Positions 1 through 64,000 of a stretch of DNA of 64,000 nucleotides are shown here, piece by piece. Positions within the stretch are counted from its first letter, which is position 1; every line of letters begins with the position of its first letter. The DNA comes from Candidatus Brocadiia bacterium (GTDB lineage Bacteria; Planctomycetota; Brocadiia; SM23-32): contig JBKHIT010000012.1 of assembly GCA_046538485.1 (NCBI GenBank), forward strand, positions 26,415 through 90,414, given 5' to 3'. Below the pieces are notes generated by a model, which worked only from the letters and a program-made list of their open reading frames with translations, was not told the origin of the DNA and did not search any database. The position numbers were made by a program, and so were the translations under genes.

Positions 1-275
1 CTCTCGTAGAGCTCCTCCAGCGCATTCTCCAGTCCCTGCTTCAGCACTAAAGAACGCAACCTGGAAAAATCAATCCCGGCCGCACGCAACAGCGGCAGAT
101 AGGGACTCCGCGAATAGCCGAATATACCCTTCCTGGCGAGACGAAGAAAGAGTTCCTCTCGGTGTGCCAGTCTCCATCTGACCGCCTTCTGTGCCTGCGA
201 AACGGTTATACGTTTGCGAAGGAAAGGACCCAGACCGAAACCGAAACGGCCGTACATAAGTATGCGCTTCAACAC
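1..275 (-). CDS. Partial gene (runs off window edge); hypothetical protein, possibly distantly PaaK/CapK-like
   Basis: Open frame from GTG at 275 with AGAGGA SD: MLKRILMYGRFGFGLGPFLRKRITVSQAQKAVRWRLAHREELFLRLARKGIFGYSRSPYLPLL...; not in the ORF track because it has no stop in the window. Confidence 0.7.
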   Translation of the reverse strand, partial: MLKRILMYGRFGFGLGPFLRKRITVSQAQKAVRWRLAHREELFLRLARKGIFGYSRSPYLPLLRAAGIDFSRLRSLVLKQGLENALEELYE

Positions 276-365
276 ATCAATCCTCTGAAAATCTCGTCGG
301 GACCCGTTACCGTGCCGTTTCCTCCGTGACCTCCCGCATGAAGCGAAACATGCAAGAAAACTCTC

Positions 366-482
366 ATTATACAGCAGGATACCGGGACCTCCAACCGTTT
401 GCTGGCATATTGCCATTCGGAGGGTTTTAAAACCGCCTCAACACATCACGCCTGTTGACAAATGACCGTGTAAGGTTATCCT
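366..482. promoter_or_regulatory. Divergent sigma70-like promoters
   Basis: + strand TTGACA (455-460), N16, TATCCT; - strand TTGGAG, N17, TATAAT (371-366). Confidence 0.45.
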
Positions 483-528
483 CTTTTTTGAGCATACAAA
501 TTTGAGTCAGTTAATCAGGTGGCTTGAC

Positions 529-1827
529 ATGAAACCTGCACATCTATGGGCCGCCAGAGCTCTCATTGGCCTATCACCACCATCGCCTGAAAAGATACAT
601 CAGATCCAGGAACGCGCCCTTCGCCAACTCGTCCAACATGCCTATCATCGTGTGCCTTTCTACCGCCGGCTGTTCGACAACCACGGTATATCCCCAAAGG
701 ATATCAGGAAACTTGAGGACCTTCCTCGCCTGCCAATCTCGTCACGGAAAAAACTCCAAAACACAAGCCTCTCTGATCGAATCGCGGATGGTATCGACCC
801 TGCCAGTCTCCGTCGCGTAAAGACCAGTGGTTCAACCGGTCAGCCGCTGACGATCTGCAAAACGTCCATAGAAAAGCGGCTCTTCTGGTGTTACTGGAAT
901 CGGGCCTTTCACCATTTCGGCGGATCTCTCACCGATCGGCGTACAGGTATTTCAGTGCCCCATCACCATCACCAACGCAACCTGCTGAAACCTCTGATAA
1001 AGGCGATGGGTATAATGCGGAGCGAACAGATCAATTGCTGCAAGCCCACAAAAGAAATTATGGCCCAGCTCCGCCGCTCCGAATTCGACATCCTGGTCGG
1101 GATGCCGGGTATGATCTATCACCTGGCCGATCGTACCACGAAAAAAGATCGACAGGCCATCCGGCCGAAATATGTGGAGCTCGGCGGTGATACGCTCACC
1201 AAACCCATGCGGCAGCGTATCAGCAAGACCTTCGGCGCCCCGGTCCGGCTCACTTACGGGAGCCATGAACTATCTCTTATCGCCTGGGAATGCACCGAGA
1301 CGGGCAAGATGCATACCTGCGACGATGCCTTAATCGTGGAAATCCTCAAAGACGGGCGTCCCGCAAAACCCGGTGAAACGGGCGAATTAGTCGCTACGAA
1401 CCTGATCTCCTACGCGATGCCGTTTATCCGCTACCGCCAGGGTGATCTCGTGACCCAGGGTTCCCCCAAATGCCCCTGCGGCGCGCCCTTTGGAACAATC
1501 AAGAAGGTGAAAGGCCGGGTTGTCGACTACATCAAGCTGCCCGGAGGGCAGATGCTGCACCCTTTTACCATAATCGGACCGGTCGTATACGAGGCAGGGT
1601 GGGTGGCCAAATACCAAATCGTGCAACACAGCCTCAACTCTGTGTCAATCTTGATTCGGCCACTGCGACAACCACGAAAAAACGAATTAGAAACCCTTGA
1701 AAGAGCTGTCAGAAAAGCTTTGCAAAACAAACTGCGTTTCAAAATTAAACTCGTCGACAAAATTGCGCAAATCCCGGGCGAAAAATACAGGCTTGTTCGC
1801 TCGGAGTTGACCGATGGCTCAACATAA
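529..1827 (+). CDS. Phenylacetate-CoA ligase (PaaK/CapK)-family AMP-binding protein, copy 1
   Basis: HAYHRVPFY, TSGSTGQP P-loop, YGSHE, MPFIRYRQGD, GRVVD motifs; ATG at 529 chosen by colinearity with the paralog (ORF track opens at 502). Confidence 0.9.
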   Translation: MKPAHLWAARALIGLSPPSPEKIHQIQERALRQLVQHAYHRVPFYRRLFDNHGISPKDIRKLEDLPRLPISSRKKLQNTSLSDRIADGIDPASLRRVKTSGSTGQPLTICKTSIEKRLFWCYWNRAFHHFGGSLTDRRTGISVPHHHHQRNLLKPLIKAMGIMRSEQINCCKPTKEIMAQLRRSEFDILVGMPGMIYHLADRTTKKDRQAIRPKYVELGGDTLTKPMRQRISKTFGAPVRLTYGSHELSLIAWECTETGKMHTCDDALIVEILKDGRPAKPGETGELVATNLISYAMPFIRYRQGDLVTQGSPKCPCGAPFGTIKKVKGRVVDYIKLPGGQMLHPFTIIGPVVYEAGWVAKYQIVQHSLNSVSILIRPLRQPRKNELETLERAVRKALQNKLRFKIKLVDKIAQIPGEKYRLVRSELTDGST

Positions 1828-1895
1828 AAAACAAGAAATCCCCCTTTGAAACCGGTGGTAAAAAGCTGGCAACGGACGAGACATCCAAAGAGACG

Positions 1896-3257
1896 ATGCG
1901 AGTGCATAGACTCCCCCTCATCGGGCGGATACTGCGCTCCCCTCCTCCGTCCATCCTCATTCATGACCTCTACCCGCTCCCCAGTATTCGGCACGGTTCT
2001 TCTCCGGCCGCCGGGTGGCAAAGTTTTGATCAAAGGGCTCTTCTACTGGCACGTGAAGGTGATATTATCTGTCTGGGAACGCATCCCGATCCCCATTTTC
2101 TCGACTACCTGAAGGAATTCGATTTTGGGCCGGACAACGAAAACATTTTGGTGCTCAACAAGGGGACGCATCAGAAAACCGGTAAAGATCTTGCCGCAGA
2201 ACTTCTCAGCAACCCCGGATGCCTGGAACGCCTCTTCAGGTGCCTCCAGGGAACCACAAAGGCCGAAATCTGCCCGTATTTTCCTGCGGAATCCCACTTC
2301 GAACTCGCTCAATTGTTGCGGGACACAGGGGGCATTTCGGCCTCAGTTCAGGCCGCTCGTCCAGAAGTTGCGCGCACTGCCGCCGACAAAAGCGTTGTCA
2401 GAAAGGCTGCCCGAGATATGCAAGTTCCCCTTGCACCAGGGGCAATAGTGCGCACATCGCCGGAGAAAATTGGTCCCCTCAACGAAGCTGTGCATGAAAT
2501 GGCCCGCCAGACCGGCAGGGTCCTGCTGCGGGGCACAATCGGTGCTGGAGGGAGTACGACTTTCCTTCTCGAAGAGAACATCCCCGATCTGCAAAAAGTG
2601 ATCTCAAAAGCCAAACAGACCCCTGATGCATGGCTCGTCGACGTGCACTATAAAATTCGCTGTTCCCCCAACATAGAATTCTTCCTCAATCAGAAATCGG
2701 GAAAAGCCACCTGCGTGGGCGTGACCGATCAACGTTTCGATGACAAACTGAACCACCTCGGCAACGCATGGCCGTCCCGAGCGCACACTATGCCTGATAT
2801 GGTAAAAGCAGGCGCTCGCATGGCTGACTGGTATCTGAATATGGGCGGTAAAGGTTTAGTGGGGATGGATTTTGTGGAATATGAGAACCCCAAAACCGGA
2901 CAAATACAGTTCTTGCTGGCCGAATTGAACCCGCGGATCAACGCAGCAACGTATCCACTGGCAATCGTCGAGCGCCTGAACCACCATCGAAAGAACCAAG
3001 GTCTCCACCCCATAAAAACCTTTTTCTCGGGACACATCGCAACCGGATGCAAAGATTTCAACGATCTGAGAAAGCGTATCGAAACGGTTCTTTACAGGCC
3101 GAATAGCCAGAGCGGTCTCTTTCCTTACAACACAGGTGCCCTCTTTGACGGGCACTTCGGGGCGGTTATATGCGCCACTGACAGGAAAGAAGGTGAAGCG
3201 ATCCTGAAAGAAACGGTCCAACGCGCGAAACCCATGTCAGAAAATCAGGAGCTTTGA
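1896..3257 (+). CDS. ATP-grasp ligase (pre-ATP-grasp / peptide-ligase-like)
   Basis: ADKS..R, GAGGSTT loop, GLVGMDFV, AELNPRINAATYP C-terminal ATP-grasp motif. Confidence 0.75.
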   Translation: MRVHRLPLIGRILRSPPPSILIHDLYPLPSIRHGSSPAAGWQSFDQRALLLAREGDIICLGTHPDPHFLDYLKEFDFGPDNENILVLNKGTHQKTGKDLAAELLSNPGCLERLFRCLQGTTKAEICPYFPAESHFELAQLLRDTGGISASVQAARPEVARTAADKSVVRKAARDMQVPLAPGAIVRTSPEKIGPLNEAVHEMARQTGRVLLRGTIGAGGSTTFLLEENIPDLQKVISKAKQTPDAWLVDVHYKIRCSPNIEFFLNQKSGKATCVGVTDQRFDDKLNHLGNAWPSRAHTMPDMVKAGARMADWYLNMGGKGLVGMDFVEYENPKTGQIQFLLAELNPRINAATYPLAIVERLNHHRKNQGLHPIKTFFSGHIATGCKDFNDLRKRIETVLYRPNSQSGLFPYNTGALFDGHFGAVICATDRKEGEAILKETVQRAKPMSENQEL

Positions 3258-3258
3258 T

Positions 3259-4569
3259 ATGAAATCAGCACATTTGTTCGCCGCAAGGGCTCTTATGGGC
3301 CTGCCGCCCCCATCACCTGAAAAAATACGTCAGATCCAGGAACGCGCCCTGCGTCAGCTCGTCCAGCATGCTTACCACCGTGTGCCCTTCTACCGCCAGC
3401 TGTTCGACAATCACGGTGTCTCGCCGAAGAATATCAGAAGTCTTGAGGACCTCCATCGTCTGCCTGTTATCTCACGGAAAGACCTGCAGCAAACAGACAT
3501 GCCCAGCAGGATCGCGGAAGGCGTCGACATTGAAAAACTCTTTATCGAAAGAACAAGCGGTTCAAGCGGGGAACCTTTGACGGTTCTCAATACGTATCTG
3601 GAGCGTCGTCTCTTTTTCGGATACTATACCCGCGTTCGTCGCCATTTCGGTTTAAGAGCAACCGATTCTCTTGTCTCCATTACAATACCTCCGTGCGTGC
3701 CAGATGTATGCCTGCCAAAACGCCTGGCCCACTGGCTGAATCTGTATCGGAACAAAAGCATCAACGCCCTCCAACCGACCCGAGATATCCTGCGAATTAT
3801 GCGCAAGCATCAAATCGATATCTTAGCGGGGATGCCAACCGCGCTTCACGAACTGGCCATTCATGCCACAAGGGAGGATCAGCAGGCGATCCGTCCGAAA
3901 TGCATCCAATCAGGCGGTGATACGCTGACACCTTCCGTGCAAAAACGCTTGCGGGAAGTCTTCCGCGCACCGGTCCGGCAGGCCTACGGAAGTCATGAAT
4001 TCAAGCTCATTGCCTGGGAATGCACCGAGACCGGCGAGATGCACACCTGCGATGACGCTCTGATTGTAGAAATCCTAAAAGACGGGCGCCCCGCAAAACC
4101 CGGTGAAACGGGTGAATTGGTCGCGACGAACCTGATTTCCTATGCAATGCCCTTCATCCGCTACCGTCTGGGTGATCTCGTGACCCAGGGTTCCCCCAAA
4201 TGCTCCTGCGGCGCCCCGTTTGGAACCCTCCGGAAGGTGGAAGGGCGGGCGATGGACTACCTTAAACTCCCTGGAGGGCAGAAACTCCATCCCTACGTCG
4301 TGCTCTCACCGATCCTCTACGAAACCGATTGGGTCGCGAAATACCAGATCGTCCAGCACAGCCTGAAATCGGCCACCATGTTGATCCAACCGCTACGCGA
4401 ACCGTCCGAGGCCGAAGTAAGAAAAAGCGAAACACGGGTCAGGAAGGCCCTGGCGGGAGCTCTGGATTTCAAAATAAAAATCGTGGGCAACATACCGCCG
4501 AATCCAGGCGGTAAACACCGAATCCTGCGCTTCGAACCGGACAATAAGCCCAAAAGTGCCAGCCAGTAA
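3259..4569 (+). CDS. PaaK/CapK-family AMP-binding protein, copy 2
   Basis: TSGSSGEP, YGSHE, MPFIRYRLGD; colinear paralog of 529-1827 (offset 2730 bp). Confidence 0.9.
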   Translation: MKSAHLFAARALMGLPPPSPEKIRQIQERALRQLVQHAYHRVPFYRQLFDNHGVSPKNIRSLEDLHRLPVISRKDLQQTDMPSRIAEGVDIEKLFIERTSGSSGEPLTVLNTYLERRLFFGYYTRVRRHFGLRATDSLVSITIPPCVPDVCLPKRLAHWLNLYRNKSINALQPTRDILRIMRKHQIDILAGMPTALHELAIHATREDQQAIRPKCIQSGGDTLTPSVQKRLREVFRAPVRQAYGSHEFKLIAWECTETGEMHTCDDALIVEILKDGRPAKPGETGELVATNLISYAMPFIRYRLGDLVTQGSPKCSCGAPFGTLRKVEGRAMDYLKLPGGQKLHPYVVLSPILYETDWVAKYQIVQHSLKSATMLIQPLREPSEAEVRKSETRVRKALAGALDFKIKIVGNIPPNPGGKHRILRFEPDNKPKSASQ

Positions 4570-4626
4570 AGGCCATAGCTGACTTCACTGGATCTATGTC
4601 CGCAACATTGAAAATCTCCGCCTTTT

Positions 4627-5268
4627 TTATTTTTTCTCATCGTGCATTTTGCGCCGCACTCCCTTGAAACACAACACACGCCAGAGGACCAACTTGGCTG
4701 TTTTCTCGTAGCCCGCCTTCACCATAGCAGCCCTTGCGGATTGGGTATCAGCCAGAACGACCGACCAGATCCTCCCGTAACCAGCGTCTTTTGCCCTTTT
4801 CATTGCCTCGGCCGCAATCGCCGAACCAATTCCGCGTCCACGATATTGCGGATGGACAAACACGCCCGTCACCCAGGCATCGGTGGACTCAACATCCAGG
4901 GCTTTTTGTAATACAGGATCCCGTTTCGGCAGGTGGTCGATGACGCAGGCAAACGCCACAATATTACCCTGTCCCACGGCCACCAGAGGGATGCCCTCTC
5001 CCCCGGTTAGCCGGTGAAGTGTGGCAGAGCTGCGCCAAAACTTATGGGCGGACAACATCCGGTGCAAAAACTCAACATCTTCCGGCACACCTTTGCGAAA
5101 TTCAAAGCCTCCGGGCAGGGGACGATTTGGAATCGGATCATGCAGAGAGCGCATCATTAGAATCATCCGTTCCCGCCGGTAGATAAAATGCCAGATAAAA
5201 GATTTTATGAAGGCAAGAAGTCCATTGACCTTCAGATAGTCGGCGATTTCATTGAATTCATACCTCAT
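4627..5268 (-). CDS. GNAT family N-acetyltransferase
   Basis: VFVHPQYRGRGIG acetyl-CoA motif A. Confidence 0.85.
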   Translation of the reverse strand: MRYEFNEIADYLKVNGLLAFIKSFIWHFIYRRERMILMMRSLHDPIPNRPLPGGFEFRKGVPEDVEFLHRMLSAHKFWRSSATLHRLTGGEGIPLVAVGQGNIVAFACVIDHLPKRDPVLQKALDVESTDAWVTGVFVHPQYRGRGIGSAIAAEAMKRAKDAGYGRIWSVVLADTQSARAAMVKAGYEKTAKLVLWRVLCFKGVRRKMHDEKK

Positions 5269-5379
5269 AATTCAGCATCACTCACAGGAAACATATCTAC
5301 ATATTGAGATATCGAGTCGGCCCCCACTCTAACTGAACCCACTCTGGTTAGCAGAGAAACTGGATCAGAATATCCACTT

Positions 5380-7236
5380 CTACTCGGTCCGGGATGGGCC
5401 ATAGAGCTTATGCCAGCGACCGAATGTGATCAGGCAGCGCAGCGGAGCGACATGATTCTTTTTCCGGCTCATATGTTCTTCCACCATTTGCTTTGCTCGA
5501 TCAATATCAATGATGTCAGGCGGAAACGATTCCTCGTCCGCCAGCATCTCCGTCAACAATCGCCGAAACGCAGGGGTGCGGAGCTCTTCGGACCTGTCCG
5601 GCCACCCCATATTGCGCCACGTCACAGGAATCAGTCCCAGTTTTCTCCGCAGGCTCAAAGAAGCTTCCTCCACCGCCCTGAACATCCAACCTATGAACGC
5701 CGGAACGTCCGGTCGAAACCCCGTGTTAGAATCGGGTATGGCAAACAACCGTCCGTCGAGCAATCGGAGGGCCTGTCGCAGCAGACGACCATCCATTCTC
5801 TGACTCAACGGCAGTGCAAACGCAAACTCCCATAAGTCGCTATCAAAGCTCAAGGCCCCGTATTCAACGGCCTTGCGCACGCTGCGCAAACCTGAAAGAG
5901 TCCGTCCGTAAGCCGCCAATCCACTCACATGCTCCACCAGGTGATAGGGATCATCCGTGCCGGCATCTTTTATCTGCTCACCGATGCCTGCCAGAATTGC
6001 GTCGTAATAACGCCCACGAAACGGTTCACGAAATAAAAGCCACGGCCGGGCACCGAAGGTGCTCTTCAGACTCCCGTGAAGGATCTGCTCTTCAATGTTG
6101 CGCCGACTGAATGTCGCGCGAGCCGGTAACGGAATCCGCAATCCCCTGGGACGGACAAAAGCCCCCCAATAATAGCCCCTAAAAAGCGGGTCCATCGCAT
6201 CTTCGTTCAATACAAGGTCGCAATCTTCCGAAATAATGTCGAGAAAACCCGGGAAATGGCAGGTGTCAAAACGTTCCATCCCGCCCGTGAGTTCAATCGC
6301 TTCATCCAGAATCGAAGAATAGTAATCGGCCGGGCGGCGGATAAACGTATGCTCCCCCCCCCCACCCGCCGCCACGCGCCGGGCCAGTCGGACTTCGCGG
6401 CAGTTCCAGTCGGCCACAGTGTAAGCCGAAAGAGGCGTCTGGCAGGCGGCCACAACCAATCGGGAATCCAGACCACCACTTAACAACAATCCCGTGTTCC
6501 GCCACCGAGCGGTAATCCTTTCAGCCGCGCGGCGAAGGAGATGAGCCAGTTTCTCCGCCCGATCTGTCTCCGACTGTTCGTAAGACCCGTATGGAATTCG
6601 CCAGTACTTCCGGAGGTTCAGATGCCCGCCCCTGAACTCCAGGACAGACGCCGGCTTCATACACCGTATTTCTTTCAAAAGGGTGTGGCGAAACTGCACG
6701 TGCTGGAATGTCAACAACTGGGCAAGAGCTGTCATGTCCAATTGCCGATTCTCCAGCGCGGGAGATACCGCAAGCGCATTAAACCGTGAACCAAAAAGCA
6801 AACCAGCGGAGGTTTCAGCATAAAACATGGGACGCGACAGTATCCGATCCGTTACAAGCAAGAAACTTCGCGCGGCCGAATCGTATATGGCTATTGAGTA
6901 GGAACCGTTCAACGACGGAAAACAGCCCTCCCCTTCCTGTTCGTAAAGGTGTAAAAGGTGTTCGGCATCATTTTTCTCCTGGCAATCCGCAGTTTTATCC
7001 GGATCTTCGGGCAACAGATAACCATCGAGGTATACACATAAGGCGCCGTTTTCGCTTCGAGCTGGCTGGAGGCCATTGTCAGGTTTCCCGTGATGAAAAT
7101 GCAGTACTCCAACTCCGGCTTCTTCGGACCTGTCACATTGAAAGCTGCAACTTTCAGCAATATGGTTCTCCATTGTGTCAAGAACCCGCCTGGTCGTTTG
7201 CGAGTCAGCGCCGGCTATACCCATCAGTTCGGCCAT
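5380..7236 (-). CDS. Asparagine synthase-related amide ligase lacking the N-terminal catalytic Cys
   Basis: LNGSYSIAIYD, TDRILSRPMFY Ntn-like domain; LLSGGLDSR PP-loop; starts MAELMGI, not MCGI. Confidence 0.85.
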   Translation of the reverse strand: MAELMGIAGADSQTTRRVLDTMENHIAESCSFQCDRSEEAGVGVLHFHHGKPDNGLQPARSENGALCVYLDGYLLPEDPDKTADCQEKNDAEHLLHLYEQEGEGCFPSLNGSYSIAIYDSAARSFLLVTDRILSRPMFYAETSAGLLFGSRFNALAVSPALENRQLDMTALAQLLTFQHVQFRHTLLKEIRCMKPASVLEFRGGHLNLRKYWRIPYGSYEQSETDRAEKLAHLLRRAAERITARWRNTGLLLSGGLDSRLVVAACQTPLSAYTVADWNCREVRLARRVAAGGGGEHTFIRRPADYYSSILDEAIELTGGMERFDTCHFPGFLDIISEDCDLVLNEDAMDPLFRGYYWGAFVRPRGLRIPLPARATFSRRNIEEQILHGSLKSTFGARPWLLFREPFRGRYYDAILAGIGEQIKDAGTDDPYHLVEHVSGLAAYGRTLSGLRSVRKAVEYGALSFDSDLWEFAFALPLSQRMDGRLLRQALRLLDGRLFAIPDSNTGFRPDVPAFIGWMFRAVEEASLSLRRKLGLIPVTWRNMGWPDRSEELRTPAFRRLLTEMLADEESFPPDIIDIDRAKQMVEEHMSRKKNHVAPLRCLITFGRWHKLYGPSRTE

Positions 7237-7322
7237 CGTCGGTCCTCTTTCTCAGTGTCTCCAAAAGCAAATAAACCCATCTTTTGCTCGCAAACGATAA
7301 AACCTGCCCGCCGTATCGTCCG

Positions 7323-8372
7323 TCAGCAACTGGACATCTTGTCTGCTAAAGTTTTCCCCGTTGCCACCTTTTCAATCATAGCCGTCACGTCAATCTTCTC
7401 GGACAAAAGGTTCTCGCGCCGGTCCGTGTAGGTCCGAGAGCCCACACACCTGAGAGCCTCCTTCGCCGCATACAACGCATCGTCAAACTGAGGAGGACGA
7501 AAATTATACACAAGCCCATATGAATCTTCCTGCTCATGCAAATAGCCCATCTGAAGGGGATTGACATATACTGCCGGCACCCCCAGTACTGCCGCCTCAG
7601 AACTCATGGTCCCACTTTCGCCAAAAACAAGACTGGAAAAAGCAATTACATCGTGAATCTGTGAAAGGGCCGTCGGCAAAAGCAGAGGTTTGAAATCGGG
7701 GGGGACCTCACCTTCGATGGATAGAAACACCCGGGCTTCCTTACGAAGCTCCTCGATCGCTCTGCGTTTCTGCGAATCTCTAAGGCCCTCATACCCGGCG
7801 TCGTGGGCAGCTCCCCAGCTCACAAACCGCAAAAGAACGTACTGTTCGTCCTTCCCGACATTCAGATCGTTCAACACAGAGGGATCGGGCGTAAAATAAT
7901 TGGGATGCAAATAGGCCAAAGTGTGATAGCCGGGATAGCATCTGTACCGCCAGCGAATGGGTTTATTATAACATTCAGGAATGTGAATACACGTCGCAAA
8001 AGGATAGGCCAGCATATTCGAAAGCGTGGCATGTTCGGTATCATAAAAAACGTGCGTCGGAGTACCGGTCAGGAACCCGATCAGGCTGACGCAGGTCCCT
8101 GCTCCAGCCAGCATCCGGTCCGGTTTCCAGCGGCGCACAATTTTCCACAACTTCCACCAGCGATACAATAATTCGCCTCCCAGATTGAACAACCCCGGCT
8201 TGGCGCGTCCGAAAATTTCCACTTGCAAATCATATTCTTCCGCAAGCATGACAAGTATATCCTTGTCACGTCCCGTAAGTTTCACGGCGTGGCCCTGCCC
8301 CCGTAATCGTTCTATCACATTGCGGAAAAAGTGGACATGAGCCGGATGTTGGAAGTCGATGAGTACTTTCAT
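7323..8372 (-). CDS. DUF354 family protein (putative GT-B glycosyltransferase)
   Basis: MKVLIDFQHPAHVHFF, LAYLHPNYFTPD, GESGTMSSEAAVLGVPA; ATG at 8372. Confidence 0.85.
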   Translation of the reverse strand: MKVLIDFQHPAHVHFFRNVIERLRGQGHAVKLTGRDKDILVMLAEEYDLQVEIFGRAKPGLFNLGGELLYRWWKLWKIVRRWKPDRMLAGAGTCVSLIGFLTGTPTHVFYDTEHATLSNMLAYPFATCIHIPECYNKPIRWRYRCYPGYHTLAYLHPNYFTPDPSVLNDLNVGKDEQYVLLRFVSWGAAHDAGYEGLRDSQKRRAIEELRKEARVFLSIEGEVPPDFKPLLLPTALSQIHDVIAFSSLVFGESGTMSSEAAVLGVPAVYVNPLQMGYLHEQEDSYGLVYNFRPPQFDDALYAAKEALRCVGSRTYTDRRENLLSEKIDVTAMIEKVATGKTLADKMSSC

Positions 8373-8394
8373 TGGGGTTTCAGAAGGCAACCAT

Positions 8395-8937
8395 TCAATT
8401 TTTGCTGGACGCTTGTGTTTTTTTGCCCGCAATAAATTCACGCGCCGCGTCAGTACTGTAGGCTCGGAATCCGCTTGCAGCATCCTCCACATATATACCC
8501 GCGCAACGGCTTACAACCCAAGAGCCAAAACGTTGCAATCGTTTTTTAATCCCTGGAAAATGGCCAATATCCTCGATCGGCCGCGCACCGATCACAATCT
8601 CTGCCTCCCTGTCAAGAATCGGTTGCACAAGCTTCGGAATATCCTGACCGCAGTACTGGTTATCCCCGTCAGTGTTCACAATGATGCCAGCACCTGCCAC
8701 AATGCAAGCTTCCAGCCCCATGGCCCACGCATTGGCAAGCCCTTTGTTAATCCCGAGATCAAGAATATGGTCAACCCCCTGCTCCCGGGCAACCTCGAGG
8801 GTGGAATCAGTACTCCCATCGTTAATCACCAGTGTCTCAATTTCATCAATCCCCGGGATTTTCTCTGGCAAGTCCGCAAAAGTTACCGGAAGGGTTTTCT
8901 CCTCGTTATAACAGGGGATCTGTATGATCAGTTTCAT
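8395..8937 (-). pseudogene. GT2 (DPM-synthase-like) glycosyltransferase, C-terminally truncated
   Basis: MKLIIQIPCYNEE, INDGSTD, NTDGDNQY, SGFRAYS, then a short unrelated tail; 180 aa, shorter than usual for this family. Confidence 0.7.
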
Positions 8938-9260
8938 TAAAGGTTCCCCTTACGACTGACTAATGGAGTAGGGTAACACAAGTTTAGCAACAGATACCGA
9001 TCCTTTGCAAATACCGATGCACAAAGCGGACAGATAACAAAAAGTGCTTATTTCCCCTCTGTCACACCAAAATTTCCCGGTCGCGATTGGTGAATTCTCT
9101 CCGCGCCTTATGACAACCGTTCGAGAAGAAGCAAAATATCGACTCTGCACCAACCTTTAGCCCGCAGCCTTGTGGAATGCGCCCCTTGCCAGATATCTGA
9201 AGAATTGTTATCCTCCATCTCCTGTGACCGTTATCACTAAAAAATTATTCCTTCAAAATA

Positions 9261-12200
9261 TTGCGATACCCAATGCATCAAGGAAAGATCTCTGCAGCGC
9301 TCTCGTTTCCTGCTCTTCAAGAATCTTTTTTGCGAAAAATAGAGAACGATCTGGGTGGCATAGACAGACCGATATGGGTAATATGCCCGACGAACCTTTT
9401 GCAACAACAGCTCCAACGTGCGCTCGCTCAAGCCACAGACGGGATTATGGGCGTGCGGTTTCTGACATTGCGGGATGCTGCTCGCCGGCTGGCTTACGAA
9501 AATCTCATAAAAACCAGGGGCATTCCACTTCCAAACGGCTCTGCTGAACTGGTAATAGAAAAGAGCCTGGGAAAACTATCAAACGATTCATACTTCGGCT
9601 CTTTTCAAGAGTTCTCCGGCAGCGCACGGACGATCCACCGTTCTATTGGTCTGCTCCGGAACTGTTTGTGGACGCCGGAACGCCTCGCCAGAGCCGCCGA
9701 GCTTTGTCCCGAAAATAATCAGCACGCGCGTCAACGTCTGCAAGAACTCGCCCAGCTCTGGGAATCTTTCCGGTCTTTCAAAGAAGACGCCGGTTTTTTT
9801 GATCAGGATGATCTTCTCTGGTATGGGGCTCACCCGCAACAAACTCGAGATCCCGATGAAGCCATTCCCGTCCTTCACATTTACGGTTTCTACGACCTTA
9901 CGCCACTACAGGCCAGATTCGCAAGTCGGCTGACAGCAATTGCGCAGCGAACGACAGCTTATCTTCTCTACAGCGAGAGAAACGGCGATGTTCCCCGCGG
10001 CTTCCGATACGCCACTCCAACTGTGGACTTCTTTCGTAAACTGTTCGGCTCCCGGGAAATTGATTTCTGTGCTGAGGATTCCGACAAATGCGACCTCTCA
10101 ACGCTCAGGAAAAACCTTTTCCCGGACATTACGAAAAACAAATCGCCTGATGTCGATCACGAAACGCCCCCTGTCTTTGAGGCCGATGGCTCGGTCCGAC
10201 TCATACATTGTCCCGGCGAAACAGCCGAAGCTGAAGAAGTGTCCAGATCCATTCTCCGGATGTTCAAGAAGAAGCAAAATTGGACTGTCGGCATACTCAC
10301 AAGAGATTCCAAAGAGACAGCCGTCGAATTCGAAGAGGCCCTTAACCGGGCCAGTCTCAGCTACTATATGAGCGAGGGCCGGCCCCTCATTGGCGGAAAG
10401 GCCGGTCGTATCGTGCTCGGTTTAATCGAACTCGCCAACGGAGAGGCCACCCGCTCCCAGGTACTGGAACTTCTATCGATCGCCGCCCTTGATCTTCCAG
10501 CCGGCCTTCACGCAACCGCTCTGGATAAAACATCCCGGAAAGCAGGTATCGTCCAGGGCTGGGAAACCTGGTCAGACCGATTCAAAGAATTTCAAGCGAA
10601 ACAACTTCAGAAAGCAAACAGCGAGATCGAGGAGGAGAAAAAGCAATCGCTGCAGCGAGAAGCCGAACTTGCTTCTGTTGCAGCAGAATTTCTGGACTCC
10701 TTTCTCGAAGACGTACGGAAGTTAAATAATATCTCAGATTGGGATACGTTGTCCGAACACCTGGCAAATCTTACACGGCGTTGCGTCGCACCGGACACAG
10801 AAGCCCGGCTTGAAATCTTAAAAAGTGTCCGAGAGCTGGCTTGTCTCGATAGCACGGATGTGCCCGCGGATCTTCTAAAAGCACGCAGAGCGCTCCAACA
10901 AAATCTCTCCCAAAAAAACCGCCGTAACGCCCGTTTCCAGCACAGTTCCGTAACTTTTACAAGTATCATGGGATCGCGAGGAACAATCCACGATATTGTG
11001 ATCGTCCCCCGGATGGTGGAGAAAAGTTTCCCGCGACAGATACCTGCCGATGCCATACTCGACGACTTTCTCCGCCGCACAATGAACAGGCTGGCGGGTA
11101 AGTGCGAGGCTGGATCGTTGCCTCTGCGCGAGGAAAGAGCAAAAGAAGAAAGGTACCTGTTCCGAATTGCACTTGGATGCGCACGGCGTGGGGTCATTCT
11201 CTCATGGCCCCGTATCGAATCATACACCGGCCGCCCCCGTATTGAGTCAAGATTCATCGGGCAGAGTTGCGAGGCTATTCTGGGGCGTTCTGTGAAATCA
11301 GAATGGATTGCTGAAGGAAACCTGGGACAACTTGTCAAACGGGTCTGCATGGAAGCGCCCGGCCAGCCGGAAGATGGCCTTGACGTTTGGGAATATGATC
11401 GCCAGGTATATGAACTTGCCGACCAGGAGGAAGCTACAGCATACAGTTCCGCCATCTCCCAGCATTATGAACAGGCCAGTCGTATGGAATCTCACCGTTG
11501 GTCTCCTGAACAATTTGGGCGGTGGAGCGGGGCTCTAACTGATGGTGACACTTTGCATCAGGTAATGGAAAGCCACGCTCTATTTCATCAGCAAATCAGC
11601 CCGACCCGTCTTGAAACCTACTCAAAGTGTCCATTCCGCTATTTCTTGAGGTACGTGCTCGGCGCCGAAGTTCTGGAAGTCCCGGAGGAAGAAACCGAAA
11701 TTCCCGCTCTGGAATGGGGTTCACTCCTTCACGATCTCTATTGCGAGGTTTATCGCGATCACCTCGCCGGCACGCAGTTGCGCTCGCTCGATACCGCACA
11801 AATCGAAAAAATTGTTGCGAAGGCATCGGAGACACTGGACAAACTGGGAGCAGTCTACGCCCGGTCCCACCCGGCCGCATGGTCTGCAGCGAGATCCCGA
11901 GCCCTCACACAACTCAGACGTGTGATCACCTACGAAAGCGAAAACAATGTCGAGGCCCTGCCTCGCCGGTTCGAATTTGCGTTCCAAAAGGTTAATTTTG
12001 CCCTGGACCAGGATGGGAAAAAGACCATCACGTTGTACGGACGGGTCGATCGGATAGATCGGTTGAAAGGCGGTGGGCTGCAGGTAATCGATTACAAAAC
12101 GGGAAGCAAAAGAGGGTATCGCAAAAATTCTCTCGAAGGAGGAACTCAACTCCAACTTCCGCTGTACCTGCTTTGTACGTTAGAAACCCTCCAGGAAAAA

Positions 12201-12503
12201 GAAGGGCGCGCCAAATATTTTTTCACCCGCGAGTTGAAATTCCTGGACGAGTTCACCGCAGAAAGTCTCACTGATAATATCGAAAATCTGCGCCGAGTCG
12301 TGGAATTAATACTGGCCGGGGTGCGCGCGGGCGAATTTTTCCCCGTTCCCCGCGAAATTTTCCAGGGCAAGGGCAAATGCGACCGCTATTGCCCATTCCG
12401 CACAGTATGCGGGCCGGCGGGGGCAGAACTGGCCGAGATAAAATGGCAGGCCGGAGACCGACAGCAACAGAAACGCCTGCGGGAACTCTGGCAAATCACC
12501 TGA
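9261..12503 (+). CDS. addB: AddB/RexB-like helicase-nuclease subunit with PD-(D/E)XK nuclease and Fe-S cysteines
   Basis: ISPTRLETYSKCPFRYF, GRVDRID, VIDYKTG, QLPLY, CDRYCPFRTVC; N-terminal inactive-helicase-like region (YGFYDLTPLQ). Confidence 0.8.
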   Translation: MRYPMHQGKISAALSFPALQESFLRKIENDLGGIDRPIWVICPTNLLQQQLQRALAQATDGIMGVRFLTLRDAARRLAYENLIKTRGIPLPNGSAELVIEKSLGKLSNDSYFGSFQEFSGSARTIHRSIGLLRNCLWTPERLARAAELCPENNQHARQRLQELAQLWESFRSFKEDAGFFDQDDLLWYGAHPQQTRDPDEAIPVLHIYGFYDLTPLQARFASRLTAIAQRTTAYLLYSERNGDVPRGFRYATPTVDFFRKLFGSREIDFCAEDSDKCDLSTLRKNLFPDITKNKSPDVDHETPPVFEADGSVRLIHCPGETAEAEEVSRSILRMFKKKQNWTVGILTRDSKETAVEFEEALNRASLSYYMSEGRPLIGGKAGRIVLGLIELANGEATRSQVLELLSIAALDLPAGLHATALDKTSRKAGIVQGWETWSDRFKEFQAKQLQKANSEIEEEKKQSLQREAELASVAAEFLDSFLEDVRKLNNISDWDTLSEHLANLTRRCVAPDTEARLEILKSVRELACLDSTDVPADLLKARRALQQNLSQKNRRNARFQHSSVTFTSIMGSRGTIHDIVIVPRMVEKSFPRQIPADAILDDFLRRTMNRLAGKCEAGSLPLREERAKEERYLFRIALGCARRGVILSWPRIESYTGRPRIESRFIGQSCEAILGRSVKSEWIAEGNLGQLVKRVCMEAPGQPEDGLDVWEYDRQVYELADQEEATAYSSAISQHYEQASRMESHRWSPEQFGRWSGALTDGDTLHQVMESHALFHQQISPTRLETYSKCPFRYFLRYVLGAEVLEVPEEETEIPALEWGSLLHDLYCEVYRDHLAGTQLRSLDTAQIEKIVAKASETLDKLGAVYARSHPAAWSAARSRALTQLRRVITYESENNVEALPRRFEFAFQKVNFALDQDGKKTITLYGRVDRIDRLKGGGLQVIDYKTGSKRGYRKNSLEGGTQLQLPLYLLCTLETLQEKEGRAKYFFTRELKFLDEFTAESLTDNIENLRRVVELILAGVRAGEFFPVPREIFQGKGKCDRYCPFRTVCGPAGAELAEIKWQAGDRQQQKRLRELWQIT

Positions 12504-12506
12504 GTT

Positions 12507-13616
12507 TCACTCCGGAGGATCGCCCCAATCCGGCACCTCCAGTAGTTCTCCTCCCGCGAGTGCACTTTTGTGAGCCATCAACCCCGGAGCCATAAAGCGC
12601 ACCGCCTGCCAGACGTTGATCCGGGGCAAACGATCGTTGACAATAGAATCGACGAACTCGTGGACAAGATAGGCGTGAGAACCGCCATGGCCACCCAGAT
12701 CCTCAGCCAATTCGTCAGGAATCGGTTCCCGAAATGCTGTGGTATCCACTTCTTCGACCCCATCGGTCGTTAGCCAGCGCTGTCCGCCAAAATCTGACTC
12801 AAACGAACCTTCCGTGCCGTAGATGCGGAACGTTTCCTGACATGGTGTTGCCAGACGTCGCATCTCGGCATGTCGCATTGTTGCACCGTTGCTCAACCGG
12901 TAAAGAGCTATCTCATCGCAGAATAAATTCCCGCTGAGAGTATCTTCTCGCCACCAATCGTCACCGGGATTTTGATAGCCCTGCGCGGAGACATGCGTGA
13001 CATGAGCCCCCATTATTGAGAGAACACCACCGGTAGAATGAGTGGGATAAAACATCGGGATACCCCCGGTTTTATCGGGACCGAATCGGTCCCCCCACCG
13101 ATTTTTCGCCACGTCAACAAGTCCATGCGAAAGATCGTGGAAATACTCTCCCTCGGCGTACACAAAATTCCCGAATTCTCCCGCGGCAGCTTTCTGGCGA
13201 CAAAACATTGTTTCCGGGCGGAAAAAGGTTGTCTCCCCAAACATATATTTCATGCCGGTCCGTTCAGCCGTTTCCACAAGCTTATCGCAGAGATCCAGTG
13301 CTTCATCCGGATTGTCGTGGGAATATACCGGAGGCACCGCGCTGTAAACGTGTTTCCCGGCTTCCATCGCCTGGATGCATTGTGGGCCGTGCAGCCAGTG
13401 CTGGGTTATGATGGAAAGAGCATCCAGATCGCTCTCACACACCGCCTCAAGACTGGGATAGGTCTCTTCAATACCAAATTGTTTGGCTTTCTGCGCCAGC
13501 CGTTCGGCGTTAAGATCACAAAGCGCCACGCGGTCCACCTGAGGGTGTTTCTGATACAATTCCACAAAAGCACTTCCAAAACTTCCGACTCCGACCATCC
13601 CGACGCTGATTCCCAT
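12507..13616 (-). CDS. Gfo/Idh/MocA family oxidoreductase
   Basis: VGMVGVGSFG Rossmann motif, GKHVYSAVP, YPTHS, GGHGGSH; ATG 13616 with GGAGGA SD. Confidence 0.9.
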   Translation of the reverse strand: MGISVGMVGVGSFGSAFVELYQKHPQVDRVALCDLNAERLAQKAKQFGIEETYPSLEAVCESDLDALSIITQHWLHGPQCIQAMEAGKHVYSAVPPVYSHDNPDEALDLCDKLVETAERTGMKYMFGETTFFRPETMFCRQKAAAGEFGNFVYAEGEYFHDLSHGLVDVAKNRWGDRFGPDKTGGIPMFYPTHSTGGVLSIMGAHVTHVSAQGYQNPGDDWWREDTLSGNLFCDEIALYRLSNGATMRHAEMRRLATPCQETFRIYGTEGSFESDFGGQRWLTTDGVEEVDTTAFREPIPDELAEDLGGHGGSHAYLVHEFVDSIVNDRLPRINVWQAVRFMAPGLMAHKSALAGGELLEVPDWGDPPE

Positions 13617-13745
13617 CGTTCTTCCTCCGCAGTTTTGTTCCAGAAAGAGGGTAACCGGATTGATGTAGAGAATCCAATTCAACGTCGCCGAGCACATCCT
13701 GCGGTTCTGTCCCAGCACACAAAAACGGTTGACGAAAAACACCGG

Positions 13746-13904
13746 CTCCGCCTCGGCGATGCGGACCGACAGCTACCTGGTATTTTCCGGCGTTTGTCCG
13801 CCTCAAGTCCCCCTTCGTCCGCCTGAGCGGACTCAGCTGAACTCGAGTCTCGCGGTCCCGCGAGCGGACTGGACTTCAGCCGGAGACTGGAGTTCAGAAC
13901 GCGG
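13746..13904. repeat. 159-bp composite REP-like repeat, copy 1
   Basis: Near-identical to 21970-22128; partial inverted copy 26221-26345; related segment 48340-48448. Confidence 0.9.
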
Positions 13905-14110
13905 TCGACAAACGGGGTTGTAAGCTTACAGAATCACTGACACTAAACGAGAAGTTCATATTACGACAACCTCTAAAGACTTTTCCGACGGAAACTTAAG
14001 GAATTTGCGTTTGATGCAATGGGAACAGCCCTCGGAATTTTCGCGAAATTCCTGACTACCAGAACTCGCAGGGAGGCACAGCGCATATTCCTTTCCCCGA
14101 CCAGAGACGC

Positions 14111-14139
14111 TTGAAATATCGGGATCGGCGCGTTATAAG
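14111..14139 (+). promoter_or_regulatory. sigma70-like promoter for the FucI-like gene
   Basis: TTGAAA, N17, TATAAG; AAGGAGG SD before ATG 14183. Confidence 0.55.
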
Positions 14140-14182
14140 ACAAAGTCCTGTGGAGTCCATTTAGATTCTGAAGGAGGACATC

Positions 14183-15904
14183 ATGCCAGAAGTTGAGAGA
14201 TTATCGGTACCACGAGACACATCGGCGGAAGGCGTTACGTTCGGCGTGTGCGCGACAAGCGATCCGCGCGTTGATGAAGAGGCGAGAGAACGGGGCGTCA
14301 ATATCATAAAGATGGTCGCTGACGTGGTCGCTGACGAAGTGAAAATGCCGGGTGGCGAACCCGTCGACGTCGTGTATTCGGATATGTTGATCGACGGCGA
14401 AAAACAGGCCGATATGGTGGCTAAACAGTTCCAGCGGGCCGGTGTCGACGCCATCATCTGCGCACCGGATACGTGGGCGTTCCCCCAGCTTACTCTGATC
14501 AGTCTGCTGAGCCATTTCCCCGAGGATATGCCGATTAACGTAACGTGCGGCAACAGCGGGCCCAAACCGGGTGTGGTCTACGCCCATGCCGTCAACGGGG
14601 CCCTTGCGCAGAGCGGACGCCTGACGACGCTGAATATCGGGACCTGGCCCGATAAGGGTATGAAACCGAAAATGACGACTGAAACTGCGGACGATCTGAT
14701 TGATTGGTGCTATGCGGCGCTGACATACGTCGGATTACAGGGCAGAAGGGTTGTGATATTCGGTCATGATTCCATGGGTATGGAAACAGCCCTCCCCCAT
14801 GTCATACCGACCCGAAATACGTTCAATCTGGAGATAACCCGCCTCGATATGAAACTCCTGGCCGACATGCTCCAAAAAGAATCCTACGATCAAGACGAGC
14901 GTGATGCACTCCGCGCCTGGATCGACAAACTCGTCGGCGATGACCTTGAACTCCGGGATGAGGAGGACAGCGAACGGTTCAACCAGTCTCTGGCCATGTA
15001 TCTTATTGTCCGCGACCTGATGGACGATCTGAACGCCGTCGGAGGCGGATTCATGAGCCAGCTGGAATGGGGTTCAGACCGTCGCGGTATTCCGCTGCCG
15101 GTAGCCGATGTCATGGAAAGTCTCTTCAATTCCACCTTCGATCACAACGGGCAGAAAGCGCCGATCCCCTACGCCACGGAAGCCGATGTGCAGGGGCTGC
15201 TCACCATGTTGTTTATGACCTGGCTTTCAGGCGGCAACCCACCTCTATTCATGGATTTCCGTAAAGTCTGGGAACCGTGGGAGATCCAGAAACTGGCGGA
15301 CAAAATGGACATTGAATACACAGGCGAGGAAATCTGGGCGGAACGAGGATTCGTCGATGGTGATAACAGCGGTTCGGCGAGTTTCAACTGGGCGTCCAAA
15401 CCCGGTCACGCCATTTCCACGTGCATGCGCAAAGTAAGCATGCCGCTGGCCGACGAGTTCTACTTTCCCGGCGGCGGGAACTCGGTCTTCTACGTCTCCC
15501 CCGGCGGGATCGAAGGAATTGCAGGCCGGCTGGCATTCAGCCAACTTTCGGGGATGTTCAGCCTGATTTGGGACGAAGCCCGGAGCGTTGACCTGCCAGA
15601 CGGGCTGGCGCAAGCGGTCTGCGAAACTTCGACCGATACCTGGCCTCATACGTTTGTCACCCCGAAATACGCCAGCATGGTCGAGTATAAACAGTATGCG
15701 CCAGCGAACCATTTCCACATGACCTGGGATCTTGCACCATCCCGGCTCCAGCACTGGATGGACCTTACAAACGTGCTTTCCTGCACGCCGTGGAATGCCC
15801 GTCCGGACTGGGTAGAAGGCGTGGATCGGCCGCAACCGCTGCTCCACCTTCTGAACGGCGGAGAAGAAACGGCCAAACGCATGCGCGCCGGCCAGGATGA
15901 GTGA
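14183..15904 (+). CDS. fucI: L-fucose isomerase family protein
   Basis: ATEADVQG, FMDFRK, DNSGS and ANHFH match the FucI metal-ligand motifs (E, D, H); substrate unverified. Confidence 0.75.
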   Translation: MPEVERLSVPRDTSAEGVTFGVCATSDPRVDEEARERGVNIIKMVADVVADEVKMPGGEPVDVVYSDMLIDGEKQADMVAKQFQRAGVDAIICAPDTWAFPQLTLISLLSHFPEDMPINVTCGNSGPKPGVVYAHAVNGALAQSGRLTTLNIGTWPDKGMKPKMTTETADDLIDWCYAALTYVGLQGRRVVIFGHDSMGMETALPHVIPTRNTFNLEITRLDMKLLADMLQKESYDQDERDALRAWIDKLVGDDLELRDEEDSERFNQSLAMYLIVRDLMDDLNAVGGGFMSQLEWGSDRRGIPLPVADVMESLFNSTFDHNGQKAPIPYATEADVQGLLTMLFMTWLSGGNPPLFMDFRKVWEPWEIQKLADKMDIEYTGEEIWAERGFVDGDNSGSASFNWASKPGHAISTCMRKVSMPLADEFYFPGGGNSVFYVSPGGIEGIAGRLAFSQLSGMFSLIWDEARSVDLPDGLAQAVCETSTDTWPHTFVTPKYASMVEYKQYAPANHFHMTWDLAPSRLQHWMDLTNVLSCTPWNARPDWVEGVDRPQPLLHLLNGGEETAKRMRAGQDE

Positions 15905-15929
15905 GCTGTCTGCAGACGTAAGATGCAGG

Positions 15930-18260
15930 CTAATCGATCATCTCTTCCAGCAAGAAATGTGCGGCCGCTTTGTCCGGGATCCGCCCGCGCACTGCACTGT
16001 CGATATCAGTCATGGCAAAGGCCGGGACCGCCGCCCCAACGCACGATGGGCACCCGTCTTCGCAGCCACAATCTTCGATCACGCGGTGGACAGTCGTCAT
16101 AATTTCCTCGGTTCGAGCCAGACACCGCCGCGCGTAGCCCATACCTCCCGGATATCGATCGTAAAGGAATAAGGCATCACGTCCCAGGCAACTGGAGTTG
16201 ACGACGGTCCCGATATCCCGCGGGTCGCACATAACAAAAAGCGGAGCGACCTCTACCAGCGCGTTTGCTATACCCGTCAGCGCCTCCCCGACCACCATTT
16301 CCCGGTGCTTTATCTTCTCCACCAACTCCTCCGGCGGCGTGAACCACATGCCCACCGTTTCCAGATGTTGGGGAGGCAACTCGAGCTTCTCGAATCCAAG
16401 ACTATCCCGCGAATTGAACCGGATTTTTTTGAACATCGGCACGGTCGTTGTGACGGTCACGTCTCCGTACCCCAGCTGAGATAGGCGCCACTCGCGTTCT
16501 TCCTCGGTCCCGTCGATACCAATTTCGGAACTGGTCACGGCCTGAGTGTAGTATTCGAGATCGCGCTGTTCCACCCGCGCGATTTTTTGCTCAAGGTCCA
16601 ACTCATTCACAAAATACGTCTCCGCTCCATGCAGGTAAACGGCGTGATCGTGGAGCTGGGTAAAAACGCTCACCTCATCCATCGTCCCGATAACCCGTTT
16701 TGAGATCTCATCCTGAATGGTATAGACAGGGCCGGCGATATTCCGAAGATTGACTTCGGGCGCAGGCGCATTGGCTCGAGCCCAATACCAGATGCCTTCG
16801 ATATTTCGGACGGCCTGTTCCTCCTCCAACAGCTCGAGAATTGTTCGGCCGCAGGGTCCAAAAATGTCCGCATCCTCTTCCGGAAGTGGCAGTTCATGGG
16901 TTGCGCAACGGATATGTCCTACGCTCACATGGGGGTTATCGGGATCGACCACAGCCTGTTCGGGGTTTTGAGCGAACAGATAATCGGAATGAATCATGAG
17001 GTATTGATCGATCGGCGAATTCTGGCCGACGAGAAAAACGACTGATTCTTCCGTTCCGCGTCCCGGCCTGCCGCCCTGTTGCCAGAGGCTGGCGATTGTG
17101 CCGGGATAACCGCAGATAATGCAGGCATCGAGAGTCCCAATATCGATCCCAAGTTCCAGAGCATTGGTACTGGCCACACCGAGGAGTTCTTTCTCTGCCA
17201 GCTTCCGCTCGATCTCGCGTCTCTCCTCAGGCAGATATCCGCCGCGGTAAGCATGAACCGAATCAGCAAGTTTCCGTGACTCCTGGCGAAGCAGATCTCG
17301 ACAGCGTTTGAAGACCAGTTCGGCTGAGCGCCGGGTTCGCACAAATGCAATCGTCTGGATACCTTCTCGAACCAGGCCCGCCATCAGATGGACGGCCTCC
17401 CACAGGGGACTCTTCCGATCGCCTCCCACGCGCCACTCATCAGGCTTGCCACGAGCAGCGGTATTGAGAGGCGGCGGATTCCATAAGACGAATTTCTTGC
17501 TCCCCTGGGGGGACCCATCCTCGTCAACCAGCTCCATTTCGCACCCACAAATCGTCTCAGCATGTTCCCTGGGATTGCTGATTGTTGCCGAGCAACTGAC
17601 GAACTGGGGATCAGAACCGTAGTGTTTGCACACCCTTCTGAGCCGGCGAATGACGTTAGCCAGATGCGAGCCGAAAACACCACGGTAAGCATGGATCTCG
17701 TCCACGACCACGTACTTCAAATGCGCAAAAAAACGATTCCAACGGCCGTGATGCGGCAGAATTCCCTGGTGAAGCATATCGGGATTTGTCAGTATCACAC
17801 TGGCTCCATCGCGCAAACGGCGCCGTAGCTGACCCGGGGTATCTCCGTCGTAAGTTCCGGACAAAAACTCAATCCCTTCGCTTTCCGATTGAAACTCTCC
17901 AAGAGCCCGGAGCTGGTCCTGAGCCAGAGCTTTGGTAGGGTAGATAAACAGCATCGTGCTCAGGTTGTCTTCAAGTAACTCTTCCACTACTGGTACCGTG
18001 TAGCAAACGGTCTTCCCACTGGCGGTTCCGGTCACCACAACGAGATTGTCATCTCCACGGAGAATTTCGATGGCTTCGGTCTGGTGTGTAAAGAGGCGAT
18101 CGATTCCCTGTTTTTCGAGCGCGTTCCGGACCGGTTCGGCCAGACCACCCTCCACCTCGGCATAACGGGCCGGACGCGCGGCGATCTCTTCCACGTGAAC
18201 CACCTGGGAAGAGTAGAAACTCTGCTTCGACAGCCTTTTGATTAAATTGTCGACATCCAT
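15930..18260 (-). CDS. DEAD/DEAH-box helicase with DUF1998 (MrfA/YprA/Hrq1-like)
   Basis: GTASGKT, YPTKALAQDQ, DEIH, SAT, ALELGIDIG, YDRYPGGMG, CGCEDGCPSC. Confidence 0.92.
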   Translation of the reverse strand: MDVDNLIKRLSKQSFYSSQVVHVEEIAARPARYAEVEGGLAEPVRNALEKQGIDRLFTHQTEAIEILRGDDNLVVVTGTASGKTVCYTVPVVEELLEDNLSTMLFIYPTKALAQDQLRALGEFQSESEGIEFLSGTYDGDTPGQLRRRLRDGASVILTNPDMLHQGILPHHGRWNRFFAHLKYVVVDEIHAYRGVFGSHLANVIRRLRRVCKHYGSDPQFVSCSATISNPREHAETICGCEMELVDEDGSPQGSKKFVLWNPPPLNTAARGKPDEWRVGGDRKSPLWEAVHLMAGLVREGIQTIAFVRTRRSAELVFKRCRDLLRQESRKLADSVHAYRGGYLPEERREIERKLAEKELLGVASTNALELGIDIGTLDACIICGYPGTIASLWQQGGRPGRGTEESVVFLVGQNSPIDQYLMIHSDYLFAQNPEQAVVDPDNPHVSVGHIRCATHELPLPEEDADIFGPCGRTILELLEEEQAVRNIEGIWYWARANAPAPEVNLRNIAGPVYTIQDEISKRVIGTMDEVSVFTQLHDHAVYLHGAETYFVNELDLEQKIARVEQRDLEYYTQAVTSSEIGIDGTEEEREWRLSQLGYGDVTVTTTVPMFKKIRFNSRDSLGFEKLELPPQHLETVGMWFTPPEELVEKIKHREMVVGEALTGIANALVEVAPLFVMCDPRDIGTVVNSSCLGRDALFLYDRYPGGMGYARRCLARTEEIMTTVHRVIEDCGCEDGCPSCVGAAVPAFAMTDIDSAVRGRIPDKAAAHFLLEEMID

Positions 18261-18570
18261 GTTAAATAACTGGTCGGAGAACTGGCATGAAAATGCGGCT
18301 CAGATGAAGTTGAACAAATTACTACTACCAGCCTGACAAAAAACGGTCCCGATTGCAATGGCGTGCGTGCTGCGATCTGCTCACGCCACTCTTATTGCCC
18401 AAACGTAATGGATATACCGAGGGAATAATTCCGTAACCAGCCACCAGATAGCTGGCAAGAATGGCGCTCTTCTGCTATTGTATGCTCAAGTTAGGGAAAA
18501 ATGGAGTACTGTCGTAAGATTCCAGACGGTTAAGCTGAGGATTCTGAAAAACGGGAAAGGGAAGAATCTC

Positions 18571-20637
18571 ATGCCGGATGAGGTTGATGATATTGGCCCT
18601 GACTCTCTGGAAGGAGGCCATGAAACATCGGGGTCGGCGGAGGGTATGTTTACTCTGCGCAGTATTCTTTTCGGTGCTTTCATGTGCGTGATCGTTGGGC
18701 TGGCAGGTCCCTACTGGACTTTTTATCTCCACAGTTCGACATTATTCCTCGATTACAGCGTTGGAGGAGTAATGTTCATGCTCTTTGTTCTGGTGCTTTT
18801 GTGCAACGGCTTTATCGGCTTAATATGGCCGAAAATAGCGTTCAAGCCGGGCGAATTCGTCGTCATCACGGCTATGATGCTTGTGGCGGGCGCAATTACA
18901 ACCATGGGGCTCGTGGGTTATCTGGTCCCCAATTTGACAGCTCCATATTATCTCGCAAATTCCTCCAACGAATGGGCCGATAAACTCTGGCCCCATTTCC
19001 CATCCTGGATGGTCCCGGTTGAAAAAGACGGCGGAATTGAATCAATAATGATGTTCTACGATGGACTGAGGGATCAGCCCGATATCTGGTCCGGATCATG
19101 GACACCGGCTGGTTTATGGGAAACGGGACAAAACTTTGTTCGAGCGACTCGTGCTATGCCCTGGAAAGTCTGGTTCCATCCGCTGCTTTTCTGGGGCATT
19201 TTCCTCATGGCACTTTATGCATGCATGATTTCTCTGATGGCCCTTATCCGGAAACAGTGGATCGAGAATGAACGTCTGACGTTCCCTATTGCCCAGGTCC
19301 CCCAGGAACTCTGTATATCCGCGGGAGATCCCTGGGCCAAAACTTCCCTGTTTCGTCAGAAAATCTTCTGGATGGGGCTGGCAATCCCGTTGATTATCTG
19401 TAGCATGACCGCTTTACACAAATTCTACGGCTTTGTGCCGAAAGTGCCCATATCGACAAAGATCCGTGATATTGGCCCGATAGACTTACAGATTCGACTC
19501 AGCTGGGCGGTGCTGGGATTCACTTTTCTGATTCCTAACCGCGTGGCGTTCAGCATCTGGGCTTTGAATCTTCTCTCTTTTGCCGCGCGTTCTTTCATTA
19601 TCAGCCGCGGTCTCAGCATGAACGAAAATCTTGGCATTTACGGTGCATCACGGTATCCAATCATGGCACATATCGGTATGGGTGCTATGCTTGTCTTTGT
19701 GGCGTCCAGTTTTTATTTCGCCAGACGCCACCTCTTCAAAGCTTTCAAAAATGCTTTTGGTAAGGGGGCAAAAGACTACGGTCGCGGAGAACCCTCTTCT
19801 TATCGTACCTCGTTCATCGTTCTGGCTGTGAGCCTAATCGTTATGACAATCTGGCTTGTGCAAGCAGGCTTGTCCTTTTTCTATGCCATCGTCTTTCTGC
19901 TCGCGGCAATTTTCATTTTCTATGGTCTGGCTCGAGTCGTCGCCCAATGCGGGGTGTCGGTCACTATTGCCCCTATGATCGCTCCATCATTCATGACGAG
20001 TACGTTCGGCGGTGCCAATATATCCACCACCGGTGTCACAACGCTCACCCATTCCTGGTCGTGGTGTAGTGACATCCGCACATCGGTGATGAGTTCATCC
20101 GTTCACGGAATGTACCTCGCCCGTGATAAAGCGCGCGGGCTCCTGTGGTCGCTACTTGGTGCGGCATTAATCACATTTCTTGTGGCCACGCTCTTTACGA
20201 TATGGTTGGGGTATCGGCATGGAGCCGCCAACCTTTATCCCTGGTTCTTCATCGGCGGTCCCAAAGCGACCTTTAACTGGGGCATTTCAAAAATGACCCA
20301 GGCAGAAGGTGCGAATATTGCGGGACATGTATGGACCGTCAGCGGTGGTATCATGATGATAGCACTCACCATTGCTCATCGGATGTTCTTCTGGTGGCCT
20401 CTCCATCCGGTTGGATTTATCATCTCCTCAGTAACCTGGACCGACCACCTCTGGTTCACAGTTTTTCTGGCCTGGATCATCAAAGCTCTTATAACGAAAA
20501 TTGGCGGCAACCGCGTGCTGCGTATTGCCAGAAACTTTTTCCTGGGCATCATACTGGGACAGTTCTCTGCCGCCGGGATCTGGGCCGTCTTCGACATGTT
20601 CACCGGAACAGTCGGACACAGCGTCTTCTGGATCTAA
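18571..20637 (+). CDS. Polytopic membrane protein (DUF6785/DUF6784-like, putative OPT-like transporter)
   Basis: Many hydrophobic segments; RKQWIENERLTFPIAQVP and WWPLHPVGF motifs. Confidence 0.75.
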   Translation: MPDEVDDIGPDSLEGGHETSGSAEGMFTLRSILFGAFMCVIVGLAGPYWTFYLHSSTLFLDYSVGGVMFMLFVLVLLCNGFIGLIWPKIAFKPGEFVVITAMMLVAGAITTMGLVGYLVPNLTAPYYLANSSNEWADKLWPHFPSWMVPVEKDGGIESIMMFYDGLRDQPDIWSGSWTPAGLWETGQNFVRATRAMPWKVWFHPLLFWGIFLMALYACMISLMALIRKQWIENERLTFPIAQVPQELCISAGDPWAKTSLFRQKIFWMGLAIPLIICSMTALHKFYGFVPKVPISTKIRDIGPIDLQIRLSWAVLGFTFLIPNRVAFSIWALNLLSFAARSFIISRGLSMNENLGIYGASRYPIMAHIGMGAMLVFVASSFYFARRHLFKAFKNAFGKGAKDYGRGEPSSYRTSFIVLAVSLIVMTIWLVQAGLSFFYAIVFLLAAIFIFYGLARVVAQCGVSVTIAPMIAPSFMTSTFGGANISTTGVTTLTHSWSWCSDIRTSVMSSSVHGMYLARDKARGLLWSLLGAALITFLVATLFTIWLGYRHGAANLYPWFFIGGPKATFNWGISKMTQAEGANIAGHVWTVSGGIMMIALTIAHRMFFWWPLHPVGFIISSVTWTDHLWFTVFLAWIIKALITKIGGNRVLRIARNFFLGIILGQFSAAGIWAVFDMFTGTVGHSVFWI

Positions 20638-20783
20638 GTGGCGGAAGATGGCCAAAAAAGCGAAATAGCTTTTATTTTGCATTCTGAGGGCTTTTAACAA
20701 CCGTCTCAAAACATCCCCGCTTTCAGTAAAACATTCAAACCGATATAGTAGGATGCTGTTTTCTGCCCTCACAGGAATATAAA

Positions 20784-21929
20784 ATGCCGCATGTAAAAAG
20801 AATCGGCATTATAGTCGACATGGCGCGTTCATACTCGCGCAAGATGTTTCAGGGAGCCCTCACTTACGCGCGGGAAGCCGGCGACGTGCGATTCGCTACT
20901 CATCCGGCCTACCCGGATTTTGACGAACTGGAAAAATGCGATGGGGCTATCGTGCAGGCGTTCAACCAGGGCCAGGCAAACGTGGTTTCCTCATACGATA
21001 TGCCCCTGGTCTGGGTTCTATCCTGCCCGGAGTACACCCCCAACCCGGTGCTCAAACCAAATGATCGAGAAGTGGGCAAACTCGTTGCCAATTATTTGAT
21101 AGAACGTGGATACCGCAATCTTGCATACGTAACATCCAACCCAAACGCTGAATTTTCACGCCTCAGATTCGAAGGCTTCGCTCAAGTAGTTCGCCAGCAC
21201 GGATATTCGGAAAAAACCTACCCCGACCTCGAATCCGCCCGAGAAAAAGGCACTGTGGAAGCCGATCTCAGCGGTCTCGTCGAATGGCTCGAATCGCAAC
21301 CCAGGCCACTGGGGATTATGGCATCGCACGATACGGCCGGACGTGAAATTATGGTACGGCTTGCTCGCACTGATCTGCACGTTCCCGAACACGTAGCGGT
21401 GGTCGGAGTTGACAATGACGAAGCGTACTGTGAAACCGTTTCGCCTCCGCTCTCAAGTGTTGCTCTCCCCTTCCAGAAAATCGGCTATGAAGCCGCCTCA
21501 CTCCTCGACAAACTTATGAAAGGACGTCCGCCCGGCACTCAAAATCAGCTCTTCTCACCTCTGGATGTGGTAACACGCGGGTCCTCCGACAGTCTGGCCG
21601 TGGATGACCCCCTTCTGGAACAGGCACTCAAGTTCATTCGTCAGCACGCCACCGACAAGCTGGATGTCAGCGAGTTGGCCGACCAAATCCCTGTTTCGCG
21701 GCGAAGCCTGGAACGTCACTTCCAGGATACCTTCGGTCACTCACCGCATCAAATCATAACGCGGGTGCGAGTAGAAATCGCGAAACGACATCTTGCCGAC
21801 ACCAACTGGCTGATGCGGGAAGTGGCCGCAAAATCCGGGTTCAGCGATGCCGCAAAGCTCAGCAGCTGGTTCAAAAAAATAACCGGCATGACACCCACAG
21901 AATATCGGAAAAAATTCCGAACACCGTAG
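20784..21929 (+). CDS. XylR-type regulator (LacI-like sensor domain plus AraC HTH)
   Basis: VPEHVAVVGVDND, PPLSSV, VTRGSSD, SRRSLERHF, SGFSDAAKLSSWFKKITGMTPTEYR. Confidence 0.92.
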   Translation: MPHVKRIGIIVDMARSYSRKMFQGALTYAREAGDVRFATHPAYPDFDELEKCDGAIVQAFNQGQANVVSSYDMPLVWVLSCPEYTPNPVLKPNDREVGKLVANYLIERGYRNLAYVTSNPNAEFSRLRFEGFAQVVRQHGYSEKTYPDLESAREKGTVEADLSGLVEWLESQPRPLGIMASHDTAGREIMVRLARTDLHVPEHVAVVGVDNDEAYCETVSPPLSSVALPFQKIGYEAASLLDKLMKGRPPGTQNQLFSPLDVVTRGSSDSLAVDDPLLEQALKFIRQHATDKLDVSELADQIPVSRRSLERHFQDTFGHSPHQIITRVRVEIAKRHLADTNWLMREVAAKSGFSDAAKLSSWFKKITGMTPTEYRKKFRTP

Positions 21930-21969
21930 CCCGGCAAACTCACCAAAACAGCAGAACGACCTACGGCAG

Positions 21970-22128
21970 CTCCGCCTCGGCGATCCGGACCTACAGCTAC
22001 CTGGCATTTTCCGGCATTTGTCCGCCTCAAGTCCCCCTTCGTCCGCCTGAGCGGACTCAGCTGAACTCGAGTCTCGCAGTGCCACGAGCGGACTGGACTT
22101 CAGCCGGAGACTGGAGTTCAGAACGCGG
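21970..22128. repeat. 159-bp composite REP-like repeat, copy 2
   Basis: Near-identical to 13746-13904. Confidence 0.9.
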
Positions 22129-22286
22129 TACATAAATCGACGGGTCTCGGCGCAAAACAGCAGAACGACCGAGCCCCTGAAAGGGCGCACTGCGAATCTG
22201 ACGACGGTTTCGCAGCTTGCAATGAGACGTAACGTTGAATGGCTGAGCACAACACACGCTAAACCGGTGCCGAGATCGCGGTAGTC

Positions 22287-23402
22287 TTACAACCGTACCG
22301 TTCCGCCGCTCACCACGGCCTCCCGCATCCTCATTGCAACGCGCGTCGAGAGCACTGCTTCCTCCACCGGACAGGGATTCTCACCTTTGCCTTCAATATG
22401 CTCCGCGAACCGGCACAAATGATTGAAGTGGCCCTTGTCCACGGTCGGTTTTGACAGATTCTCCTCCGACTGAGAGAATCTTTTAAGCGCCGCGTAATAG
22501 GCCTCGATTCCCTGCTTATTTTCCGCCGTTTGCCCTCCCTTTGCCGGGAAACACGTGCGGAACGGCTCGTCGGTCATGCCGCACTGACGCACCTCCAGGT
22601 GATGGTCCATCACGACCGTCACGTTTCCGACAGTCCCCTCGTAGAGTTCCTTGGGATACTCAAAATTTCCCACCATAGTGTGGAAAAGAGTCGTCATAGA
22701 ACCGTCCTGAAAGCGAATCACAGTCGTCGCGTTACCGATATGAGAACCCGAAACCGTAACCTCGACGGGCTCGCTTTGCATTAGCCACAAAGCCAGGTCC
22801 GCAAAATGCACCATTTCCACGAAAATTATGCCCATCTCATCCTCGAAGACCCAATCTTTCCAGCTTCTCGAATCGTCGTTGACCCGCAGGAACAATTGGG
22901 CCTGCCGTTCCTCGTCCACGCGGGGATGTTTGCCACCGGTTCGATCCATACTCGCCGGTTGGCTCGCCCCCACCTCGCAGGCTTTATCGAATAGACGTTT
23001 AAACTCAAGCACAGCCGGCCCGCTCCTCCGGTTATGTCCCACACAACACGGCACTTTCGTCGCACGAGCGCATTCGAGAATCCTGGCAAGCTCTTCCTCA
23101 GAACTGGCCATGGGTTTTTCCGTATAAACAGGGATACCGGCCTCCATTGCCGCCACGATCAACTCACAGCGCAGTTCCGTATGGGTGCACAAAACCACGA
23201 GTTCGATCTCCCCTGACCCGATCACCTCACGCCAGTCCGTGCACCACGTCTCAGCTTCGAAATCTTGCGCGGCTTTCTCGGCAGCCTCGGGTTTGATGTC
23301 ACAAACCGTCTCCAGAACCAGTTGCTCGCACCGGACGATATTCGGCAGATGGGTGGCCCGTGCGATCTGCCCACAACCTACGACGGCCGTTTTCAATGTC
23401 AT
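22287..23402 (-). CDS. Gfo/Idh/MocA family oxidoreductase
   Basis: AVVGCGQIA, YTEKPM, VGHNRR, EMVHFADL. Confidence 0.9.
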   Translation of the reverse strand: MTLKTAVVGCGQIARATHLPNIVRCEQLVLETVCDIKPEAAEKAAQDFEAETWCTDWREVIGSGEIELVVLCTHTELRCELIVAAMEAGIPVYTEKPMASSEEELARILECARATKVPCCVGHNRRSGPAVLEFKRLFDKACEVGASQPASMDRTGGKHPRVDEERQAQLFLRVNDDSRSWKDWVFEDEMGIIFVEMVHFADLALWLMQSEPVEVTVSGSHIGNATTVIRFQDGSMTTLFHTMVGNFEYPKELYEGTVGNVTVVMDHHLEVRQCGMTDEPFRTCFPAKGGQTAENKQGIEAYYAALKRFSQSEENLSKPTVDKGHFNHLCRFAEHIEGKGENPCPVEEAVLSTRVAMRMREAVVSGGTVRL

Positions 23403-23593
23403 CGTTTCTGTTCTTCCTTCTCTTCGACGGCTTCCGAACTACAGTTTTCGTAACAGACACCACATCCAATGCACTCGTCCTGATCGATTTTGGCGCCCTC
23501 TTCCGTCATCTCGATGGCTTCAACAGGACACAACGGAATGCATGTGTAGCAAAAAGTACACCCTTTTGTCACAACGTATTTTTTGTCAGCCAT
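23399..23593 (-). CDS. 2x[4Fe-4S] ferredoxin
   Basis: CTFCYTCIPLCP and CIGCGVCYENC; AGGTGA SD before ATG 23593; ATGA overlap with next gene. Confidence 0.9.
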   Translation of the reverse strand: MADKKYVVTKGCTFCYTCIPLCPVEAIEMTEEGAKIDQDECIGCGVCYENCSSEAVEEKEEQKR

Positions 23594-23609
23594 TGTTGCT
23601 TTTTTCACC

Positions 23610-25085
23610 TCACCGGTCAAGACCGGGTATCTCCCGAAAATCCTGCCCGATATTGCCTCCGTTCTCCACCAGAATTTTCTGCAGCTCGGTGACATCAACT
23701 TCACGCGGAGACACATTGTTTTTCAGGGACAATGCGCTCGCGGTCCCCGCGGCCTCCCCCATCGCCATACAGCACATGATCAGGCGCATGCACGATTGGG
23801 CTTCAAAATCGGCCGATAGACAACGTCCCGCCACGAGCATATTGTCCACATCACGGGGGACGAGCGAGCGATACGGAATTTCTTCGACGATCGGTTTGGG
23901 GAATTCCATTTCCTTCCCCGTCTGGCCTTTCCAGTTGGAGAGGACATCCTTGCCGCCGGGCGGTTCCCAGGTCGTGCCGAATCCCGCACGGCTCCCGATT
24001 ACATACCGTTTTTCTCCGTCAATCTCCGCCTCGATCCACTTTATGTTCCCCGGACCGTCCGGGTTATGTATATCGAACGCATGCTGGCTGACGGCAATCA
24101 CATCGTCAAAGTGCTCGAAAGATGCCACATCCCATCCGGTCAATACATACTGCCCGACAACCCGCCGGCTATCCCGCACGCCGAGCAACATTGCGGTTTC
24201 GGTCAGGAAAGACTGCTCGAATCCCGGCACATTGTTGCGGAGGAATTTCAGCAGAATTTCACACTGTTGCCGTCCTTCCATGTACATCCTCGTCAGGTCT
24301 TTGTTATTAAGAGGATGACAGTCGCGGGAATGCGCGAAACAGATGCAGACTTCGTCCTGACCGCACTTTTCGGGTCGATCCGGCAGACGCGTCATCCAGT
24401 TCAAATGGTTGTCGATTTCGTAGGGAAGTCGGCCATCAGCGACGGCCTTTTTGATAAAATCGGTCCAGCGCGGGTCCTCGGCTTTGACATCCCAATCGCT
24501 GTATTTTTCCCAGTTCACACCGCCGACCCGGAAATCCATCGAACACGCCTGGGTCAATCCGTCCGAAGACCGTCCGACCATACACTCACACCCTGCGCGG
24601 GCCGCCACATCGGCGTCCCCGGAGCAGTCAATGACGCGTTTCGCGAGAATCGCTTCCCGGCCGGATTTGCTTTCGACCACCACGCCGCGAATTTCCCCGT
24701 TTTCCACGATGGCCTCCACCACATAGGTCACCAGAAGCAGGTCGCAACCCGCGCCATCGACCATGCGGTCCAGGACCAGTTTTGCTCTCTGCGGGTCGGA
24801 TGCACGGCGGAAAATGGCGTCGGCATCTTTCAGGTTTCGCATCAACTCCTGACCGATCCCCGACAGGTAATCGTGCAGTGGCGTCACGAGTCCAACCGTT
24901 GCCAGTCCGCCCAGGGCGGACGTCTGCTCGATGATCAACGTCTCACATCCCTGCCGCGCGGCCGCAATACCGGCTCCCACACCCGCCATGCCCCCGCCCG
25001 CTACAATCACATCGTACCGGTCGGCGACCGAAAGTGTCCGCGCCGGTTCCTCCAGAGATTCATCGGTCCGATTGTACTCGATCAT
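23610..25085 (-). CDS. FAD-dependent oxidoreductase (FAD_oxidored-type)
   Basis: IVAGGGMAG, IDCSGDAD, GVRDSRRVVG, IPYRSLVP, AGRCLS, AMGEAAG. Confidence 0.9.
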   Translation of the reverse strand: MIEYNRTDESLEEPARTLSVADRYDVIVAGGGMAGVGAGIAAARQGCETLIIEQTSALGGLATVGLVTPLHDYLSGIGQELMRNLKDADAIFRRASDPQRAKLVLDRMVDGAGCDLLLVTYVVEAIVENGEIRGVVVESKSGREAILAKRVIDCSGDADVAARAGCECMVGRSSDGLTQACSMDFRVGGVNWEKYSDWDVKAEDPRWTDFIKKAVADGRLPYEIDNHLNWMTRLPDRPEKCGQDEVCICFAHSRDCHPLNNKDLTRMYMEGRQQCEILLKFLRNNVPGFEQSFLTETAMLLGVRDSRRVVGQYVLTGWDVASFEHFDDVIAVSQHAFDIHNPDGPGNIKWIEAEIDGEKRYVIGSRAGFGTTWEPPGGKDVLSNWKGQTGKEMEFPKPIVEEIPYRSLVPRDVDNMLVAGRCLSADFEAQSCMRLIMCCMAMGEAAGTASALSLKNNVSPREVDVTELQKILVENGGNIGQDFREIPGLDR

Positions 25086-25184
25086 GTTTTCTGAACTCCT
25101 CACAAAGACATCCAACCGGTTCTACATAGATTCTCGAAACAATTTGAAAACTGAACTCCGTGGTCCTGTGCCGGGGAAATAATC

Positions 25185-25332
25185 GGCTCTTAATCACATC
25201 TGCAGAAAAATCGCCGTTCGAGCACCCAAACAGACCGGGCGCCCTTCGCCGGAAAGAGCCCGCGAAGCGTGCTCTTGACCGCTTTTCACTCATTTCAGGT
25301 CTTCCGGTTGTCTGCAAACATGAATAGGAGCC
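25185..25332. mobile_element. MITE (148 bp), copy 1
   Basis: Imperfect 22-bp TIRs GGCTCTTAATCACATCTGCAGA / TCTGCAAACATGAATAGGAGCC; 8-bp TSD AAATAATC at 25177-25184 and 25333-25340. Confidence 0.9.
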
Positions 25333-25381
25333 AAATAATCAATTAGGCTCGACGTAAGGGAAACGCCAGAATAAGACCTGC

Positions 25382-25445
25382 ATCATACCGGAAGCAGCTT
25401 CAGGATCAATATCGTTTTGCGCAGAATCTTACCCGATTTGCGACA
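25382..25445 (-). promoter_or_regulatory. Putative AraC/XylR-activated promoter 1
   Basis: TGTCGCAAATCG-N9-CTGCGCAAA-N6-TTGATC-N16-TATGAT. Confidence 0.75.
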
Positions 25446-25795
25446 GCGTTCTCGACTACCAGCAGGCGGGATTTGTGGTCTCGAAACCGGCCTCACGTTT
25501 GAAAGCCCCCCCGTTCAGAGCGTCCCAGAGCCACCATACCGCTGTCCCGTCCCCAGGTGACCGGTCTTATGGGCGCAATCTGCGCCTCCAGGTGCCACTG
25601 GGTTTCTTAACAAATCGAATGCGGTATTGAGCGGACGGGCTCCTTCTGAACGACACTCTGCGAGGGATCGGAGCCCGGGGGCTGACCATAGTAGCCGTCT
25701 TAACCGCAGCAGAGTGCGGAGGCCCTACCGGCACTCCGAATCCCTCGCGCGCCGTTGCCGCGTGGGACGTCGCACGGTCCGGTGCCGTCAACATC

Positions 25796-26345
25796 CCGGG
25801 GTTGCGGGAAATGTCTCGTGCTGCAAGAGGCAGCAGTTTTGTGGTGGGCCTTCAGCCCACTTTTTTCTCAATGCACACCTGTACCCCAGGGCTCCGACGA
25901 CTTTCAGCCGTCTGCACCCCGGGCTATTATATGCTGCCCTTTCAGGGCAATGAACGGCAGGGCGGGCTCGGCGATAACCCCTTGCATCTGGATGGCATCC
26001 CGGATAGGTGGAGCCCCGGTGGGTTCGGGAGATCTGTCGACTGATAGTGCGCGTTCTGAACTCCCGCCTGCTTATGTGTCAAATCACGGAACGCGACAGA
26101 AAACAACGAGTCCCTTTGGTCCCTTTGGTCTCTTCCGTCCCTTCTCTCCGCAACCCATCGCCGGGGGGAGCCGCCGTTGGTCGTTCTGGTGTTTTGCCGT
26201 GAGACCCCTCGGTTTATGAGCCGCGTTCTGAACTCCAGCCTCCGGCTGAAGTCCAGTCCGCTCGCAGGGATTGAGACTCGAGTTCAGCGGAGCGCGCCAG
26301 CGGCGGGCGAAACTGGACTTGAGGCGGGCAAATGCCGGCAAATGC
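25796..26345. repeat. Mosaic of REP-like modules (inverted relative to most other copies)
   Basis: Reverse complement matches modules at 38320-38493, 48457-48670, 32172-32297 and 13746-13904. Confidence 0.85.
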
Positions 26346-26669
26346 AAACACGTCTGGAAGTTCCAACAAACTCGACCGCCATGCGAGCGGCGACGCGATA
26401 GAAAAAGTTCTGGCCTCTGCCGGCCCCCTGCCAGCGGCGCGGCGATTAGCTCACTACGGGCGTTCAACTCACCAGGTGCTCTCCATCGGCCCTGCGCCGA
26501 TGGGGCCACGCAGTAACAGAGTTGTGCCGGTGATACATAACGGTGTTTCCAACTCCCCTTTTAGCACCGACGGGGCTTGCATGAAGCACCTTTCACGGCA
26601 GGAAACGGGAACCCGGAGTAGCGGGCGGCGGCCGCTTCCACAGGGTGGAGTCTCCTCCGCACGAGGCTC

Positions 26670-27413
26670 CTATGAGGCCGTTTGTCAAGACCAAAATCCA
26701 TTCCATCTTGTGTTTGTCCTTTCTCGTTTACTATCTGAATTGTGATTACTGTTCTTATCAGCCGGGAGTCTCTGTGTTATCCTCCCGGACGATATCGCTC
26801 ACCCCGCGTGCGCATGCACCAGAGATTCACGCAAAGCTTTCGGGCCATCCCTACGATCACTTTTTGCTTGCAGCCAGTATTACCCACCAGCCTTGCGAAC
26901 GTTTTGCTTGCAGCGTTCTCTAAACCTACCCACCGCCAGGCCGCATCCACAAGCATCGAGCGCAAGCTTTCCCTGCCGGCTTTGATAAGACCCTCGTCTG
27001 TGTGCCTTTCCCCGCTGCTGGCAAAGCGCGGCACAAGACCGACCATAGTCGATACTTGCCTGTGCACCTCGAAACGCTCCGGCTGATACAGTTCGAATCC
27101 GCACGGTCCCGCTTCGTAGACGGCTTTTTCGGCAGCCGCACCCAGCGGCTTGAGGCTGGCAACCAGAGCCCGCGGCGAACTTGGACTCAGCCACTCGGCT
27201 ACCTTTCGCCTGTCTCTCCACACAACGACATTGATATTTTTCTTGTGCACGTCCAATCCGACGTATACCCGATCGCCTAAACCGATTACGATACGCTTGC
27301 CATTTCTGCGCAACACATTAGACTCAACCATTGGGCCGTTTCTCCTTGTGAGAAAAATGACTCTCAACATCACCACAAATCTTACAGGAGGGACGGCCTT
27401 CATATTAACTATG
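26670..27413 (-). mobile_element. Internally deleted IS110-family (IS1111-like) element
   Basis: Subterminal IRs ATGAAGGCCGT / ACGGCCTCAT, CATAG core at both ends, TTGACA inside the right end, transposase remnant. Confidence 0.8.
26777..27331 (-). pseudogene. IS110 transposase with in-frame internal deletion
   Basis: VYVGLDVHKK...YEAGPCGFELY (DEDD N-terminus) fused directly to PERF...GLVP..SSG...KAG...ARKL (C-terminal domain); only about 184 aa. Confidence 0.88.
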
Positions 27414-27521
27414 GAGCCCAAGGTGGCTTGTGCTAGAGCCATTTGGGTTGATTGGAACTATTAGCTGTGCAGCAGTTGGGAAGAGGGCAAAAAACTATTT
27501 CCCCAAAAACGTGCTCTCAGG

Positions 27522-27740
27522 GGCGCCCCCCCGTGGGGGATTCGATGGGACAGAGGTGCCTGCCATTTTAAATATCACTTGCACTGGCATACCCCTTTCA
27601 GGTAATCCACCGCGACTCGCGCCCCCCGTGGGGGATTCAATTTCCGGAAATATCAGTTTCACCGGCAGAGCTTACTAAGGACCCTGCAGCACCCCCGATG
27701 TAGTCTACCGCGAGTCGCGGTCGCCGCACTCGAAAGGCTC
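27522..27740. repeat. Repeat module shared with 38622-38765
   Basis: GGGGGATTCGATGGG...TTTTAAATATCA...TGGCATACCCC...CGCGACTCGCG and CGCACTCGAAAGG in both places. Confidence 0.8.
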
Positions 27741-28383
27741 AACGGCAAACCCGAAAAAGGCACAGTGCTTTGTGTGTTTCCCCACGCAACGAACCGCTGA
27801 AGCGGTCCACTACGAGGACGTTTCAGTGATTTGTACGTTCCCGGAGTTAACGCAAGCCCCGGAACCAGCGTCAGGTTCGTAGTGAGTCTCTTCAGGGGCT
27901 ATTGCGCACTCCGAAAGAGTGCCTCAGAGTGTAGCCCCGTGCTAAGGCGCCGTCAGCCGCCGGAGTTCGGGGTTCTGGGGCGAAAATAGAACGCGTCCCG
28001 AAACGGTGGCACTGACAAATTAAAAGCGGCGCTATCGCGCGCGCACTCGAAAGCCAGCGCGACGCGCTGGCAGGGTACCACCATACATACGTTGATTTTT
28101 GTTGCGTACTGCGGCACGAGACACTTCCCGCAACCCAGGGATGCCGGGAGATCTGTGGGCTGATGAGCCGCGTTCTGAATCCAGCATTCTGTTCCGGAGC
28201 TGATTCGCCTGTAAAGTGTTTTCTCCGTTTTCCGAAGGACAATTAAGGAATTTGCGCCCCGTTCAAGGGCAGAATCAGCCGGGATTTTCGTGGAATGCCC
28301 GGTTCTCGGGCAGAGAAAAGACCTACAGCGCAAATTCCTTGCTACATGCGTTTTCATGTCGTCCGCAGAATACCTCACTATTC

Positions 28384-31300
28384 TCAGCGCGTGACGGTAG
28401 CCGACTTCGATTTCGGCCCACTGCGGCGCAGTGGACTCACCGTTTGCACACGGTAAGTGTATCTCTGCCCCTTCCGGGCTGTTTTGTCCACATATTCCGC
28501 CACCACGCCGCCCCCGCCTGTGAAAATCCGCCCCGACATGTCGCCAATCTGCTTGTCCTCCCCATCCTGGACACGAAAAATCCGATAACGAGCTACGTCG
28601 CAACCCATCCAGTCATCGAACGGCATTTCCCACGCCAGGCGCACACCTGCTTCGACTCTCTCGGATCTCAAATTCAGGACCCGCGGACCGTCCGGCAGCG
28701 GCCCGGGACCTTCCCATTTCTGATCGGATCCGATGACGGCATAGATTTTGTACCACGCCGCCTCCAGTGTATCGCGGATGTGGTAGCCGTCGCCCTCTCT
28801 CACCAGTTCCACAGTCTCTCCGCTCGCCAGCTCCCGCACCCGCAAACCCTTTCGCTTATCCCGAATCAAAATGTCGATCTCGTTAGCTTTACCCTGGCTA
28901 TAAGGTTCACGTCGATCATTCACAACGAAAATTATGGCATGTCCTCGGTATGTGTAAGGCCGCATGATCAAATCGTAACTACGAGTGCTGAAATACGGGC
29001 GGAATCCGGCTTTCTGGAAGGTCTTCTGAAACCTGCTGGCAATCCGCTGTATTCGTTTCGATCCTTTTTCGTCCTTCAACGGCTTTGGATTCCAGGTCGC
29101 TGCGTTCTGCAACGGTTCGGCGTTCGGAGGCGACTCGAAGTCATCCGGTACAAGAACCCCCCCACCCTTTCGATCCACTTTCTGTATTTCCGCATAGATA
29201 TCCCGCTCCACGTGGTTTCCTGTAAGCGCGACAAATCTGTAATCATTTATCCGCGCGAGCCGATCCTGTCGGTTGCGCAAGATATCAAATGGAATGTTCC
29301 CCACGATCAACCCCATCACAGCGTTCTCACCTCCGTAGATCCCGGACAGAAGCGCAACGCGCGGCTGCATCGGTTTCCAGTCCCGGAAAAGCTCGCCCCT
29401 TTCGCGTAGCAAACGTCCGGTGCTCCGGATAGCCGGTTCTTTCATGCGGCGTTTGCGACGCACGCGTTCGCGCAGCATGCGCAGGTTGGGTTCGGGAGTC
29501 GGAGGGAGAGCCGGCGGTTCGCCGGGTTTGCCCGGTCCCCCGGAAAGCGCGTCGAACATCTGCTCGAGGACAAGGCGGTTCAACTCCGCCAGATCCGTCT
29601 TTCCCAGCTGCCCCTGCTCTTTCCGTCTTTCAAGGAGCTCCCGAATCCGGGGGGACACTTTCACGATCTTCAAAAGCCGGGTGTCGCAGAAACCTCCCTT
29701 TTTCAACACCTCGTTGAGAGCACCGATGAGCGGTTTCTTGAGATCGCCGAGATCCGGGCCCGTATCTTCCTCTTCCAGCAAACCGCCGCCACCCCCTCCA
29801 GCAAAGAGCATCTCGTCCTCGATCTTGCTGCGGATTTTGCCGGGCAGAGCGTCCCACAGACGTTTGACGGGCATCTTTTTCCGGCGTCCGTGCAGCCGTT
29901 TCACGAAACTTTCCCACTGCCCCTTTTCAAAATGGTCAGAGCGGAACCACGGGAACCCTTCCGGCGTCGGTTCCCACTCTTTATCTCCGTAGGCCGGATT
30001 CTTCTCGCGTCCCGGTTCGAACGTGTTCACGCCCCAGTGGTAGAGCATATCCGCCCCCATGCAGATCGACAGCAGATTGGCTTCCATCAACGTGTCGTGG
30101 TGAGCCCCGCGGATGAGCTGAGTGCTGTGGGCGCAGGGAGCCGGACGGCACATGGCCTGAAGGCGCGCGGTGGCAACGGCAATCCTTTTGGGTTCTTTTC
30201 CGATGTAAGTCCATGTCCCCCCGAACCCGTGGACGATTTTGATGGCCCAGATGGGGTCGACCCAGAATCGCGCATCGGGGATCCGCTCCAGAACAGCGTC
30301 CTCATAGGCCTTTCGAAGCCGGTAATCCCGGCCTTTCCGATGAGGGCGCGACCACCACGCGCCGAGTTTTGACCAATCGTCTTCGCCGCCCACCAGGATG
30401 CCGTCTTCCCGGGCGGCCGACATGATGGTTCGCACCGCAGCCGGCGGAACTTTCTCGCGTTTCGGCAATCCCCACGTCCTCTCCGACCCGACCAGTAGAA
30501 GTTTAATCCGGTCGTGTTCGTCCAGTTGGCGATAGGCATCCACCGTTTCGACGAGACCACGCCCATAGTAACGGATCAGCTCGGGATGCACGGGATTGTA
30601 ATCGCCCTGGTTGCCTTTGCGTTTCTTACGCAGCGCGATTCCTTTTTGAACCAGTTCCTGCCACGACTGTTTGAGTCCGCTGAAATCCCAGCCAAAACGG
30701 AGCGCAACGAGCATGTCACAACGGTCGAAAATGTCGAACAAATGACGCAGCCGTTTTGCTTTCTCTCCGTCCGGATTGGCATAAATTGAGGCGCCGATAT
30801 GGGAATGCGTGAAACCAAGATCCCGGTAATATCGCGCGTCGCGTCTGGCCTTCCCGAACCGGTGGCCATCCCACAGAATATACGGCATGGCCGGGCGCGG
30901 GCGTTCTTTGTCCGGTTCAAGATCCGAGGGTATGTTCAGTTTGACCGTGCTTGAAGCCTTCCCGGCCAGGACCGCAGCCCGCCTCGCCAGAGCGACGTCG
31001 TCTGACTCTTTCCATTCTCCCAGCTTTTTGTCCAGGGCTTTGGCCGTCTGCGGACTTTCCTTGCGCAACTGCCGGGCGACCTTCCGCGCAAGAGGCAGAG
31101 GACACTGTTGCAAGAGAGGGAGAACCGTCTTGACCGGGGCCGATTCGACGAGGAATTTCGCGTACGGGGTGAACTGTCCGGCAAGCGCAGCATTTTTCTC
31201 AGCAATCAGTGCCCGGACAATTTCGTCGGGTCGTTTCTGGCAGACGGTTTTCCAGACTTTTCCGAGACGATCCATCCGTTCCGCAAGTTCATCGAGCCGG

Positions 31301-31998
31301 CGCCGGTTCGCGGCATATTCTTCGGGATGTTCCCGTTTCAGATAACTCAGGTTTCTGCTGAGATTCCCGGTCGTATCACGCAGATGGGCATTGATTTCGA
31401 GCAGCAATTCAGCGGAGACCAATTCCCCGCAGCGCGCGGCAGCGATGTATGCTTCATCACGCACATTTTTGTTCTCCGTTTCAGCGGCGACTTTTGTAAG
31501 GAAATCCGTGGTTTCGCCGTCTCCGAGGTTCCCCAGAGCCTCGATCACTTTTAGCTTGAGGCGGGAATTTTCGGTTTTCTCATAAAACCGAATCAGTGTC
31601 TTCGGAGCGTCCGGATGTTGGGTCAGCCCGAGAAGGGCAATCGCATCGCGCTGGCGAGTGGGACTCTGCCCCTGGAGCATTTTTTTGGCCTGGGGGAAGA
31701 TGCTTCGGTCGGCTACTTTTCTAAGGGCTTCAAAAAGATCCTCTTCCGCATCTCCTGGAAGATTTTCTGCCCGCACAAGCAGGTTCGCCATGACAGGTGC
31801 GAGCCGCGGATCCGGTTTTTCCAGATACGGACGGAGCTGACGCACCACTTTCTCCGGCGGTTCGGTCAACGCGCTGAATTTCAGCTCTTCCAGTCTCTGT
31901 TGCGTCAGCTTTTCCGCACTCAACAAAGCCGGACAGAACACCAGAACAAATGCGAGGCAGAACAGGGGAACGAAACGATGGGACCTGACTTCCGGCAT
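28384..31998 (-). CDS. Large secreted protein: HEAT repeats, putative GH-like barrel, C-terminal FN3 domain
   Basis: Signal-peptide-like N-terminus from ATG 31998; AIALLG/IEALGNLG HEAT-like repeats; VRLAWE...YRIFR...YTYRVQTV FN3 pattern. Confidence 0.75.
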   Translation of the reverse strand: MPEVRSHRFVPLFCLAFVLVFCPALLSAEKLTQQRLEELKFSALTEPPEKVVRQLRPYLEKPDPRLAPVMANLLVRAENLPGDAEEDLFEALRKVADRSIFPQAKKMLQGQSPTRQRDAIALLGLTQHPDAPKTLIRFYEKTENSRLKLKVIEALGNLGDGETTDFLTKVAAETENKNVRDEAYIAAARCGELVSAELLLEINAHLRDTTGNLSRNLSYLKREHPEEYAANRRRLDELAERMDRLGKVWKTVCQKRPDEIVRALIAEKNAALAGQFTPYAKFLVESAPVKTVLPLLQQCPLPLARKVARQLRKESPQTAKALDKKLGEWKESDDVALARRAAVLAGKASSTVKLNIPSDLEPDKERPRPAMPYILWDGHRFGKARRDARYYRDLGFTHSHIGASIYANPDGEKAKRLRHLFDIFDRCDMLVALRFGWDFSGLKQSWQELVQKGIALRKKRKGNQGDYNPVHPELIRYYGRGLVETVDAYRQLDEHDRIKLLLVGSERTWGLPKREKVPPAAVRTIMSAAREDGILVGGEDDWSKLGAWWSRPHRKGRDYRLRKAYEDAVLERIPDARFWVDPIWAIKIVHGFGGTWTYIGKEPKRIAVATARLQAMCRPAPCAHSTQLIRGAHHDTLMEANLLSICMGADMLYHWGVNTFEPGREKNPAYGDKEWEPTPEGFPWFRSDHFEKGQWESFVKRLHGRRKKMPVKRLWDALPGKIRSKIEDEMLFAGGGGGGLLEEEDTGPDLGDLKKPLIGALNEVLKKGGFCDTRLLKIVKVSPRIRELLERRKEQGQLGKTDLAELNRLVLEQMFDALSGGPGKPGEPPALPPTPEPNLRMLRERVRRKRRMKEPAIRSTGRLLRERGELFRDWKPMQPRVALLSGIYGGENAVMGLIVGNIPFDILRNRQDRLARINDYRFVALTGNHVERDIYAEIQKVDRKGGGVLVPDDFESPPNAEPLQNAATWNPKPLKDEKGSKRIQRIASRFQKTFQKAGFRPYFSTRSYDLIMRPYTYRGHAIIFVVNDRREPYSQGKANEIDILIRDKRKGLRVRELASGETVELVREGDGYHIRDTLEAAWYKIYAVIGSDQKWEGPGPLPDGPRVLNLRSERVEAGVRLAWEMPFDDWMGCDVARYRIFRVQDGEDKQIGDMSGRIFTGGGGVVAEYVDKTARKGQRYTYRVQTVSPLRRSGPKSKSATVTR

Positions 31999-32171
31999 AA
32001 CAAATAATCCTTTGAAGGTAAGTTCAGTGTGTTCCGGTCCGGTCCAAAAGAGGCCCGTCAGGGCCGATGCAGACTTAGCCCCGGCTGCGAACGCGCGTAG
32101 CGTTAGAGCCCGGGCAAAACGGGAGTACCAGGATGTGAATGGATCGCGTGAACTCCAGTCTACAGGTTGCA

Positions 32172-32367
32172 CGGAGAAGGGACACAAGAAGCCAAGAGAC
32201 GAAAGGGACTCCGTATTTCCTGTCGCGTTCCCTCACCGGACACATGAGCGGACTGGACTTCAGCCCCGCTCTGCGGGGTCTGGGGTTCAGAACGCGGCTC
32301 ATCGACAATACTGGTCTCGCAGCAAAACGACGAACGACAGGTCCGCCTCGGCGATGCGGACCTACAG
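32172..32367. repeat. REP-like module cluster
   Basis: GAGCGGACTGGACTTCAG...GTTCAGAACGCGG module plus GTAG-type REP (minus strand GTAG-GTCCGC-ATCGCCGAG-GCGGAC). Confidence 0.85.
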
Positions 32368-32444
32368 TTCTCTGACAATCCTCTCCATCTTATACGGTAT
32401 TCGGCTGCCAAAGACCTCCCATCTTCGGTCCCCTTCACTCACCT

Positions 32445-34061
32445 CTACTCCGGCAGATTGACAGGCGCCACTTCCACCTGCGCAAGATCGCCGACGGGAC
32501 GGACGGATTCTGTTTTCTCGCTCACAAGGACAAACGATCCTCCCATTTCGACATCCATTGTAATCTTTTTGTACTCCGGCACCGTAACCTCGACCCCCTT
32601 CTTGTCACCGAGCGGTGCGTGAGCATAAATCAGCCACTCGCGACTCGGTTTCTGCCCGATCCGGCGGGCGAGTGCCCAGATCGGCATGGGTGTGGTGAGC
32701 TTCCATGGACGTTCGGGGTCGAGACTTGTCTCGAGCCGGAACCAGCGATTCTCCTCTTCATATTTTTCAAGCAAATCGGTGTTGAACGGGTGATGCTGTT
32801 CCGTGTTTGGAACCAGATGCCCATGTCGCCAGAACCGCTTGAGAACCGGATCCACGTGGACCAGGTCGACGGCCCGGATGATCTCTTTCATATTGTGCCA
32901 GTAGCTTTCGTGCGGGCTGGTGGAACTCTCCCATTCCCGGGCCGCACGCGGCAGCAACAACCACATTCCGTACTGGACCCATCCGCGATAGCGCGCGGGA
33001 CTCGTCGCATCGTAACCGTTTTTCTTGTACTGAGCGGCCTTGTCCTGCCCCCCATCCCAGTAAATCAGTTCAAACCAGAAGTCCGGGTTGACCGATAAAG
33101 CTTCCTTTTTCATGAATACATTATTCATAAACGACATCTGGCAACTCCAGAGGTTGAACATATTCTTTTTCGGTTCCCAATCGTTATCGTAGTATGACCC
33201 CATTGCGCCTTCCCAGGCGTACCAACCCCAGGCAACGCGATCGGGCGAGGCGTTTGACCACCGCAGCCAGCCTCCGTCGCCGATGTCCGGCCGCCCGTAA
33301 TGATCGGGGCCCGCTCCGCCGTAGGGCAGGATGATGCTGTTGGCTTTCCAGGCTTTCTTTTTGAGTCCCGCCCGCATGCCTCGGAACATCGCTCGATAAC
33401 GCCGAATCCAGCCGTTGGCAACGACCCGGCGTTTGAACATATCGCTTCGGCCTTTTCCGTAGAGATCGAGATATCGCCGGGATTTTTCGGCCTGATGCCA
33501 TCGCAAATCAGGCGGTTCGTTATTGCTGACAAACAGAACCAGCGGTGGACGGGGATAATCCTCCTGGAGCTTGCTGATGCCGGGCGAGGTAACGAGCATG
33601 ACTCCGAGATCTTCCCATGGTTGGACCGGACCGAACGGGCTGATCTTGCGTTTTGTCTGGCCGTCGGCGGTCAGCATGAGCGGACTTTCTTCCGGGGAGA
33701 GTTTCTTGAACTTTTCGCGTCGCCAGAACCGGGAGACCCATTGATTGCCGTGGATGATGGTCAGCGGCAACCGCCATTTTTTGACCTGTTCAAGCCCTTT
33801 GAATTCGCGCGCACCAGCTCGGGGCCATTCAATGAAAGGAAGAATATGGTGTCCCCGCCGGATCAACCCCACCTGAAACGCGAGCGAAAAATGATTGGCA
33901 TGCCAGTGTCCGGCCAGAGGCAAAGGGCGTCCTTCCGGATCGAAATTGGGCCGGAGGGATTCCGTCCGGATTTCCCCCGTCGTCTCAGGATGGGCAGAAA
34001 GCACAGGGAAACACGCAAAGGCGACAGCACCGATTACGGCGATAAAAAACACTTTTTCCAT
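32445..34061 (-). CDS. Secreted uncharacterised protein, paralog A (putative glycoside hydrolase)
   Basis: Signal peptide; shares GRPLPLAxHW, NNExP, FWFE, GWVQYGMWLL with 41084-42841. Confidence 0.8.
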   Translation of the reverse strand: MEKVFFIAVIGAVAFACFPVLSAHPETTGEIRTESLRPNFDPEGRPLPLAGHWHANHFSLAFQVGLIRRGHHILPFIEWPRAGAREFKGLEQVKKWRLPLTIIHGNQWVSRFWRREKFKKLSPEESPLMLTADGQTKRKISPFGPVQPWEDLGVMLVTSPGISKLQEDYPRPPLVLFVSNNEPPDLRWHQAEKSRRYLDLYGKGRSDMFKRRVVANGWIRRYRAMFRGMRAGLKKKAWKANSIILPYGGAGPDHYGRPDIGDGGWLRWSNASPDRVAWGWYAWEGAMGSYYDNDWEPKKNMFNLWSCQMSFMNNVFMKKEALSVNPDFWFELIYWDGGQDKAAQYKKNGYDATSPARYRGWVQYGMWLLLPRAAREWESSTSPHESYWHNMKEIIRAVDLVHVDPVLKRFWRHGHLVPNTEQHHPFNTDLLEKYEEENRWFRLETSLDPERPWKLTTPMPIWALARRIGQKPSREWLIYAHAPLGDKKGVEVTVPEYKKITMDVEMGGSFVLVSEKTESVRPVGDLAQVEVAPVNLPE

Positions 34062-34105
34062 TTTCCGTATTCCCGTCAATGGGGCAGAGTTACAAATGAG
34101 ATAAC

Positions 34106-34951
34106 TTACCGGGGCACAAGGTTTCTCATAGCAAAAGTTGTGGGCGAACCCCAGGGATGATAGTAATCAGGCATGTATTCCTTAGCATCCGCATATCCAG
34201 CTCCGCCATCTGGATACAGCAAATTGGCACCGTGGTTGTGATGTACACCCGGAGCCCGTAAACCGTGAAGATTATATCCTCTTTCGAGTGTCACAGATCC
34301 AGCATCAACGTGGCTGCAGTGATCATCAACGAAAAGCGAACCATCAGCATTGCCGTTCGTGTGATGATTGCCATGCCATCCATCGTATTCGAAACCGTCA
34401 ATCAGCAGAAACCCGTCCGGATGGAAGTCCCCGAGCCGGTACCTTCCGTCTCCTGCCGAGGATTGGGTTACCGCATTAAGCGCGTTGATATAGTAATCCA
34501 TCCTCTTGATCAGGGCCCCCTCTGCGTCGTATTTGTAACATGCGCCGCCGTCGAGATGGCAGTTAACCTTAAACGTCGTGCTGGGACAGTCAAAGAGTGG
34601 TGCGTGGTTGGCTATCTGCCACGGACACCGGTTAATCCAGGCTCTCATTGATTGAGATGGATCGACCTTATCTGGAACGATATAGGGGGCGTAAAGCGTA
34701 TACCACTGCCAGGAACAATAATCACGGGAACTGTTATATATTCGTTGAGCGGGCAACCATTCGTTGCTGTCGTTGCCATACATCTGGTATGCGAGAGAGA
34801 TTTGTTTCAAATTGTTTAAACACACCGTGCGCCTTGCTGCTTCCCGCGCCCGCTCCAGCGCCGGCATGAGCATAGCGGCCAGAATGGCGATGATGGCTAT
34901 GACAACCAGCAACTCGATCAAAGTAAACCCTCTGCGCTGTGAAGCATCCAT
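34106..34951 (-). CDS. Prepilin-type N-terminal cleavage/methylation protein (DUF1559, H-X9-DG type)
   Basis: [47 protein letters not shown]. Confidence 0.92.
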
Positions 34952-35009
34952 AACGTCCCTCCCAATTCATAAAACTTGAAGGTCAATAATAACTATAACT
35001 TTCAAAAAA

Positions 35010-35118
35010 CTATGGCGCGCGGCGGGGATGAAACAAATCTTTTTGAGCCTGCTCTTCCTTGGCCGTCGCTCCCCACGATTGTGGCCACCAAACGGCTTCT
35101 TTGGCGAAAAAGCGAGAT
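35010..35118 (-). pseudogene. Orphan C-terminal tail of a DUF1559-type gene
   Basis: FFAKEAVWWPQSWGATAKEEQAQKDLFHPRRAP* resembles the preceding tail YMKKELVYWTTDVTSDEVDAQKRLFSPDLAP*. Confidence 0.6.
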
Positions 35119-35766
35119 TTACGGAGCCAGATCCGGGCTGAAAAGCCTCTTTTGAGCATCGACCTCATCCGAAGTAACGTCCGTCGTCCAGTAAACAAGC
35201 TCCTTTTTCATATATATCACGTGCCCATCGATAAAAGCTATGTTTCCGCCCTTCCGGTTCTTGTGACGTCGCGGACCTGGTTTGTTATAGCTTGTGGGTG
35301 CCTTCCGACCAAAACGGTGCAACGCCTGGCCAGTGTCCTCGGTGCGACCATTATCACTGATAAGATGCGTGCCGCTTCCCACGGGCACTTCATTGATCGT
35401 ATTAAAGACTCGCAGCGGCTTGTAATACTGGGAATAATATGTATCTTCCCAGCTCCCGGTACCCTTCTGGCCGATTGCAGGATTTAGGCCGTAAAGGGCA
35501 TTGTGACTGCTCACACCATGGCAACTCCCTTTGACTAATTTGTCCACCGAAGGACATAAAAAAGGATCGGGGTGGTCGTGAAACATCAGAGTACAGACAC
35601 ACCAGCCCGAGGAATTGGGCTCCTTACCGTTGATATATGGCCACAGTCTCAACATCCACCCCGAACATTGACTCCAATTCCCTGCACTAAGTTCCTGGGG
35701 GCGTGTAAACCATCCTTCATAATCGAGAGTATATTGAATCTCACCCAATGCAAGTTGCCTGATCAA
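35119..35766 (-). pseudogene. Headless DUF1559-type gene body (no prepilin leader)
   Basis: Begins IRQLALGEIQYTLDYEGWF (the NLRQL..A..Y..D segment); has RHKNRKGGNIAFIDGHV. Confidence 0.8.
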
Positions 35767-35995
35767 GGGTCATAGTCTCCGCCGGGACTCAAGCCTTCTT
35801 CCCATTCGTAGTCCAGGAGAGGATCGAGGCAGAGCCGTTCCACTCGCCCGTCAGTGAACCACAATCCTACTCTCCCGCCGGGGTGGCGCCAGATATCAGT
35901 TCCTCCGTTCGTAAACCAAGCATCGCAGCCAGAATCGAGATAATCGCAATGACTACCAACAACTCAATGAGTGTGAAAGCCTTTTTCAGTTTCAT
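35763..35995 (-). pseudogene. Prepilin leader fused out of frame to a DUF1559 C-terminal fragment
   Basis: [26 protein letters not shown] (35995-35918), stop at 35867; other frame WFTNGGTDIWRHPGGRVGLWFTDGRVE...DYDP* (35918-35763). Confidence 0.85.
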
Positions 35996-36030
35996 TCTCT
36001 TGTTCAAACACAAATATCCCTCATATTTTT

Positions 36031-36094
36031 AGTATACTCCTACGCAAAAAAAAAGCAATATTCTTTTGCGTCAGGTCCTTTTCGATTTGCGACA
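36031..36094 (-). promoter_or_regulatory. Putative AraC/XylR-activated promoter 2
   Basis: TGTCGCAAATCG-N9-TGACGCAAA-N6-TTGCTT-N16-TATACT. Confidence 0.8.
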
Positions 36095-36378
36095 AGTCTC
36101 TCGTTGCCGATACACGGGTAGATCGGAGTTCAGGCGGAGGCTGGAGTTCAGAACGTGGACAATACTTCCAGAATATTGCAGCCTTCGGTTTTACGACTTG
36201 CAGCCGGGCCTACAAGAGACGCGCCTTCATAGGAGTGCGGTGTGTTAAAACGGGCCTCGGGCGCGTTTTACTCACCGCTGTGTCGTTCCCGAATATGCTC
36301 GATCCCATGTGATTTTCCCCCGACAACGACACAGAGGAACGACAAAACGGCGATACGGCAACGGCACAGACAAACGGC

Positions 36379-36547
36379 ACAGCGGCGAAAAATCGCCGCA
36401 CTCCAGAGCCGGCTCCGCCGGCGGGGTTCATGCATGAAACGGTACTGTTAAGATTGTCCGGCACGCAACATGTTCCATTCCGGAACGAACGACAACGACT
36501 CCGGGCCGTCAGGCCCGGTCCACAGGCTGGAGAGCCTGTGCCACATG
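36379..36547. repeat. Composite repeat shared with 38764-38931
   Basis: CGCACTCCA...GCCGGCGGGGTTCA...GATTGTCCGGCACGCAACAT...CCACAGGCTGGAGAGCCTGTG. Confidence 0.85.
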
Positions 36548-36594
36548 TGTTTGTCGCACACTCAGAAAACATCCCCAAAATCCCGCTTCGTAGC

Positions 36595-36731
36595 TCATTG
36601 CGAGCCCATCGCAAGATGGGCGAAGCAATTTCGTCTTTTTGTTGCCCCAACAGCGAGATTGCCGCGGCGCCCCGCTGAGCGGAACGCCTCGCAATGACAT
36701 TTGTGAACTTGGACGGCTGATTTAACGCAGG
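36595..36731. repeat. CGTC-type REPIN-like long hairpin, copy 1
   Basis: TCATTGCGAG...GAAGCAAT...GAGATTGC...CTCGCAATGAC; second copy 52553-52690. Confidence 0.85.
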
Positions 36732-36962
36732 TTAAACGCATACCCGGCCAAACCGACAGAGGCCGGGCGCGAGGTCACGCTGCGACGGCCAGCCCACTCA
36801 ATCTCTGCCTCCTGTCACGCAAGGTGACAGCGGGGCTTCGGGTGCTGAATAAGGAGGCGTAGAATCGGCCGTTTCGGCCAGGGTGGGATGAAACTTCTGC
36901 ACACCATAATTTTTCAGCCCCGTGTCCCGTCTCGCACCTGCACCCAGGGGTTGCGGGAACCT

Positions 36963-38033
36963 TCACCCGAAAAGCCGATGTGCTTCTTCCAGCAAATCCA
37001 CCACGGGCAGATCGTAAGGACATTTTTCTTCGCATTCCCCGCAACGCTCGCATTCGTCGGCTTTGATCTCGACCATGCTGTACCGCCCACGGGCCCACTC
37101 TTCCAGACCCATTTCCCGCCCGTAGAACAGATGCCGAAGAATTATGGGGATTAGAATACCGTTCGGGCAGGGCTGGCAGTAGCCGCAACCCCGGCACATC
37201 TCGCGTCCCAATCCTCTGACTGCATCCTGCAGGGCCGCCACTTCCTCTCTCGTGTACCGGTGTTCCGGGCTGGCGGCGCGGATATCTTCACGCAGTTCTT
37301 CAACCGCCTTCATCCCGACCATTGCACAATCGGCGTAAGGATTCTCAAGCACGAAACGAATGGCCCCCGCCGGTCCAATGGGTCGTTCCGGCAAACCCTG
37401 GCCTTCCAACTTCAATTTATCTCCCACCTCCGCCAGAACGCCACCGCCCAGAGGTTTCATCACAAGGGTTCCAAGATCGTGCTCTTTCGCCATCGGCATA
37501 ACTTCTTCATCCATCAACTCGTCATTCAGAATATTATAAGCGACCATAATAACGTCGAAACGTCCCGAAGAAATCGCTTTTTTGAACGTGTCGTGGTAGC
37601 GGTGACAACTGATCGCCGGGTGCCCGATCAGTCCTTCCTCCCGCGCCTGTTCCAACGCTTCCAGAGCTCCGCCGCTCGACGTTGCTTTTTCGTATACCTC
37701 AGGAAGTCGCAGGTTATGCGTCAGGTATATGTCGATATAGTCGGTCCGCAGGTTGCGCAAAGACGTCTCGATGTCGCGTCGCATACCATCGGCATCCCGC
37801 GCCTGGCTTTTTGTCGAAAGAATGACTTCACCGCGCCGCCCCTCGAGGGCGCGCCCGATTTTCTCCTCGCTATCGCCGTAGGCCCGAGCTGTATCGATAA
37901 TGTTGATCCCGCTATCGATGGCCTCATTAACAAGACGTGTAACGTTTTTTTGATCGACGCCGGGAAATTTTATCCCGCCCAGTCCGATCTCCGACACCCA
38001 CAGTTCCGTCCGGCCAAGTCTTCTCGTATGCAT
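36963..38033 (-). CDS. Aldo/keto reductase with C-terminal 4Fe-4S domain
   Basis: IDTARAYGDSEEKIG, LRTDYID, MKPLGGG, CRGCGYCQPCP, CERCGECEEKCP. Confidence 0.93.
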   Translation of the reverse strand: MHTRRLGRTELWVSEIGLGGIKFPGVDQKNVTRLVNEAIDSGINIIDTARAYGDSEEKIGRALEGRRGEVILSTKSQARDADGMRRDIETSLRNLRTDYIDIYLTHNLRLPEVYEKATSSGGALEALEQAREEGLIGHPAISCHRYHDTFKKAISSGRFDVIMVAYNILNDELMDEEVMPMAKEHDLGTLVMKPLGGGVLAEVGDKLKLEGQGLPERPIGPAGAIRFVLENPYADCAMVGMKAVEELREDIRAASPEHRYTREEVAALQDAVRGLGREMCRGCGYCQPCPNGILIPIILRHLFYGREMGLEEWARGRYSMVEIKADECERCGECEEKCPYDLPVVDLLEEAHRLFG

Positions 38034-38131
38034 GTTTCATCTCCTCAGAAAGCTTCTTTCTGTTTTAACATAGAAGCTTTCTGCTTTTCCAATCGGCAAG
38101 CCAGGAACCTTGCCCTTCACGCAACTTCTAT

Positions 38132-38995
38132 GAGCGGACTGGACTTCAGCCGGAGGCTGGAGTTCAGAACGCGGTGCAGAAGCCCGCAGGCCTCGCTGCA
38201 CAAAGACCAACAACCAACGGCACCTCCGCCTCGGCGATGCGGATCTACAGCTCTCGAGCGTTTTCCCGGACAGCAAAAGTTCACCGCCCCGGAGAATTTC
38301 CCAGAACCCTCCTGGTCTCCCCGTATCCGGGATGCCACGCAGATGTAGGGCGTGATCGCCGAGCGCGCCCTGCCGTTCACTACCCTGAAAGGGCAGCATA
38401 TAATAGCCCGGGGTACAGAGGGCTGAAGGCCCCTCGGAGCCCTGGGGTAGAGATATGCATGAAATGATAGTGGGCTGAAGGTCCACCACAAAACGACGAA
38501 ACGGACAGAGGACAGAGCGGCAGAGGACAGAGGTCAGTAATGGCGCACAGGCAAACGGCAGAACGGCGTTACAGCAAGGGCAAACAGCGAACGAGTAACC
38601 AGGAACGACTGACGGCACAGCGGCGCCTCCCTGGGGGATTCGATGGGGCAGACTTTCCTGCCGTTTTAAATATCATTGGCAGTGGCATACCCCATTCCAG
38701 ATAGTCCACGCGACTCGCGGTCACCGCACTCGAAAGGCGCAACGTCAAACGGCGAAAACGGCAAAGCGGTGGCGAGCCACCGCACTCCATAGCCGGCTTT
38801 GCCGGCGGGGTTCAGGCACGAACCGATATTGATACGATTGTCCGGCACGCAACATATTCTGTTCCGCAACAAACCACAACGAATCCGGGTCTTACGACCC
38901 GGTCCACAGGCTGGAGAGCCTGTGCTCCATGCTTCTATCAGGGATTTGGGCTTTGCCGCTTTTCGTGTGCTTTGTGTGTTTCCCGACGCAAGGTC
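38132..38995. repeat. About 860-bp intergenic mosaic of REP-like modules
   Basis: Consecutive modules, each found elsewhere in the window (13.8, 22.0, 25.8, 27.5, 32.3, 36.4, 48.3 kb). Confidence 0.85.
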
Positions 38996-39111
38996 GTTGT
39001 TGGCTTCAGGTCGATCCAGCCATGCAACAATCTTCACCTCCAGAGTCAAAAGCAGGCTTCGTACGGGAACTCCAACCAACCGATCACAGAACAACGACAA
39101 ACGGGCGCGGT

Positions 39112-40986
39112 TCACTCGATCCGCTTTTTCCTGACGAATTCCCAGAAATATCCGTCCTGAAAAGGTCCCCCCTTGCCTTTGGCGCGGGTATCGGCATGCA
39201 CGATCTGATGATAGCGTTTTCGGTGCTTTTCGTAGAAGTTTAAACCGCACCCGTAAAGCAACTCGCTCGCCCAGAGCATAGGACGCATGGTATAGGTCTG
39301 GTAATTTTTGCGAATCTGCACGCCATCATCGTCAAAACACCATTTTAATATCCCGTGGTAGCCGTGCTCCGAGGAGACCGCGAAACTCACCAGCGGCCAG
39401 TTCCGCGCCGCCAGGCCGGCATACAGAGCCATGACGTTGGCCGTCGCCTGCTGGTTTCCATCTCCGATGTAATGATTCCGGGCCTGGATACCGGCCGGCA
39501 GGAAAAATCCCTCTATAATTTCTTGACGTTGGTCCCGCTTGAGTTTCGGGCTGATTATGTCGAATGCGTAGGCCAGCGCGCTCATGCTCCCTCCCGCACC
39601 GTTGCCACTCGTGCCGTAATAATAGGGCGACCGTTGCGTCCCCATCACCAGCCAGCCGAGGCTCAACGTATAGTGATTCCCGTCGTTCCACCGGGTGACC
39701 ACGCCGTTCGAGATGACTCGCACGGATTTTGACTGATATTGTTCATACCACTTTTCCCAAATATCCGGCAACGCTTTGGCCAGGCTGGTCGCCGTACTGA
39801 GATACTTCTGATCCCCGGTCAGATCGTAGAGCCACGCGGACGCGATAAACGTCTTACGGAACTGAGTGACGTTATGCCTATCTTTTCCATACTGATACAG
39901 ACCATGCTGAAGAGCATTCCGAATCAACTCTTTTGGATCCCTGGCAGCGTTTTTCTCCGCCATAGACTTAGAAAATCGCGTGACCGAATTCGGCAATTCG
40001 CTCGGACGCGGGAAAAACGGAAAACCCAGCTTCTTCTGTTCAATTGGGACCGTGACCGCGAGATGAATTGGATCCGAGCTGCGGAGCACGGTCACCGTCG
40101 AATCTGCGATCCCCTGGACGCTTGCCAGAGGGAGAAAACGCTCGCAGTAGAGCGGTTCCTTCCGGGCCGCAACCGCTGGCGGCAGACTGATCTTAACCGG
40201 GATTGTACGGGTCTGGCCGCCGGCCAGTTTCACTGATTTCTGTTCAGGAACGGCTTTCGCATGCGTCACTTCAAATGGTTCCAACCTGAGCTCTGCGGTA
40301 ACGGTTTTGTTCAACCTGTTGGTCAGCGTCAGAGGATAGGTAAAAACGAGCGGTTCACCTTCACCCCACTGGTGGGGCGCTTTGGTCTGGTCCCAGTCGA
40401 GGTGGACCGCTTCTTTGACGAACCGCACGTCGCCGAGCCAGATCCGCTTGTGCGGGCCCTGTCTGTCAGTCCCGAGGTCTTTTATGCTGGCAGAGATCTG
40501 CAAACCGCGATGTTTTTCGGTCCCCTTGCCCATACCTTTCCGCCACCGATTTTTCCTCTGACCGCCCTTCTTGATTTCCTCGGGAATCTTGAGATCGACC
40601 CAGATCGTCTTCCAGTCGAACGCCCCGCGCATGGAATCGAGCACCCACCAGTAGGATATATCGCCCACCTTCGGGTAGTTTTCGAGGGCCAGTTTCATTA
40701 CGGCTCCACGATCGGCCTTCACCTGCAATTTGATGAGATCACATTTATGGGGATCAACGCCCTGCGCCCTGAGATCAATGCGGCATTTCATGGGTTTATC
40801 AAAGCGCAGCGTTTTGCCGCCATCGGGGCCGCGGACGACCCGGGGAGATCCTTTTTTGAACTCCGCATCGCCGCGGCTCTCCATCCTCGAAACCGTGCTG
40901 GAGATTTCCTGCGCCTGTGTCGGCAAAATGACCGCAAGATACAGAAGAACGGACACAAAACAGACCTTCAAGGCATCAAATCCCAC
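39112..40986 (-). CDS. Secreted protein with C-terminal alpha-helical lyase-like (alginate lyase/heparinase N-terminal-like) domain
   Basis: AAGGAGG SD before GTG 40986, signal peptide; AWLYDLTGDQKY, LAYAFD, GNQQAT, DDDGVQI..NYQTY. Confidence 0.65.
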   Translation of the reverse strand: MGFDALKVCFVSVLLYLAVILPTQAQEISSTVSRMESRGDAEFKKGSPRVVRGPDGGKTLRFDKPMKCRIDLRAQGVDPHKCDLIKLQVKADRGAVMKLALENYPKVGDISYWWVLDSMRGAFDWKTIWVDLKIPEEIKKGGQRKNRWRKGMGKGTEKHRGLQISASIKDLGTDRQGPHKRIWLGDVRFVKEAVHLDWDQTKAPHQWGEGEPLVFTYPLTLTNRLNKTVTAELRLEPFEVTHAKAVPEQKSVKLAGGQTRTIPVKISLPPAVAARKEPLYCERFLPLASVQGIADSTVTVLRSSDPIHLAVTVPIEQKKLGFPFFPRPSELPNSVTRFSKSMAEKNAARDPKELIRNALQHGLYQYGKDRHNVTQFRKTFIASAWLYDLTGDQKYLSTATSLAKALPDIWEKWYEQYQSKSVRVISNGVVTRWNDGNHYTLSLGWLVMGTQRSPYYYGTSGNGAGGSMSALAYAFDIISPKLKRDQRQEIIEGFFLPAGIQARNHYIGDGNQQATANVMALYAGLAARNWPLVSFAVSSEHGYHGILKWCFDDDGVQIRKNYQTYTMRPMLWASELLYGCGLNFYEKHRKRYHQIVHADTRAKGKGGPFQDGYFWEFVRKKRIE

Positions 40987-41083
40987 GTTAATCCTCCTTT
41001 TGGAATTGACATATGCTTCTTTAAAAGCAGTCCCACTTATGGGGTTAAATCTTGAGCGATCGCAACAAGCTGAAAACAACACA

Positions 41084-42841
41084 TCAATCATTTATCCGCG
41101 AGACTTTGCCGCTTTTTTCCTCCACGACGAAGAACGCACCGGCTCGCGGGACATCGACCTTTATCTGCCCGAAATCCGGCACTTTGATTCCTACATCATC
41201 CCGATCATCCAACGGTGAGTGCGCGTAAACCAGCCACCGGCGTTGTTCTTTCTCACCCAGCACCAACGCGAGGCTGAAAACCGGGACGTTCGTTTTCAAT
41301 TTCCATGGACGCTCGGGATCAAGATCCGTATCGAGCAGGAACCAGCGGTGGATATCTTTGTATGCCTCGGGAATAGCAGACTGGTAGGGATGACGCCGTT
41401 CGCGGTTATGAACCAGCTCCCCGTGCCGCCAGAACTCCTTCAGTGTCTCATTCTCATAAACGCGATCAACGGCTTTAACGGTCTGCATCCAGTATGTTTT
41501 CACGGGTCTCAAAGGAGTTGTGTGCCCACGGAATTCCCGCACGACCCGGGGACGCAAGAGCCACATGCCGTACTGCACCCAACCCAGCACCCGCTCGGGC
41601 GGATACGTCTGACCGTCCATCATATACTGGATTGTTTTGGACTTCCGGATGCACTTTTTGTCCATCTGTTTTTTCTCTTCGGCGGTCAGGGGTTCACTGG
41701 ATTCGGCAACCAGATTCTCCGGTTCCTCCACACCCAGGCCTTTCATCCACATCTTCACGTTATTGCCGTCCCAGGTGGACATCTCGAACCAGAAATTGGG
41801 ATTGGACTTCCACGCCCGATCGAGCATGAAAACCCAGTTCATCGCCTGCACCTGTGTCGAAAATACCCAGTGGTCACGATTGTCGTTCCAGTTGTGCGTG
41901 TAGTAAGAAGGGCTCCCGCCGTCCCAGACGAACCAATCCCACGCGACACGCTCGCTCGTAATCGATGAATAGACCTGCCAGCCACCCCATCGGCCAAAAT
42001 GGGACGGTCCGAAAGCCCCGTAGCCGATTATACGGACGTTCTCCCGCCAGTTCTTATTCACCAGTGCGTTGCGCATGGCGTCGAGCAACACCTCGTAACG
42101 TTCCATCCAGCCGTCTCCCACCACTTTCCGCTTGAACTCGTCGGAACGTCCTTCGCCGTATTTTTCAAGGTAGCGGGCGGACTGTTTTTCCAGCGGACCG
42201 TGTTTCTTCCAGCGCAGATGCGGGGCTTCGTTGTTACCGTACCACAAGATCAGCGGTGTATCGGGATAAAATTCCTGGGCCCATTTCATGGCTGCATTAT
42301 CAACGTAAACCTCGGCTGGATCCTTCCACGGTTCGATCGGCCCGAATGGACTGAGTTGAGGTTTGCGTTTGCCGTCGGGAGTAATCACACCGGTCCACTG
42401 TTGCTCCGGGCCTTCCCGGTATTTCTTTTTCACCAGTATCGATTCCCACTGTGTGCCGCGGAACGAAAGCGGGAGTTTGAGCTTTCGGCAGAGGCCAAAC
42501 AGTGGCACCCGATATTCCTGAAAACGCCGGCTCTGCGGATCACGCCGCAACCAGGCCGACCACGGAAGTATATGGTGGCCTTCCTGGATGAGCTCGATCT
42601 GATGTTCGGGCTCGAAACTGCCTTTTATGGCCCCAACGTTCCAGTGGCTGGCAAGCGGTAAAGGACGTCCTTTTGGCCCATTGGGGGGCAGAAGCGCTTC
42701 CCGTCGGATCACCGGGGCCGTCCGCCGCGCCGCATCCGTTGGCTCCAGAATGGCTATCCTGGTGTCCTTCTCCTGTCCCATCGCGTTAAAACCCCACAAT
42801 CCCACGAGCACCATCGCAACAAACATTTTTCGCATCCACAT
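41084..42841 (-). CDS. Secreted uncharacterised protein, paralog B (putative glycoside hydrolase)
   Basis: Signal peptide; motif blocks shared with 32445-34061. Confidence 0.8.
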   Translation of the reverse strand: MWMRKMFVAMVLVGLWGFNAMGQEKDTRIAILEPTDAARRTAPVIRREALLPPNGPKGRPLPLASHWNVGAIKGSFEPEHQIELIQEGHHILPWSAWLRRDPQSRRFQEYRVPLFGLCRKLKLPLSFRGTQWESILVKKKYREGPEQQWTGVITPDGKRKPQLSPFGPIEPWKDPAEVYVDNAAMKWAQEFYPDTPLILWYGNNEAPHLRWKKHGPLEKQSARYLEKYGEGRSDEFKRKVVGDGWMERYEVLLDAMRNALVNKNWRENVRIIGYGAFGPSHFGRWGGWQVYSSITSERVAWDWFVWDGGSPSYYTHNWNDNRDHWVFSTQVQAMNWVFMLDRAWKSNPNFWFEMSTWDGNNVKMWMKGLGVEEPENLVAESSEPLTAEEKKQMDKKCIRKSKTIQYMMDGQTYPPERVLGWVQYGMWLLRPRVVREFRGHTTPLRPVKTYWMQTVKAVDRVYENETLKEFWRHGELVHNRERRHPYQSAIPEAYKDIHRWFLLDTDLDPERPWKLKTNVPVFSLALVLGEKEQRRWLVYAHSPLDDRDDVGIKVPDFGQIKVDVPRAGAFFVVEEKSGKVSRIND

Positions 42842-42958
42842 GTAATTTCTCCCGTCTCCTTGAAAAATATATCCGAGCCAAACAATACCCTGAACCGTAT
42901 AGAGAAACACCGACCACCTCCCAATCCCCCCGAACATACGGCCGCAATGCATCTATCC

Positions 42959-43022
42959 AGCTTACCTCATTCATTGCCCGTGTCAAGACGGCTTTGCGTC
43001 AGCTTCTTTTCGTTTTGCGTCA
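42959..43022 (-). promoter_or_regulatory. Putative AraC/XylR-activated promoter 3
   Basis: TGACGCAAAACG-N9-TGACGCAAA-N6-TTGACA-N16-TAAGCT; the distal box overlaps the upstream gene's TGA stop. Confidence 0.8.
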
Positions 43023-45593
43023 CATATTTTTCCGCCTGATTTCATCCGGGCCCAGCAGACGATTGTAAATCCGCACATCCGCAATATCTCCGGTGAAAGG
43101 TCCCGGTCGCACGGGAAGACACCGGTAAACCCAGACGTTCTCGAACCAACCACCCGCGTGGCTATAAAGCGCGATGTAAGGTTGTCGTCCGGATGAAAGC
43201 GGGCGCGGGTCTTCGTACGAAAACACCTCTTCCCCGTCAACGATATGCGTGAAGTGTTTGCCAGCACGCATACATGCGATCCGGTGCCGTTTTCCCGGAC
43301 AGATCCGGGCATCGTATTCAGCTATCGGGCCGGTCCGACGCAGCAGTTTCCCGCCCTCATTGCCTTCCGTACCAAAGCCAAAAAAATACCCGTGCATCGT
43401 TCCGCTTTCGGGCAACGCATTCAACGTCGCCGAAAGATCTCCCGGCTCGGAATTATCCGTTCCCGCCTCATAGACCAGCAGCACGTCACCCGGGAACTTT
43501 TGCGTGCAGAGTATCTCCCCTTTCCCTTCGACAATAAGCCGGCCGCCTTCCACCCGCCAATCTCCCGACAGGATTCGCCAGTTGTCCCGCAGGCCGCCAG
43601 CAAAATCGTCCTCGAATGCAAGCTGGAACTCAGGCGGAACGCTCAATTGGGCAGCCGGTCCCTCCATGCCGCCTGTTATTTCGTCTCTCAGTTTTTTTTG
43701 CTTATTTTTCCCCGCGGAGGGTTCGGCAATCCGCAGGTAGCCTTCACGTCCCATGCTCGATTGCGCGCCGGCAAATAATGTCACGTCTTCGCCATCAAAA
43801 ATAATGCGCGCTTCGCCGCGCCCATCGCGGCTGGAGCAATTGCAACTGACGGTCAGCTGATGCCAAGCATTGTCATTAGCCAGCAGAACACCTTTCCGGC
43901 TGCAGGCGGTGTCTCGATCCTCGCCATCGCCCGTCTCAAATAAAATCGTTCTTTCTTTTTGTGCTCGGCCGTCCAGACACAAACGAAACCCGTCGATAGG
44001 ATCATATCCCGATGCCCGGGAAATCAGGAGCTGCTTTTCACAACCCGGGCCGTTCTGGCGAAATCTGCAGGTAAGTGTAAAAGTTCGGGTGAGCTCAATC
44101 TCGCCGGGCCGTTGATCGCCTTCGTCCCACTTCATCAGAATTTCCTGTTTCTCATCCTCCACGCAGCGAATCGTCACGTAATCGCCGTACACAAGATGTT
44201 CGTTCTCGGCAAAGAGTCTCAGAATGTACGTGCCGCGCTCCGAAAAACGCACTTCCGTCTCCAGATTTTCCTCATCCTCGAACACAACCTCACCAGGCGC
44301 TAAAACCGTTTCCCAACGCCAGCGTGTCGCGTTAGAAACATCGGCTGAGAGCTGGGTTTTAAGGTCGGTCAGAGTGCGGTCCGCACCCGCATTGACCACC
44401 GGCGGTCTCACGCAGGGTGGCAGGTCGGCTGGATCTTCATACTCCCGATTGTCCCGCATCGTGAAAAATGGCTCTCCACCGAACTCTGTGCCAGCGGCGA
44501 GCACATAGGCGTTATCACGGACGCTTCCCGTCGGATCGGGGCCGCTTCGGCCGACATGCAGGACCTTCGCCCCACCCCACAGCGTCCAGTCATTGTTCAA
44601 AAAGGTGCAGTTGCGCACTTCCACCTGCTGCGCGGTGTTTTCACAACGAAGATATTCGATAGCGGGGCCGGCGTTGCTGTCGAACGTGCAGTTCTCAATG
44701 ATGCAATCGTGCCCCCCGCCTTCGAAATCCCATCCGCCCATATCGTGACTGTCCGTATCCTGGGTGTGGCCGATATAACTGTTGCGGAACTTTACAAAAT
44801 CGGAGCGAACGTAATGAACGGTCGCCGTGCCGGTATGTTTCCAGTGCGGGGCGCAGCGATCCAGGCAAATCCCGTTGCAATCGGCATTGACAACCCCATT
44901 CAGGAAAAGGCCCACGTATGACCAGGGCGTGTTGGCGTGATCGTGGGAGGTCATTTTTTTCAGCCGGACGTCTTTCACCGCGCCCCCCTCGCCGTAGGCT
45001 CGCACGCTCACGCCGGTGCCGGTCCGGTAGCATTCGCAGTCACGTATCGTGACATCGCTGAGGACAATGTCAGAACATTCGTGTCCGCGTCCAACGACAA
45101 CCTCAATCCCGGAGGAATTGACACGCGGGGCCTGTTGGCCAAAGTTCTGGATATCGACGGCCAGAACATCCTCGATGACCACGTTGGAATGGTTTGCCCG
45201 ATAATTATTGACGAGGAGCCCATAATAGGAGTTGTAGACGGTGATGTGGGAGGCTTTAAAATAGCCCGCTTCTTCCACGTAGATGCAGACAGCGGCTTCG
45301 TCCAGTGATCCGGTGTAATTGATTTCTTCACACGGTCCTTCGTAAGGGCTTTCCACAACCGGTCGTGGGCCGTGGCCGTAAGCCGTCAGTTCGATCCAGT
45401 TGTCGCGGTTTCCTGTCGCAACCACTCTCAGTTGCTGGACAAAATGAGATCCGCGCCGGAGCAACAGCCGGTCCCCGGGTGAAAGCTCGGTGTTGTTGAT
45501 CGGCGTAAAATCTTCCCATGCCTGTTCGGGCGAAGTGCCGTCCCGGGAATTATCGCCGCATACGCTATCGAAATAGTAATCGATCGTTCCGAT
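43020..45593 (-). CDS. Right-handed beta-helix protein with PKD-like, LamG-like and DUF1080-like domains
   Basis: YYFDSVCGDNSRDGTSPEQAW...LSPGDRLLLRRG N-terminus in frame upstream of TTG 45464; PVVNAGAD; FEDDF..W...GDWRVEGG; FTGDIADVRIYNRLL; start uncertain. Confidence 0.75.
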   Translation of the reverse strand: MGTIDYYFDSVCGDNSRDGTSPEQAWEDFTPINNTELSPGDRLLLRRGSHFVQQLRVVATGNRDNWIELTAYGHGPRPVVESPYEGPCEEINYTGSLDEAAVCIYVEEAGYFKASHITVYNSYYGLLVNNYRANHSNVVIEDVLAVDIQNFGQQAPRVNSSGIEVVVGRGHECSDIVLSDVTIRDCECYRTGTGVSVRAYGEGGAVKDVRLKKMTSHDHANTPWSYVGLFLNGVVNADCNGICLDRCAPHWKHTGTATVHYVRSDFVKFRNSYIGHTQDTDSHDMGGWDFEGGGHDCIIENCTFDSNAGPAIEYLRCENTAQQVEVRNCTFLNNDWTLWGGAKVLHVGRSGPDPTGSVRDNAYVLAAGTEFGGEPFFTMRDNREYEDPADLPPCVRPPVVNAGADRTLTDLKTQLSADVSNATRWRWETVLAPGEVVFEDEENLETEVRFSERGTYILRLFAENEHLVYGDYVTIRCVEDEKQEILMKWDEGDQRPGEIELTRTFTLTCRFRQNGPGCEKQLLISRASGYDPIDGFRLCLDGRAQKERTILFETGDGEDRDTACSRKGVLLANDNAWHQLTVSCNCSSRDGRGEARIIFDGEDVTLFAGAQSSMGREGYLRIAEPSAGKNKQKKLRDEITGGMEGPAAQLSVPPEFQLAFEDDFAGGLRDNWRILSGDWRVEGGRLIVEGKGEILCTQKFPGDVLLVYEAGTDNSEPGDLSATLNALPESGTMHGYFFGFGTEGNEGGKLLRRTGPIAEYDARICPGKRHRIACMRAGKHFTHIVDGEEVFSYEDPRPLSSGRQPYIALYSHAGGWFENVWVYRCLPVRPGPFTGDIADVRIYNRLLGPDEIRRKNM

Positions 45594-45638
45594 TCCGTTC
45601 CTTTGAAGGGAATTTACGCGTTATGCCGACTGGCAATT

Positions 45639-48029
45639 TTATTTGAATTCCCATCGGCCGTAAGGATATTCAAAAGCCCACAGGCCTCGCCGGTCGTGGG
45701 CGTAGGTCCAGTGATAAAGCCAGTACGGTGTGCCGCGGTGGGCGAGCACGCGGTTCATTTGAAGCTGCACACCCCAGACATCGCCCGGTTTCGGCGGTTC
45801 AATGCCCTCCCAGAACGGGATACGGATTTCCGCCACGTAGCTATTTTCCCCGGTCACCGAGCATTTTATTTCATGGTTATGGCTCATGTGGTTGCCAGCG
45901 AAGGGGTTCTCCGGATCAAAATAATGAAGAACATGAGTGGCGTGCCCTTTTGGCACAAAATGCATGAGCTGCCAGCGCACAACGCGACTCAGATCCGGCT
46001 TAATGAAAATCTCGAAAACCGGCTTTTTCTTTGGATTTTCCTCCACCAGGTCACCCTCGACCGAACCGCGCACGTATTCCATCATTTTTTCGCTCACCCC
46101 CTCAGCAGTATAGGCCATGTAAAGCGCACTGTCCCCGCGGAGCGCACGGGCAACGATTGCTCGTCCTTCGGCAGGCAATCTCCTGTCATCCAGCCCCTTG
46201 ACCTGGGGGGCCGGGAAGAACGTATCCATTGTCGCAGCTTTGCGCCAGGCCGGTTCATCCAGTTTCCCATCTATTGTGATTTTCTCGGCGCGTCCGACCC
46301 GGTAGATCTTGAATCCGTTCTTCTTCATCCCGGGCCACGCTCTGGCGCGGTTCCGCACCGGCGGGGCGATATAGCTCGCAAGATTCGTCGCTCGCGCCGC
46401 ATGCCCCTTTTCCAAAAGGGGTTTTAACTTCTCCAGCCGCGACACCATACCATCGGTGTAGGTTTTATAGAGCTCCAGAGTTTTCTCTCGGGGCATAAGT
46501 TTATCGATATAACTGTGCTGGACGTAATACTGGAGATAATCAAAGAGCCGCCGATACATCTCGGGATCGCGGTCCGCCAGTTCCCGTGCGGCCAGCCGCA
46601 GAGCCCTTTCAGGATCGTAGGCCTCCGGGTTCCACGTATAATCGGCCAGGCCAATGAAGAAAACCGGGGAAGCGCCCTGCGCCGAAATACCGTGGAGGTG
46701 TTTGTAGACCTGATCATCGTGGAAATTCGGTGTTCGCAATCTGCGGCGCAGACTCTGACAGTCGTACATCAGCAGTTTACAGTCCACGCCGAAAGCTTTC
46801 CGGTACGCCGCCGCCCCTTCATGAGGAAAATAATACGAAAAAACTTCAAGACCGTTCATCATCAAGAAATCGACTCCTTCCAGGGCGTTGACGGCGCGGA
46901 GTTGTTTGGCTTCCCGGTCCGAGCCCCGATTGATCGCGTAACCAACGGGCATATACCCCAGTTTTATGTCGCTGCCAAGCCGATCACGTTCCTTTTGAAG
47001 TTCTTCAAACAAATATTTCACGGTCCTGGCGGGATCCCCCGGGAACGGTTCATCTTCCTTGTTGGCTGTCCAGAACCGTCCGTCGTTGAAATCCAGCAGC
47101 ATCCAGTCGGCCTTTTGCCTGACGGCTTTTCGGAGCTGTTCTTTGTGCTTCTCCAGCCGTTTGGGTTTCGCAGAAACCCAGTGAGAATGGCTTCGGGGCA
47201 CGTGGCGCATCCCGAACCGGAAGCTCCAGTTTTCGAACCGTCCGTTGCCTTTGTAGAGGACCCACCAGTCTTTACATCGTTTTCCGCCGCGGAACCAGAG
47301 CGTCGGCCAGTCCTGCACCTCACCCAATCGCACGTAGCGACGTCCTTCGTGCCCAAAAACCATCTGCCGCAAAGTCGCGACGCCCCATAATGTTGCCCAG
47401 ATCGTTGCCCCACGGGTGATGATAAAAGGGCGCCCTTTTTGAACCCTGGACAGGACACTGTAACGTTCCTCGGCGCATATTTTGTCTTCCACCTCGGGGA
47501 GAGAAGGCAGGTTTACTCCGGCCGTCTTAATTTTCGCGTCATTCATCCCATCGACAACGAGCACGACCACAGGACTTTTGGTGTCCTCCGGCACAGCTGT
47601 AACGAACTGCGCATCCGGGAACACTCTCTTGATTTCGAGCACGTAGGTGAGCATGTCCGGCCACTCGGGACGGTTGACCTTCGCCGCGGCCTGTCTCCAC
47701 GGGCCTTTATAAAGGTGCCGGGCCGCTTTCTTTCGCTCACGGGACGATTCAAAAACCTTGTTGGTGAAGGCACGGTGTTTTTCCCCGAGCCCGGTCTCAT
47801 CCAGGATATCAGCCGCTTTCTTTATCGCTTTGGGGACGACGCAGACTGTTTCCCCTTGAACCTCAACGCAGCGGTCCTCCAGATTCGCCCGTTTCGGCGT
47901 GGGGATAATGGCCGTCTCCAGATCGCCTTTCATATACGATTCAACGACCTGGTCAAGCGGTTTTGTTGCTGCCCCCGCCAGTGCAATGCCGACCGCAAAC
48001 AGTCCCAGAAAACCCATCCATAATTTCAC
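45639..48029 (-). CDS. Secreted GH20/GH84-like protein with C-terminal CBM9-like domain
   Basis: IIPTPK, WGVATLRQM, DWPTLWFRG, ADYTWNPEAYDPERA, ITIDGKLDEPAW. Confidence 0.7.
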   Translation of the reverse strand: MKLWMGFLGLFAVGIALAGAATKPLDQVVESYMKGDLETAIIPTPKRANLEDRCVEVQGETVCVVPKAIKKAADILDETGLGEKHRAFTNKVFESSRERKKAARHLYKGPWRQAAAKVNRPEWPDMLTYVLEIKRVFPDAQFVTAVPEDTKSPVVVLVVDGMNDAKIKTAGVNLPSLPEVEDKICAEERYSVLSRVQKGRPFIITRGATIWATLWGVATLRQMVFGHEGRRYVRLGEVQDWPTLWFRGGKRCKDWWVLYKGNGRFENWSFRFGMRHVPRSHSHWVSAKPKRLEKHKEQLRKAVRQKADWMLLDFNDGRFWTANKEDEPFPGDPARTVKYLFEELQKERDRLGSDIKLGYMPVGYAINRGSDREAKQLRAVNALEGVDFLMMNGLEVFSYYFPHEGAAAYRKAFGVDCKLLMYDCQSLRRRLRTPNFHDDQVYKHLHGISAQGASPVFFIGLADYTWNPEAYDPERALRLAARELADRDPEMYRRLFDYLQYYVQHSYIDKLMPREKTLELYKTYTDGMVSRLEKLKPLLEKGHAARATNLASYIAPPVRNRARAWPGMKKNGFKIYRVGRAEKITIDGKLDEPAWRKAATMDTFFPAPQVKGLDDRRLPAEGRAIVARALRGDSALYMAYTAEGVSEKMMEYVRGSVEGDLVEENPKKKPVFEIFIKPDLSRVVRWQLMHFVPKGHATHVLHYFDPENPFAGNHMSHNHEIKCSVTGENSYVAEIRIPFWEGIEPPKPGDVWGVQLQMNRVLAHRGTPYWLYHWTYAHDRRGLWAFEYPYGRWEFK

Positions 48030-48074
48030 GATTCTTCCTCCCTTATTTCATGACCACACCGGACAATCCGTATA

Positions 48075-48139
48075 AGTATCACACCGCGGAGTTTGTTTTT
48101 CAAGAGTCATTCGCGCCAAAGGCTTTCCGATTTGCGTCA
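48075..48139 (-). promoter_or_regulatory. Putative AraC/XylR-activated promoter 4
   Basis: TGACGCAAATCG-N9-TGGCGCGAA-N6-TTGAAA-N17-GATACT. Confidence 0.75.
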
Positions 48140-48261
48140 AATCATTCCCGGGGATGGAATACGGGGACGCAAAAGCTCCAGAACGCGCTGGAGCCGACCG
48201 GCTTTCAAACACGGTGCTGCTACCGGCGGCCGCAGATCCCGTGCCGTGGTGGCCGAGGCAT

Positions 48262-48670
48262 GAGCGGACTGGACTTCAGAACCGCTCGGCGGGGCTGGAG
48301 TTCAGAACGCGGATGAATTTATTGGCCGTTAAATGCGCGCCGGCATTTCCCGGCGGTTGCCCGCCTCAAGTCCAGTTTCGCCCGCCGATGGCGGGCTCAG
48401 CTGAACTCGAGTCTCAATCCCCGCGAGCGGGCTGGAGTTCAAAAAGCGGTGGCCCTCACGTATCCGGGACGCCGCGCACCTGTAGGGCGTGATCGCCGAG
48501 CGCGCCCTGCCGTTCACTGCCCGGAAATGGCAGCATATAAGAGCCCAGGGTGCAGACGGCTGAAAGTCGTCGGAGCCCTGGGGTAACAGTGGAGGAAAAA
48601 GGGTAGTGGGCTGAAGGCCCACCACAAAACTGTTGCGTCTTGCGGCACGAGACATTTCCCGCAAACCAGG
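48262..48670. repeat. Intergenic mosaic of REP-like modules
   Basis: CTGGACTTCAG module, GTAGGGCGTGATCGCCGAGCGCGCCC REP, GTAGTGGGCTGAAGGCCCAC REP. Confidence 0.85.
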
Positions 48671-48696
48671 AGAGTTTGTGCTACAAGGACCTCGCG

Positions 48697-50118
48697 CTAC
48701 TCATTGATCGGTTCAGGTTCAGCTCTCTCCCCATCCATCGAGTAAGGAAGCCGGTATGCGTTACCTTCCCTGTCACAAAAATAAATGCGTGATTTCGAAG
48801 GTTTTCTCCCATGCCCATCGGCCCAGAGAGCGTAAAAACCGGGGGAAGCGTTGGCCGGTCGGCGGGCGTAGGTGTGATTGTATTCGCTTCCTTGGGTGAT
48901 CTGGCGAACCTTTTCCCAGCGTTCTCCTTCATCTTTACTGGTCCACAAGGCCATCTCCCCACCCGGATTATAGGGCTGTGGGCCGGTTTCGGTCGGTCCG
49001 ATCACGCGCCAGCTGCTGTCTCCCTCCACGTGGAGGCAACCGGTATCGTAATTACTGTCGGATTCTGTGATCGTATTGAACTTCCACTCATCCCCATTCC
49101 AATGAGCCACTCTCCATATAAACGGAGCGCTTGCGGGACCCGGTTCCCAGCCGCCGCTGGTCACGTAAAGGACGACCGGGTTGCCCGCGCTATCAAAATT
49201 GATATCCTTCATGTAGACGTTGCGCCTTTTCTTCTCATAATTTCGCACGAGCGCCGGATTATCCACGTCACGCAGCGGTGGCTCAACTTTCTCACCGGAG
49301 ACCGTCCGCCAGGTTTCGCCCATATCCGAAGTTTCGAGATAATACAGGTTGGTTCGCCAGTTCAACCCCGCCTGCCCGTCGTCGCGACGCGGCGGATGGT
49401 AATTGAATGCGGTCCCCACTTTATCTTTCCAACGCCAGCTCACCTGGTAATGTCCTTCTGCGACCCTTGAAAGCCGCTGTCGTTCCCTCCAGCGGCGTCC
49501 GTCCTGCCCGGTCATCCACCACAGTGTTCGCCCGCCCTGTCCCTGCCAGGATTCGTATTTCGTGTGAGTGAACAACCATCCTCTATCGCCCATGAACCAC
49601 GCCTGGGGATATGAAAAGTTGAACCTGGCCGCCAATTCAAATTTCTCAATTGAATGGGGTCGGACACTTTTGAAAATGTACGCCGGCCTCGCCGTGCCAT
49701 GGGCCGAGGCAAAACACCACACATATCCCTCCTCGTCGAGCATGATCGTCACATTGTCATGGGCGTCGGAGGTTCCCTTATCCATGAGCAGTGTCGGACG
49801 CGGCACGGTGCCGGTTTTATGATCGTAGTACGATACCATTTCCAGGAGGCTACCTTCTTCGGACGCACCACCGTATGTGAAGAAGGTTTTGTCGACTTCG
49901 GCTGAGTAGAACGCGAGCGGGATATGCTTGGCACAATACGTGCCCAGTCCTCCGCTATATTTATAAACGTACTCATTCCCCGTCTTCTGATTCCAGTACC
50001 AGATGCCGCGGTATCCCGGTGCTTTCTCCTCGACAACGTTTCCCGGCTCAAGTTCGCCGGCGGAAAGAATTGCGCAGACGACGACTGCCACAAAGACCAC
50101 GACAAAGAAATGCATCAT
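48697..50118 (-). CDS. BNR-4 repeat beta-propeller protein (putative glycan lyase/hydrolase), secreted
   Basis: Signal peptide; DAHDN, FSYPQ, TSDMGETW, TSKDEGERW Asp-boxes. Confidence 0.8.
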   Translation of the reverse strand: MMHFFVVVFVAVVVCAILSAGELEPGNVVEEKAPGYRGIWYWNQKTGNEYVYKYSGGLGTYCAKHIPLAFYSAEVDKTFFTYGGASEEGSLLEMVSYYDHKTGTVPRPTLLMDKGTSDAHDNVTIMLDEEGYVWCFASAHGTARPAYIFKSVRPHSIEKFELAARFNFSYPQAWFMGDRGWLFTHTKYESWQGQGGRTLWWMTGQDGRRWRERQRLSRVAEGHYQVSWRWKDKVGTAFNYHPPRRDDGQAGLNWRTNLYYLETSDMGETWRTVSGEKVEPPLRDVDNPALVRNYEKKRRNVYMKDINFDSAGNPVVLYVTSGGWEPGPASAPFIWRVAHWNGDEWKFNTITESDSNYDTGCLHVEGDSSWRVIGPTETGPQPYNPGGEMALWTSKDEGERWEKVRQITQGSEYNHTYARRPANASPGFYALWADGHGRKPSKSRIYFCDREGNAYRLPYSMDGERAEPEPINE

Positions 50119-50228
50119 TTTTCTCACCTTCTGTCTTTTCAGGTAGAAGTATTTATCCTGTGTGAGCGTTCAAAATAAACGATTACCTTTTCTTCTGCGA
50201 CAAAAAGTCTTCCCCGGGTTCATTTTGT

Positions 50229-52382
50229 TTATTCGCTGTATACCCTCTGCTCACCATCGTATAAGGAGACGCTCAGGACACCATCCTCCAATCGCACGTC
50301 CTGCACCCGCGGCGAACCCGGATGGACTTCCAAAATGCTGCCGTAAACGCACTCGCGATCCCGGCAGCGTGCCAGGACCGTTCCACGGTGTTTTTCCGAC
50401 GGATTGCCCGGCGTCCGTCCGCAAGTAAGCTCCAGCGGACAATCCGATGTCGTTATCAAACGCAAGTACAGGTAATTGGCAAGCCGCCAGTCGGCGCGAA
50501 ACCGGTCGATGGAATCGGCTCGCTCGCCGACCTCAAACAGCGTCCAGTAACCCTCAGCCGGCAGAGGAACCAGATCCAGTGGTTCCCCGCCTTCCTCTTC
50601 CACTGTTTCCGCAACCATCTCCCCCAGAGAATGAAAAACAAAACCGAAACGGCGTTCCACAGGCGCAACACAACGGTCAATCAAAGCGACGATGGGAAAA
50701 TCAAAGAAAACAGACCGTTCCAACCGGACATCCTGATAAACGCCCGGTTCGGCCCGCTGATTCAACCGTTCGAAAAGATCTTCATTCCCCTCCTCCCCCA
50801 CAACCGCCGCGTGGGCTCTCGGCGGCTCGGCGTCCAGGTCCACCTCAAACAACTCCGAACGCATCTTACCCTGATCGGCCTCGTTCACAAGCAGCGTGTT
50901 ATGGGAAAACGTCCCGGTCAGGAAACTATCATAGGTATCGCGAACCTGCCCGCTGGGAAGGCCGAGATCGGAGGCAATAATGCGACCGAAAGCATGAAGC
51001 GAAACGGAAAGTTTATCGTGATGGTGATGCCCCGCAAATTGACCGCCTCCGCCGTAAAACCATAGCGTCGCGGGACCGCGTTCCGTATCCGCCCGGAACG
51101 TCACCATGCGCGTTCGTGGCAGGATGGAACTGCTGGCGGAAGGTTCGCACGGCGCGGGCAGCTCATCCAGGCCCCAGCCGAGAGCGGCCAGGCTCATCCG
51201 CGGCGCCCCGCACTTTCTGTACAGCATGGCAAGCACCGGCCCCCAGCGTTCCGGATCCACCTGCCCGGTCGCATATTCGTAGACGTGCCGCAGCTGCGTC
51301 AAAGAAAGTCTCCCCGGAGCCACACGGTCGCTGATGGTAAGGAAATCCAGGTTGGAATCGACGAGTTTAAGCGGAGCTTCAAAAAAGGCCTCAAATCTCT
51401 CGCGCAAATCGTCATCGATCGCCTCTTCCTGTTCTCCAATCCGATAGAGGGGAATTAAAGCTGTGAGGGAATAAAAAAAGCTATAGAACGGCGCCGTCTC
51501 AACCCAGTGCCCGTCCGGCTCGCCCGTATCTTCGGCCCGCGGAATGCCGCCGCGGAGCAACGTCTGAAGACCGCACTGCTCGTAAAATAAAGCTTTCTCC
51601 ACCCATTCCGGACGGTTCAGATGTTGACCGAGAAGCGCCAGCGCCGACATCCCCCAGCAGGACATATTATGGACCATCATTACGCTGAGCCAGTCGGACA
51701 GTTTCTCTCCCACTTTTTCAAGAACATCTTGCTCGACGGCTCGACGGCATTCCTCACTGCTTCCCGGTGCATCATCCACGAGTTGCAGAGCCTGAAGCAC
51801 CTGAAGCATACACTGGGCTTCGTAGAGGCCCCCGTAGACTATGCCGTTGCCGCTTTCCTCGCCGCCGGGAGGGCTCCGGTATAGTTCGACCAGGTTTTCC
51901 AATCCCCGCCACACCCACCGGCTGTACCGTTCGTCGCCCGTCAGGCTGTGGAGGAACCCCAGGCTCGTCATCAGTCGGCGGATTCGCTCGTGGCAAAGTG
52001 TCACGCGGGCCGCACGCCGCAAATCGTTCCATTCGGCCCGACGACACAATCGGGGGTCCCGGGGAGGAGCGTCCGAGTGGGGATCGAAGATCACGTGCTG
52101 ACCTTTCCCCGTCCGATACATTCCACACCGACCTCCCGGTTTCCCTTCAATAAATACGGGATCCTCCTTCAGAATCCGTTCGGCTTCTTCCTTGCAAACC
52201 TCGACAGCCCGGCGGGCCCAGTCCAGGTTTTCCGCTTTCCGTGCGATTTCTCCGGCGCGATCGGCACCGATATAAAGACTCGGCCAGACGTCTTCGATGA
52301 CCATTCCGGAATCTTCCGGCGAAAAAACGTTGGGCCAGCCAAAAGTGGGACGCGAACTGCTGTCGAGGTCTGGATCGCTCAT
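50229..52382 (-). CDS. Heparinase II/III family polysaccharide lyase-like protein
   Basis: HNMSCW, DGHWVE, GHHHHDKLS, SDLG, SHNTLLVNEADQ. Confidence 0.8.
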   Translation of the reverse strand: MSDPDLDSSSRPTFGWPNVFSPEDSGMVIEDVWPSLYIGADRAGEIARKAENLDWARRAVEVCKEEAERILKEDPVFIEGKPGGRCGMYRTGKGQHVIFDPHSDAPPRDPRLCRRAEWNDLRRAARVTLCHERIRRLMTSLGFLHSLTGDERYSRWVWRGLENLVELYRSPPGGEESGNGIVYGGLYEAQCMLQVLQALQLVDDAPGSSEECRRAVEQDVLEKVGEKLSDWLSVMMVHNMSCWGMSALALLGQHLNRPEWVEKALFYEQCGLQTLLRGGIPRAEDTGEPDGHWVETAPFYSFFYSLTALIPLYRIGEQEEAIDDDLRERFEAFFEAPLKLVDSNLDFLTISDRVAPGRLSLTQLRHVYEYATGQVDPERWGPVLAMLYRKCGAPRMSLAALGWGLDELPAPCEPSASSSILPRTRMVTFRADTERGPATLWFYGGGGQFAGHHHHDKLSVSLHAFGRIIASDLGLPSGQVRDTYDSFLTGTFSHNTLLVNEADQGKMRSELFEVDLDAEPPRAHAAVVGEEGNEDLFERLNQRAEPGVYQDVRLERSVFFDFPIVALIDRCVAPVERRFGFVFHSLGEMVAETVEEEGGEPLDLVPLPAEGYWTLFEVGERADSIDRFRADWRLANYLYLRLITTSDCPLELTCGRTPGNPSEKHRGTVLARCRDRECVYGSILEVHPGSPRVQDVRLEDGVLSVSLYDGEQRVYSE

Positions 52383-52552
52383 AGAAAATCTCCGTTCTTC
52401 CTTACCTGTTCCCCCGGCCTCCGAAGGCTTTCAGCCCTCTGCAGGCCGGGCTTTTATCAGCTAATGCTCCTTCTGGCAAATGCCGCAGCTTGCCGTGCTC
52501 TGAACCCGAAGCACGGCTCCACCGACGCAAGGTCAGAAATACCGCTTCCTGG

Positions 52553-52690
52553 GTCATTGCGAGCCCATCGCAAGGTGGGCGAAGCAATCTCGTCGTTTTG
52601 TTGGCCCAACAGCGAGATTGCCGCGGCGCTCCGTTGTGCGGAACGCCTCGCAATGACATTTGAAAACCTGGACGGCTGATGTAACGCAGG
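52553..52690. repeat. CGTC-type REPIN-like long hairpin, copy 2
   Basis: GTCATTGCGAG...CTCGCAATGAC; matches 36595-36731. Confidence 0.85.
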
Positions 52691-52707
52691 CTATGCGCGT
52701 ACCAAGG

Positions 52708-53976
52708 TCAGTGGTAGCTCAGCGCGATTTCACGCGGTGTGGTTCCGCTCCGTGACGCTTCGGCCGCCGTTTTCCCGGTGGCTTCTCCCATCGCAACAGC
52801 GTTGCCGGCAACCCGATAACTGGAATGCGCCAGGAAATCGCCGCTGATGCACCGACCCGCCATCATCAATCCCTCCACATCAGCGGATACAAGCGCTCTC
52901 AACGGTATATCATAAGGCTGAACGTCGATTTCAGAAGGTTCGATGCCTTTTTGCTTTGCCGGGTCGAGCGAATGCACGTCGACCGGAAACGTGGTCCGGC
53001 ACACCGCGTCAGGATGCCGACTTCCTTCCACCATGTCATCTTGCGAAACCGTGTAAATCCCCTTCAATCGCCGTCCTTCCCGCACGCCGATCTGGTCGGC
53101 CGTCGCGACAATATGCACGTTCTTCCAGGGGCCTCCCGGGGAGCGCAATCCATCGATTAAATTATGCACTTCCCGTCGTGCTTCCACCGTGGCCTCCGTC
53201 AAATCATCCGCATCGGTACCATGATATCCGTATTCGTGGTTGGCCATAAGCGCAAAAAGATCATCGCGAATATGGATCAACGTCGGACGGCTGTAGGACG
53301 GAGAACACCCGCCCTGTTCCATCGCTTCCCGGAGATGCCTTTTAGGAGCGCTCCAATCCATATCATCGCTCGACCTGTAAAATTCGGACACCTCGTCCGC
53401 CCGCACACCTGACAGCAACAATATAAGGCTCATCGGCTGCACCTGGCCCGTATTCGGATGACCCATCTCAAAATCGCATCCAGCGAGCCAACCCAGATGA
53501 CCATCACCGGTGCAGTCGATAAAACAATCCGCCCCAATGGCCTCACGTCCCGATGCCGATTCCAGCACCGCATGTGTTAGTCTATCATTATCGACGCGGG
53601 CATCGGCGACGCGAGTGTAAAGTCGCACGTTCACAGAAGCCTCGGCGCATAACTCGTCCAGCAACAGCTTGACTTTCTCCGGATCGAAAGCGGGCCGCCG
53701 CAGATCCACCTCGTCGGTACGGGCGTTCATACCGTTGAGACGTTCAATAAGCTCGCGCATCATACCATCCTTATTCTGGCTATCGAGGAAGACGGCAAGC
53801 AGGCCGGCCGTCCAGATACCGCCCAGACATCCGTGCTGCTCGACCAGGATGGTCTCTGCACCATCGCGGCCAGCTTTCAACGCCGCGGCCACCCCGGCCG
53901 GGCCTCCCCCACAAACGGCCACATCAAACGAACCCATGACCGGCGTCTCGCGGGCCGGTTCATTGATACAATTCAT
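52708..53976 (-). CDS. FAD-dependent oxidoreductase (FAD_oxidored-type)
   Basis: VCGGGPAG, IDCTGDG, GVREGRR, IPLRAL, AGRCISG. Confidence 0.9.
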   Translation of the reverse strand: MNCINEPARETPVMGSFDVAVCGGGPAGVAAALKAGRDGAETILVEQHGCLGGIWTAGLLAVFLDSQNKDGMMRELIERLNGMNARTDEVDLRRPAFDPEKVKLLLDELCAEASVNVRLYTRVADARVDNDRLTHAVLESASGREAIGADCFIDCTGDGHLGWLAGCDFEMGHPNTGQVQPMSLILLLSGVRADEVSEFYRSSDDMDWSAPKRHLREAMEQGGCSPSYSRPTLIHIRDDLFALMANHEYGYHGTDADDLTEATVEARREVHNLIDGLRSPGGPWKNVHIVATADQIGVREGRRLKGIYTVSQDDMVEGSRHPDAVCRTTFPVDVHSLDPAKQKGIEPSEIDVQPYDIPLRALVSADVEGLMMAGRCISGDFLAHSSYRVAGNAVAMGEATGKTAAEASRSGTTPREIALSYH

Positions 53977-55061
53977 TGTTCTGCATCCTCGTCTGGAATG
54001 GTGTATTCGACTTCAATCTTCTGGAAATCCTCGCGCGCCGACTTTTCAGCGGCCAGGCATACCGCGTGGCTTCGCCAGGCATCTTCGGCATCCTGCAGAT
54101 GGGGCCGTCCTTCGGCGCAGGCTTTCAGGAAAGCCCGGCGGTTGGCGCCGATATCGTGACAGGCGGCAGGGTCCGACAGTTCTTCCGTCCGCTCGTGTTC
54201 GGGCCGCTTACCCTCCCCGGATGCCGGATAATCCTTCAACTTAACGACAAATATCTCGTTCCGGATTGCGTCGAGCCGAATGGCACCTTCCTCACCGGTG
54301 AAAACAAAATACATGCCGTGTCCCATGGGGTATTCATACTCTTCCGACTCGTGGCCCTGCGAACTCAAAGCATGACCGGTAGCGATATGGCTCATCGCGC
54401 CGTCCTCGAAAAACAAATGCGTGAATACATTGTCCGGCATACCTTTCTGATATTGAGGCAGAACGTTTGGCGTTTTAAAACTCTGAACGTGAGTGACTTC
54501 TCCCAGAATCCAGCGCATGAAATCGACCTCGTGGCAGACCTCCATGAAATACAGTCCGCCGCTCCTGTCGGGATTGAGCCGCCATTTCCCGGAACCTTCG
54601 GGCAACCAGCATCCGCGATGATGCACGAATTCGATTCCCACGGGCGCGCCGATCTCGCCGGAATCAACGATTTCTTTCACGCGCCGGGGCCCGGAAGAAG
54701 CTCGCATTTCAAAATCGATCGCCAGTTGCCCGTCCGCGTTCCGGTCAGCGAGAAGCATCCGATTCATCTCTTCCCGGTTTATCCCCATTGGTTTCTCGCA
54801 GAACACGTGTTTGTTTTCCTCAAGGAAACAACACGCCATCTCACAGTGAAGCCAGTTAGGGGTGGAGATCACAACAGCATCAAGGTCCGGGTCAGATGCC
54901 ATTTCGCGATAATCCGTATAGCCTTTCACATCGGGGTGTTTGGCCACGTACCCGTCGACTTTTTCTTCATTTATGTCACAGACCGCCCGCGTCGTGCAGA
55001 AATCGGTTTCGTCATGCATCAACCATCCGATATATCCGACATGCAACTTCTCTGTCATCAT
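53973..55061 (-). CDS. Gfo/Idh/MocA family oxidoreductase
   Basis: STPNWLH, KHVFCEKPM, SGGLYFMEVCHEVD. Confidence 0.88.
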   Translation of the reverse strand: MMTEKLHVGYIGWLMHDETDFCTTRAVCDINEEKVDGYVAKHPDVKGYTDYREMASDPDLDAVVISTPNWLHCEMACCFLEENKHVFCEKPMGINREEMNRMLLADRNADGQLAIDFEMRASSGPRRVKEIVDSGEIGAPVGIEFVHHRGCWLPEGSGKWRLNPDRSGGLYFMEVCHEVDFMRWILGEVTHVQSFKTPNVLPQYQKGMPDNVFTHLFFEDGAMSHIATGHALSSQGHESEEYEYPMGHGMYFVFTGEEGAIRLDAIRNEIFVVKLKDYPASGEGKRPEHERTEELSDPAACHDIGANRRAFLKACAEGRPHLQDAEDAWRSHAVCLAAEKSAREDFQKIEVEYTIPDEDAEQ

Positions 55062-55076
55062 CTTCTCCATTAAATT

Positions 55077-55127
55077 GAGCAGACTGGACTTCAGACCCAC
55101 CCGGTGGGGCTGGAGTTCAGAATGCGG
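55077..55127. repeat. Stand-alone CTGGACTTCAG hairpin module
   Basis: CTGGACTTCAG-ACCCACCCGGTGGGG-CTGGAGTTCAGAATGCGG. Confidence 0.85.
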
Positions 55128-55239
55128 CACACAACAAATCATTGCCAGAATTAAAGCAACGCTTTTTTCTTAAACTGCGAAAAAATTCTCCAGAAAGAAA
55201 GAACCGTTCCCGGTACTCCGGCCTGAATCCTGGTGTATA

Positions 55240-56739
55240 TCAATCCCCCAGATACTCCACTTTCCGACGTCTGGGAACCACGTTTCGGTAACCGGGAATC
55301 CTGTAGGGTCTCATGCTCACTGCTATCATCCGTTCGAGCAGTTCCAGCTTTTTATCCGTGCAGGCCGGATCCTTGTACAGATTGTTCTGTTCTTTCGGGT
55401 CTTCCAGCAAATTGAACATCTGCCCTTCGTTTGATTCGTGGTAACGCGTCAGACGCCACCAATCGTCGGTAACCACCGACTGCACTCCCCGGTAATTCAC
55501 GGCTATTTCATTCCACTGTTCCTCATCCTCTTCGCCAAAACAGGTGCCCGCAAAAGATTTGCCTTCGATCGGTGGCCAGACGTCACGGCTCGCCTCGGCT
55601 ATTTCACAAAACGTGGGGAAAAAATCAAGCGCACACACCATGCGATCCGTTGTCCTCTGTTCGGTCCCACCGCCCCATACGATAAGCGGACACCGGATGC
55701 AACCATCGTAATGCACGAACCCTTTGGCCATAAATCCATGATCACCCATCATATCTCCGTGATCCGTGGTAAAGACCACCACGGTATCTTCAACGAGGTC
55801 CCGTTCTTCGAGGAACTTTATAATTCGTGCGATCTGATCGTCCATAAACCGGATCGAGCCGTGGTAGAGGGCCGCCGCTTCCCGGAAGATGGGTGGATTC
55901 TTCTCCCGGATCACTTTGCAATTCAGCGCGTTGTGGTCGTCCAGACATTCCGGTCCCTGCTCTCTCCATTCCTGAGGAAGCGGCTCGGGCATATCTTCGG
56001 CATTGTACATCTTGCTGTAGGGTTCGGGCGGATCGTAAGGATCGTGCGGATCGACGTACGAAATCTGGCAGAAAAACGGTTCGTCCGGCCGGTTCTCCAG
56101 ATGTTCTTCCATAAATTTCAGACCGAGATCGGTGATGTATTTGGTGTCATGAACTTCCGCCGGGAATGGGGACGGAAACATGTGGGCATATTGCGTTTCC
56201 TTCATCAGCGGCCGGAATACGCGTTCGCGGGCCTTCTCACGCAGGCGCAGCTGTTCCTCCGTCAGGTGACCCTTATGTTTTCCGAGTCGCCCGAGCGCCA
56301 GTTCGTAATATTCCGGATGTTCATCGCGGATCCACTGCAGGTACGGGCCCCGTTTGTCATCCTCAACGATTGTAAACTCGTCGAACCCCAAATCGTCGAG
56401 AACACGCGGGTGAGGGGAACTTGTCCCTTCTCGGTGGAACTTTCCGAATCCTCCAATATGGTAACCCTCCCGTTTCAGCACGTGGGCGTAGGTTGGGTTA
56501 TCCGCGTGCAACTCGCAGCCGCCGGCGATCAAACCATGGACGCCCGGCGTCCGGCTCGTCAGCATCGTCGCCCGATTGGGCAGACAGATGGGGAACGTCG
56601 TATAACAACGGTCGAACCTCAACCCCTCCCCGGCAAGTCGATCCAGCGTCGAAGAGGATTCAATTTCTCCGCCGTAGCAATGAAGTTGCCTGGCAGCAAG
56701 CTGATCAGCCTGCAGGAAAACGATGTTTTTCGGGCCCAT
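55240..56739 (-). CDS. Sulfatase (formylglycine type)
   Basis: ADQL, CLPNRATMLT (CxPxR), GKFH, DPHDPY, TTDHGD. Confidence 0.93.
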   Translation of the reverse strand: MGPKNIVFLQADQLAARQLHCYGGEIESSSTLDRLAGEGLRFDRCYTTFPICLPNRATMLTSRTPGVHGLIAGGCELHADNPTYAHVLKREGYHIGGFGKFHREGTSSPHPRVLDDLGFDEFTIVEDDKRGPYLQWIRDEHPEYYELALGRLGKHKGHLTEEQLRLREKARERVFRPLMKETQYAHMFPSPFPAEVHDTKYITDLGLKFMEEHLENRPDEPFFCQISYVDPHDPYDPPEPYSKMYNAEDMPEPLPQEWREQGPECLDDHNALNCKVIREKNPPIFREAAALYHGSIRFMDDQIARIIKFLEERDLVEDTVVVFTTDHGDMMGDHGFMAKGFVHYDGCIRCPLIVWGGGTEQRTTDRMVCALDFFPTFCEIAEASRDVWPPIEGKSFAGTCFGEEDEEQWNEIAVNYRGVQSVVTDDWWRLTRYHESNEGQMFNLLEDPKEQNNLYKDPACTDKKLELLERMIAVSMRPYRIPGYRNVVPRRRKVEYLGD

Positions 56740-56764
56740 ATCAACACTTCTCCGTGACAAACAC

Positions 56765-56913
56765 AGCTCCTATTCACATTTGCAGAAAAAATCGCCGTTC
56801 ATGCACCCAAACATACCGGGCGCCCGTCGCCGGAAAGAGCCCGCGAAGCGGGCTCTTGACCGCTTTTCACTCATTTTAGGTCTTCCGGTTGTCTGCAAAC
56901 ATGAATACGAGCC
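56765..56913. mobile_element. MITE (149 bp), copy 2
   Basis: Same TIRs as 25185-25332; TSD ACAAACAC at 56757-56764 and 56914-56921. Confidence 0.9.
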
Positions 56914-57224
56914 ACAAACACAGTCGTTAAACGGTAGTCAAATGTATTGGGGCATAGCTTAAACAACAAACGACATAGCGGCGACAAATCGCCGCACTCC
57001 AGAGATGCCGCTCCGCGCCATCGGGCTTCAAACGTGCCGGGGTAGCTGCGGAACCGTTCGGCGGCGGATAGCACCTTATTTTCATGCGCGCCACGTGGAT
57101 GTGCAGGGCTTGACATATCGAGCCAGGCCTTGAGAAATGCTTATTTGGGAAACCAGTCCCCTATTTATACCAGCTTCAGATAAGCTGTCCATCCCATTTC
57201 GCGCCGATTCTTTTTCGATATGCG

Positions 57225-58409
57225 TCAGACCAGCTCGGAGAGGGCTTCAAGAATCTCTTCGCCCGCCCCGGGTGGAAGAGCCGTGCGGCAGAATTCCGGC
57301 GGATCGTTTTCACGCAGTTCGACGCCGTATCCCCCAGTTTTGTACGCCTCACGGGTCGGGATATAACCCGGCCAGCCGTTGGCATAACCAACGAAAAATA
57401 CGTGCTCGAAATCAACCCCACGCCTGAACTCCAGCTGAAATTCAACGAATACCTCGCCGGGCACAAACGCAAACAAAACCGATCCCAATTCGAGGACTGA
57501 TATCTCCACCTCCACCTTAATATCCGGCTGAACGCGGCTGGGAAAAGTCAACACTCGGCTGCGAAAACTCAACGCGTTCGCGTCAAGCTGTTCCGAAAAC
57601 TCGAGCAGATTTAGCACTTCAGAACCCAGACGGCTGCCTACATCTTCCGCAGCACTCGTATCCGCCCGCATGCATACCTGCGGGTGGACGTTGCCCGCTG
57701 CCCCATTGAAAAACAGCACCGGCACAGCATCATAGTTTTCCTGGATGCGAGACCGGGCCACTCCGGGGTAATCCGGACTGAACCACCGGCACTCGGGACC
57801 GAGCGTCAGAGCATGGGCCGTCCAGTTGAACAAAATCCCGATCGGGATCTCGTCGGACGAATTACATGAAAGCGCCAGCAAAGTGGGATCCACCGGCCCT
57901 TCAGTCTCGCCGGGCACGTGTTCCAGAACCATCCGCGAGCGACCATCCTCGTCGGTGACACGGCGGTTATGAGAAAGTTCCAGTTGTCCTGCTCCCAGAG
58001 ACAACGAACATAGTTCGGTCGATCGAGTCGCTTCTACCACCGCAGAAGCGATTCTTGAATTCAATACCTGTACCTCATCGTCCCCGGGACGGGTGCCGAA
58101 CAGATACGTATTCTCTGGACCGGAATGCGTGTGAGTCGCCGCAACAATCGTTTGCGGGCCATCCAATTCCGGAACGGTTTCTCCAACTTCACGCCGAATC
58201 CGACGAACGTCCATTAACCGGATCAGCGCCAGATCACAGGAGCAAAGAGCAACCGATGTCCCTCCATCGGAAAGAAATAAAATGTTAGCGAGCAGTGGCA
58301 TATGAACCCCCTCCGCACGGCGCGCTTTCTCCCCGTGTATGATAGGAAAGCATGCAATCCGAGCGCCCTCGGGAGGCGTAATATCCACAGTCGCCGTGCC
58401 GGCTATCAT
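57225..58409 (-). CDS. Neutral/alkaline ceramidase N-terminal-like amidohydrolase
   Basis: VDITP, ATHTHSGP, PDYPG, NGAAGN, PGEVFVE, GYIPT. Confidence 0.8.
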   Translation of the reverse strand: MIAGTATVDITPPEGARIACFPIIHGEKARRAEGVHMPLLANILFLSDGGTSVALCSCDLALIRLMDVRRIRREVGETVPELDGPQTIVAATHTHSGPENTYLFGTRPGDDEVQVLNSRIASAVVEATRSTELCSLSLGAGQLELSHNRRVTDEDGRSRMVLEHVPGETEGPVDPTLLALSCNSSDEIPIGILFNWTAHALTLGPECRWFSPDYPGVARSRIQENYDAVPVLFFNGAAGNVHPQVCMRADTSAAEDVGSRLGSEVLNLLEFSEQLDANALSFRSRVLTFPSRVQPDIKVEVEISVLELGSVLFAFVPGEVFVEFQLEFRRGVDFEHVFFVGYANGWPGYIPTREAYKTGGYGVELRENDPPEFCRTALPPGAGEEILEALSELV

Positions 58410-59806
58410 GTGATATTCTCCCACCTTCTCGATACATTTTCCCGGTGCCTTTCGGACCCGGGACGGCAACTCTGAGCAGCTTCCACCTGTTCAGGGGGAG
58501 GCGAAACATGTCCCCCAAGAAGTGGCGAATCGGTACGCTCCATCATCGAATGAAGCATATCACGCAACTCGTCAAGCAGTTCACCCACCCCCGAATTCGA
58601 GGCGATATCATTCATCTCCAGCGGATCTGCCTTCAGATCATACAGTTCTTCCGCGGGCGGCACTTCACATTTTGTCTTCATCACCTGCCAGGTAGGCGCC
58701 GTCATCACGTCCAGATCGTCCACCCGAATCCATTTGCCAGCTTCATGTGTAGCCAACACCCGCTCATCGGCGCCGGCGGCGTCGGCTTCCGTGGTGGCGA
58801 AGGAACGAATGTATTTGTGCGTTTGTGTCCGGACATAGTGCATGGGATCATAGGAAACATCGTAGAAGAGCGCTCCGTAAACAGCCTCGCGTTCTTCATA
58901 CGTGTCGCCCGATAGCAATGTGGAAAAACTCCGGCCCACCACATCTGGAACCGGGCAATCGCATAGTTCAAGTAATGTCGGTGTAAAGTCGATATTGCTG
59001 AGAAGTTCGTCGTAACATACCCCGCCATCAAGATGTCCTGGCCAGTGCATGATCAGGGGAATGCGGATACCTGGATCGTAGAAAGTTGCTTTCGCGTGGG
59101 GGAATGCCGGCCCGTGGTCAGTAGTAAAGATGACAAGCGTATCCTCCTCAAGCCCCGTTTTGCGAAGGGTCTCCAGCACTTCCCCAACAGCACAATCCAT
59201 ATCAAAAATACTCTGGTGGAACCGTGCCACATCTCGCCGAACGATCGGTCGGTCAGGCATAAACGGGGGAACCTCGACATCATCTTCTGAAAAATCTGTA
59301 TTCTCCGGCCAGACACGATGCACATGAGAGAAGCCGGCATTGGCAAACCATGGTCCATCTTTCGCCTCTTTCGACTCCAGAAATTCTTTCAGAGTCTGGC
59401 AGACGTTCTGCACGCGATAGTCATCCTGAACGTGGAGGTGCTGGTAGCCCAGGCCATGAGGTGACTCGTGCGTTTCGTGCTGAAACCCAAACAGATGGCT
59501 GGCGTACCCAGACTGCGTGAGATATTCGGCCAGATGGGTAGCGTTTGGCTTAAGGCTCCAGCCAAAATTGGAAAGCCCCATTAACCCGTTCTGATGGGTG
59601 TAAAGACCGGTCATCATGCTGCTGCGACTCGGGGTACATTCAGGAGCGGGCGTAAAATACTCACTAAAATACACGCCTCGGTTAGCGAGAGCATCCAGGT
59701 TGGGACTTCTGACGCTTGTGTGGCCGTAGCAGCCAAGGTAATCGCCGAGATCATGCGGGATGAAAACAAGAACGTTTGGCCTCTGTTTTTTGCTCATGGC
59801 TTGCAC
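58406..59806 (-). CDS. Sulfatase (N-sulfoglucosamine sulfohydrolase-like)
   Basis: RPNVLVFIPHDLG, CTPSRSSMMTG, TTDHG, ELYDLKADPLE; alternative start ATG 59797. Confidence 0.92.
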   Translation of the reverse strand: MQAMSKKQRPNVLVFIPHDLGDYLGCYGHTSVRSPNLDALANRGVYFSEYFTPAPECTPSRSSMMTGLYTHQNGLMGLSNFGWSLKPNATHLAEYLTQSGYASHLFGFQHETHESPHGLGYQHLHVQDDYRVQNVCQTLKEFLESKEAKDGPWFANAGFSHVHRVWPENTDFSEDDVEVPPFMPDRPIVRRDVARFHQSIFDMDCAVGEVLETLRKTGLEEDTLVIFTTDHGPAFPHAKATFYDPGIRIPLIMHWPGHLDGGVCYDELLSNIDFTPTLLELCDCPVPDVVGRSFSTLLSGDTYEEREAVYGALFYDVSYDPMHYVRTQTHKYIRSFATTEADAAGADERVLATHEAGKWIRVDDLDVMTAPTWQVMKTKCEVPPAEELYDLKADPLEMNDIASNSGVGELLDELRDMLHSMMERTDSPLLGGHVSPPPEQVEAAQSCRPGSERHRENVSRRWENIT

Positions 59807-59861
59807 ATTCTACTTGATTTGAGCTTTCCAGGCCCCTCTAAGACAGGTAAGACCGAATGCT

Positions 59862-61217
59862 TTACTCCGGGGTTTCGAGAGCTTTATCCAGCTCGAGAAG
59901 TTTTTCCACCAGTTCTTGGTGCACATCAGCGAACGGCAACTGGCCACAAATCATAGGCACCGTATCGGCAGCATAGCCGCCTTCCTGCGCTTTCGTCTCA
60001 TCCGGCGCGTAACCAATTGAATCGTTCACGAGGCTTGTTACAAAAGGAATGGGAGCGCTGGACTCTTCAGCAACATCCCGTTTGATCGCCTGAAACGTTT
60101 CGAAAGGCGAACCGAGTATCGCGATCGGCCCCAGACGTATGCCGTGCAGCTCAGTGGGAGGAGACAAAGAATCGCCATCTTCGAGTCTTTTCAGCAGTCC
60201 TCGCAGCGCGATTGCGTTAACTGTGTTCATCCGGGTCGAACGGTCCGCGTCATCGGGCAGCTTCCCATCTTCCGATTCCGCAATTTCTTGCTCCGCCTCC
60301 GCGAGACGTTTTTTCAACTCATCGGCATCCCAGGTTTTGCGGATGAAAGTTACTTCATGGCGTGCGGCCTGCAGACAATGAACGTCGATCTCCTGTCCCT
60401 GCGCAATCCCTTCTCGCACAGATCGTGCGAACCGCCCCGCGATTTCATCAAGAGCGAGCAAACTCTCTTGTTGGGAACGCCCGCCGATAGCAGTATTCAC
60501 GTCGCCGTGGGCTCCCTGGAAAAACAGACCGACAGCCCCGGGATGGTCGCGTTCCACATTGTTCAGGGCCACCCCCGGATAATCCCCGTGTATAACGCGG
60601 GATTGACTGCAGCAGACGACCGGGTGGCAGCCAAAATACACTCCGAAACCAAGCAATTCACCATCGACCGTCCGTCCTGACAGCACATGACACGTGGTAT
60701 CGGTGAGCTCCGGTTTGGAAGGACGCCAATCGTTTTGCATGGCTCCTCCGTAATCGGCCCAGAAATCGTCGTATTCGCGATTGATCCCAATACCTTCACA
60801 CGGGACTTCTGCGTGACACAGACGGGCCTCTTGAAGATTATCCAGCGCTCGCCCGACCGCATCGGCAATCCTGTAGGGCAAAACTTCCTCGTACGGAGGA
60901 TCGCTCTCGCCCCACCCGATGTAAGTGCCTACTGACGGGCCGCTGTGGGTATGAGAACAGCAAATCATCAATCGATCCGGCTCAAGACCTGTACGATCCG
61001 CGAGCAAAACGCGAACCTTTTGAGTTATCGAAAGCTTCACCCCGATAAGGTCACAGGCAACGATCACGACCGCTTTTTCGTCAACCTGCACGGCCATTGC
61101 CCGCGCCCATAACCGATCGCGGACTCCCACGGAATGGCGATTAATGAACGCACCAAAACCACAAAGCTCAACGCCGACCCGTGGCGTTATATCTGTCTTC
61201 GCAAATCCAAGCTCCAC
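59862..61217 (-). CDS. Neutral/alkaline ceramidase N-terminal-like amidohydrolase
   Basis: TDITP, CSHTHSGP, CHPVV, GDYPG, QGAHGDVN. Confidence 0.8.
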   Translation of the reverse strand: MELGFAKTDITPRVGVELCGFGAFINRHSVGVRDRLWARAMAVQVDEKAVVIVACDLIGVKLSITQKVRVLLADRTGLEPDRLMICCSHTHSGPSVGTYIGWGESDPPYEEVLPYRIADAVGRALDNLQEARLCHAEVPCEGIGINREYDDFWADYGGAMQNDWRPSKPELTDTTCHVLSGRTVDGELLGFGVYFGCHPVVCCSQSRVIHGDYPGVALNNVERDHPGAVGLFFQGAHGDVNTAIGGRSQQESLLALDEIAGRFARSVREGIAQGQEIDVHCLQAARHEVTFIRKTWDADELKKRLAEAEQEIAESEDGKLPDDADRSTRMNTVNAIALRGLLKRLEDGDSLSPPTELHGIRLGPIAILGSPFETFQAIKRDVAEESSAPIPFVTSLVNDSIGYAPDETKAQEGGYAADTVPMICGQLPFADVHQELVEKLLELDKALETPE

Positions 61218-61219
61218 CG

Positions 61220-62470
61220 TTATTTCCCTTCCGTATCCAGGCTTTTGATGTCATCAGCTTGCGTGGCGACCTTTGTGAAAATTTTTCCTACGGCGTCGAT
61301 CGTTTCCTCATCCGCACCGAGCCACGGGTGAGAAAGCGATATGGCGCGCTCGGTTGCGACATACTCCGCCACTTCGCAACGACCGCCGTGAATACGATAC
61401 CGGTCTTCGGGCGGATTGAAAAGCACGTGATCGTACACGGGACCGTAAGTCCCCCCGACATTGAGGCCCTCGGCTTTCAGAGCTTCCACAAGCGAGGCTC
61501 GTGGGACATCTCGACATGGTTCCTCGTCAAAGATAAAAACGATGGCATAGTAGCCCTGCGGGCTTGCCAGACGCCCCCGGGATTGCACCCGCACGCCGGG
61601 CACGTTCTCGAGATGTTCCCGGATTTTTGATGCGTTTTTATCGTAGAGCTTGATTCGTTCCGAAAGGTTCCGCAGCTGCTCCCGCAATATCAGGGCTTGA
61701 AAAGCGGTAGCCCGGAAATTATGGCAAACCAAATCTTCCGGTGGACTTCCGGAAGGACGTCCCTGTTCATTCCCTGGCGCATAGCCTATGTGTTTCAGGC
61801 GGAAAATGCGGTCAGCCAGTTCGTCATCATCGGTCAAACAAATCCCCCCTTCGCCGCAACTGAGGGTCTTGGATTGCTGAAAACTGAAACTGCCGACATG
61901 TCCCCAGCTCCCGACACCGCGTCCATCCCATTTCCCCCCCTGCATATGCGCACAATCTTCCACCACTGGTACGCCTTTGCTCTCACAAATCTGGAGTATT
62001 TTCTCCAGATCCGCCATCGAGCTATACAGATGGACCGGGACCACTGCCCCGGTTTTCGGTGTAATAGCATCTTCCAGCTGATCGGGGTCAAGACAAAGTG
62101 TAGAAGGTTCAAGATCCACAAAAACAGGCGTCGCCCCGAGGTAATACGCAGCCATAGCGGTGGCCATCCACGTCAACGCCGGCACGATTACCTCATCGCC
62201 CTCTCCCACTCCGAGCGCTGCCAAAGCGCACCGGATGGTAACGGTGCCGTTGACCATAAAGATCCCGTGTTTGGCACCATGATAATCCGCGTATGCCCTG
62301 GCAAATTCCTGCTCGGCCGGGCTATGGAACGACCACTCTCGCGACAGATAAAGTTTCTTCATCCGCTCGGCCGTTTCCTCACTGACCGGGGGCCAGCTTT
62401 CCGGCTTCAACGGGGTTTCGCTGATCGGTTTCCCGCCATTGATGGCGAGTTTGCTCGTGCTGGTAACCAT
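61220..62470 (-). CDS. DegT/DnrJ/EryC1/StrS PLP-dependent aminotransferase
   Basis: NGT, GDEVIVP, EDCAHMQG, SFSFQQSKTLSCGEGG. Confidence 0.92.
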   Translation of the reverse strand: MVTSTSKLAINGGKPISETPLKPESWPPVSEETAERMKKLYLSREWSFHSPAEQEFARAYADYHGAKHGIFMVNGTVTIRCALAALGVGEGDEVIVPALTWMATAMAAYYLGATPVFVDLEPSTLCLDPDQLEDAITPKTGAVVPVHLYSSMADLEKILQICESKGVPVVEDCAHMQGGKWDGRGVGSWGHVGSFSFQQSKTLSCGEGGICLTDDDELADRIFRLKHIGYAPGNEQGRPSGSPPEDLVCHNFRATAFQALILREQLRNLSERIKLYDKNASKIREHLENVPGVRVQSRGRLASPQGYYAIVFIFDEEPCRDVPRASLVEALKAEGLNVGGTYGPVYDHVLFNPPEDRYRIHGGRCEVAEYVATERAISLSHPWLGADEETIDAVGKIFTKVATQADDIKSLDTEGK

Positions 62471-62511
62471 AAAACAGTCTCCTGAAAACTCTTTCTCCAC
62501 GAACCAATCGC

Positions 62512-62550
62512 ATTATACAGGCTGCAAAATGCCCTGAACATAGGTATAAT
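62512..62550. promoter_or_regulatory. Overlapping divergent promoters (aminotransferase operon / AraC gene)
   Basis: TATAAT on both strands (62517-62512 minus; 62545-62550 plus). Confidence 0.5.
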
Positions 62551-62560
62551 AACGCGACAT

Positions 62561-63490
62561 ATGGAATTTATAACACAAAAAAAGCGCCGGCGCGGTGAAT
62601 CCCAGTTTTGCCTGTCCGATTGGTTGAGGGCCATGATTGCGTCTCTGGCGACTTTTAGCCCCGATAGAGTCATCTGGCCCCGTCGAAAAGAGCGGTTCGC
62701 GGAACCTGTAAAAAATACCGTTTCTGCAGCGCAACGCCACACGTCATCTCTCCACTCGCACGACTACACGGAACTCTGTGTCTCCGTCGGCGGGCGAGCT
62801 CTCATGGAAGTCTCGGACGATGTATACGCGCTGTATCCGCCATCGATCTTTTTCGCCCTTCCCAAAACGCCGCATTGCCAGGCTCATAGGATGGACAGTG
62901 CCTGGCATGCTCTTGTCTGGCTGGCTTTTTCACAGGACGCGATGCTGGTGGTGACCAGTCTCTACGAACCTGAACGTGGCTGGGCAGCTTCGCGTAGAAT
63001 CAGTCTTGAGGGACAGGACGTCAGGCAATCCTCCGAAATACTCAGCGAGCTGACGGCAGACCAAAATCAGATTCCCCTGAATCTCATTCGCGCGAATCTG
63101 CTGACACTCGCCAATCGAGTTTACCAGCAAGCCGCACGGCAGGAATTGAGCAATGAGGAACCGCAGTCCGGACTGATCGAGCATCATCTCCCCGTGCTGA
63201 ATTATATCCGGACTTACATCAACAATAATCTGGACAAAAAAATAAGTCTGCAGGAACTCGGCGAAATGGCTCGCCTCAGCCCCAACTACCTCAACCGACT
63301 ATTCAAAGATTGGGCGGGACAACCAATCCACCAGTATAAGGTCCGTCGCCGGATGGAAACCGCGATGCAACTCCTGCGGGAAGGTGAACTGCTGATCAAA
63401 CAGGTCGCGCGGAAAGTCGGCTACGAAGATCCTCTTTATTTCAGCCGCGCGTTCCACGATTATTTCGGCCGGTGGCCCAGCGATATCTGA
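62561..63490 (+). CDS. AraC family regulator with cupin sensor domain
   Basis: HSHDYTEL...PH cupin; LSPNYLNRLFK, VGYEDPLYFSRAF. Confidence 0.92.
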   Translation: MEFITQKKRRRGESQFCLSDWLRAMIASLATFSPDRVIWPRRKERFAEPVKNTVSAAQRHTSSLHSHDYTELCVSVGGRALMEVSDDVYALYPPSIFFALPKTPHCQAHRMDSAWHALVWLAFSQDAMLVVTSLYEPERGWAASRRISLEGQDVRQSSEILSELTADQNQIPLNLIRANLLTLANRVYQQAARQELSNEEPQSGLIEHHLPVLNYIRTYINNNLDKKISLQELGEMARLSPNYLNRLFKDWAGQPIHQYKVRRRMETAMQLLREGELLIKQVARKVGYEDPLYFSRAFHDYFGRWPSDI

Positions 63491-63520
63491 AATCCGATCC
63501 CAAAAAGAAAAACGGCAGGA

Positions 63521-63976
63521 TTATTCGGGCACTTCCTCGGGATACGGATCAAAATCCATAAAAATACGCGAGAGTTCGTTGGAAACGGAACTTCCTGTAA
63601 TCGGATGGATCAAAAAAGGACCGTTCACCCGCACGGGTTCTTTAAGCCCGGGCGCGTGTCGGCTCATCGCAATCTCTCCCGCTTCTTCGAGCCTCTGAAG
63701 TTCTTTCTTGTGTTTCTCTTTGGCGAGATTGAACTTGTAAATAATAACTTTCGAGAAATCCAAACTCACAGCCTTCCCCTTTACACCTCGCCAGGCCGGG
63801 CCATATTTTTTGTCAGCCCCCATCCCCACACCGACGTTATTAGCCTCGAAATGTTTGAGCAGGTCATCAATGCTTTTCGTTTCCGGCCCGCTGCTTCCTC
63901 CACCGCAGCCCACAATAAGGGTCACGACGATCATCCAAACGCCAAAATGACTTCCCTTTCGCCAAATACTCGGCAT
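63521..63976 (-). CDS. Hypothetical lipoprotein
   Basis: Lipobox LIVGC followed by a G/S linker; AAAGGA SD before ATG 63976. Confidence 0.75.
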   Translation of the reverse strand: MPSIWRKGSHFGVWMIVVTLIVGCGGGSSGPETKSIDDLLKHFEANNVGVGMGADKKYGPAWRGVKGKAVSLDFSKVIIYKFNLAKEKHKKELQRLEEAGEIAMSRHAPGLKEPVRVNGPFLIHPITGSSVSNELSRIFMDFDPYPEEVPE

Positions 63977-64000
63977 ATTGTTTCCTTTCATGGCATGTGC

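Follow-up and report, generated by a model that had tools for sequence, protein, structure and literature searches.

Probable remnants of DUF1559/prepilin-type paralogs stacked upstream of an intact family member

Genes of the DUF1559/prepilin-type family make up the largest paralog family in planctomycetes, and the family is without known function. In Planctopirus limnophila it comprises 68 paralogs, according to the part of PMC10632474 that deals with the family. The silent pilS copies of Neisseria lack a promoter, an RBS and the constant 5' coding region, as stated in a passage of PMC6796969. The orphaned 3' regions of Rhs and type VI secretion (T6SS) loci are frameshifted in some cases and have in the past been annotated as relics (passages of PMC2935791 and PMC5361080), and the homology-facilitated illegitimate recombination is described as rare in the relevant passage of PMC5361080. 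A literature search found no report on fragments or cassettes of DUF1559 genes, and only four papers in which DUF1559 is mentioned.

Here, we analyze a window of 64,000 nucleotides (the whole stretch of DNA under study), for which an earlier note had described a stack of DUF1559/prepilin gene fragments upstream of an intact copy, explained either by the collapse of an array of extra paralogs or by a pilS-like reservoir. The stretch at 34.1-36.0 kb is in our reading a small graveyard of DUF1559/prepilin-type paralogs, with pieces that are non-functional remnants and not variation cassettes (probability roughly 0.7). Its one live gene, (v), is probably preceded by what is left of two or more further members of the family.

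The five pieces and their junctions

Three-frame translation confirmed that the five-piece stack exists, with all previously quoted strings on the minus strand:

(i) 35918..36013, minus strand: 5' end of a prepilin-like gene, leader (translation; Pfam N_methyl; TIGR02532; family HMM)
(ii) 35763..35921, minus strand: scrap of ~52 codons, probable 3' end of a family member (motif level only)
(iii) 35119..35766, minus strand: headless DUF1559-subfamily body, 215 open codons (P0002 alignment; family HMM)
(iv) 35010..35117, minus strand: 3'-terminal remnant, 33 homologous codons and a stop (similarity to the P0002 and P0003 tails)
(v) 34106..34951, minus strand: intact prepilin-type/DUF1559 gene, 281 aa (N_methyl; DUF1559; family HMM)

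Four of the five pieces, (i), (iii), (iv) and (v), have statistical support, and (ii) was recognized by its motif. The pieces abut with almost no spacer, as had been described: the stop codon of (ii) overlaps the first codons of (iii), and (iv) lies at most 8 nt past the stop of (iii). The spacer between (iv) and (v) is 58 nt. The junctions are located at approximately 35918 (J1), 35766 (J2) and 35115 (J3), and those after AAML and before RQL do flank the conserved alpha1-C segment of alignment A1. Neither J1/J2 nor the (iii) tail/J3 is flanked by direct repeats of at least 7 nt, the minus strand from 36013 to 34106 has no terminator-like hairpin, and Rfam and tRNA scans of the window gave no matches. 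The repeat search of the window returned no inverted repeats of note, on which ground an invertible element was rejected. The 'promoter 2' placed ahead of the stack was not recovered: a sigma-70 consensus scan of 32000-37000 gave 0 sites, where shuffled sequence would give 3.5, a result of little weight in a non-model phylum.

The leader (i) runs from 35995 to 35918 (26 codons ending ..ILAAML) in an ORF at 36013-35867, whose start codon may be the TTG at 36013 or the ATG at 35995. It matches Pfam N_methyl (E 1.7e-9), TIGR02532 (E 4.6e-9) and the family HMM (E 5.2e-13), and its frame then enters foreign sequence and stops at 35867, 16 codons past AAML. Only two prepilin leaders are present in the 64-kb window, those of (i) and (v), and none is found in (ii), (iii) or (iv). 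A 13-nt match upstream of (i) (36000-36012), reading CLNK and similar to the family CLNN, was discarded, as 12/13 nt is no better than many chance matches.

Piece (ii) had been called an out-of-frame C-terminus of the family. The string ..AWFTNGGTDIWRHPGGRVGLWFTDGRVERL..GGDYDP* is indeed present at about 35921-35763, in a frame shifted one base upstream relative to (i), where it bears RHPGG-x7-DGRVE (a spacing of H-x10-DG as read from the translation) and ends at a TGA, but its family identity is without statistical support. It has no Pfam or NCBIfam match, TIGR04294 included, at E<=10, is missed by the family HMM at E<=10 and reaches Smith-Waterman z<=2.1 against all 13 of 13 family members, while a word-based homolog search for longer proteins scored 0 of 8 candidates. 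On the positive side, hhalign places it at the expected HX9DG position with an E of 0.05, the nearest Pfam-labelled Atlas cluster is DUF1559 (0.85, a lead only), and coding potential over the region is best in the (ii) frame (0.104 versus -0.058 and -0.393). The motif HPGG..DG.V has a single occurrence in the six-frame translation of the window, in (ii), which is probably the 3' end of another family member.

The headless body (iii) was found as described, with 215 aa at 35766-35119, no internal stops and a native-looking stop, and it matches the family HMM at E 1.6e-31 in a search of 1991 stop-to-stop fragments. In the alignment with P0002, which is its closest full-length relative (49% identity), residues 2-215 of (iii) pair with residues 64-271. 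Because this alignment starts at residue 64 of P0002, (iii) is truly headless, without ~62 N-terminal residues that correspond to the leader and most of the alpha1 helix; its residue 2 aligns with (v) residue 48. All 6 of the 6 invariant columns of alignment A1 are retained, and the in-frame coding score is 0.082, compared with 0.095 for (v). When compared with the outgroups P0004 and P0005 over 125 shared columns, (iii) has identities of 40% and 38%, not below the values of intact P0002 (34% and 33%), and hence there is no acceleration in (iii). Judged by itself, the sequence of (iii) bears no sign of decay. The breakage is probably recent: (iii) is free of stops, retains the residues invariant in the family, resembles (v) in its codon signal and has diverged no more than its intact relative. 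The 131-aa gene currently annotated within (iii), P0001, is probably a spurious call.

In database searches (iii) has no Pfam match, and P0002 passes the DUF1559 gathering score (23.7 versus 23.3). TIGR04294, the 22-position HX9DG model, does not match (iii) at E<=10 either and gives P0002 18.0 bits against a cutoff of 19, with 41.3 bits for the positive control, L038. The nearest of 1.84 billion representative proteins, the window's own 131-aa call excluded, are P0003 (58%) and P0002 (49%), with none above 58% identity; a word-based homolog search that started from (iii) recovered nothing beyond the 131-aa call, and tblastn of (iii) found nothing in 72,556 plasmids. P0003 is chimeric, with a DJ-1/PfpI N-terminus (E 4.5e-4) fused in frame to a (iii)-like body that is truncated at its 5' end. 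The AlphaFold model of P0002 (13 sequences, mean pLDDT 70.2) is confident in the N-terminal helix only, predicted at 12-77, of which 12-63 would be absent in (iii). Foldseek of this model against the PDB gave 0 matches at E<=0.001, and the resemblance to pilins is confined to the helix.

For (iv), in a frame different from that of (iii), the earlier description as an alternative tail homologous to the tail of (iii) holds in that it is a C-terminus of the same subfamily, but the DNA similarity of the two tails is not significant (24 of 500 shuffled sequences score as high). Over its 33 residues, (iv) shares 64% identity with the very C-termini of P0002 (E 2e-14) and P0003 (E 1e-14), down to the same last residue. 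By sequence similarity, (iv) is the remnant of a second member of the (iii) subfamily. Neither (ii) nor (iv) has a DUF1559 Pfam match.

The intact gene and related loci

The intactness of (v) was confirmed by matches to N_methyl (E 2.3e-9), TIGR02532 (E 7.6e-9), the family HMM (E 1.1e-42) and DUF1559 (43.7 bits versus a cutoff of 23.3, with the match confined to the N-terminal portion of the model). Its residues 9-69 can be aligned to alpha1 in the solved structures of type IV pilins and GspG. It is followed on the same strand by a 544-aa conserved hypothetical gene (34079-32445) and then by a 1267-aa gene, the latter alone having a HEAT_2 repeat match. A second paralog is present in the window at 41084-42952.

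Orthologous loci were sought through the neighboring 544-aa gene (alignment A2), which yielded 52 loci, the best 64% identical. None of the 52 matches (iii), (ii), (iv), the 1267-aa neighbor or the aldo/keto reductase, and there is no synteny with (v) or (iii). Matches to (v) were found in 5 of the 52, only in roughly the N-terminal third (residues 1-124 at most), and many of the loci fit the second paralog at 41084-42952 better. At background loci of related MAGs, all 5 of 5 DUF1559 genes are full length and 0 of 8 ORFs with a leader motif are truncated.

Decay, displacement or function

We favor ordinary birth-and-death turnover of a fast-changing gene family, in which a few illegitimate, non-homologous deletions or indels would have struck a short tandem run of already diverged paralogs. 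Since only ~20 codons are missing between (i) and (iii), with the leader (i) ending at residue 26 and (iii) beginning at the position equivalent to (v) residue 47-48, the two may be one gene. In this most economical version, which we infer together with the order and number of events, ~60 nt encoding the alpha1-C segment would have been swapped for ~155 nt of paralog-derived filler, (ii), and the tail (iv) would be the residue of the next gene after a separate deletion. The decay or collapse of extra paralogs proposed in the earlier note thus fits the data and is taken as the best explanation. Its count of at least three extra paralogs is at the upper end: at least two source genes besides (v), those of (iii) and (iv), are shown, and a third follows if (ii) is real. 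None of the pieces (i) to (iv) is predicted to yield an exported, assembly-competent pilin-like protein, because the sole leader has no body and the sole body lacks not only a leader but also 52 residues of the 66-residue N-terminal helix.

Decay receives support from P0003: as it also carries a 5'-truncated (iii)-like body, in other DNA, the breakage of this subfamily is not unique to the window. It accounts less well for the order of the pile, given that all three remnants are 5'-truncated and co-oriented with their 3' ends kept and that two junctions fall 0-8 nt past a stop codon; random deletions do not predict these features, for which a directional mechanism would be the better fit. The preservation of (iii) fits continued selection equally well. 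Such piles are also not commonplace in a small background sample of related MAGs, with 0 fragmentary family matches in 20,640 stop-to-stop fragments (793,274 bases). A directional alternative is sequential displacement, in which new members would have entered time and again by homologous pairing at the conserved leader and been joined illegitimately at their far end, pushing old 3' parts downstream, the head gene breaking later and the stack remaining as a historical record of pieces dead today. In its favor, a single leader stands ahead of pieces that are all 5'-truncated, 3'-complete, co-oriented and spacerless, the leader is the only block conserved between the paralogs at the DNA level, and this pattern has been described, with the proposed mechanism, for Vibrio T6SS arrays and Rhs (in passages of PMC5361080 and PMC2935791). 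We nevertheless consider it unlikely. The leader-proximal piece is a short out-of-frame scrap and not an intact in-frame newest gene, which calls for an extra event; the displaced pieces carry no partial copy of a conserved core, unlike Rhs fragments as described in part of PMC2935791; and the leaders, at 76% identity over 59 nt and a longest exact run of 8 nt, are a poor anchor within this genome. It also relies on the homology-facilitated illegitimate recombination that is rare in the account of PMC5361080 cited above. A broader and slightly more doubtful proposal, drawn by analogy, is that turnover of DUF1559 genes might generally proceed through homologous recombination on one side only, at the prepilin leader, with each event displacing the 3' part of the old gene downstream as at Rhs and T6SS loci, and that leaderless bodies such as (iii) could be a standing pool for re-activation.

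Readings that give the pieces a present role fare worse. A pilS-like reservoir, in which the leaderless pieces would be silent donors recombining into an expressed DUF1559 gene, (v) or elsewhere, has in its favor the undegraded (iii) and a similar form, namely tandem, promoterless, 5'-truncated copies without the constant N-terminal region beside a full gene. This suggestion of the earlier note is not supported by any usable DNA homology between the fragments and the intact copy, and we regard it as very improbable. No k-mer common to (v) and the stack exceeds 10 nt, the leader pair already described is the sole extended repeat, the best local alignment of the proteins (iii) and (v) has 26% identity (101 columns, E 0.008), and the pieces come from different subfamilies. 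Both strands of 33000-37500 lack a G4 motif (G3+N1-7 x4), 3' repeats in common are absent, and no plausible recipient is known, as the nearest relatives of (iii) are a truncated chimera (P0003) and a protein of 49% identity (P0002). No recombinase, integrase or reverse transcriptase is encoded among the 35 long ORFs of the window or within 5 kb, and the only mobile-element protein in the 35 ORFs is a partial IS110 transposase (26777-27442) ~7 kb away. The stack in all likelihood plays no active part in varying (v). A recoded single gene, in which two -1 ribosomal frameshifts would join (i), (ii) and (iii) into a ~290-aa protein, is the least credible of the readings. The frames do step -1 at both junctions, and a P-site slip at the stop codon is conceivable at the second (C CCU UGA), but neither junction has an X XXY YYZ heptamer, two shifts in the same direction have a 1-in-4 chance given two frame changes, and the product would bear two HX9DG-like regions while lacking the alpha1-C segment found in 7 of the 7 relatives that reach that region. 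An assembly artefact, with the contig joining pieces of different paralogs or strains into a stack that exists in no cell, is a concern for a highly paralogous family in what is probably a metagenome assembly, of a genome outside the 185,579 species representatives and with the proteins of the window recorded on one contig of 90,414 nt. We consider it improbable, given that the window contains no second copy of any k-mer of at least 13 nt lying within 40 nt of J1, J2 or J3, that a misjoin at a shared leader would run into the next conserved segment and not into a C-terminus, and that three separate misjoins within 900 nt would be required.

If simple decay is correct, 35010-36013 should be marked as pseudogene remnants in the annotation, and the locus would show turnover of the huge DUF1559 family by illegitimate recombination. 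Should the ordered 5'-truncated arrangement turn out to be widespread in PVC genomes, a directional mechanism of replacement in the family would be indicated, and one-sided recombination at the leader, if true, would be a so far undescribed diversification route for the largest planctomycete gene family.

Comparison with known systems

The likeness to Neisseria pilE/pilS lies in the type IV pilin-like N-terminus and in (ii), (iii) and (iv), which have no leader and abut the preceding piece. In contrast to that system, the stack has no conserved blocks of the cys1/cys2 kind, no G4 and no Sma/Cla-like 3' repeat, and whereas pilE/pilS copies are variants of one gene, the protein identities here range from 26% (iii/v) to 64% (iv and the tails of its relatives). 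Two other systems were considered and rejected. The adjoining homologous C-terminal tails of (iii) and (iv) recall a diversity-generating retroelement, which the non-significant tail DNA similarity and the lack of a reverse transcriptase in the 35 ORFs scanned speak against; an integron cassette array would need room for attC, which spacers of 0-8 nt do not leave, and an integrase, which the same ORFs do not include.

The dissociated C-terminal tips of Rhs and the Vibrio T6SS effector-immunity arrays share with this locus a constant 5' part followed by orphaned, silent, 5'-truncated 3' regions. They differ in that the constant part here is only a 26-codon leader, the head gene is broken and there are no immunity genes or toxin domains; unlike in Rhs, where each dissociated fragment opens with a partial, nearly identical copy of the upstream gene's conserved core, the stack contains no direct repeat of the leader or of another block, and (iii) begins ~20 codons past the leader end. 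Compared with random decay, the pieces are unusual in being co-oriented, 5'-truncated and spacerless, with the largest of them undegraded. Nevertheless, as with pseudogene remnants, nothing nearby is able to mobilize or recombine them, and like the pseudogene fragments of large paralog families they are truncated, out of frame and unexpressed-looking, derive from several paralogs and lie beside a live copy.

Pieces of the stack and their family

Translated in three frames, the minus strand of 34090-36060 contains every string that the earlier note had quoted, each in its place, and the pieces abut nearly without spacer as described there, with gaps of 0-8 nt inside the stack:

35995-35918, minus strand: (i), leader; ORF 36013-35867, with its stop 16 codons past AAML
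about 35921-35763, minus strand: (ii), scrap; one base out of frame, ..AWFTNGGTDIWRHPGGRVGLWFTDGRVERL..GGDYDP, then stop
35766-35119, minus strand: (iii), body; open frame of 215 codons, starting ..LIRQLALGEIQY
35117-35010, minus strand: (iv), tail; different frame, ..FFAKEAVWWPQSWGATAKEEQAQKDLFHPRRAP, then stop
34951-34106, minus strand: (v), intact gene; 281 aa, 58 nt past (iv)

Only two prepilin leaders are present in the 64-kb window, those of (i) and (v), which both match Pfam N_methyl and NCBIfam TIGR02532 (E about 1e-9); (v) in addition exceeds the gathering score of DUF1559. A family HMM built from eight members, all from outside the window, recovered (v) (E 1.1e-42), (iii) (1.6e-31) and (i) (5.2e-13) from 1991 stop-to-stop window fragments, and no other fragment under E 2. 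Body (iii) has no Pfam or NCBIfam match of its own, and an exhaustive search of 1.84 billion representative proteins returned just seven proteins at E<=0.001. The closest full-length one, P0002 (271 aa, 49% identity), carries N_methyl and DUF1559 at gathering score and aligns through residues 64-271 to residues 2-215 of (iii). Hence (iii) is a true family body without its approximately 62 N-terminal residues, which agrees with its description as headless. P0002 was modelled with AlphaFold from 13 sequences (mean pLDDT 70.2); its confidently predicted N-terminal helix comprises residues 12-77, of which 12-63 are absent from (iii). In (v), the region missing from (iii) can be aligned to alpha1 in the solved structures of type IV pilins and GspG. 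A public 131-aa gene call (P0001; 35122-35514, minus strand) begins at an internal GTG of (iii) and is probably an annotation artefact of this truncated gene.

Besides that gene call, P0003, a truncated relative, is nearest to (iii). This 172-aa predicted protein, from another genome, is a chimera in which about 40 residues of a DJ-1/PfpI N-terminus (E 4.5e-4) continue in frame into a (iii)-like body, truncated at its 5' end and 58% identical to (iii). Tail (iv) has 33 residues 64% identical to the extreme C-termini of P0002 (E 2e-14) and P0003 (E 1e-14), ending at the same last residue.

The weak link is scrap (ii), which the earlier note took for a family C-terminus. Its HPGG..DG.V motif, found once in the six-frame translation of the window, and an hhalign match at the expected place (E 0.05) favor that assignment, but it has zero library matches, including TIGR04294 at E<=10, is missed by the family HMM and reaches only z<=2.1 in Smith-Waterman comparison with all 13 family sequences. 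A word-based homolog search gave no match either. Also in favor of the assignment, the coding score across frames is highest in the frame of (ii), and an Atlas lead points to a DUF1559 cluster (0.85).

Junctions, preservation and composition

The junction of (i) and (ii) lies exactly at the end of the conserved leader DNA, and no other extended repeat is shared by (i) and (v) (59 nt, 76% identity for the leader). Between (ii) and (iii) the closing TGA of the former overlaps the opening TTGATC of the latter, so the stop of (ii) may be supplied by (iii) itself, and (iv) starts <=8 nt past the native stop of (iii). As (i) reaches only to residue 26 and (iii) starts at the equivalent of (v) residue 47-48, together they miss only the alpha1-C segment of about 20 codons (..PALExAREAAxxxxCxNN..), at whose position about 155 nt of (ii) stand instead. 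The junctions have no flanking direct repeats >=7 nt and no G4 motif, and no k-mer >=13 nt near them is repeated elsewhere in the window. Just upstream of the leader ATG, the minus strand of 36000-36012 encodes ..CLNK..; these 13 nt have 92% identity to the part of (v) that encodes CLNN (34812-34824). They could be another tiny remnant, but are no better than other chance matches in the same repeat list.

With zero stops in 215 codons, (iii) keeps all six invariant columns of the family alignment (A1), and its in-frame codon score is 0.082 versus 0.095 for (v). Its distance from the outgroups P0004 and P0005 (40% and 38% identity over 125 shared columns) does not exceed that of the intact P0002 (34% and 33%). 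Hence either the truncation happened recently or the sequence remains under constraint.

GC (0.50-0.52) and GC3 (0.53-0.55) of 34106-35995 are below those of 12 of the 14 neighboring genes compared, where GC3 is 0.61-0.67. Either a composition peculiar to the family or recent acquisition would fit this.

Surroundings and background loci

On the same strand, 3' of the stack and (v), lie a 544-aa conserved hypothetical gene and then a 1267-aa gene; of their two proteins, only the latter gives a match to the HEAT_2 repeat. On the upstream side, 940 nt of non-coding DNA rich in repeats lead to an aldo/keto reductase with an Fe-S domain. The rest of the window encodes many sulfatases, GFO/IDH/MocA and FAD oxidoreductases, heparinase-like and GH20-like proteins and AraC regulators, with no Rfam families or tRNAs. 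The 544-aa gene (32445-34079) and a second minus-strand gene at 41084-42952 are paralogs of one large, well conserved family without a Pfam domain. At E<=1e-5 this family counts 651 homologs, from MAGs of Planctomycetota, Verrucomicrobiota, Hydrogenedentota and other groups; the closest 8 share about 160 invariant columns. Members are sometimes fused to cadherin-like or Ig-like domains, and to judge by the neighbors the product is probably exported and acts as an enzyme in glycan metabolism.

Among the 35 long window ORFs scanned, no recombinase, integrase or reverse transcriptase was detected. Mobile elements are represented there by a single protein, a partial IS110 transposase about 7 kb from the stack (26777-27442, minus strand); this 221-aa ORF has only the C-terminal Transposase_20 domain and is probably a partial IS. 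Dispersed repeat modules flank it (25836-26263 and 27518-27789), and others lie on both sides of the reductase gene. These intergenic modules fall into several families (lengths of 34 to about 200 nt, identities of 71-98%, in either orientation). They may be elements of a REP- or MITE-like kind, or else regulatory modules used in common; the stack itself contains none of them, and none matches Rfam or occurs in the 52 fetched loci described below.

Dispersed repeat modules in the window
36125-36158, 36372-36547, 36578-36744, 38132-38931
13862-13905, 21955-22135, 25836-26263, 27518-27789, 32244-32372
48260-48630, 52395-52703, 55076-55127, 56966-57016

A genome-collection scan with the 544-aa neighbor (alignment A2) gave 52 loci, mostly from Planctomycetota MAGs and not including the window's own genome. 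The best is 64% identical for that neighbor, and none of the 52 shows synteny with (v), (iii), the 1267-aa gene or the reductase. Used as a small background (793,274 bases), they hold five DUF1559 genes, all full length, and no fragmentary family match among 20,640 stop-to-stop fragments. None of eight leader-motif ORFs (196-319 aa), one of them a chance motif (in locus L050), stops soon after the leader. Two tandem genes in another locus (L008) are about 96-111 nt apart, compared with the near-absent spacing inside the stack.

Origin of the stack and comparison with known systems

No piece upstream of (v) can give an exported pilin-like protein. Because of this, and given that we find no transfer machinery or homology, no recipient gene and a single pilE/pilS feature, we read the stack, with a probability of roughly 0.7, as remnants that were broken recently, by illegitimate deletions or indels between diverged paralogs. 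In the simplest version (i) and (iii) would be one gene, interrupted by filler (ii), and (iv) would be the stump of the next gene. The proposed collapse of a tandem array fits this reading; its count of at least three extra paralogs is an upper estimate, as (i) and (iii) may be one gene. The remnants are all 5'-truncated and co-oriented with their 3' ends kept, which fits such decay less neatly and is the pattern reported for Rhs and T6SS loci (PMC2935791, PMC5361080). By analogy, sequential or C-terminal displacement might have produced it; we consider this unlikely, since the head gene is broken, no core is repeated in the fragments, and the leader offers little homology as an anchor in this case. 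More improbable still is an artefact of assembly.

The suggestion of a pilS-like cassette reservoir is not supported. The longest k-mer common to (v) and the stack is 10 nt, the longest exact run between the leaders of (i) and (v) is 8 nt, and (iii) is 26% identical to (v) in the best local alignment (101 columns). We find no DNA homology, and among the 35 ORFs scanned no machinery, that could carry information from the pieces into (v). The tails of (iii) and (iv) are not significantly alike as DNA (24 of 500 shuffles reach the score), which rules out a DGR-style template/variable pair. Apart from the gene call P0001, no relative of (iii) closer than 58% is known among the 1.84 billion representatives, and therefore no recipient gene is in sight.

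DUF1559 is the largest paralog group in P. limnophila, with 68 genes, two of them essential (PMC10632474), and is described elsewhere as PVC-restricted (PMC4807772) and with one plasmid copy (PMC5352709). In the literature searched we found nothing on fragments or cassettes in this family. The stack is real but ordinary, a further case of gene remnants in a family exceptionally rich in paralogs. Of the features of pilE/pilS silent copies given in PMC6796969, it shares a single one, in that its pieces are 5'-truncated and promoterless.
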